From the sequence record DRR723986_6929: a stretch of 23,305 nucleotides of DNA. One strand, written 5' to 3'. Positions 1 through 23,305 of this stretch are shown here, piece after piece (position 1 is the stretch's first letter; every line of letters starts with the position of its first letter). The translations under genes and the position numbers were made by a program. The notes beneath the pieces were generated by a model, which saw only the letters and a list, made by a program, of their open reading frames with translations, had not been told where the DNA came from and made no database searches.

Positions 1-1
1 T

Positions 2-151
2 CAAATGCCATTTAAATGGCAAGGTGAGACGTCCTTCGGAGCTATTACAGTATTCGCTTTACTCGCAGTCGGCTTTACAATCGGCAGCTGGTGGGCAAAT
101 CGTATCCACGACAAACTCGCCGACTTGCGCGAGCGAAACACCAACCAATAA
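2..151 (+). CDS. 3' part of a small membrane protein convergent with traG (entry-exclusion candidate), probably truncated by window start
   Basis: Frame +2 is open from the edge: QMPFKWQGETSFGAITVFALLAVGFTIGSWWANRIHDKLADLRERNTNQ*. It has one hydrophobic helix and a charged tail. The TAA at 149-151 lies 3 bp from the traG stop. Not in the ORF track. Confidence 0.5.
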   Translation, partial: QMPFKWQGETSFGAITVFALLAVGFTIGSWWANRIHDKLADLRERNTNQ

Positions 152-154
152 CCC

Positions 155-3100
155 TCAATGGCGTCGGTATCCACTCCAGCGACTATCATAATACCCTTTA
201 GGCGTCGCAGTCGGGTCTGACGGTTTTTCTTCCACCTGTTCTGCAGCCTTTTGTCCACTGACTTGATGATCGTCGGCACCCTGCTCCTTGACCCACTCCT
301 TGATTTCATGCGCCTGACCGCGCAGATCGGACACGCCGGACAGGAAAGCGCCGACTTGATCGACACGATCACCTTCAAAATCTTTATTACCAATTGTTTC
401 ATCCCAGATATCCCGGACTTCATCGTTCCAATAATCATAGCTATTTACACTTTGACTTGTATCCACATCAGATTCCGAAAGAGAACTCCTAGCACCAGCC
501 TCGCCACTGACATCCACAAGGCCAAAGAACTTAAACCCACCACCTATCTTGGTTCCCGCATAAATCTCGCTACTTCCCGTATGCGAATCCGAGGAAAAAT
601 AACTCACCTGTTTACCGGCAATTCCAGACAGATAGTTCGACGATTGCTGGGCTACGCTATCCAGGAAAGTTTCCGTTGACCCTTCATTCTGGTGTTTCTC
701 GAGCAAACGCCCAAAGCTAGCTGTGCCGCTATTATTGCCTGCTTCTGCAAGGTCCGCATACCGGAAGATCGTTTGACCGCCTTCAGTACCTTGACGCGCA
801 TCAACCCGGAGGCCGTCTGATACATACACACTGTCATCCTGCGAGCCGCTAAGCCCTGATCGCACGTCCACCCTGCCCACTTCATTGGTGATCGGATCGA
901 AAGTGAAAGCAAGCGATGAACCTGGCCGTGCAATATCCGTTTGGTCCGGCGACAAATACTGTCCAAACGCCTCAAGCGTCCGGTCATTAATCGCTGTCTC
1001 AAGGTTAGCACCGCGCGCATTCTGAATATCAGAAACACTAATGCCGTGCGCATCAGCAAAATTGGCAAGCCGTTCATTCTCAATAAGCCTGCCTCCAGCA
1101 TCAATGCGTGCTGCTTGCAACGATAGGTCTTGCGGGCTCTCACCGGTGTAAGCACTTGCATCGCGCACCCCCGCAGCTTCACCAGACGCTCGCTCGCGTC
1201 TAAGCTCCCCGCCAAGAGTAAGATTATCAAAATCACCTTCGCTAGCTTTGCCGGCAAACCGCGTATCACCTGAACTATAGAGCGTATCCAAAAACGAGCC
1301 CGCCCGTGATATCTGCTCGGGCGATAACCCTGCCCTTGTCGCTGCGACCCGAATTCCTTCTGCTCCGCCGAGGCGCTGACTTTCCTCTTGCCGGGCGGCC
1401 CCGAAGGTTCTGCTCAAATCACCACCCGTGCCAGCCACACGTCCAGCTGCAAGCTGGTTACCGTATCCTGCGATCAATTCCTTCGCGGTCCCCGTATCAA
1501 CGCCGAGGTCGGACGCCAATGTTTGAGCGCCGGTCTCAAAAGTTTGCGCATCCAAAAAACCCCGCTCTGCGCCCGTTGCAGCAGCATCATGCGCGCCGGT
1601 CGCCAACCCCGCTTCAGAAAAACCAGTCCACTCCCCGAGACCACTTACGCGTCCCGCCGCTACACCGCCCGCAGTTGCTCCTGCAAACCGGTATATATCC
1701 GCGCCGTTAACGCCCGCATCTGCACCAGCTCCAGAAAATGCCCGATGATGGGAAAGGTTCTGAAGCCATTGCCCTGTTGATTGCTGAGCAATCCCGGAAA
1801 ACCCGCCTGAGCCCGTTGCCCCAAGGCCGCTTAATGCACCTGCCGCCTGGGCTCTCGACTGGGTATCACCTGCCAGCCGCGTCGGGTTGAGACGGCTTTC
1901 CGCTGCCTCAGAGCCAATGGCTTCACCCTGCCGCGCAAACGAACCAGTAAGCTGCGCGAAACTGGCACCAGAGAAGCGGAAGATAGCGACAACAGCAATG
2001 CTGGCAAGACTGATAGAGATCAATCGGCTCGAGCCAAACACTGTCAGTGCCTTCACCGACGCTGGCGGCGCCAGAATGAAGGCATTGAAAGCCAGATTGT
2101 TTCGGCGCACTTCTTCAAAAGCATCACGGGCAACGCTTTCAATCATCACCTGAAGGCCAATGTCAGTGATCCCCCATATGGAAACAAAGACAAAAAAACC
2201 AACCGAGAGCGAAAGTGCCCGCCAGCGCAGCGGGGTCACAAGAAACAACATTGTAATCGGCAGGGTCGCCGTTGAAGCCGCCAAAAAGCCCGCTCGAATT
2301 GATTGGCCGTATTCCTGAGCGAAACTCAACAGACCTAAGCCCTGCGTGACGGCAGCCCGGTTCGCTTCCTGCGCTATCGCCCGTTCGGGGTTTTCATCAG
2401 CTGCTGCGTCTTGCATGGCAAGCGCCAGCGCCGCTGAGCGAAGGTAGACCAACCTGTCACCCGCCTGTCCAAAAACAGTGGGTATAATCTGGTCAAGAAC
2501 CATATTGCACTGTGCTGCCTGCGCAGCATTACTTGTATCAAAACCAACGCTGCCACAAAGCGAGGCGACGAGAGAACCATAAGTGACGGGATCAGTAAGT
2601 GCCGTTTGAATATTTGTATAGGCGTCCGTGCATGTGGTCAGCGTGCCTTGCGGGTCGGCTTCGCTGCGGTAAGGAAACTCCACGGCGCTAGACCTGGCAT
2701 TGGCGAAGGTCGCCAGAAGGTCGGTTGACGTACGATTGACCGCGTTTAGATTGAAACCTGACCCCGGCAATGCTGCCGCTATCTGCCCGCACTCAAGATA
2801 ATAATTTTTGATGTTTTCCCAGAGATATTCATCGTCGAGCGGCTGATCGGCGCGGTATGTATTGCGCACCAACTGAAACACGATACCGCCCGCTGTGTTT
2901 TCGTATGGCGTGGGGCTGGATGCATTGGCAATATCAACCGCAACCTGTTCGGCGAGATTAGTGAGGCCAGCAAGAAGCACAATGCCGTCAGGTACACCGG
3001 TGACCGGCTCGTAGGCATTCAATGTCCTGTCATAGACATGTATCGTGCCTTTCGGGGTGATAAAGGCCGTGTAGATCCCGACACCAATCCCAAACATCAA

Positions 3101-3499
3101 AAGCCAGTTTTTGAAAGTGCCTTCTTCGCGGTAGCCTCTCACCGATGCCGTTACCGCAGCGGCAGCGAAGCCAACGACAGCAGCGATATAAACCAACGAG
3201 CCATAATCACTATTGGAGAAGAAAAACCCAATGTACCGGAACGCAGTGACGACCTGCGTGAAACCGTTGAAAGTGATATATTCCATTTCCAGAGCATTGG
3301 CGGCACTGGATGCAGCGAAGGTCAATCCGCCCGCAAATGTCAGGTGTTTCAGTGCGCGCGCCGTCTCAAGAACCGCACCCTCCCCCTTGGGTAGTTCGCA
3401 CTTCAGCCCGCCAGTAAGTGAAAAGACGGCTTCCTTTTGAAGTGCTTTTCTCTCTTTTGGTAGGCAGTCAAAACTCCACGGCCCAGCTGGCTCAACCAT
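155..3499 (-). CDS. traG: Conjugal transfer mating-pair stabilisation protein TraG (VirB6-like)
   Basis: TraG_N-like N-terminus (EMEYITFNGF...F; IHVYDRT...VTGVPDGI), multiple TM segments and a long Gly/Ala/Ser-rich C-terminal region. Lies directly after traH. Start uncertain: ATG 3499 overlaps the traH stop; alternative ATG at 3286. Confidence 0.9.
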   Translation of the reverse strand: MVEPAGPWSFDCLPKERKALQKEAVFSLTGGLKCELPKGEGAVLETARALKHLTFAGGLTFAASSAANALEMEYITFNGFTQVVTAFRYIGFFFSNSDYGSLVYIAAVVGFAAAAVTASVRGYREEGTFKNWLLMFGIGVGIYTAFITPKGTIHVYDRTLNAYEPVTGVPDGIVLLAGLTNLAEQVAVDIANASSPTPYENTAGGIVFQLVRNTYRADQPLDDEYLWENIKNYYLECGQIAAALPGSGFNLNAVNRTSTDLLATFANARSSAVEFPYRSEADPQGTLTTCTDAYTNIQTALTDPVTYGSLVASLCGSVGFDTSNAAQAAQCNMVLDQIIPTVFGQAGDRLVYLRSAALALAMQDAAADENPERAIAQEANRAAVTQGLGLLSFAQEYGQSIRAGFLAASTATLPITMLFLVTPLRWRALSLSVGFFVFVSIWGITDIGLQVMIESVARDAFEEVRRNNLAFNAFILAPPASVKALTVFGSSRLISISLASIAVVAIFRFSGASFAQLTGSFARQGEAIGSEAAESRLNPTRLAGDTQSRAQAAGALSGLGATGSGGFSGIAQQSTGQWLQNLSHHRAFSGAGADAGVNGADIYRFAGATAGGVAAGRVSGLGEWTGFSEAGLATGAHDAAATGAERGFLDAQTFETGAQTLASDLGVDTGTAKELIAGYGNQLAAGRVAGTGGDLSRTFGAARQEESQRLGGAEGIRVAATRAGLSPEQISRAGSFLDTLYSSGDTRFAGKASEGDFDNLTLGGELRRERASGEAAGVRDASAYTGESPQDLSLQAARIDAGGRLIENERLANFADAHGISVSDIQNARGANLETAINDRTLEAFGQYLSPDQTDIARPGSSLAFTFDPITNEVGRVDVRSGLSGSQDDSVYVSDGLRVDARQGTEGGQTIFRYADLAEAGNNSGTASFGRLLEKHQNEGSTETFLDSVAQQSSNYLSGIAGKQVSYFSSDSHTGSSEIYAGTKIGGGFKFFGLVDVSGEAGARSSLSESDVDTSQSVNSYDYWNDEVRDIWDETIGNKDFEGDRVDQVGAFLSGVSDLRGQAHEIKEWVKEQGADDHQVSGQKAAEQVEEKPSDPTATPKGYYDSRWSGYRRH

Positions 3500-4919
3500 C
3501 GGTTTGCGCCTTAACAAAATCTTTTGCAGTGGCGGCCCGGTCAGCCTTAAAAAGCGCTGCTTGCGCAGAGATTGCATGTTGTTGCTGAACGGTAACCTGA
3601 TAGGCTTCAAAAGCGCCGCGCCGCGCGACAACCAGATCCTCGCGCAGTCTGTCAAGCTTCGCACGCGCAGCCCCGTAAATCGCCAAATTGCAGGTGGTCT
3701 CACCGCCGGTTGCCGATCTGATACCCGGTGTCGCCGCATCAGAAGCCGCCTTGGAAATCAGGAAATCAATGTTGGTCAGTAGATCATCAAACACTCGGTA
3801 GGCAAGCGAGGATGCGATCGGAAACTCGTAGGCGCCCACGGCCTGATCAAGGGAACCATTAAGAACACCGTTTCTGACAATTTCCCAAACAGGCTGCGCC
3901 GACTGGTTGATAAAATTAACCTCATCGGCGGTGAAAGCGCGTTTGCTTTTGACCCCCGCACCAATATCCAGCATGTTCTGCCGCACCATGGAAATAACCG
4001 ACACAGCTGTTGCCCGGCTACAGGGGCCGCCGCTTGCTGGCCTGCCCTCAACCTCGCCTGTCAGAAAATCATAGGATGAGAAACGATCAACGCGCGGACA
4101 ACGATCAATGCTTCGGATGGTGGGGGCGTTCTCGCTTGAAGGCCAACTGATGAGGATGTCGCCGATGTATGCCCGGACGATCGGTGCCATATCAAGCATA
4201 CCAACACGCTCAGCAGCGTGATCAATCACTGACCCGTCAGCAAACAACTCTCTGACGGCAGCAGGACATGCTGCCACCTCGCCGTGCAGATCAACAGGCA
4301 CCTGGTTATCATTGTCGCGGATCGATTGCTGCGCGCCGTGATAATGTTTCTCGACCGCTTCTTCCAGGCTTCTCGAACCTGTTGCCTCCTCGAGCACGTT
4401 CGAGATAAAATCGGGATTATCGCCCGTTACAAGCTTGGCTACCTGATTGGCCATCCTGCAATCATTGACCTGGATCGAATTCAGAAACGATGAGGTGGCC
4501 TCCAGTTTGCTCATCACGTCTTCGCATGTTTCGCAGTGCGCTTTAAGCGCCATTGAAAAGGCAAGCGCCGGTGCGGCTTGTAAAATATTTTCAAACTTTT
4601 CCACAAGATACTCAGGGTCTAAAAAACTTAGACCGCCCGCAAACAAATCAATACCGCCGCAGCCTGCCCGCACGCGCGGCGGAGAGACAGAAAAGGGATT
4701 GTCTGTCGCGAGCCTGAACCGGCCATTGAACTGACCACCCTGAATATAGCCGCGGCGCTGACCCGAGAAGGACGAAGGCCCGCTATGGGTCATGGAATCG
4801 AACCAATCCTTGGTCCAATCCTGGCCAGTGGCGGACAGGCTGAAGGAGCCCAAATAGACTAAAATACTGAGGCACACAGGCGCCTTTAAAAAAGATCGTT
4901 TCATCGGTCGCTCCTTCAT
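3492..4919 (-). CDS. traH: Conjugal transfer pilus assembly protein TraH
   Basis: Signal peptide and TraH hallmark PPRVRAGCGGIDLFAGGLSF, plus ALAFSMAL...CETC and DC. traF-traH-traG synteny. Confidence 0.95.
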   Translation of the reverse strand: MKERPMKRSFLKAPVCLSILVYLGSFSLSATGQDWTKDWFDSMTHSGPSSFSGQRRGYIQGGQFNGRFRLATDNPFSVSPPRVRAGCGGIDLFAGGLSFLDPEYLVEKFENILQAAPALAFSMALKAHCETCEDVMSKLEATSSFLNSIQVNDCRMANQVAKLVTGDNPDFISNVLEEATGSRSLEEAVEKHYHGAQQSIRDNDNQVPVDLHGEVAACPAAVRELFADGSVIDHAAERVGMLDMAPIVRAYIGDILISWPSSENAPTIRSIDRCPRVDRFSSYDFLTGEVEGRPASGGPCSRATAVSVISMVRQNMLDIGAGVKSKRAFTADEVNFINQSAQPVWEIVRNGVLNGSLDQAVGAYEFPIASSLAYRVFDDLLTNIDFLISKAASDAATPGIRSATGGETTCNLAIYGAARAKLDRLREDLVVARRGAFEAYQVTVQQQHAISAQAALFKADRAATAKDFVKAQTDG

Positions 4920-5776
4920 TGCTTGTTCAGGTCAAGGTGGTTTTCAAAAGCGGCGCTGCGGGTATCGAAAAAACCGCCGTCATCACTCTCGCTGTTCAGG
5001 AACTGCTGGACAATGATTTCGCCCTTCAGGACGCGGATCGCACGGTAAGCGTTATCGCTCACTTCGGGCAAACTGACCGCACCTGCCGATACCGGAAACC
5101 ACTCACGGCTGTTCTTCCGGATCAAGATGGTCATCGGCGTACCGGTCACGTTGAACCGGGCTGCGCGTTCGGGGTACTCTGCAACATCCACTTTGGTAAC
5201 GTTCCAGCCGGTGCGGTCCTGAAAGGCCTGCAATACGCCCCACTGAACACCGCAAAACCCGCACCCTTGAGAAGAAAACATCACCAGAGCAAACTCGCCG
5301 CGCTCCGCCTGAAGACGGATATCTTTTTCCGCCTTGCGTTCGCGGCTCCGTATTGTCCTGCCCGCGTTTGTGATGGGATAGCTTGTGCGGGCATTCAGGG
5401 CCGGGTTTTTGAGCAGTGCAACACTCGTGAGCGCGGTGAAGGTGCGCGACCGGCGGCGGACAAAATCGAGGAGGGTGAAATACTCGGCGACCTCGCCGAC
5501 CTCTTCGCTGACAATGGCAAAGGAGAGCTGCGCCTCCATCAACTCACCGACCGCTTTTGGCGTCATTTTTGTGAGGATCTCAAAAGATGGCAGCTCGGGC
5601 TCATAGGCAAAATCGGGATTAATCTCCTCAACTTCCTTTGGTGGGTCCTGGTACCAATTCCACCCGCGCTTCTCACTGGGTTCCTGCCCAAATACGCTGG
5701 AGACCACGCACAAAAAAAGCGTGAAAGTAACGACCATCAGGTTGACGGTCCGTTTTACCCAAGAACGCGCGCTCAT
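4916..5776 (-). CDS. traF: Conjugal transfer protein TraF (thioredoxin-like fold)
   Basis: Signal peptide, GWNWYQDP motif, CGFC and GTP (cis-Pro) motifs. ATGA overlaps with both neighbours. Confidence 0.92.
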   Translation of the reverse strand: MSARSWVKRTVNLMVVTFTLFLCVVSSVFGQEPSEKRGWNWYQDPPKEVEEINPDFAYEPELPSFEILTKMTPKAVGELMEAQLSFAIVSEEVGEVAEYFTLLDFVRRRSRTFTALTSVALLKNPALNARTSYPITNAGRTIRSRERKAEKDIRLQAERGEFALVMFSSQGCGFCGVQWGVLQAFQDRTGWNVTKVDVAEYPERAARFNVTGTPMTILIRKNSREWFPVSAGAVSLPEVSDNAYRAIRVLKGEIIVQQFLNSESDDGGFFDTRSAAFENHLDLNKQ

Positions 5777-6276
5777 AACACTTTTTCCACTATGACTGCG
5801 CTGCCAAGGGAAACGAAGCCATAGTAACGGCTGTCATAGCCATCTGGATGATCCGTCCCAGCAAAGAAAACATCATTGGGTACTGGGCCTTCAGACCAAT
5901 CAAAAACACGTAAGGAGCCACCCGTTTTGGTCTCCCTTTTGGCGCGCGTGATCTTCTCACCGTTACAGTAGAAGTCGAGGCCGTCACGTTTTAGAATGTC
6001 CCCTGAAAAACAAAGCACATGCTTGGTCATATGATTGACGCCTGCCGGCAGCAGGGGATCATCTCGCTTGAACATCACCGTTGCTTGTTTCTCAACCGCA
6101 AGATCAGGCCACATTTTAAAGATTTTACCGTCAACCGAGGCGGTCATATTAAACGCGTAGCGCCCGGCGACTTCACCGACAAAGCCGAACCAGAGCAGTG
6201 CAAGTGCTAGGACAGGAAGTGATCGCCGCCATTCACGTGCGAGCTTGATACTATTGAACCAGATAAAACTGATCAT
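5773..6276 (-). CDS. trhF: S26-family conjugative signal peptidase (TrhF-like pilin-processing peptidase)
   Basis: N-terminal TM segment, NMTASV (catalytic Ser), MTKHV (catalytic Lys), DGYDSRYYG box. Confidence 0.85.
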   Translation of the reverse strand: MISFIWFNSIKLAREWRRSLPVLALALLWFGFVGEVAGRYAFNMTASVDGKIFKMWPDLAVEKQATVMFKRDDPLLPAGVNHMTKHVLCFSGDILKRDGLDFYCNGEKITRAKRETKTGGSLRVFDWSEGPVPNDVFFAGTDHPDGYDSRYYGFVSLGSAVIVEKVL

Positions 6277-7046
6277 CGGACCTCTCCTGTGTTTTGAAGG
6301 GTTTTCAGCAGCGGGCGCGCCCGGCGGTCGCCGAGCGCGATGAGGGCTTGAAAATGGCCCGAAAGATGCGCGTCGCCGTATGTAACGAAACTGCCGAGCG
6401 CTGCTGCCGCTTCCTCGTCCGGTCGCTCGCAGTAAGCCGCAAAGGGATCGCGGTCAACGGTGGTTACAGCCGGGACACGCTCGACGCCGTTTGCCCTGAA
6501 CATCAGCGGATCGATGATGACGCCGATATCATATATGTCACAGTCCTGGCCTTTACATTCAGGGTCCTTGAGAATGATTTTATGGGCCAGTTCAACAATC
6601 GGCTGAATTTTGGCAAGACCACCCGGTATGCCTCTGAACACCATAACACCGTTTGATTTCTCAAGCTGGGCCGCGTATGCTCGAAGCACCCCAAGGGGTA
6701 CCGACTGCGAGGCGAAGAGGATTGCTCGAAAAGAACCTTCGGACCTTTCACTTGAAAAGTTAGTTTCTTTTTCCCTTCCCGCCTCGCTGCCGGTAACAGC
6801 GAGGGCTCCCCGAACTCGAGAGCCCATTTGTTTGGTTAGGTCCACCATGCCTTTTTCGCGGAACGCCTCGGCAACCGCTTTGGCGCGCTTTTCAATCTCC
6901 TCAGATGTTTCCTGAATTTCAGTTGGAGGCGTGTCTTCGTTCTCGCTTTGGCCGTACAGCGTGCTCGCCGCTCCCAACCAGAAAATGAGCGAGCCGACAA
7001 CAATCCGGCTAGCCAGCCGAAAGCTAATATTTCCACCTCTCCTCAT
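6273..7046 (-). CDS. trbC: Type-F conjugative pilin assembly protein TrbC
   Basis: Signal peptide; FASQSVP, VFRGIPGG and IDPLMFRANGVERVP motifs typical of TrbC_Ftype. Confidence 0.88.
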   Translation of the reverse strand: MRRGGNISFRLASRIVVGSLIFWLGAASTLYGQSENEDTPPTEIQETSEEIEKRAKAVAEAFREKGMVDLTKQMGSRVRGALAVTGSEAGREKETNFSSERSEGSFRAILFASQSVPLGVLRAYAAQLEKSNGVMVFRGIPGGLAKIQPIVELAHKIILKDPECKGQDCDIYDIGVIIDPLMFRANGVERVPAVTTVDRDPFAAYCERPDEEAAAALGSFVTYGDAHLSGHFQALIALGDRRARPLLKTLQNTGEVR

Positions 7047-9130
7047 TGGTCTTTCCCCGCTTGAATGAAGGCGTCCAGGCCTTGCTCAAAACTGTCTTTG
7101 AGCTGCGCTTCCGAGCGCGCGGCCAATTCGTCGTAATATTCGCTGAGGTCCATGTCGGAAAAGTTGAGCGCCTGAAACTCGGCGGGCGTAAAACCGCGAC
7201 ACTCGGGCGTTTTTGGCTCGCCGAAACCATCAAAGTTTTTAAGCTGTTCGCGGCCCTGCTGGTGAATGATCCGGCCAAGTTTGGAGTTGAAACAGCAAAA
7301 GGAACGTGCCTTTTGAATGCACCCAATGAAGGGGATGCGGGCGACACAGTATGTACCGACAAAATGACACATGCCGGAGCTATCCAGGAGCGCGGTCTCA
7401 AAGTCCTGCTGATCACAGCCAAAGCCAAGCAGTTCATTAAACAACAGATACACGCCGGCCCCTATGATGGCGGGGCCGCCTGCCGCCGCCAGTGCCGCTG
7501 TACCTGCGCTCGCCGCACTTGCCGCTGTTGCGCCGCTGGCAAGAGCGCTCACAGCCGCACTGGCGCCGGAAAACACCGCAATAACCGTCGATACGGTCGC
7601 CGCAGCGCCCAACCCGCCAGCGCTATCGGTCAGTATTTCGCCGCGATTTTTACAACAATTCTTGAACAGGGTGAGCAACCCGGGGCGCTGGCAGTCCATG
7701 CCCCGTCCGGTGAAAACCTGCACATCGTTGAGGCATTCGCCGCTCGCATCAATTGTACCGTCGTTGACGTAAGCCACACGCTCCCGCTGCAACTCTTCGA
7801 TAGGCGCGTCGGTTGTGTTAACACATAGTGTATCAGAACACTTACTGACGCCGTCGCCCCCCAGGAAGCATTCATCAACGCCTTCCAACGGGCAAGAGTC
7901 CGGCAGCGGTTCATCGCGGCACTGGCCCGCCACAGTGATTTGCACGCACTCTCCCGGCACCACACGCTGCGAGCATTCGCCCAGCACCCGCTCATCGCGG
8001 CAATCGCCGGGAACAACTTCGCTGCGGCAAGCACCAGGAACGGTGACGTCCCGGCACACTGGCGGCGGATTAATTGTTCTACAGTCGCCGGGCACGGTAA
8101 CCGTGCGGCATGCCCCGGGTGTCACGGTATCTTCGCAAGTCCCTGGCACCTCAACGTTTCGGCACCGGCCCCGCTCAGTAACTTGGCGACACTCACCTTG
8201 CACCGTCACAGTGCGGCACGCACCGGGTACGGTCACATTTTGACAGGCCCCTGGAACCCGAACGTCGCGGCAACTCCCCGGGGTCGTAATATTCCTGCAA
8301 GTGCCGGGTACTGTGACATTGCGGCATGCCCCCGGCACACTGATGGTGCGACAAGCGCCCGGGACAATCTCTGTGGTACATTCGGTGCATGCTCGCGTAT
8401 TTCTGCTGGTGCAGCCTGGTTTTCGCACGGTGGTACAGACCCGCCGGATTGTATCTGCATCGCATACCCGGCGGTTGGTCGTCGGATCGCAAACTCTGGT
8501 GGTTGTGGAGGGGTCGCAGATACGCGTTGTTGTTGCGGGATCGCATTCGCGGCGTGTTGTATCGGGGGCGCACTGGCGCTTTGTGGTCGCGGGATCACAA
8601 ACCCGTCTTGTGGTATTTGGATCGCAAACCCTCCTGGTCCGATCAGGATCACACACCCGGTGAGTTTCCGCAGGCTCGCAAACTCTTGTTGTCGTATCGG
8701 GGTCGCACTCACGGCGAGAGCTATCAGGGTCACATTCTTCGTAAGGTTGGACCGGCGTGCATTCCCGGCGCGATGTATCAGGCTCACAGATACGGCGCGC
8801 CGTATCAGGGTCGCAGCGGCGAACAACTGTATCGGGTTCACATTCATTGATGACCTCGTCAGGTGTGCAGCTGGTCTGCGTCTTATCCGCGTCGCAGACC
8901 TGGTGCACACGGTTTGTGACACATTCAGTGGCGCTCAGCGGACATACGCCGTTATCGCAGTCCGCGATTTCTCCCTCGCCGTCATAGTCACCGTCGCCGT
9001 TGCGGTCGATGCCGCAAAAGGTACGTCCCTGCAATGCTGTCAGGTCCTGGCCGCTGCTCGGGCTAAAGACGGCAACAGCACTCAATAGGAATATGGCTAC
9101 TGCAAGGCTTGTCGAGTGCCGCTGGTACAT
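7043..9130 (-). CDS. traN: TraN C-terminal part (TraN2) with large Cys-periodic repeat insertion
   Basis: TraN C-terminal signature (FTGRGMDC...NCC...GC...GMCHFVGTYC...SFCCFNSKLGRIIHQQGREQL...PECRGFTPAEFQALNFSDMDLSEY). ATG at 9130 has an AGGA RBS and its own signal peptide (MYQRHSTSLAVAIFLLSAVAVFSPSSG). 695 aa. Confidence 0.92.
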   Translation of the reverse strand: MYQRHSTSLAVAIFLLSAVAVFSPSSGQDLTALQGRTFCGIDRNGDGDYDGEGEIADCDNGVCPLSATECVTNRVHQVCDADKTQTSCTPDEVINECEPDTVVRRCDPDTARRICEPDTSRRECTPVQPYEECDPDSSRRECDPDTTTRVCEPAETHRVCDPDRTRRVCDPNTTRRVCDPATTKRQCAPDTTRRECDPATTTRICDPSTTTRVCDPTTNRRVCDADTIRRVCTTVRKPGCTSRNTRACTECTTEIVPGACRTISVPGACRNVTVPGTCRNITTPGSCRDVRVPGACQNVTVPGACRTVTVQGECRQVTERGRCRNVEVPGTCEDTVTPGACRTVTVPGDCRTINPPPVCRDVTVPGACRSEVVPGDCRDERVLGECSQRVVPGECVQITVAGQCRDEPLPDSCPLEGVDECFLGGDGVSKCSDTLCVNTTDAPIEELQRERVAYVNDGTIDASGECLNDVQVFTGRGMDCQRPGLLTLFKNCCKNRGEILTDSAGGLGAAATVSTVIAVFSGASAAVSALASGATAASAASAGTAALAAAGGPAIIGAGVYLLFNELLGFGCDQQDFETALLDSSGMCHFVGTYCVARIPFIGCIQKARSFCCFNSKLGRIIHQQGREQLKNFDGFGEPKTPECRGFTPAEFQALNFSDMDLSEYYDELAARSEAQLKDSFEQGLDAFIQAGKDQ
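7892..8380 (-). repeat. Intragenic 27-bp/9-aa tandem repeat, return arm (C-R-x-V-T-V-P-G-A; 19 Cys, 18 intervals)
   Basis: A Cys codon every 27 nt from 8380 to 7894, read from the translation. Confidence 0.95.
8435..8923 (-). repeat. Intragenic 27-bp/9-aa tandem repeat, outbound arm (C-D-P-x-T-T-R-R-V; 19 Cys, 18 intervals)
   Basis: A Cys codon every 27 nt from 8923 to 8437, read from the translation. Confidence 0.95.
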
Positions 9131-11079
9131 GTCAGGTCCTGTCCCGCTAACCGAAAGGTTTGCATGATCGTGACCGCGTCGTTGAATTCGGTTAGACAAC
9201 CACAGTCGTTCACGATGGTTTCGCCCGGACCAACCGGGCAGACATTCCCTGCACAAGAATGATAAGTATATTTTTTTGTCGTTGGACTTTTCAGGAGCGC
9301 GCCTGCGACGCCGCTCGATGACACTTCAGTGTCGGTTTCATCGATGCTGACTTCGCATATTTTTTCGCAAGCTTCGATGCCGTATTCAGCATCAAAACTA
9401 TAGCTATCGGTATAATTCTGCAGCGTTCCATCGTTGCCAGGCCTCAGATCAGAAAACTGGTCTATGCCGGAATTTGAATAAATATGGGCCGAGCGAGCGA
9501 AATCAAAGCCGCGCGCGCCAGCACTGGACGCCTCACACTCATATGTGCGGTCACGCTGATACCAATCACGGCTGAAGGTTTGTGTGCATTTGGCACCGTA
9601 AAGTGTGCGGGTTTGCGCGATTGGCGTCAGGCCGGTACGGCCTCCCTTTAACCAGGTACGCACACCGTCAACAGTTTCATCCACCAACCTGCACTCTTCG
9701 TTGGAAGCATGAGAGGCACATGTATTGTCGAGTGTTTCCACCAGTTCGCAGCCGGGCCGGTAGCGTATGCGGCCACGGATTTGGCCGCTACCCCGCTTTT
9801 GAACGGCTATTTTGAGTAGCATTCGGTTGGTGCCGTCCCGGAGCGCGTGCCGGAAGCTTCGATTAATCTGAGTTGTTTCCTGATCGTCAATCTGACATTT
9901 GCTCGGGTCTGACACGCCGTTAAAGCCACCAGTTGAAAAAATCGCAGTGCCGTTCAGGCTGATATGGATTTGGTCTTCATAGGTTGCTGAGGTAAGCACA
10001 GCCTCGCTAATTCGCTCCACTTCGCCGACACTCCAGATAATCTCGCGTGTGAATATATTGCAGCCTTTTTTGACCAAATGGTTATCGGTGTCATCACCGA
10101 GCGCAAATTCGAAACAATCGGGATCGCCAGCGCAAGCACCTTCACCGTAGTCGGTTGACGCGGTCACACGGTTGATAATGTCTGCCGGCAAAACCTCCTC
10201 AAGCGTCACTTGCCGTTCAATTTGACAGTCATTCCGGGTTAGTAGGACACCCTCACCCGAAGGTATGTTTGAGACGAGCCCAAAGATAGTATCGCTGGAA
10301 CTTGCAGCGAACGCATCACTTGAAAGGCGCGCGGGTGTTTCGAAATACTCGTGCTGCGCTGCATCCAGTTCCGGCGCGCAGGCGCTGGCATCCTGGCCTG
10401 CAAGCTTGATGATAAAATCCTCCCGGCTCACCGTACTAACCGCATAGCGCGGATCACGTTCCATCAAGGCTCCCGCCATGCCTCCAGCCAAATCGTCAAG
10501 GATGGTTGACCGGTTGGAGAAAGCCAGATTGCCGCCGCAGCTATCATTGACGCAGTAACATCCGGCCAACTCGGCAAGACCAACCTCAATGAGACCAAGT
10601 CGCGTGCTTGCATCCGCTGACCAGCGATAGGAGGCACAGTTATCAAATGTGCCCGCATTGCAAGTGATGATGCCGTTGGCGCACACGCCTGCGACCGGGT
10701 TATCGAAGGCCACATTCCAGTCATAGCGACCATCAAAGTTGGTGTCCTGCTGGACGCTGATCGGTGATAAATCACCGCCGCTGCCAATACCGTAAAATAG
10801 CTCAAGATAACTGTTGGACGCCGGACAGGACAGCCGTTGATTGAAACTGGTTTTGCCGTCAAGCGTGGTAAAGCGACTGCCACTGGTCAGCGGGGCGGTA
10901 AAGTTCCGCTCAAAAGCTTGCTTGTCGCCGAACCGTGCTTTGATTGCATCATAGTTTTGCTGTGCTGCATCCTTTTGAGCATCACTTTCCTGTGCAGATA
11001 AAGTATGGGCAGACAAAATACCGGCACAAACAAAGACCAGTCCAAAGGCCAATGCAAAAGCCGGCGCTACTGCGGGCAT
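9097..11079 (-). CDS. Secreted Cys-rich protein, probable TraN N-terminal part (TraN1)
   Basis: Signal peptide and 25 Cys in the mature region. Occupies the traN position between traU and the TraN C-terminal gene. ATG at 11079 is 1 bp after the traU stop; GTG at 11094 is an alternative. Confidence 0.75.
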   Translation of the reverse strand: MPAVAPAFALAFGLVFVCAGILSAHTLSAQESDAQKDAAQQNYDAIKARFGDKQAFERNFTAPLTSGSRFTTLDGKTSFNQRLSCPASNSYLELFYGIGSGGDLSPISVQQDTNFDGRYDWNVAFDNPVAGVCANGIITCNAGTFDNCASYRWSADASTRLGLIEVGLAELAGCYCVNDSCGGNLAFSNRSTILDDLAGGMAGALMERDPRYAVSTVSREDFIIKLAGQDASACAPELDAAQHEYFETPARLSSDAFAASSSDTIFGLVSNIPSGEGVLLTRNDCQIERQVTLEEVLPADIINRVTASTDYGEGACAGDPDCFEFALGDDTDNHLVKKGCNIFTREIIWSVGEVERISEAVLTSATYEDQIHISLNGTAIFSTGGFNGVSDPSKCQIDDQETTQINRSFRHALRDGTNRMLLKIAVQKRGSGQIRGRIRYRPGCELVETLDNTCASHASNEECRLVDETVDGVRTWLKGGRTGLTPIAQTRTLYGAKCTQTFSRDWYQRDRTYECEASSAGARGFDFARSAHIYSNSGIDQFSDLRPGNDGTLQNYTDSYSFDAEYGIEACEKICEVSIDETDTEVSSSGVAGALLKSPTTKKYTYHSCAGNVCPVGPGETIVNDCGCLTEFNDAVTIMQTFRLAGQDLTCTSGTRQALQ

Positions 11080-11080
11080 G

Positions 11081-12058
11081 TTACGGGGTGACACAGCAAA
11101 ATACCTTTTCAAAAATCTGCCAAGCGTAATTATCTTGGCTAGGTGGATGTTTGAGACTGCTCCACAAGAGACCAGTGCGCCCAATGTTCACGCAGCTTGA
11201 TTGTTTGACCGGGCGCATTTCCTGCATTTTATAGAGCGACTTGGTCCAGATCGGCGCTAAGCGCTCGCCGCAGCCATTCCTCATGCTTTCGCGGGCAAGC
11301 CCGAGCCTTCCTGCGGTAAATATCTGTTTGGCGGCGATGGCGGCATTTGCTTCCACATGATCAGCGCTCGAAGACCGCCCGCCGAGCGGATAGGTCAGGC
11401 CCCACCCGCCCATGCACCAAAAGAGAGCATCAATAGTGCCGCCAGTGTGGCTAACCCCGGCATCTGCAACGCAGGCCAATAGTGCGGCAGGATTGCCGAA
11501 CAAAACCGCTTCAGGATTAATAATTGAGCCAAGCACTTCGTTTTGATAGGTGGGCAACACTTCGGAGATTAGCGCCACGTCGAAACCGCGCGTCTCCAAA
11601 CATGGGATATCCTGAAATAGTCCCAGCATCGCCCATACGGGCGCGATATAAACATGGGTCTGCGCGAAGGTGGTTCCCTGCCGGTGCGTGTTTCGTGTGC
11701 TCCCATGCAACCGGCCATTTTCTGCCAAAATATCAACGCCGAGCGGCATCATACACCCGGGATTTTCCACTGTATCGATCCAGCGATTGGGAGCCCAAAA
11801 ATTAACCCGAATGCCGGGCAGCGGGATGCCAAACGAGCTGGGGCAAAAGCATATGGGCGAGCGCGGATTATCAGCATCCAGCGGCGATTTGGACCCAATG
11901 CTTATACCCGCGATTTGAACCGGGAAAATACACGGCCAGTGCACGCTGGTGAGTGGGTTGATAAAACCCTGATCGCACGGCGACGCTGTTGCCGGTTTTG
12001 GTGCTGACACCGCACCCACAAAAGTCAGAAAACCAATGATGAGAAGCTTTCTAATCAT
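11081..12058 (-). CDS. traU: Conjugal transfer protein TraU
   Basis: FINPLTSVHWPCIFP, PICFCP, FWAP...VENPGC, ACVAD, LFWCMGGWG..YPLGG and terminal CC. GGAGG RBS before ATG 12058. Confidence 0.95.
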   Translation of the reverse strand: MIRKLLIIGFLTFVGAVSAPKPATASPCDQGFINPLTSVHWPCIFPVQIAGISIGSKSPLDADNPRSPICFCPSSFGIPLPGIRVNFWAPNRWIDTVENPGCMMPLGVDILAENGRLHGSTRNTHRQGTTFAQTHVYIAPVWAMLGLFQDIPCLETRGFDVALISEVLPTYQNEVLGSIINPEAVLFGNPAALLACVADAGVSHTGGTIDALFWCMGGWGLTYPLGGRSSSADHVEANAAIAAKQIFTAGRLGLARESMRNGCGERLAPIWTKSLYKMQEMRPVKQSSCVNIGRTGLLWSSLKHPPSQDNYAWQIFEKVFCCVTP

Positions 12059-12716
12059 CATCTCCCTCCGCAGGCCCATCCGGGGTCACTTCGCCCTTCA
12101 TTTCGCCGGCACGGTCAGGGAACGGTACTTCCTCAACAATGAAGTATGTTTTCTCCTGCTCGACAATTGACGGGACAAAACGCAGGTCAAGGCGCTCGCG
12201 CACCCGGTCCTCAAGCTTGAAAATCGGCCGCCCGTACTCCCTCGTGGCTTCAAGTGCATTGCCGCCTGACAAGATGATCATGTCAGCGGTTTCAGCTGTT
12301 GTGATCGCCCACTGGATCTGGTCTTCGGCAACAATAATCAGACGCGATGGCAGCTTTAGATACTCAAGCGGGTTAAAACTATAACCGGCTGGATAAAGCA
12401 CACCGCCGTCTTGGTCGGGAATATCAAAACTAAGCGCGAAGAAAGGCACGACCACCCGGCGTTCATAGATGTTGGCGTCGGGCAAATTTGCAGACTGAAG
12501 CGCCGACCATCCCTCTTCCTTGCCAAAGATTTTGGGGTCAAATTTGGTCTTTGCGATGCGTGCCTCAATTTCAGCGAGAGCGTCTGGTTCAACAATGGGA
12601 TATGTCTGCCCGATCACAGTCCTGTCACCCTGGCGGCCATCTGTCAGCGACATTGACCAGGGCCTATCAACCGCCACCGGGAAGATACTGGCTGATATCA
12701 AGAGTACGGCCATCAT
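12051..12716 (-). CDS. traW: Conjugal transfer protein TraW
   Basis: GQTYPIVEPDAL, DIPDQDGGVLYPAGYSFNPL and LRFVPSIV motifs. traC-traW-traU synteny. Confidence 0.9.
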   Translation of the reverse strand: MMAVLLISASIFPVAVDRPWSMSLTDGRQGDRTVIGQTYPIVEPDALAEIEARIAKTKFDPKIFGKEEGWSALQSANLPDANIYERRVVVPFFALSFDIPDQDGGVLYPAGYSFNPLEYLKLPSRLIIVAEDQIQWAITTAETADMIILSGGNALEATREYGRPIFKLEDRVRERLDLRFVPSIVEQEKTYFIVEEVPFPDRAGEMKGEVTPDGPAEGDDD

Positions 12717-15286
12717 TCCGCTGCCCTCACTTCCTCTGACTTCTTTTTCCCTGACGTCGCCTCACCTGGCTTTGCCCCGCCTGGGGGTGTTAGTCGTTTT
12801 GCCAAAAGCGATTGGTCGGCACCCTCCACCAGCGCCTCAATGGCTTGAGCGGGGGTAAGGCCAACGGCCACAAGCTTGGAGTAGCGCGCCACCTCATCTG
12901 CCGCCGATGTGTTCATCCAGTAGGTATGGGGGTCGACCACAAGCCGCCCGATACCAATCCCGTGCGGACTATCGATAAAAACTTCAGAATAATTGGGTTT
13001 GTTGTTGGTAACCGACTTCAAGAGCTCAAGCGCAAACCCTTCATGATCGATAACCTTTGCAGCGGCGGCGCGACCGTAGGTTTCGCCCTGAAGCAGAAAC
13101 TTGGTGGCGGCGTTATCCCAGATGACCTCGCCGACATCGCCGAACGATCTGAGATCCATCACTGATTGGATGACCGTGCCAATGGCCCCGTTATATTTAC
13201 GCGCTCGCCTATATCCGGCCTCGATCACCGATTTAAAGTTTTTGGCGCGTCCACCCGCCAGATTTTCTTTCAGGAATGCAGCCGCTTCTTCAAACAAAAT
13301 GAAATTCGGCACAGACCGATCGCCCAGATACAAGTCCTGTGTCACTGCATTCATCACCTGCAACACAATCACACCGAACAATTGGGGGAATTGGCGCAGA
13401 CGCTCCAATTCAACAACGACAAAGTCATCCTTTGAGATGTCAAAGGTACTTTTACCGTTAAAGTAGCTGCCATACTCCCCTTCACTGCAAAAGGGCTGAA
13501 GATTAAACGCAAGTGCCCGCGCCCGGTCGATCAAAAACGCGACCTTTGCCTCGTCGAAGGCTTCAATCTGGTCCGGGAAGGTAGCCAGAAATTCACGCGC
13601 TGCATCAACACCAGTGGCACCGCGCCCGGTCTCGATGACCCAGCGGCTGGCCAAGCGAAGGAGATTGAGCGATTCTTCATCCAGATCGCGCCCCGACGCG
13701 CTGGAGCACATGAGACCGAGTGCGGCCGACGCTGTTTGAATACCAAGGTCCAGTTCTTCTTTGTCCCCGGCCTTGAAATCAAAAGGATTGACACAAAGCT
13801 TGGCATCCGCGCCGATATCGAGAAACCTACCGCCCATCAGCGAGCACATCTTCTGGTAGGAATAGCCAATATCAATGATGCGAATTTTCGAGTTTTGCGC
13901 ATAATATTGGTTGGTCAGATAATTGAGGAAGAAAGATTTACCCGCGCCTGATTCCGCAGACACCAGAAAATTCTGGTTATTGTTGCCGGGGTCGAACAGA
14001 TCAACGGTGACAAGCTGACCCTTGCGGCCAACCAGCATGATCGACGGCTTGCCTGCACCCCGGTAATCTCCCTGCACCGGGATGAGATGCGCGAGCGTCG
14101 ATACCGGCGCCATAAAATCCCGGTCAAGGGTTCGCAGGTTATTGCCTTCATCGTAAAACCCGAACGGCAGACTCATGATAAAAAGCGGTTTGCTCAGATA
14201 ACTTTCGTCCTGAACGGCAAAGCCAAGATCATTCCACATACCCTTGGCGCGGCTTACCGCCTCTCGGACCTGATCCTGATCCCAACCAAACACCCACATT
14301 ATGGGGACAAACCTGAGAACCTTCTCGCCGCTCTCGATAACATCACTGATCCACTGAAACTCCTCGGTACGCCGCTCCAGATCACTTGAGAATTTGGCAC
14401 CGCCTTTCTGCAGGCCGGTCACGTGCGCTTTGGTCATAATGTCAGTTTTGGTGGGTTTGAAGAATACGGTCATCGAATAGAGAAACGGCGCAGTGATCTG
14501 CCGGGTATCGTCCATGATCCCCATAATGCCGCCAAAGAGCCGGTTTATCTTTTCCGCTGATACCTGTTTTGGGATCGCTTGCGGGGTGAAGCAACGGGCA
14601 TACTGCGCACCAATCTTCGGGCAGGCACCCTTGAACATATAGGGCTCACCGGCGCCCAAAATCTGTTTTCTCAGTGGCTTGCCGTCTTCGCAAGTACCAT
14701 TTTTGCGCACCCGCATATCGCTAAAGAGCCGGCGCAGAATTGCGAGAAGGCCGTCCGGCCCTTCGGCTGGCACTGATCGAACGCCGAATTTAGCAAGCGA
14801 TTCCCGGATCGACGCAACAACATCCTGATCGAGCGCCCTGCCAGACTTGAGCGCAATGAACACCCGGAAATTCCGCAGTGGAATGCCGCGGAGCTGGCGC
14901 GCACCGCCACTGTTCTCGCGCCAGAATTTGACATAACTTGCAACATTATCCTGGACGACTTTGCGGTTTCGCGTCTTCAGGCTTTGGTAGCTGTCGAGAT
15001 AATCATCAATATAGGGGTCTGCGTAGAGAATGAACTGGAGCTGCGCATCCGCGGGCATATCCATATTCAAGAGCCGTTTGACCGCTGCCAAAATTTGTTC
15101 GCCTGCATAGGCAACTGGCTGAATTTCCCAGAGATGCCCAACCGAACCGTCGGTCAGATTATAGAGCTGGTCTGCTTGGCTGTAGCTTCGGTAGGGCAGA
15201 AAATCGGAGAGCGGCTCACGCTCCAGCATGCCACGCCAGCTTTTCTGGGTATCGCCGCCTTGCCTGCCATATAGAAACTCAAACAC
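12713..15286 (-). CDS. traC: Type IV secretion ATPase TraC (VirB4 family)
   Basis: Walker A AESGAGKS, IIDIGYSY, Walker B ILFEEA, YRRARKYNGA. Likely start is GTG 15286 with an AGGAG RBS; ATG ~15310 is an alternative. Confidence 0.96.
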   Translation of the reverse strand: MFEFLYGRQGGDTQKSWRGMLEREPLSDFLPYRSYSQADQLYNLTDGSVGHLWEIQPVAYAGEQILAAVKRLLNMDMPADAQLQFILYADPYIDDYLDSYQSLKTRNRKVVQDNVASYVKFWRENSGGARQLRGIPLRNFRVFIALKSGRALDQDVVASIRESLAKFGVRSVPAEGPDGLLAILRRLFSDMRVRKNGTCEDGKPLRKQILGAGEPYMFKGACPKIGAQYARCFTPQAIPKQVSAEKINRLFGGIMGIMDDTRQITAPFLYSMTVFFKPTKTDIMTKAHVTGLQKGGAKFSSDLERRTEEFQWISDVIESGEKVLRFVPIMWVFGWDQDQVREAVSRAKGMWNDLGFAVQDESYLSKPLFIMSLPFGFYDEGNNLRTLDRDFMAPVSTLAHLIPVQGDYRGAGKPSIMLVGRKGQLVTVDLFDPGNNNQNFLVSAESGAGKSFFLNYLTNQYYAQNSKIRIIDIGYSYQKMCSLMGGRFLDIGADAKLCVNPFDFKAGDKEELDLGIQTASAALGLMCSSASGRDLDEESLNLLRLASRWVIETGRGATGVDAAREFLATFPDQIEAFDEAKVAFLIDRARALAFNLQPFCSEGEYGSYFNGKSTFDISKDDFVVVELERLRQFPQLFGVIVLQVMNAVTQDLYLGDRSVPNFILFEEAAAFLKENLAGGRAKNFKSVIEAGYRRARKYNGAIGTVIQSVMDLRSFGDVGEVIWDNAATKFLLQGETYGRAAAAKVIDHEGFALELLKSVTNNKPNYSEVFIDSPHGIGIGRLVVDPHTYWMNTSAADEVARYSKLVAVGLTPAQAIEALVEGADQSLLAKRLTPPGGAKPGEATSGKKKSEEVRAAE

Positions 15287-15290
15287 CAGA

Positions 15291-15851
15291 TCACTCCTGC
15301 GCTTCATCATCGCTGGCCGCTTTAGAGCCAAACAAGGCTTCCAGTGTGAGCCCGCTGCCGGGTTGCAGCAGATAGTTGCCGAGGACGAAACGCGCATTCT
15401 CAAGAACCGAATAGACGTAGCGCGGCATATAAAGGCGTTCGCTCGAATTGGGGTCAGTGTAGGGGAGGATTAGCGTGCGCACGGTCTTCGCTGGCGCAAG
15501 GACCGGGGTTTGCGGCGCACCGATAAGCGCGGCGAGCTCACTATAGCTGGCATCCTGGTAAGATTGATAGTCGTTTGACTGTGTCGCACGGCCAAGATCA
15601 TGGCTGTCGTGCTCCAGATGCTTGTCTCCGCCGCCGCTTGCGGCCAAACCCGGCGTAGCGGCGAATGTAGGCGCTTCCTCTGCACGCGCTTGCTCATACG
15701 CCTCCAGTGGGTGCGCGCAGCCGCCGTGATCGCTGTTTTTGCAGCTGAAATCACTGTCATAGGCCGAGAATAACGACGCGCACGCGCATAGCGGCAGCGC
15801 GCTCGCGCATATTAAACACCGTTTGAACCATATTTTAGCTGCCCGCAACAT
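15291..15851 (-). CDS. traV: Conjugal transfer lipoprotein TraV
   Basis: Lipobox LCA-C, FSC...GGC pair and TPVLAPAKTVRTLILPY. AGGAGG RBS before ATG 15851. Confidence 0.9.
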   Translation of the reverse strand: MLRAAKIWFKRCLICASALPLCACASLFSAYDSDFSCKNSDHGGCAHPLEAYEQARAEEAPTFAATPGLAASGGGDKHLEHDSHDLGRATQSNDYQSYQDASYSELAALIGAPQTPVLAPAKTVRTLILPYTDPNSSERLYMPRYVYSVLENARFVLGNYLLQPGSGLTLEALFGSKAASDDEAQE

Positions 15852-17049
15852 GATCAACCTCCTTGATTTCCAGATAAACACCCTCTTGGATAACCAGCAC
15901 AGCGCGCTTGCCTGTGCCCACTTCGATCACTGGCGTGATGGTTTTTGCCAGATCAAGATAAAATTCCTTGAGGCTATTTGCCGAACTGCCAATGCCTTTG
16001 CCGAGACCGGCAACGATGGCTTCCTCTGTATCGAAAATGCGGGTCGACCCCAGCGGCGAAATGGTCTGGGTTCCCGCTGACGCTTCCGCGACACCGCCAA
16101 ACCCTTCAAGCAGCCCTGCGGCGAACGCCTGACCGACGATCGCGCCGTCACGGGTCACAACATTGCCCGACAATCCCTTTTTACCGTCTGTATCGACAAA
16201 ATAACCCTTGATCGGCTGGTCGATAACGGTCCGGTTGCGCTCGTCGACACAGCTCAGCGAGACGGCTCGCACATCAACCCGCTCTTTCGCCAGAATGCCA
16301 ATACCGTTGCCGACGACAAAACAGCCCTTCAGATTGGCCCGCACATCGTTTGGCAGCACAGCCGGCGTCTGCACCCGAGCGAGAATGGGCTCCGGGTTTG
16401 ATTGCGCCTGATTGCCGACCAGCGCGTCGAGACCGGTCAGCACAACAGCTTCCATCAAACCGACAGGCAAATAGACTTGATTGGCCTTTGGGGTTATTTT
16501 TTCAACGGTTGTCACAGGCTTGAGGCCGCCTATTCCCCCTATAACCTCTATAACATTAACCTGCAGGTCCGGATCGCCGGTAGCCGCCCCGCTACCCGAA
16601 GGGGCGATAGCAGGTGGATAGCGGGACGTCTCGGGGCGTGCTAGGTCTTCAAGCTCATTGGCAGGCTTAAGATCTTTCTCTGTTATCAGCCTTTTCTGTT
16701 CAGGTTGTTTGGTTGGTGCACCGTCCGCCGCTGGCGGCTGGTTTGTTTGGTCCAGGCGCTTGATCAAATCACCAACCAACTGCTCCAGATCGCCCATACG
16801 CGCGTTAATGGCATCGGTTTCGCCGCGCACACTCTCGCGCAGCGTGTCCTCCATCAGGTCGGATGTGATCGTCAGCGATTCGGATGTTTTGGCGCTGCGT
16901 CCCTGCGCAGCATCTTGCTTGTCACCGGAGTTGACGGAAAACCAAAAGACGAGGAAGGCAAAAACCATGATTGATCCCATGATCAGCCACTGTTTTTTCT
17001 TTGATGGCAGCGCACCGTATTTCTCTCTGAGGTTGGCTGCCAGCGTCAT
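15835..17049 (-). CDS. traB: Conjugal transfer protein TraB (VirB10 family)
   Basis: N-terminal TM, coiled coil, Pro-rich linker; LTGLDA, LPND...LKGCFVVG, LSCV, DTDGKKGLSG, PVIEVGTG. Confidence 0.95.
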   Translation of the reverse strand: MTLAANLREKYGALPSKKKQWLIMGSIMVFAFLVFWFSVNSGDKQDAAQGRSAKTSESLTITSDLMEDTLRESVRGETDAINARMGDLEQLVGDLIKRLDQTNQPPAADGAPTKQPEQKRLITEKDLKPANELEDLARPETSRYPPAIAPSGSGAATGDPDLQVNVIEVIGGIGGLKPVTTVEKITPKANQVYLPVGLMEAVVLTGLDALVGNQAQSNPEPILARVQTPAVLPNDVRANLKGCFVVGNGIGILAKERVDVRAVSLSCVDERNRTVIDQPIKGYFVDTDGKKGLSGNVVTRDGAIVGQAFAAGLLEGFGGVAEASAGTQTISPLGSTRIFDTEEAIVAGLGKGIGSSANSLKEFYLDLAKTITPVIEVGTGKRAVLVIQEGVYLEIKEVDHVAGS

Positions 17050-17861
17050 GACGGCTCTCCCCGGTAGACAAATACTACCCGGCCTACCTCGCCCGCTTTC
17101 AGATTAAGCCGGTCAAAGGAAACAGCATAAATGGACGCACCGAAGAAGGGCTTGAGGAAATCACGCTCAGCCAGAGCAACGTCGCTTCTTGCTCGCAGCA
17201 AATATTCCCGCGCGATGTAGCCGGTGCCAATAGCCGTGACTTCCTTAACCAGGCGCACATCAATATGTTTCAATACATGCTGATTGTAGGGCTCAGCTGA
17301 TGGTTTTGTTGTGAAGGAGGCGGGAATATCATCTTTCAAGATGCTGAGCGTCATCGTCACGGCCCGCTCTTCTTCTGATAGCGCTTTAAATGCCATGCGA
17401 TTGGCTTTGGCGTCTTTCCCAGAGCTAGGCACCAAATAGACCGTTTGTGCTGCGATGTCGCCGGGGGCGGAAAGCAGCGTGTAGGTGACACCTGCACACT
17501 GGAAATAAAACTCAGAGCGAATGTTGACGTATTTTTGGTCTTCGCCCAGGCGCTCAATCTGAAACTTGATGAAAGCCTCATTGCCGCTACCATCGACGAT
17601 AGCCCCCTTCTCCTCCGAGAAACGGTAGCCATCAATTTGGCCAGCGACACAAACTATGCGGTTGGTATCACGGTTTGACAGGATCACCGCACTGGGACTG
17701 TCCGGAAGAACTGTTTGGTGCGGCGCATTGGTCTGCCGCGCACTGATCTGCGGAGGACTGGCTTGCGGAAGACTTTGCGCCGATCTTATAACGGCGGACC
17801 CAGATGATAGCCCAAGTGCCACCACCAGCTTGAGGGAGTAACTAGCTGCTAACTTGCTCAT
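17046..17861 (-). CDS. traK: Type-F conjugative secretin-like protein TraK
   Basis: Signal peptide, LSNRDTNRIVC, TYTL..P, C-terminal L.AGE..RVVFV. GGGAGG RBS before ATG 17861. traE-traK-traB synteny. Confidence 0.88.
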   Translation of the reverse strand: MSKLAASYSLKLVVALGLSSGSAVIRSAQSLPQASPPQISARQTNAPHQTVLPDSPSAVILSNRDTNRIVCVAGQIDGYRFSEEKGAIVDGSGNEAFIKFQIERLGEDQKYVNIRSEFYFQCAGVTYTLLSAPGDIAAQTVYLVPSSGKDAKANRMAFKALSEEERAVTMTLSILKDDIPASFTTKPSAEPYNQHVLKHIDVRLVKEVTAIGTGYIAREYLLRARSDVALAERDFLKPFFGASIYAVSFDRLNLKAGEVGRVVFVYRGEPS

Positions 17862-18501
17862 TGGAGACCTCCCCTTTGCGCTGGAATTTAATGTCCGTGA
17901 GCCAGAAACGACCTTCTTCAACCAGATAATCGAGACGGTAGAAGCCGCTGTCTGTCGTCCTGCTTTTGCCGACAAACCGTTCCCGGCGAACCGGGATCTG
18001 GATCACGCCGTCACCGAACCCAAACTCTTCATCGTAGCGGATATAAGTGGCGAAGGAAATTTCACGGAAGTCCTTCAGGCGGCTAACCTCGCGGCGAAAT
18101 ACCTGCCGTTTTTCTGCGTGTATCTTGGGGTGGACAAGTTTCAATACTTCATCCAGTTGGAACTCAATACCGCTTGACGTGTAGGTGCCAACCAGCTGGA
18201 TAACATTGCGCGAGATCGCAACCAAATAGGCCTCAGACGGTTTGTCACCGACAAGATAGAGATGCTCAACACCCTGCCCGAACGGCACAACGATTGTCTT
18301 TTGCTGATCCATGACAGCCAACACCAAATAACCGAGGACAATCGAGGCGGCGAGCACACAGACCGACAGGAAGCGAAGAACGCGGTTTTCTGCCCAGATG
18401 TTGGATGTTACGTCGGTAAACCGTTTGACGAAAGGCGGATACGGCACCTCATTGGGTAGCCCAACTGGATCGAACGCTTTATACGGCGTTTGCTCATTCA
18501 T
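17842..18501 (-). CDS. traE: Conjugal transfer protein TraE
   Basis: AENRVLRF + TM + KTIVVP, SEAYL, C-terminal Y.VEEGRFWL. GGAG RBS before ATG 18501. Confidence 0.88.
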   Translation of the reverse strand: MNEQTPYKAFDPVGLPNEVPYPPFVKRFTDVTSNIWAENRVLRFLSVCVLAASIVLGYLVLAVMDQQKTIVVPFGQGVEHLYLVGDKPSEAYLVAISRNVIQLVGTYTSSGIEFQLDEVLKLVHPKIHAEKRQVFRREVSRLKDFREISFATYIRYDEEFGFGDGVIQIPVRRERFVGKSRTTDSGFYRLDYLVEEGRFWLTDIKFQRKGEVSNEQVSS

Positions 18502-18757
18502 GGAATTTCTCCGCAACGGCAACCGGGTATCTGCTTAGCTTGCCGAAGCCGGCGCGGTAAAAAAGATGCCCGATATAGCCGCGTGGTCTGGAGCGCTTAA
18601 ACGGAATAAAAAGTGCTGCCGCGCCGAGAAAATAGAAAAATGAATAGCCCTTGAAAAAAAGAGAGAGGACGTAGGCCAGGAAAACCACAGCAAATTCTTG
18701 ATCCTCAAGGCCAATGAATTTGGTTGGTTTGTGAAGAAATTGCGGCATCCGTTCCAT
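18494..18757 (-). CDS. traL: Conjugal transfer protein TraL
   Basis: 87 aa: MPQFLHKP...EDQEF, two TM segments, K..RPRGYIGHLFY.AG, YP...F.E terminus. GGAGAGGA RBS. Confidence 0.9.
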   Translation of the reverse strand: MERMPQFLHKPTKFIGLEDQEFAVVFLAYVLSLFFKGYSFFYFLGAAALFIPFKRSRPRGYIGHLFYRAGFGKLSRYPVAVAEKFHE

Positions 18758-18783
18758 ATGTCCTCTCCAAGGTGCAGGGGGTG

Positions 18784-19146
18784 TTAGATTAAAAAACCAA
18801 CAGTGGTGACGATATCTTCGCCCGCAACCATTGCCGTTGTGCCAGCAAAACCGCCGCCCATGGCCCACCAGTTACGGTTGGCAATGCCGAAGATGCCGAA
18901 GACGACGCTTGCGACCGCGATCATTGCACCAATGGGGCCTTCAATGCCGTCGTTAACGATGATGTCATATATCTCGAACGCGAGATCACCGGATGTGGGC
19001 GCAGTGAAAGCGAGCACCGGCGCCGATGCCACTACCAACAGCGCTATCAGCGCAGTACGGTCCAGGGTTTTGAGAACGGTGCCACCTACGCGGATATTAT
19101 CCGGCTCCGACACCTCGGGGTGAAACAGATTGCTCCATAAATTCAT
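18784..19146 (-). CDS. traA: Conjugative pilin precursor TraA (TrhA-like)
   Basis: Long leader ending VLA, then a ~74-aa mature part with GPIG and two hydrophobic helices. Directly upstream of traL. Confidence 0.8.
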   Translation of the reverse strand: MNLWSNLFHPEVSEPDNIRVGGTVLKTLDRTALIALLVVASAPVLAFTAPTSGDLAFEIYDIIVNDGIEGPIGAMIAVASVVFGIFGIANRNWWAMGGGFAGTTAMVAGEDIVTTVGFLI

Positions 19147-19964
19147 TGGTCGTCTCCTGTTGGGGTTTCTTGAGAGCTTGCAGCAAGGAGATATTCACGG
19201 ATTTTCACCTCGTCGAAGCCTCGGATGCGTTCGCCGTCCGCGAACAGGGTTGGGGTGGAAGAAACGCCCGCCGCTTGCGTAATCTGGATATGCTGTTGCA
19301 CACGGGCATTGCCGTCGTCGCAGTGTAGCAGTTGCCCTGGGGTCTTGCGGCTATACACATCCGCAAAGGCACGTTCAGGATCGTCGGAGCACAAAATATG
19401 CTCGGCCAGATCCTGTGATTGGCGCGAATGGCCGACGGCAAAAATGATCTGGCGACGCACAGCAAGTGCGCGCCCTTCATTGTCGAACCAGCCATGCAGA
19501 CGCTGGCACCAGCCACAGAGAGGATTGGAATATTCGGTGAGCAGCGGCGCGTCTTCCGGGCCGAACTCGAGCGCGACGCTCAAATCCAAATCCTGGAGCC
19601 GTTCAGCGGCCGCCGCAGCGACGGCGACTTGTGACAGGTTCTCGCCGCGATCATTATACATTTCGCCGAAGATCAATACGCTGGCGTCCGGCGAATAATA
19701 GACGATATTGCCGCCAGTATCGATTTCATAGAGGCCGCCAACAGCGGACGGTTTGATCGAATAGAACTGAAAATTTGAGAAGCTCGACTTGAGCAGCTGT
19801 TCGGCCTGGGCTTGTATATGGTCCATGCCAGGATTGATCTTCTGCTCGGTCTTCTGGGCGGTGCTTTGGACCGTGTTTTCGTCTTCAGCCCACAACGGGA
19901 GGCCGCAAGCGCTCAGTATCAACGCGGCAGCAGCGCCCGATTTTACTATTCGGTGGATAATCAT
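19143..19964 (-). CDS. dsbC: DsbC-family thiol:disulfide isomerase
   Basis: Signal peptide, DsbC N-terminal dimerisation region (PSAVGGLYEI...IVY...LIFGEMY), NPLCGWC active site, GVSSTPTL cis-Pro loop. Confidence 0.9.
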   Translation of the reverse strand: MIIHRIVKSGAAAALILSACGLPLWAEDENTVQSTAQKTEQKINPGMDHIQAQAEQLLKSSFSNFQFYSIKPSAVGGLYEIDTGGNIVYYSPDASVLIFGEMYNDRGENLSQVAVAAAAAERLQDLDLSVALEFGPEDAPLLTEYSNPLCGWCQRLHGWFDNEGRALAVRRQIIFAVGHSRQSQDLAEHILCSDDPERAFADVYSRKTPGQLLHCDDGNARVQQHIQITQAAGVSSTPTLFADGERIRGFDEVKIREYLLAASSQETPTGDDQ

Positions 19965-20148
19965 AGGTCAGTCTCCAATGGCGATCGCACGCAACGATCA
20001 AACGCCGCACGGCGGCAATGAACACCGTTTGGGAGAAAAATTTTTAAGCCGGTGGCTTTTGAAGCGAGGACAAAATCACATGACCGCTTCCCCCGTCAGG
20101 TCGCACCATTAGGGTTCCGCTGAATTTCAAAATTTCAAAGGAAAAACG

Positions 20149-20178
20149 ATTAAGAGGCTGGCATGCCACCCTCTTAAT
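20149..20178. promoter_or_regulatory. 30-bp near-perfect palindrome upstream of the tra operon
   Basis: ATTAAGAGG-C-TGGCATGCCA-C-CCTCTTAAT, one C/C mismatch, flanked by A- and T-tracts. Function (operator, terminator or oriT) is unresolved. Confidence 0.6.
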
Positions 20179-20394
20179 TTTTTTCGTGGCCAATCCTACA
20201 CTATTGAATTCACGCTATTTTTTACAGCTGCTTCGCATTGAATTCACGGCAAAATTATTTTGTTTTATGCATTAATTATGCATATTTTTTTCAACCACTT
20301 AAAACTGATCGCATGAATCAAAGAGTCTCGCCCTATGTTGAGCGCCGCAAACAAAATTCAATAAATGTGCCATTCATTTTAGCGAAAAATATGG

Positions 20395-20422
20395 TTGAAT
20401 TTAATACAACTCTGGGTATAAT
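20395..20422 (+). promoter_or_regulatory. Putative sigma70 promoter for the Xre regulator
   Basis: TTGAAT (20395-20400), 16-bp spacer, TATAAT (20417-20422), ~140 bp upstream of ATG 20564. Confidence 0.5.
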
Positions 20423-20563
20423 AAATGGACCTTATGGGGACTCGGGTAAAAATAGACAAAGGATGCTTGTCGGTTTTTCACCTGACCAATAGGAACTAAT
20501 TCTGCCAGTGTCGAAGCGGGGCAATGCTATAGGTCTTTCGCACGACTAAGGTGGGGACGGGAC

Positions 20564-20821
20564 ATGGAACCTTCTTTTTGCATCGCTATCAAAACCATGC
20601 GGGAGCGTAAAGGCTTGCTCCAGAAATATGTAGGCTGGACATCAGGCCTTGGGCCCGTGCGCTACAACCAAATCGAAAACGGCAAGCCGCCAACAGATGA
20701 AGAACTTGCCGAAATTGCCCGTGCGATGGACACTGATCCTCCGTCAATGGCTATATTTTGGGGCGAATTGATGCGCGAAAACGCAGGAAGCAATTCCAAG
20801 TCTAATCGGTTGGTATCTTGA
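20564..20821 (+). CDS. Xre/Cro-CI family HTH transcriptional regulator
   Basis: IKTMRERKGLLQ...SGLGPVRYNQIENGKPPTDEELAEIARAM fits the HTH_3 pattern. Divergent from the tra operon. Confidence 0.85.
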   Translation: MEPSFCIAIKTMRERKGLLQKYVGWTSGLGPVRYNQIENGKPPTDEELAEIARAMDTDPPSMAIFWGELMRENAGSNSKSNRLVS

Positions 20822-21167
20822 AATCGATTGACCAATCTGATCGTTCATAAACAACGATAATCTGATCATCGCTGTCGGTCATGCGCACACCGCGAAGCGC
20901 CAAGGCGCTTTCTACTTTCTTCAAATACATTTCACAGGTTGCTATATCCAGATCACAATAGGTATCGAGAATTTTTGAAAGATGGCCTTGCGACACATCA
21001 ATTTCTCTCGCAATGTCCGACATGCGCAGATCGAGCGATTTGATTGCCCCCTTGAGTACCCGTCCTTTTTGGGCACACTGAAGCCTCAAATAAGGGTTAT
21101 CCGCCATTTTTTGCCGGCGCGGTACGCCCGCAGTGCCGGTTTCAGTATGGTGCTTGGAATTGCCCAT
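20802..21167 (-). CDS. HTH domain DNA-binding protein
   Basis: LKGAIKSLDLRMSDIAREIDVSQGHLSKIL is an Xre-like HTH. G-rich RBS before ATG 21167; alternative start at MADNP. Confidence 0.75.
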   Translation of the reverse strand: MGNSKHHTETGTAGVPRRQKMADNPYLRLQCAQKGRVLKGAIKSLDLRMSDIAREIDVSQGHLSKILDTYCDLDIATCEMYLKKVESALALRGVRMTDSDDQIIVVYERSDWSIDFKIPTD

Positions 21168-21483
21168 AGACCCCCCACCTAATAGCCACTGACGCTATTC
21201 CTATTGTCCGCAACAATGTGCCCATGGTTTTTGCCGCGATGACCAGACCCAATCCCCACCTGATAAAATACACCAGCTGGTTTGGAGGATCAAATCCAAT
21301 TTGAAGATGGGCGAGACCAATCCGTTGTAAGCCGTTTTAGAGATTATCTTTTTTCGGTTTCAATCGGCTTTTCAGAACAGAGGCAAATTGAAACTCAACC
21401 AGCCCTATTGTCAATTTACATTTTTTATGGCTTAATAATAAGGCTCGAAAAGAATAGTTGGACCTTCCGCAGAAGGACAACAG

Positions 21484-21906
21484 TTGAGCGCTCACAACAT
21501 TAAACGACCTCCTAACTGGACCCGCCCGGCACGTCTTTCAGGCGAGGACCAGACCTGCGAAGACTTGGATCGTGCTCTTAGGATTGCAGCCGAAATCACT
21601 TGTGATTACGGCGACAGATTTCTCGGGTTTTTCCAGATGATTGAGCGACGGCATGCAGCCCACATTGCAAAATCTATTGAACAACAAAAAGCGCGCAATC
21701 TGGCAGCCAATATCGCTAGTCGTCGCCGGGCAAATCCTGCGAAAGCATTAGCTTCCGCATCCAGCGCTGTTTCACCTTCAACGAAGGTCCAGCGCCGTAC
21801 TTTGGTCGCCCAAGCGCATGGCCAAACAACTCAACCTGCATTCGTTCAGGCGTCTCGACTTCATTCAGCCGGTCCTGAAATCCGTGACGAAGGCTATAAA
21901 GAGTAG
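21484..21906 (+). CDS. Hypothetical protein convergent with, and overlapping, the integrase
   Basis: TTG start with AGGA RBS. The first ~77 aa lie outside the integrase and look helical (EDLDRALRIAAEI...GDRFLGFFQMIERR). The last 191 bp overlap int antisense. Confidence 0.55.
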   Translation: MSAHNIKRPPNWTRPARLSGEDQTCEDLDRALRIAAEITCDYGDRFLGFFQMIERRHAAHIAKSIEQQKARNLAANIASRRRANPAKALASASSAVSPSTKVQRRTLVAQAHGQTTQPAFVQASRLHSAGPEIRDEGYKE

Positions 21907-23044
21907 CACCAGGAACAAGTATTTTATTTTCCCTGAAAAACTTGCCAATGGCGTTCACACAGCTGACGTGCCTTTCCACGTATCGTGGAAACCCGTCCGG
22001 AAATTTCTGAAAAGCCTTCAAAGCCGATCCAACCAGCGGAATATCGCGTCTGCTAACTTTGGTTTTCAACATGCCGAATTTGTTTTCCCGTATCTTGAAA
22101 TGTGGCACGTCCGCGTCCAGCACAATATCATTTGGCGCACGGGTGATGACCTCAACGGGCCGAGCACCGGTTTCAGCACATATATAAACGATATGGCGCG
22201 CCTCCTCATTGAGACCTGCAAGAGGGTTATTGTTATAAAGGCAGTGCAAAATCTCTTTCTTGGTCATTGATACCCGTTCTTCGCTATAGCCTTTCTGTAG
22301 TCTCAATCCGCCTGAAAACGGGCTTTTAAGATTAATACCCTGAACATCGAATACCTTTTGGATAATGCCGCTTAATAGCTCCATGTCCTTGTTGGCGGTA
22401 TCGGCTTTCACTTCATCCGCTTCGACCAGGTCCAACCACCAGTTACGATATTCAATCGCATCCGGCCGGGTTATTTGATAAATATCCTTATCGCCGATCA
22501 CCTTGATAAACTTGCGTACGCATCGCTTGCGCGCATGGGTCCAGATTCTTGTCTGGGAATCATTTTTCCCCCTGATTTTGTCTCGTGTGTTTTCCCAATA
22601 AATTTCGAGCGCTTCCGACAAGGGCAATTCAGGTTTCTCAACAGTGCCGAGCAAGGCTTCGGCTGCTTCGGCCTTTTGTATCGGGTCGTTGATTTCATCA
22701 ACAACATCCAATCGCTCCACCAGTTCGCTTATAGGAGCGACATCCAACTCGGGTAGAGTTTTATAGTCGAATCCAAACTGCCGGGCATTGGCGATGGCGG
22801 CTTCAAACCGGTTCCGCGCCACCGGATCGCGCCCAGTTCTGCGGAATTTTGCCCATGTTTCTTCTACTGCGTCGTTGATGTTATCGCGGCGATGGAGTGC
22901 TTGCAGTAAATTACTGGTGTCCAGCGACTGTTGAATGAAAGGACGGCCGCCATATAAAGACAATAGATCCTTGGGAACCCGCCGATAATAATAGGCATGT
23001 CCTTTAATCCATTTCAGATATTTGTCTTTGCAGTTAACACCCAT
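21716..23044 (-). CDS. int: Tyrosine recombinase/integrase with DUF6538-like N-terminal domain
   Basis: N-terminal YYYRRVPKDL...SLDT. Catalytic set TGARP.E, LKT, YSLRH (Tyr at the usual His of HxxR), FGH, PKYG. GGAGG RBS. Adjacent to a tRNA. Confidence 0.93.
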   Translation of the reverse strand: MGVNCKDKYLKWIKGHAYYYRRVPKDLLSLYGGRPFIQQSLDTSNLLQALHRRDNINDAVEETWAKFRRTGRDPVARNRFEAAIANARQFGFDYKTLPELDVAPISELVERLDVVDEINDPIQKAEAAEALLGTVEKPELPLSEALEIYWENTRDKIRGKNDSQTRIWTHARKRCVRKFIKVIGDKDIYQITRPDAIEYRNWWLDLVEADEVKADTANKDMELLSGIIQKVFDVQGINLKSPFSGGLRLQKGYSEERVSMTKKEILHCLYNNNPLAGLNEEARHIVYICAETGARPVEVITRAPNDIVLDADVPHFKIRENKFGMLKTKVSRRDIPLVGSALKAFQKFPDGFPRYVERHVSCVNAIGKFFRENKILVPGATLYSLRHGFQDRLNEVETPERMQVELFGHALGRPKYGAGPSLKVKQRWMRKLMLSQDLPGDD

Positions 23045-23081
23045 TTTTTAATCCCTCCATTTGGCGACAATTGGAAGCGAT

Positions 23082-23126
23082 GTAATAAAAAAAGTAATAA
23101 AATTTGTAATAAAAATTGTAATAAAA
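23082..23126 (+). repeat. Four direct repeats GTAATAAAA at exact 12-bp period (putative integrase arm-type sites)
   Basis: Copies start at 23082, 23094, 23106 and 23118, between the int start codon and the tRNA 3' end. Confidence 0.8.
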
Positions 23127-23138
23127 ATCAAGGGTTTA
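23126..23138 (+). promoter_or_regulatory. IHF-consensus site in att region
   Basis: AATCAAGGGTTTA matches WATCAANNNNTTR exactly. A second, inverted one-mismatch site lies at 23189-23201. Confidence 0.55.
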
Positions 23139-23238
23139 CAGTGATTCGAGCCTGCGTATTGAGCGTCTATATTGCAGGTATCTCATTGTATTTACTTGAT
23201 TTTTTGGCTGAAATTGCCGTCGTCAGTTCCGAGGGAAC

Positions 23239-23305
23239 TGGCTGGGGCGGCAGGATTCGAACCTGCGAATGCCGATACCAAAAACCGGTGCCTTACCACT
23301 TGGCG
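23239..23305 (-). tRNA. tRNA-Gln(UUG), 5' end cut by window edge; putative integration site
   Basis: Reverse complement reads ...CGCCAAGTGGTAAGGCA-CCGGT-TTTTGGT-ATCGG-CATTC-GCAGG-TTCGAAT-CCTGG-CGCCCCA-G-CCA. Anticodon TTG at 23279-23281; CCA is encoded. Confidence 0.95.

Follow-up and report, generated by a model that had tools for sequence, protein, structure and literature searches.

The tips of TraN proteins decide which recipients are open to an F-type plasmid or integrative conjugative element (ICE). In the parts of Low et al. (2022; PMC9246713) used here, an extended N-terminal beta domain of IncF TraN carries the tip, pKpQIL TraN inserts a beta-hairpin with a Cys on either side into the porin of the recipient, the succession of an outgoing arm, a tip, and a returning arm is the general plan of TraN, and a content of at least 20 Cys is a criterion for TraN. 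In TraN of the IncF, IncA/C, and IncH types, conjugation requires the tip region, which also determines the specificity for recipients (excerpts of PMC9246713 and of bioRxiv 10.1101/2025.11.14.688549). The work so far has concerned TraN from enterobacteria and Acinetobacter, which have folded tips. Cystine-ladder hairpin peptides (theta-defensins and the protegrin/tachyplesin/gomesin class) have one to three rungs that are 2–4 residues apart, within about 18 residues, and in fibrillar and trimeric-autotransporter adhesins the repeat number of the stalk sets the projection distance of the binding tip. The TraN analyzed here, which is encoded in a stretch of DNA of 23,305 nt (the window), belongs to a clade that appears to have adopted a different solution, with almost no tip on a putative very long stalk.

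On the minus strand, the window carries dsbC, traL, traE, traK, traB, traV, traC, traW, traU, an unknown ORF, traN, trbC, an S26 peptidase gene, traF, traH, and traG, in this order. The location of traN between traU and trbC in an F-type (MPF-F) tra operon, together with a match of 71.2 bits to PF06986 (F_T4SS_TraN; cut-off 23, E = 1.3e-19), confirmed that the gene product is TraN, as the initial annotation had proposed. The match lies in the C-terminal part only, with the best stretch at residues 567–648 on profile positions 161–240, and PF06986 is carried by 74 of the 74 homologues. Likewise, the wider TraN family matches only the C-terminal part (about residues 400–690). With 57 Cys and an N-terminal signal-like sequence, the protein is a secreted Cys-rich protein with well over 20 Cys. 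All 13 matching NCBIfam TraN models scored far below their curated cut-offs (the best, NF009013, with 100.2 bits against 605), and the protein falls outside the full-length equivalogs defined by TIGR02750 (81.6 bits against a cut-off of 422.45) and the PRK12355/PRK14876 models. Eleven of the 13 matches are confined to about residues 518–682, and the two longer ones cover residues 385–682 (NF009013) and 260–672 (NF009019). According to the translation, the signal peptide has no lipobox Cys, and its sequence suggests cleavage after ...SGQ. The columns of the base frame are invariant in the homologue alignment. Short relatives without the ladder share this frame and have a hairpin of only two to three rungs; therefore, the ladder is an expansion at the position of the tip.

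Features of traN and of neighbouring genes in the window (positions in nt; residues counted from the ATG at 9130)
Feature	Position	Strand	Description
traN CDS	7043..9130	(-)	695 aa, 57 Cys; translated from ATG 9130
Putative Sec-type signal peptide	9047..9130	(-)	about residues 1-28, end ...SGQ/D; from translation and AF2 helix at residues 2-20
Base frame, residues 39-69	8924..9016	(-)	Cys39, DxNxDGxxD Ca-binding-like loop (42-50), Cys58, Cys63-Pro-Leu
Outbound arm, Cys70-Cys232	8435..8923	(-)	19 Cys, 9-aa spacing
Tip, residues 233-250	8381..8434	(-)	18 residues, Cys240 and Cys248
Return arm, Cys251-Cys413	7892..8380	(-)	19 Cys, 9-aa spacing
Conserved TraN C-terminal domain, residues 414-695	7043..7891	(-)	Ala/Gly-rich predicted helical segment, about 508-567
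Upstream Cys-rich secreted protein	9097..11091	(-)	664 aa, 26 Cys, no known family
DsbC-like disulfide isomerase	19143..19964	(-)	DsbC_N and Thioredoxin_2; intact CGWC, CxxC at residue 150
TraF-family thioredoxin-fold protein	4916..5776	(-)	PF13728 and Thioredoxin; intact CGFC, CxxC at residue 172

The translation reproduced, at the same coordinates, the pattern that had first been noticed, that is, 19 + 19 Cys with a spacing of exactly 9 residues (at residues 70, 79, and so on to 232 in the outbound arm, and at 251, 260, and so on to 413 in the return arm), separated by an 18-residue turn with two additional Cys. Across homologues, the consensus repeats are C-DPDTTRRV in the outbound arm, which consists mainly of T, R, D, C, P, and V, and C-RNVTVPGE in the return arm, which consists mainly of V, C, T, R, P, and G. 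The longest run of equally spaced Cys in 20,000 shuffles of the protein was 6 (in 8 shuffles), compared with the observed 19; because no shuffle exceeded a run of 6, chance is excluded as the origin of the ladder. The nucleotide sequence indicates that the repeats are old at the DNA level; the 27-nt units are on average 50–51% identical (maximum 78%). Tandem Repeats Finder returned 0 rows for the DNA, and no inverted DNA repeats were found. A DNA palindrome or an assembly artefact was ruled out by the divergence of the 27-nt units and the lack of inverted repeats, and the mirror symmetry described below is therefore a property of the protein. The orthologue of Kordiimonas aquimaris JCM 16665, a marine isolate that is non-pathogenic, has the same 19 + 19 ladder and is 95% identical, with 35 of the 695 residues differing, none of them at a Cys; indeed, every ladder Cys is conserved. 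As judged from the sequence, the ribbon has polar or charged residues on its two faces and offers nothing for a core. The tip is probably a small basic loop closed by a disulfide, for which Cys240 and Cys248 are the putative partners. The number of Cys in the mature protein, 57, is odd, and therefore at least one Cys must be outside intramolecular pairs. The 9-residue period with its Pro-containing kinks could supercoil.

In common with classical TraN, the protein has the same Pfam family in its C-terminal domain, the same position in the operon, many Cys, and a chain that runs from the base out to the tip and back to the base; in classical TraN, the tip mediates the contact with the recipient, as far as described in the excerpts considered. 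In contrast to classical TraN, the whole putative extracellular part is strictly periodic, with 9 residues and one Cys per repeat, and its N-terminal part showed no similarity to that of classical TraN. Unlike TraN-S of the IncF type, ladder TraN lacks a beta-sandwich or other folded tip: only 18 residues are available between the arms, and the AF2 models contain no folded domain there. Other Cys-laddered TraN clades (P0078, 981 aa; P0023; P0082) share the base loop C-G-x-D-x-[DN]-x-D-G and also have long, evenly spaced Cys runs on both sides of a central region, for example, 14 Cys at an exact 12-residue spacing in P0078. However, their period is 12 residues, alternating between 11, 12, and 13 on the return, and is not strictly mirror-equal; furthermore, modules of two types alternate in them, with a C-P-x-G-Y motif, and their central tip is larger (gaps of 52 and 22 residues). 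The architecture had been put forward as new in the initial annotation. This holds for the degree and the regularity of the strict 9-residue ladder, but not for the principle, because the base-plus-tip topology of TraN is known and other clades have Cys ladders of their own. The ladder module is rare; it was found in 14 protein clusters, all of them TraN, and among at least 5000 matching plasmids in PLSDB, none covers at least 80% of the TraN. In agreement with the initial annotation, which knew of no such TraN, no description of a TraN with a 9-residue Cys ladder was found in the accessible text of the literature searched, and none of the words "stalk," "cysteine," and "hairpin" appears in the available portion of bioRxiv 10.1101/2025.11.14.688549.

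The two arms are mirror images of each other not only in the window protein but throughout its ladder-bearing homologues. In the 11 full-length ladder proteins, without exception, the Cys–Cys spacings were compared outward and backward from the base; they were equal at 163 of 181 positions, and all mismatches adjoin the tip. Irregular rungs of 8, 6, and 5 residues are mirrored as well among homologues. In P0010, the spacing is 9 (11 times), 6, 9, 9, 9, 8 in both directions, and in P0011 it is 9 (eight times), 8 (five times), 6, 9, 9, again in both directions. Also in the repeat subtypes, 7-mer rungs face 7-mers in P0011, and 5-mer rungs face 5-mers in P0010 and P0011. An outbound repeat of the type xxQPPxRV is always opposite to a return repeat of the type xxVPQPDV, even though the rung number varies (rung 14 in P0010, 11 in P0009, 8 and 9 in P0013, and 12 in P0005). 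The two segments of the window protein that deviate most (residues 125–132 and 351–358) are both located between rungs 7 and 8. When the homologues are compared with the window protein, insertions and deletions in one arm correspond to those in the other in size and in height along the stalk, with 18/18 residues (outbound/return) in P0004, 27/27 in P0006, 36/36 in P0005 and P0008, 45/46 in P0009 from Eilatimonas, and 63/63 in P0013, the exceptions being P0007 and P0010 (27/36). The number of strictly 9-spaced repeats differs by one between the arms in 4 of the 11 homologues (16/15, 14/15, 14/15, and 11/12), and the tip region absorbs the difference. Thus, the comparison of arm repeat numbers that had been proposed as a check revealed arm lengths that are correlated, not independent. 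Mutual information between outbound and return segments was highest in the mirror register (a total of 28.0, compared with 17.1–21.9 at six other shifts), and was 4.39 on the antiparallel diagonal, compared with 2.06–2.83. The deviance from consensus of mirrored segments correlated with r = 0.386 at register 0 and 0.371 at register −1, a measure that cannot separate these two registers because divergence trends along the stalk.

The register was also evident in structure predictions. For the distal eight rungs (residues 167–316), AF2 yielded a model with a mean pLDDT of 87.8 and 93 of 150 residues at 90 or above; four of the five models exceeded 80, the fifth had a pLDDT of 34.7, the pTM was 0.34, and the prediction rests on 7 sequences. 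In this sub-model, strands 7–12, 16–21, and so on to 61–68 pair with 139–144, 130–135, and so on to 83–90, and for every strand pair i + j = 151 (483 in the full protein), the register that places Cys opposite Cys at the strand ends. In the outbound arm, strands of 6 residues end at each Cys and are followed by a 3-residue turn; in the return arm, 6-residue strands start at each Cys and mirror the outbound strands. The tip is the stretch with the lowest pLDDT (block mean 61). The full-length model (11 sequences) was poor, with a mean pLDDT of 45.1 and a pTM of 0.22, and was used not for shape but only for the DSSP periodicity and the mirror pattern of pLDDT; its pLDDT profile fits its own mirror image best at i + j = 479–488 (r = 0.88 and 0.80), and the value expected for Cys–Cys pairing is 483. 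When the arms were given as separate chains (60–241 and 242–423), two ESMFold2 runs without a homologue alignment or control folds gave a score of 0.00.

For neither AF2 model did Foldseek find a match in the PDB at E ≤0.001, a PDB sequence search gave 0 hits, and VIA-align against 48,161 chains returned four chains with Z ≥2, none with Z ≥5. The weak VIA matches (Z 2.9–2.5) were the pore stems of lysenin and of anthrax protective antigen and an HU-like beta-ribbon arm, and the weak Foldseek matches (E at least 6e-3) were aerolysin-type stems and phi29/Andhra tail hairpins. All of these are long two-stranded hairpins that were centered on the tip of the sub-model, and no other shapes were matched. 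The rmsd between the sub-model and compact capsid proteins was 50–65 Å, and therefore the model appears to be very elongated. The matched stems, tail hairpins, and HU/IHF-like arms differ from TraN in that they have 30–50 residues per strand and no disulfides, and their stability depends on an oligomeric barrel or on bound DNA.

Mirrored spacings, covarying subtypes, indels that match between the arms, the strand register in AF2, and the mirror symmetry of pLDDT bear out the proposal of antiparallel, in-register arms with Cys k facing Cys 20-k, and the suggested AlphaFold inspection, for residues 167–316, indeed revealed strands paired with Cys opposite Cys. A hairpin with this register is, on the grounds of the sequences and the model, very likely, and cross-arm disulfides, to which the register points, are likely. 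As the best overall explanation, we regard a cystine-ladder stalk that extends the reach of TraN as moderately probable. In this explanation, the protein is the mating-pair-stabilisation TraN of an F-type (MPF-F) conjugative element from a Kordiimonas-like marine alphaproteobacterium, and its C-terminal domain (414–695) and N-terminal Ca-loop frame (29–69) would make up a base anchored in the outer membrane. Between these base parts, the chain would pass through 19 nine-residue repeats on the way out, the 18-residue tip, and 19 repeats on the way back in register, each rung being an antiparallel beta-ladder of 6 residues with a facing Cys–Cys pair at its end, followed by a 3 + 3-residue kink (D-P-D outbound, P-G-x on the return). 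Most likely, the facing Cys would be oxidised to about 19 nested cross-arm disulfides, and the two CxxC oxidoreductases of the operon (DsbC-like with CGWC, TraF-family with CGFC) would probably aid their formation; the context for disulfides is given by the signal peptide of TraN and the presence of these two proteins.

The predicted product is a "cystine-ladder" ribbon made of two strands of one chain, which has polar faces and lacks a hydrophobic core. Were the ribbon as extended as in the model, each rung would contribute about 2.5–3 nm, and the stalk would measure tens of nm in all, with an upper bound of about 50 nm. The ribbon would hold a small, basic, disulfide-closed loop at the recipient surface, in the role of the tip domain of IncF TraN; the repeat number would set the stalk length and could change only via matched gain or loss in both arms. 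The model lends some preference to an extended over a supercoiled stalk. For a putative function as a reach-extending adhesin stalk, the chances are about even, and the outward orientation of the stalk and receptor contact by the tip are likewise inferred. As in cystine-ladder peptides, an antiparallel two-stranded hairpin with parallel cross-strand disulfide rungs would be formed, but with about 19 rungs that are 9 residues apart, about 340 residues long, and as a domain of an outer-membrane protein. The likeness to the stalks of fibrillar and trimeric-autotransporter adhesins is one of functional analogy only; the stalks of these adhesins consist of folded domains in series or of coiled coils, whereas TraN would be a single two-stranded ribbon that must lengthen in both arms at once. 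More tentatively, one may envisage a previously unseen rod, a ribbon of about 45–50 nm with about 19–20 nested cross-arm disulfides, by far the longest cystine ladder known, which would evolve by matched repeats and bring a 7-residue basic loop into a recipient receptor across thick surface layers. A bolder version, in which donor and recipient are bridged by a long beta-tube built from several hairpins, is less likely.

The alternative that survives best, although we consider it unlikely, is that the arms pair, with the kinked ribbon forming, by supercoiling or stacking, a compact two-start solenoid of a few nm, which would be a knob or spacer and not an antenna. In both arms, every 9-residue repeat carries a strong turn former (D-P or P-G), the two models have low pTM values (0.34 and 0.22), and the AF2 fold has no solved precedent, the best VIA Z score of 2.9 comparing with 7–8 typical for unmatched models. 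In addition, DUF3060 (PF11259) gave 19.8 bits on the full protein, below the cut-off of 23.1, and a borderline 26.7 bits on the stalk alone, in four stretches that are all in the return arm, a match that probably reflects similarity in repeat composition. However, a compact body would have to be built from a ribbon with two polar or charged faces and no core material, and the sub-model, which is locally confident, aligns only to long straight hairpins and deviates by 50–65 Å from compact proteins.

A role of the hairpin as an assembly element, with several TraN stalks, or the stalk and the upstream 664-aa protein, lying side by side as a sheet or beta-barrel tube, is improbable. The nearest, though weak, structural matches are hairpins that occur solely as parts of oligomeric barrels or tubes, the odd Cys count leaves room for one intermolecular bond, and the Cys-rich gene upstream, which is translationally coupled, co-occurs in relatives. 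Nevertheless, an amphipathic or interface-like face is missing, and the kinks every 9 residues break lateral hydrogen bonding. Members of the upstream family also occur next to a TraN without a ladder, as suggested by P0240 and P0015, whose longest contigs have the same length (107,349) and which are thus perhaps on one contig, and an upstream partner would therefore be independent of the ladder. Similarly improbable is a stalk that is directed into the periplasm or runs along the surface of the cell, as a ruler or tether of the T4SS, instead of contacting the recipient: its length, tens of nm, would resemble the cell-envelope width more than it resembles the short tip of IncF TraN, but by chain position the stalk replaces the very tip that, in the available excerpts for IncF, IncA/C, and IncH (PMC9246713; bioRxiv 10.1101/2025.11.14.688549), is needed for conjugation and recipient specificity. 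Other Cys-rich rods, such as modules of the EGFR/insulin-receptor type, use local disulfides. Unpaired arms that form independent repeat arrays with local intra-arm disulfides or bound metal, for which these rods and the C-x10/11-C modules of other TraN clades, able to close locally, provide a precedent, are very improbable, as such arrays leave the mirror-equal irregular spacings, the covarying subtypes, and the matched indels unexplained, the number of Cys per arm, 19, is odd, a tetrahedral metal site cannot be formed with a single Cys in every 9 residues, and AF2 pairs the arms.

Under the preferred reading of a reach-extending stalk, the role of reach in mating-pair stabilisation is directly testable by symmetric rung deletions, because the periodic stalk varies from 11 to 19 rungs among close relatives. 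For protein science, the predicted ribbon would be a natural, evolvable two-stranded beta-ribbon without a hydrophobic core, which could serve as a nanometre-scale spacer scaffold, and a demanding substrate for DsbC-type isomerases because about 19 nested disulfides would have to form correctly. As a sequence-only proof of a long-range fold, the covariation in mirror image between the repeat spacings is unusually clean. A stalk of about 45 nm fits poorly with the tight cell–cell junction implied by the contact between IncF TraN and the porin.

The upstream ORF overlaps the start of traN, whose ATG is located 34 nt before the end of this ORF; the gene for the 664-aa protein is translationally coupled to traN, and the protein is a possible partner of TraN. 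The numbering in the initial annotation implied a "TraN1" for this gene, but no TraN homology was detectable: a comparison of the ORF, as a candidate N-terminal half of TraN, with an alignment of classical TraN by hhalign gave a probability of 0.4, and the candidate was rejected. The protein had no Pfam and no NCBIfam hits. Its ESM-Atlas neighbours bear automatic TraN names, which is a lead only.

Translation of the traN open reading frame yielded the ladder that the initial annotation had described, with 19 + 19 cysteines at a nine-residue spacing and at the coordinates proposed. Shuffling the protein 20,000 times gave equally spaced runs of at most 6 cysteines, compared with the 19 observed.

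Features of the transfer operon and of the TraN ladder in the window
Feature	Coordinates	Strand	Remarks
TraF-family thioredoxin-fold protein	4916-5776	-	intact CGFC
S26 signal-peptidase-like gene	5773-6276	-	between trbC and traF
traN ORF	7043-9130	-	ATG at 9130; 695 residues, 57 Cys (translation)
Return arm	7892-8380	-	Cys251-Cys413, 19 Cys, exact 9-residue spacing (translation)
Tip	8381-8434	-	18 residues including Cys240 and Cys248 (translation)
Outbound arm	8435-8923	-	Cys70-Cys232, 19 Cys, exact 9-residue spacing (translation)
DxNxDGxxD loop	8981-9007	-	TraN residues 42-50
664-aa protein	9097-11091	-	secreted, Cys-rich (26 Cys), between traU and traN
DsbC-like thioredoxin-fold protein	19143-19964	-	intact CGWC
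Integrase	21716-23044	-	DUF6538 and phage-integrase N-terminal domain; upstream of the tra operon

The strongest part of the case for a putative hairpin comes from comparison of homologous sequences. A search of 5.8 billion proteins recovered 10 full-length ladder homologues (P0003-P0011 and P0013) and one fragment (P0012). Arm repeat numbers, proposed earlier as a check, were equal or differed by one in the eight uninterrupted ladders (19/19, 17/17, 16/16, 16/15, 14/15, 14/15, 13/13 and 11/12); the ladders of P0010 and P0011 are interrupted. Counts at two additional Kordiimonas loci are 17/17 and 16/16. When each protein was anchored at the conserved motifs flanking the ladder, and the spacings were read outward and backward from the base, they were mirror-equal at 163 of the 181 positions compared in the full set of 11 proteins, and all mismatches adjoined the tip. 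The irregular spacings are decisive, because parallel or independent arms would not yield mirror images: read in both directions, P0010 has eleven spacings of 9, followed by 6, 9, 9, 9 and 8, and P0011 has eight of 9, five of 8, and then 6, 9 and 9.

The residues between the cysteines follow the same register. The outbound proline-rich subtype xxQPPxRV always lies opposite the return subtype xxVPQPDV, although the rung (facing pair of ladder cysteines, counted from the base) that carries this pair varies by protein (8 and 9, 11, 12, or 14). Rungs of seven residues lie opposite others of seven, and rungs of five opposite others of five; in the window protein, both of the most aberrant segments lie between rungs 7 and 8. 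In MAFFT alignments with the window protein, indels at overlapping heights removed or added matched numbers of outbound/return residues (18/18, 27/27, 36/36 twice, 45/46 and 63/63); the exceptions are two proteins with 27/36. Mutual information between the arms peaked in the mirror register, with a total of 28.0 versus 17.1-21.9 in six shifted registers; a simpler test, the correlation of deviance between the arms, failed to distinguish shift 0 and shift -1. Together with the predicted register described below, these observations strongly support the antiparallel fold-back pairing suggested previously.

In the AlphaFold check proposed for nested Cys-Cys contacts, the predicted register of the distal eight rungs sets Cys opposite Cys, but the full-length AF2 model was poor (pLDDT 45.1, pTM 0.22). 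Two of its features are nonetheless informative: its DSSP assignment had, for each repeat in either arm, a 6-residue strand and a 3-residue turn, and its pLDDT profile matched its own mirror best at i + j = 479-488 (r = 0.88 and 0.80), with 483 expected for Cys-Cys pairing. For a sub-construct of residues 167-316, which spans the tip and the 8 rungs nearest to it, with 7 aligned sequences, the mean pLDDT was 87.8, with 93 of the 150 residues at 90 or above; four of the five models exceeded 80, and the fifth failed (34.7). Outbound strands finish, and return strands start, at each Cys, and the strand pairs all sum to 151, the register that sets Cys opposite Cys. Foldseek found no match with E ≤ 0.001 among solved structures, and in VIA, 4 of 48,161 chains reached Z ≥ 2 and none Z ≥ 5. 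The top matches, though weak, were without exception long two-stranded hairpins, placed symmetrically around the tip of the model: the pore stems of lysenin and anthrax PA, the ribbon arm of an HU-like protein, aerolysin stems, and tail hairpins of phi29/Andhra. Against compact capsid proteins, the rmsd of 50-65 Å suggests that the sub-model is a rod, which would be roughly 20 nm long for 8 rungs. Alternatively, the ribbon might supercoil at the D-P and P-G kinks instead of staying extended.

The mirror symmetry is a property of the protein rather than of the DNA, because Tandem Repeats Finder reported no repeats in the DNA, no inverted DNA repeats were found, and the 27-nt units have a mean identity of only 50-51% (maximum 78%). 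Outbound units and the reverse complement of return units share a mean identity of 27%. Thus, the ladder repeats are old at the DNA level.

As judged from profile and homologue searches, the similarity to the TraN family is confined to the C-terminal part of the window protein. PF06986 matched this part only (71.2 bits, cut-off 23), all 13 matching NCBIfam TraN models scored far under their cut-offs, and among the best 150 of 2767 matches in a library of 1.84 billion proteins, the best stretch began before residue 130 in only two (P0006 and P0049). Short alphaproteobacterial relatives (370-410 aa) have the same base frame, N-terminal residues 39-69, with a hairpin of just 2-3 rungs; therefore, at the position of the tip, the ladder is a lineage-specific expansion. 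The DxNxDGxxD loop lies at the base of the stalk, flanked by Cys39 and Cys58; it is invariant, and both the short relatives that have no ladder and gammaproteobacterial-type TraN (for example P0078) keep it. We take it to resemble the Ca-binding loops of the integrin/dockerin type. The nearest genome record, Kordiimonas aquimaris JCM 16665, encodes a 95% identical TraN, also with a 19 + 19 ladder, in which 35 of the 695 residues differ, none of them at a Cys.

That the rungs are disulfides is plausible, given the signal peptide, the conservation of all ladder cysteines, and the two CxxC proteins of the operon. The total of 57 cysteines is odd and the signal peptide contains none, so that at least one Cys of TraN is free or bonded to another molecule. 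As described for IncF TraN, the extended, β-rich N-terminal part bears a tip domain, the C-terminal domain is folded back onto the N-terminal one, and the element of pKpQIL TraN that enters the recipient porin is a β-hairpin with two flanking cysteines (PMC9246713). For the TraN classes of IncA/C, IncH and Acinetobacter plasmids, the main difference described in a preprint is the size and shape of the tip (bioRxiv 10.1101/2025.11.14.688549). The window TraN follows this known out-tip-back plan. The favoured reading of the ladder is a putative reach-extending stalk that would hold out its small, basic loop at Cys240-Cys248 to some component of the recipient surface, and stalk length would be tuned through matched repeat changes in both arms.

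A search restricted to the ladder returned 14 protein clusters, all 14 with a TraN domain. In three of these (P0038, P0049 and P0054), the same mirrored 9-residue module is embedded in TraNs of 905-948 aa; P0049 has spacings of 9x4, 6, 9x3 outbound versus 9x4, 6, 9x4 on return. In all three, about 220 aa are added on the N-terminal side, and more Cys repeats follow the ladder. Coverage of the window TraN stayed below 80% in each of the at least 5000 PLSDB plasmids that matched. In line with the earlier remark that no described TraN of this architecture was known, none of the papers searched describes a 9-residue Cys-ladder TraN. Strong novelty is nevertheless counted against, because the topology is known in TraN and other clades have Cys runs with a 12-residue period (P0078, P0023 and P0082). 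P0078 differs in having 14 cysteines at an exact 12-residue spacing, with two alternating module types outbound, and a return spacing of 11, 12 or 13 residues around a central region larger than the tip of the window TraN. Long Cys-laddered stalks may thus be a wider, under-described feature of TraN. The window TraN is structurally striking, with unusually clean sequence-level support for its predicted fold.

The window carries an F-type (MPF-F) transfer operon, with all genes on the minus strand in the order DsbC-like, TraL, TraE, TraK, TraB, TraV, TraC, TraW, TraU, the 664-aa protein of no known family, TraN, TrbC, S26 peptidase, TraF, TraH and TraG. Rather than a plasmid, the element is probably an ICE. 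A stretch of lower GC (0.44-0.50 vs ~0.54) at 20000-21700 adjoins the integrase, and the window contains no tRNA. The two CxxC proteins fit a heavy demand for disulfide isomerisation by TraN, the 664-aa protein, TraU and TraH (57, 26, 12 and 9 Cys, respectively). The S26-like gene has its best, though weak, match in TIGR02771, the pilin-processing peptidase TraF of the Ti type (37.8 bits, under the cut-off).

The stop codon of the 664-aa ORF falls 34 nt inside traN. Its product has no match in Pfam or NCBIfam, and its profile is not similar to that of classical TraN (hhalign probability 0.4), but its ESM-Atlas neighbours carry automatic TraN names. Its 56 homologues come from Kordiimonas, Eilatimonas, sphingomonads, Marinobacter and Geoalkalibacter. 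The protein may act as a partner of TraN, or it may supply the function of the N-terminal TraN domain that is missing. Some genomes may carry a pair of such elements that differ in stalk length: two Kordiimonas MAG records (L002 and L003) with different ladder TraNs (17/17 and 16/16 rungs) share one isolate label, and for the homologues P0222 and P0224 of the 664-aa protein the longest contig has an identical length (575,815).

Follow-up and report, generated by a model that had tools for sequence, protein, structure and literature searches.

A TraN with a predicted fold-back stalk built from two repeat arrays that change length together

The excursion of an F-type TraN from a marine, Kordiimonas-type element probably folds back as a disulfide-runged beta-hairpin stalk whose length has changed over evolution, a reading to which we assign a probability of roughly 0.8. 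The corresponding region of the 23,305-nt stretch of DNA analyzed here (the window) would encode the variable 'tip' excursion of TraN. In the proposed arrangement, an outbound array of repeat units would leave the TraN base, a basic 19-residue loop with four cysteines would form the tip, and a return array would run back antiparallel, each outbound unit lying opposite one return unit to make a rung. Six residues of an outbound unit (TTRRVC) would form a beta-ladder with CRNVTV of the facing return unit, and DPD opposite PGx would introduce a kink. The ladder would be closed by nested disulfides, Cys(112+9k)-Cys(455-9k) for k = 0 to 18 in ORF numbering, together with C282-C290 in the tip; these putative bonds are suggested by the spacing of the cysteines and by their even counts. 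Such a stalk would hold a receptor-binding tip off the donor surface, and its length would have changed repeatedly, to between 8 and 19 rungs among relatives.

The traN gene, its neighbors and its product

The gene and two neighbors that bear on its interpretation are as follows.

7043..9130, minus strand: traN, an open reading frame of 695 codons plus stop
9097..11184, minus strand: conserved gene immediately upstream of traN, overlapping the traN start; 695 residues, 27 cysteines
19143..19964, minus strand: gene for a DsbC-like disulfide isomerase in the same operon, with Pfam DsbC_N (9.9e-15) and a thioredoxin-like domain

The traN product contains the Pfam domain F_T4SS_TraN (PF06986; 71 bits against a cut-off of 23, E = 1.5e-19), with the best stretch covering profile positions 161-240. 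Its 57 cysteines in 695 residues compare with the criterion of at least about 20 for TraN that appears in the consulted portion of PMC9246713. The gene sits in a complete F-type transfer operon, in which TraG_N, TraH, TraF, TrbC, TraU, TraC, TraV, TrbI/TraB, TraK and TraE are encoded on the same strand with scores above Pfam cut-offs. TraL and TraW, also on this strand, score under the Pfam cut-off (TraL, 21.2 bits versus 24.4) and the NCBIfam cut-off (TraW, 64.8 versus 174.75), and an S26 peptidase is also found among the neighbors. None of the NCBIfam TraN equivalogs (TIGR02750, NF009009-NF009019, NF011458/9) gives a full-length score above its curated cut-off, the top score being 100.2 bits against 605 and that of TIGR02750 being 81.6 against 422.45, and most of these matches are restricted to the C-terminal part. 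Across Pfam and NCBIfam, TraN is the sole family whose cut-off this protein reaches. The gene is a TraN by domain and context that lies outside the named equivalog groups.

Translation probably starts with the ATG at 9128-9130. Although the frame stays open as far as a TTG at 9254-9256 (full ORF 7043-9256, minus strand, 737 codons), this extension is probably not translated, since every homologue starts at the methionine equivalent to the ATG.

The DsbC-like product, which also matches the NCBIfam DsbC model at 3.3e-14 (under that model's cut-off), is likely to act as a folding helper for cysteine-rich Tra proteins. For the F plasmid, the excerpted text of PMC11315126 describes TrbB as a disulfide isomerase and names TraN (22 cysteines) as a putative client. 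The product of 9097..11184 belongs to no Pfam or NCBIfam family. By language-model features it falls near clusters labeled TraN, and BLAST detects no similarity to a long-type TraN (best E 0.067). This gene was considered as a partner in setting stalk length and rejected: it spans 684-763 codons in eight loci with 10-19 rungs, with no relation between the two, and the part aligned by tblastn is 679-700 residues across eight loci.

From N to C terminus, the TraN protein comprises a short N-terminal piece, 18 outbound units, the 19-residue tip, 18 return units and the TraN core. The features below are all on the minus strand, the arms and tip being delimited by cysteine spacing.

9047..9130, minus strand: predicted signal peptide MYQRHSTSLAVAIFLLSAVAVFSPSSGQ..., a hydrophobic N-terminus with an approximate cleavage site
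8924..9046, minus strand: N-terminal base piece with the Asp/Gly-rich motif CGIDRNGDGDYDGEGEIADCDNGVCP and three cysteines
8438..8923, minus strand: outbound arm, 18 units of 9 residues (27 nt), cysteine first, consensus CDPDTTRRV
8735..8761, minus strand: outbound rung 7, CTPVQPYEE, the most aberrant outbound unit
8627..8653, minus strand: outbound rung 11, CDPDRTRRV, near consensus
8381..8437, minus strand: tip, CTTVRKPG CTSRNTRA CTE, 19 residues, basic, cysteine spacings 8/8/3
7895..8380, minus strand: return arm, 18 units of 9 residues, cysteine first, consensus CRNVTVPGx
8165..8191, minus strand: return rung 11 from the base, CRQVTERGR
8057..8083, minus strand: return rung 7 from the base, CRTINPPPV, which deviates most in its arm
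7046..7894, minus strand: ladder-closing cysteine (CPLEGVDE...) and the conserved C-terminal TraN core, where the Pfam and NCBIfam TraN matches fall

The N-terminus is probably a signal peptide, and the full-length AF2 model places a helix at residues 2-21. The base piece is nearly invariant in 11 aligned proteins, and its Asp/Gly-rich motif might conceivably bind calcium. At the DNA level, direct-repeat families spaced 27 nt apart occur in the outbound arm between 8451 and 8842. One of the four tip cysteines closes rung 18. The excursion of stalk plus tip amounts to 343 residues with 40 cysteines, as compared with an N-terminal base of only about 40 residues, and the core includes a long hydrophobic stretch rich in Ala and Gly.

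Mirrored arms in the window and in homologues

A previous sequence-only reading of the window had proposed that irregular units occupy mirror positions in the two arms, and its observations are partly confirmed. Translation and cysteine spacing place TPVQPYEE (8735-8758, minus strand) as outbound unit 7 of 18 and RTINPPPV (8057-8080, minus strand) as return unit 12 of 18, which is the seventh from the base, exactly as that reading had them. These rung 7 units are indeed the worst in both arms, scoring 0.3 and 2.9 bits against a family profile where the others score 8-26, and they are again the lowest of 18 in each arm with a profile built from the protein itself. In this one sequence, the chance that the worst units coincide is about 1/14 to 1/18. 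Unit scores are correlated between the arms at rho = 0.43 (p = 0.076), with no clear advantage over shifted registers. Because of these values, the register evidence in the window taken by itself is suggestive and not significant.

Other details of the earlier proposal fared less evenly. At rung 11, DPDRTRRV is indeed opposite RQVTERGR, but the former is not aberrant, being near consensus at 26.0 bits. Their charges, said to be complementary, are in fact net +1 and +2; the sole complementary facing pair is the arginine at outbound position 4 with the glutamate at return position 5. Nor does charge complementarity apply as a general rule, as the net charges of facing units show no anticorrelation across 223 rung pairs (r = +0.10). 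Divergence of basal units is evident for rungs 1-3 in both arms, but the units matching best do not adjoin the turn as had been suggested; they are found at outbound rungs 9-12 and at return rungs 6, 8 and 16.

Much stronger evidence for the register comes from the comparison of 18 full-length proteins, of which 13 come from the database, 4 from loci and one from the window. The cysteine spacings of 17, read from both ends inward, are identical as far as the tip module, including rungs of 6 or 8 residues that appear at mirrored positions. Both arms of P0010 consist of eight 9-residue units, five 8-residue units, one 6-residue unit and two 9-residue units, the lone 6-residue rung of P0008 occurs at position 12 in either arm, and P0014 and P0015 have a 6-residue rung at position 5 in either arm. 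What the 6-residue rungs lack is exactly DPD on the outbound side and PGx on the return side. The antiparallel register proposed earlier is borne out by these mirrored vectors, and also by the mutual information described below.

The expectation that the arms expand in step is likewise upheld, as rung numbers range from 8 to 19 among homologues and are matched between arms, with a single exception. P0005 has 15 outbound and 14 return units, the sole single-arm indel, which reflects either a real or an artefactual deletion in one arm. Elsewhere, P0003 has 15/15 units, P0004 has 16/16, and P0002 has 18/18 where its relative L081 has 19/19. The number of cysteines between the anchors is even in 16 of the 18 proteins and odd in P0003 (35) and P0005 (33). 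In six proteins with big tips, the position adjoining the tip is 8 residues long in the outbound arm and 9 in the return arm, and strict counts of 9-residue units are off by one (13/14, 10/11); we read this 8-versus-9 mismatch as belonging to the tip module.

The arrays also retain traces of how they grew. Near-identical neighboring units occur at equal rung numbers in both arms of P0002 (rungs 11-16), P0007 (5/6-10) and P0010 (9-12). The two arrays of L081 contain 7.3 and 7.1 copies of a 27-nt repeat (81% and 78% matches), and each has an 81-nt higher-order repeat of 2.5 copies. Growth near the tip, as previously suggested, is therefore roughly right, but the duplicated tracts are mid-to-distal and lie under one to three conserved capping rungs. 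Since a rung needs a partner of equal length, a change in one array by slippage or unequal recombination would persist only if the other array changed to match, and growth would consequently be favored in the homogeneous tracts of the middle and distal parts, which can re-pair easily. The idea that stalk length is tunable holds over evolution, in which it has varied from 8 to 19 rungs, but not in the sense of rapid switching, since three relatives about 93% identical in nucleotide sequence all have 18/18 units. Thus, for the antiparallel register, the in-step expansion and the site of growth, the earlier interpretation is supported by the homologous sequences.

Residue covariation points to the same register. 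For 212 rung pairs in 16 proteins, the summed mutual information between the arms is 13.07 bits above that of shuffles at shift 0, compared with 6.98 bits at shift -1, 4.94 bits at shift +1 and less beyond; the rung pairs are phylogenetically related, such that z-scores are not probabilities and the shifted registers are the only control. Particular pairings recur as well. Outbound units of the QPP/QPD type face return units of the PQPD type (VPD in P0012) in all ten occurrences, from nine proteins, and in L002 the TY units at rungs 7 and 10 are opposite RGGD units at rungs 7 and 10. Of ten rungs with a return tryptophan at position 2, nine have an outbound arginine or glutamine at position 5; the remaining one, in P0005, fits when this protein is counted from the tip. 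Within individual proteins, the similarity matrices of the two arms are correlated at p < 0.05 in 15 of 18 cases, and in L081, L002, P0004, P0005 and P0008 the matrices are correlated at least as strongly at shift -1 as at shift 0.

Structure of the stalk and competing interpretations

The nine distal rungs and the tip were modeled with AF2 at a mean pLDDT of 88.1, the underlying alignment comprising only six sequences. The nine strand pairs of this model follow i+j=183 within one residue, and strands 77-86 and 96-106 flank a 9-residue tip loop. The full-length AF2 model is poor (pLDDT 45.9, pTM 0.20) and was used for secondary structure only. With the mirrored cysteines, the mutual information and these predicted strands taken together, the stalk is modeled as two in-register antiparallel strands.

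Foldseek returned no matches at E<=0.001 for either the full-length model or the half-stalk model, the best for the latter being 2.9e-3. A VIA-align search of the half-stalk model against 48,161 chains gave five with Z>=2 (best Z 3.4), and none reached Z>=5. The weak structural neighbors are all long two-stranded hairpins, namely the pore stems of aerolysin, lysenin and anthrax PA, a phi29 tail hairpin and the arms of HU. From these neighbors and the secondary structure of the models, we infer an extended two-stranded geometry of roughly 2-3 nm per rung, which would give tens of nanometers for 18 rungs and may serve to extend the reach of the tip.

Other interpretations of the arrays are less probable. 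The repeats themselves might be the adhesive surface, an Arg/Thr/Asp-rich ribbon that would bind recipient surface polymers along its length, with the number of rungs tuning avidity and not reach. The units are highly polar and charged, their surface residues differ among relatives, and the short tip offers little binding surface, all of which favor this unlikely alternative. Against it, the same stalk units bear two different tip types in these relatives, and the specificity of the TraN proteins studied so far maps to the tip, with tip swaps reversing specificity (PMC13104618, in the sections consulted) and the tip hairpin entering the OmpK36 pore (PMC9246713, likewise in part).

The short predicted strands raise a different issue, as both AF2 models show 6-residue strands split by three residues outside any strand, often Pro, Gly or Asp, and PG and DPD are classic turn formers. 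Each arm might accordingly be a beta-meander sheet of six-residue strands with DPD/PG turns, the two sheets lying face to face and joined by inter-sheet disulfides. Such a structure would be compact (about 0.5 nm per rung, or roughly 9 nm for 18 rungs) and would still need the mirror register and the matched indels. We consider it distinctly improbable. Turn residues are missing from the 6-residue rungs of either arm, as are Pro and Gly from the 8-residue rungs in P0010; a meander could not reverse at these positions, whereas a two-stranded ladder would simply continue. The strand phases of the arms are also mirror-related (i+j=183), with the tip set between strands of 10 and 11 residues, the structural neighbors are exclusively long two-stranded hairpins, and the units appear too polar for the core of a sandwich.

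The arms might also pair between molecules, in a swapped dimer or a higher-order bundle, or a thicker rod might form from several hairpins. A swapped dimer would obey the same register constraints, and a lone two-stranded ribbon of tens of nanometers would be unusually thin. These arrangements are rated lower still, given a monomer model that is confident by itself and a 19-residue tip with two nested cysteine pairs that suits a tight intramolecular turn. Finally, the possibility that the return array arose from the outbound one, by inversion or otherwise, and that their numbers match by descent or gene conversion, was considered because an inverted duplication would yield mirror order, and it was rejected as scarcely credible: no inverted or direct repeat joins the arms at seed 8, their local alignments score 11 (direct) and 12 (reverse-complemented) against codon-shuffle means of 12.0 and 11.8 (172 and 103 of 200 shuffles reach the observed scores), the consensus units are unrelated, and rung-specific pairings occur at differing rung numbers between proteins.

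Known systems, distribution and significance

TraN is a donor outer-membrane protein that stabilizes mating pairs. With the 'short' TraN proteins of F-like plasmids (pKpQIL, R100-1, F), the stalk-bearing protein shares the C-terminal TraN domain, the F-type operon, cysteine richness and a variable excursion that divides the base into an N-terminal and a C-terminal part. In the part of PMC9246713 used here, the pKpQIL tip is described as ending in a beta-hairpin with a cysteine on either side that enters the recipient porin. Whereas the tips of the 'short' proteins are compact beta-sandwich domains, the excursion here has 343 residues, two repeat arrays and 40 cysteines. The larger classes, which are the medium, long and V-shaped TraN proteins of IncA/C, IncH and Acinetobacter plasmids, offer another comparison. 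According to the consulted sections of PMC13104618, TraN length classes are distinguished by how many distal tip domains they have and how large these are, and a tip can be moved from one base to another. Three relatives of 905-948 residues carry the stalk-plus-tip module at positions 224-454 (P0012) and 228-414 (P0014 and P0015), near the tip of RA1 TraN at 230-360 as given in those sections, in which neither repeat arrays nor the words 'stalk', 'disulfide', 'cysteine' or 'hairpin' appear. The literature that we covered on TraN tips, cystine ladders, cysteine-rich or repeat-containing TraN and TrbB describes no repeat-built TraN stalk; supplements may list variants.

Cystine-ladder beta-hairpins are familiar from theta-defensins, tachyplesin and gomesin, peptides of 17-18 residues, some of them cyclic, in which antiparallel strands are cross-braced by two or three parallel disulfide rungs at every other residue. 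The TraN stalk, by contrast, would have up to about 20 rungs spaced nine residues apart in a 695-residue protein, and there is no homology. Pairing of distant stretches with indels compensated in the partner is known for the antiparallel coiled coils of SMC and Rad50 and for RNA hairpin stems. Unlike RNA stems or those alpha-helical proteins, TraN would pair two different tandem beta-repeat arrays, with a putative covalent rung per unit. Rods of tandem repeats project a binding domain in SasG/Aap and trimeric autotransporter stalks, where repeat number sets reach, and Myxococcus TraA has a stalk of cysteine-rich repeats. These are single-pass structures of one unit type, in contrast to a two-pass TraN stalk with two unit types that change together. 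It is possible, at somewhat worse than even odds, that the latter represents an undescribed architecture, a two-stranded beta-ribbon of tens of nanometers with some twenty nested disulfides that acts as a length-adjustable adhesin tether. In such an architecture, two unrelated 27-nt arrays may evolve in the manner of an RNA stem, through compensatory indels and rung-specific pairings. That the ribbon might be thin enough to follow the tip hairpin into a porin channel is pure speculation.

The stalk family is small, comprising Kordiimonas, Eilatimonas and a few metagenome contigs. A representative library search yielded 2768 proteins that match TraN at E<=0.001; the best-matching query stretch is the C-terminal core in all but 3 of the best 150, and no new stalk-bearing protein is present among those 150. 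A profile search added only P0163, an annotated fragment of 324 residues, and a degenerate motif scan recovered three Kordiimonas contigs only, all already in the set. A tblastn search with the stalk against 72,556 plasmids revealed no comparable module, giving only matches of 22-39% identity that reflect repeat composition in unrelated hosts, and no relatives of the long-type proteins were found in the species-representative genomes scanned.

Sequence comparison and structure prediction underlie what we propose for the significance of the stalk. For protein evolution, it would be an unusually clean case of two different tandem arrays in one gene forced to co-vary in copy number, a constraint that appears readable from sequence alone through mirrored odd-length rungs and rung-specific residue pairs. 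The repeat unit could also provide protein engineering with a simple programmable rod. TraN tips decide which recipients are engaged, and earlier work has dealt with compact tips on enterobacterial and Acinetobacter plasmids. A TraN with a long stalk suggests that distance, in addition to receptor identity, may be selectable in the formation of mating pairs. If this is correct, a length-adjustable tether would allow a conjugation adhesin to cross surface layers and reach its receptor on the recipient.

The traN gene and its surroundings

The stalk lies in an open reading frame on the minus strand, and because all homologues begin at a methionine matching codon 43 of this frame, traN most likely spans 7043-9130 and encodes 695 residues. 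The protein has 57 cysteines and a signal-peptide-like N-terminus; Pfam F_T4SS_TraN matches its last 280 residues at 71 bits (cut-off 23), and NCBIfam TraN models match the same part with scores far under their full-length cut-offs. The surrounding F-type transfer operon is complete and on a single strand throughout (TraG, TraH, TraF, S26 peptidase, TrbC, TraN, a 695-residue unknown, TraU, TraW, TraC, TraV, TraB/TrbI, TraK, TraE, TraL and a DsbC-like disulfide isomerase, with an integrase-like gene further on). The kind of protein is thus already known, being TraN by domain and context. Splitting it at its cysteines gave the following anatomy, with residues numbered by the 737-codon frame.

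7043-9256, minus strand: frame with the stalk, 737 codons counted from TTG
Residues 112-273: outbound arm, 18 units of exactly nine residues, consensus CDPDTTRRV
Residues 274-292: tip, cysteine spacings 8, 8 and 3
Residues 293-454: return arm, 18 nine-residue units, consensus CRNVTVPGx
After the return arm: TraN core, first residues CPLEGVDE

An outbound unit and the return unit facing it form a rung, numbered from the base upward; the arms and tip together form the module. Within each arm the 27-nt units have a mean pairwise identity of ~0.50 (maxima 0.78 and 0.74), and they are old at the DNA level. Because of this low identity, Tandem Repeats Finder reported neither array of the window gene; a repeat finder returned families with 27-nt spacing in the outbound arm only. 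Several long open frames of up to 382 codons cross the repeats on both strands (7940-9088, plus strand, among them) and were rejected as genes, being by-products of GC-rich periodic sequence. In the N-terminal base piece (8924-9046, minus strand) an Asp/Gly-rich motif, DRNGDGDYDGEGE, hardly varies among the aligned proteins and resembles a calcium-binding loop.

Among named relatives, Kordiimonas aquimaris JCM 16665 is nearest, with 92.5% nucleotide identity across the gene. Its public TraN record (P0163) is just 324 residues long and shares 96% identity with the C-terminal part of the window protein, whereas its locus (L001:3001-5088) contains an intact 695-codon frame that spans the entire stalk; the start given in the deposited record seems to fall within the gene, leaving out the repeats.

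4916-5776, same operon as the DsbC-like gene: TraF, thioredoxin-fold
9097-11184, minus strand: 695-residue, 27-cysteine gene directly upstream of traN, overlapping its start
19143-19964, minus strand: DsbC-like disulfide isomerase of the transfer operon, DsbC_N plus thioredoxin-like domain
21716-23044, minus strand: integrase-like gene, DUF6538 plus integrase N-terminal domain

The gene at 9097-11184 matches no Pfam or NCBIfam family and is kept in eight of eight related loci at 48-94% identity. Its language-model features adjoin clusters labelled TraN (score 0.96 with low recognition, a lead only), and it may be a second TraN-like partner or an N-terminal part split off TraN; its length stays constant across the related loci, and it does not behave as the other dimension to which a putative 'ruler' stalk would be matched, for which it was the one candidate examined. 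The DsbC-like isomerase and thioredoxin-fold TraF fit the heavy disulfide load of TraN and this neighbour. GC falls to 0.44-0.50 ahead of the integrase-like gene (region 20000-23305), and a 12-nt AT-rich repeat occurs in four copies at 23081-23128; the transfer genes are probably part of an integrative conjugative element with one end near this region.

Matching of the two arms

The sequence-only reading had placed the most irregular units of the arms at mirror positions, and its coordinates and peptides hold: TPVQPYEE is outbound unit 7, and RTINPPPV is return unit 12, the seventh from the base and so opposite. Scored on a profile built from every unit of the family, they rank last in their arms (0.3 and 2.9 bits, the others 8-26). 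DPDRTRRV does face RQVTERGR, at rung 11, but the supposedly complementary charges are both net positive, and DPDRTRRV is near consensus. Basal units are indeed more diverged, rungs 1-3 most so in either arm, whereas the best consensus matches, claimed for the turn, sit elsewhere. In this one protein the coincidence at rung 7 would arise by chance roughly once in 14-18 cases, and unit scores of the two arms correlate with rho 0.43 (p=0.076), a value not clearly above those of shifted registers. The mirrored irregularity is real, but weak taken alone.

Relatives provide a broader comparison. Fourteen database proteins, one a fragment, bear the module, and it also occurs at loci of Kordiimonas, Eilatimonas and metagenome origin. 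Several of these loci encode proteins already in the database set, which leaves 18 distinct full-length proteins, the window's included, among which the window protein, L001 and L082 are near-identical. When cysteine-to-cysteine spacings were read inward from both module ends, the arms were identical as far as the tip module in 17 of the 18, in line with the proposal that homologues would show matched nine-residue indels; only P0005 is unmatched.

Rung numbers in module-bearing proteins
19: L081
18: window group and P0002
16: P0004 and L002
15: P0003
8-16: proteins with a larger tip module of 6-7 cysteines

The agreement extends to units of other lengths. Either arm of P0010 reads 8x9, 5x8, 1x6, 2x9; the sole 6-residue rung of P0008 stands at position 12 of 16, and that of P0014 and P0015 at position 5 of 8, outbound and return alike. 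Such rungs are without exactly DPD in the outbound unit and PGx in the return unit. In six big-tip proteins the boundary to the tip has an 8-residue outbound unit opposing a return unit of nine, so that strict 9-residue counts differ by one between arms; this pair is constant within that tip type and was assigned to the tip. The exception, P0005, has 15 units outbound, 14 on the return side and 33 cysteines, an odd number; set against the related P0003, it is missing the return unit that would face outbound rung 5. Its source is one metagenome contig, and either a natural intermediate or a collapse of the 27-nt repeat during assembly could explain it.

The tip of P0003 (L003:3001-4926) has an extra cysteine, CHGCNKRTC versus CHGRNKRTC in its relative P0004, which gives an odd count of 35 between anchors. 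In P0012, P0014 and P0015 (905-948 residues) the stalk-plus-big-tip module sits on another, longer TraN scaffold, whose TraN domain is full-length. This suggests transfer of the module from one TraN base to another; species-representative genomes yielded no relatives of these three.

Facing units also covary. Special outbound QPP/QPD units face special return PQPD units (VPD in P0012) in all ten occurrences, across nine proteins and at rungs 7 to 14, and SxGYY-type units stand opposite NVW/F-type units. In nine of the ten rungs with a return Trp at position 2, position 5 of the outbound unit is Arg or Gln; the tenth rung, in P0005, agrees once that protein is counted from the tip. The 212 nine-residue rung pairs of 16 proteins were pooled, the near-duplicates L001 and L082 being left out, and summed inter-arm mutual information exceeded shuffles by 13.07 bits in the mirror register; the excess was 6.98 bits at shift -1 and 4.94 at shift +1, and lower still beyond. 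Because rung pairs are phylogenetically related, this shift series rather than z-scores is the meaningful control. The strongest position pairs lay around the anti-diagonal p+q=9. Unit-similarity matrices of the two arms were correlated within proteins at p<0.05 in 15 of 18 (exceptions P0004, 0.13; P0005, 0.16; P0012, 0.064), with shift -1 equal in quality to shift 0 in five.

Predicted fold of the stalk

The model of the full-length protein is poor (pLDDT 45.9) but gives every unit a strand of six residues and three residues outside it, and its rung-7 strand breaks are mirrored (126-129 opposite 354-357, 695-residue numbering). The distal nine rungs and tip, modelled from a six-sequence alignment, reached a mean pLDDT of 88.1 (71.6-88.1 over five models). 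All nine strand pairs satisfy i+j=183 to within one residue, and TTRRVC would therefore oppose CRNVTV, and DPD oppose PGx; the tip is a loop bounded by strands of 10 and 11 residues (77-86 with 96-106). Foldseek and VIA-align gave no significant structural match for the stalk. An extended two-stranded ribbon is favoured over a two-sheet meander, since all weak neighbours are very long two-stranded hairpins (the pore stems of aerolysin, lysenin and anthrax protective antigen, a phi29 tail hairpin and HU arms) and the 6- and 8-residue rungs are turn-less.

Growth in step and proposed working

Sister lineages on the conserved-core tree differ in rung number (18 and 19; 16, 16 and 15), so this number has changed several times, always in both arms. 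Change is slow: the 18/19-rung pair has 78% core identity, and three relatives at ~93% nucleotide identity are all 18/18. That the arrays expand in step is borne out by units with a near-identical neighbour, which fall on the same rungs in both arms; the window protein has none.

Rungs with near-identical neighbours (outbound; return)
P0002: 11-16; 11-16
L081: 12-18; 11-18
P0007: 5-10; 6-10
P0008: 8-9; 8-9
P0010: 9-12; 9-12

In the L081 DNA one array has 7.3 copies of the 27-nt unit and the other 7.1 (81% and 78% matches, respectively), and both show a longer, higher-order period of 81 nt with 2.5 copies. Both arms of L002 repeat a block of three rungs, and unusual TY units at rungs 7 and 10 stand opposite unusual RGGD units at the same rungs. 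Growth had been placed near the tip; the zones are indeed middle to distal, yet lie beneath one to three conserved cap rungs, and above four or five conserved basal ones. Inverted duplication of DNA as the source of the mirror order was rejected: whether compared directly or as reverse complement, the arms are no more alike than codon shuffles.

Copy number might change by slippage or unequal exchange in one array or the other. An unmatched change would leave a nine-residue bulge and a free cysteine, as in P0005, and the ladder would be restored by a further change in the partner array; restoration would be easiest among alike neighbouring rungs, and young copies occur at just such places.

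Known TraN proteins combine a base with a variable distal tip that chooses the recipient's outer-membrane receptor. A cysteine-flanked hairpin of pKpQIL TraN goes into a porin (PMC9246713); tips are transplantable, and TraN size classes differ by their tips (PMC13104618). Here the tip excursion is most likely a hairpin stalk, and long-type relatives bear the module at the site listed in PMC13104618 for the RA1 TraN tip. TraN is named among putative clients of F TrbB (PMC11315126); by analogy, the operon's DsbC-like enzyme may help fold the predicted nested disulfide ladder. No repeat-built TraN stalk or lock-step evolution of two arrays was found in the literature searched, and both appear undescribed. 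The family is small and phylogenetically narrow, and the disulfides, geometry and function are all inferred. If the ribbon is extended, beta-strand geometry would give roughly 2-3 nm per rung, and the stalk may serve to extend the reach of an adhesin tip.
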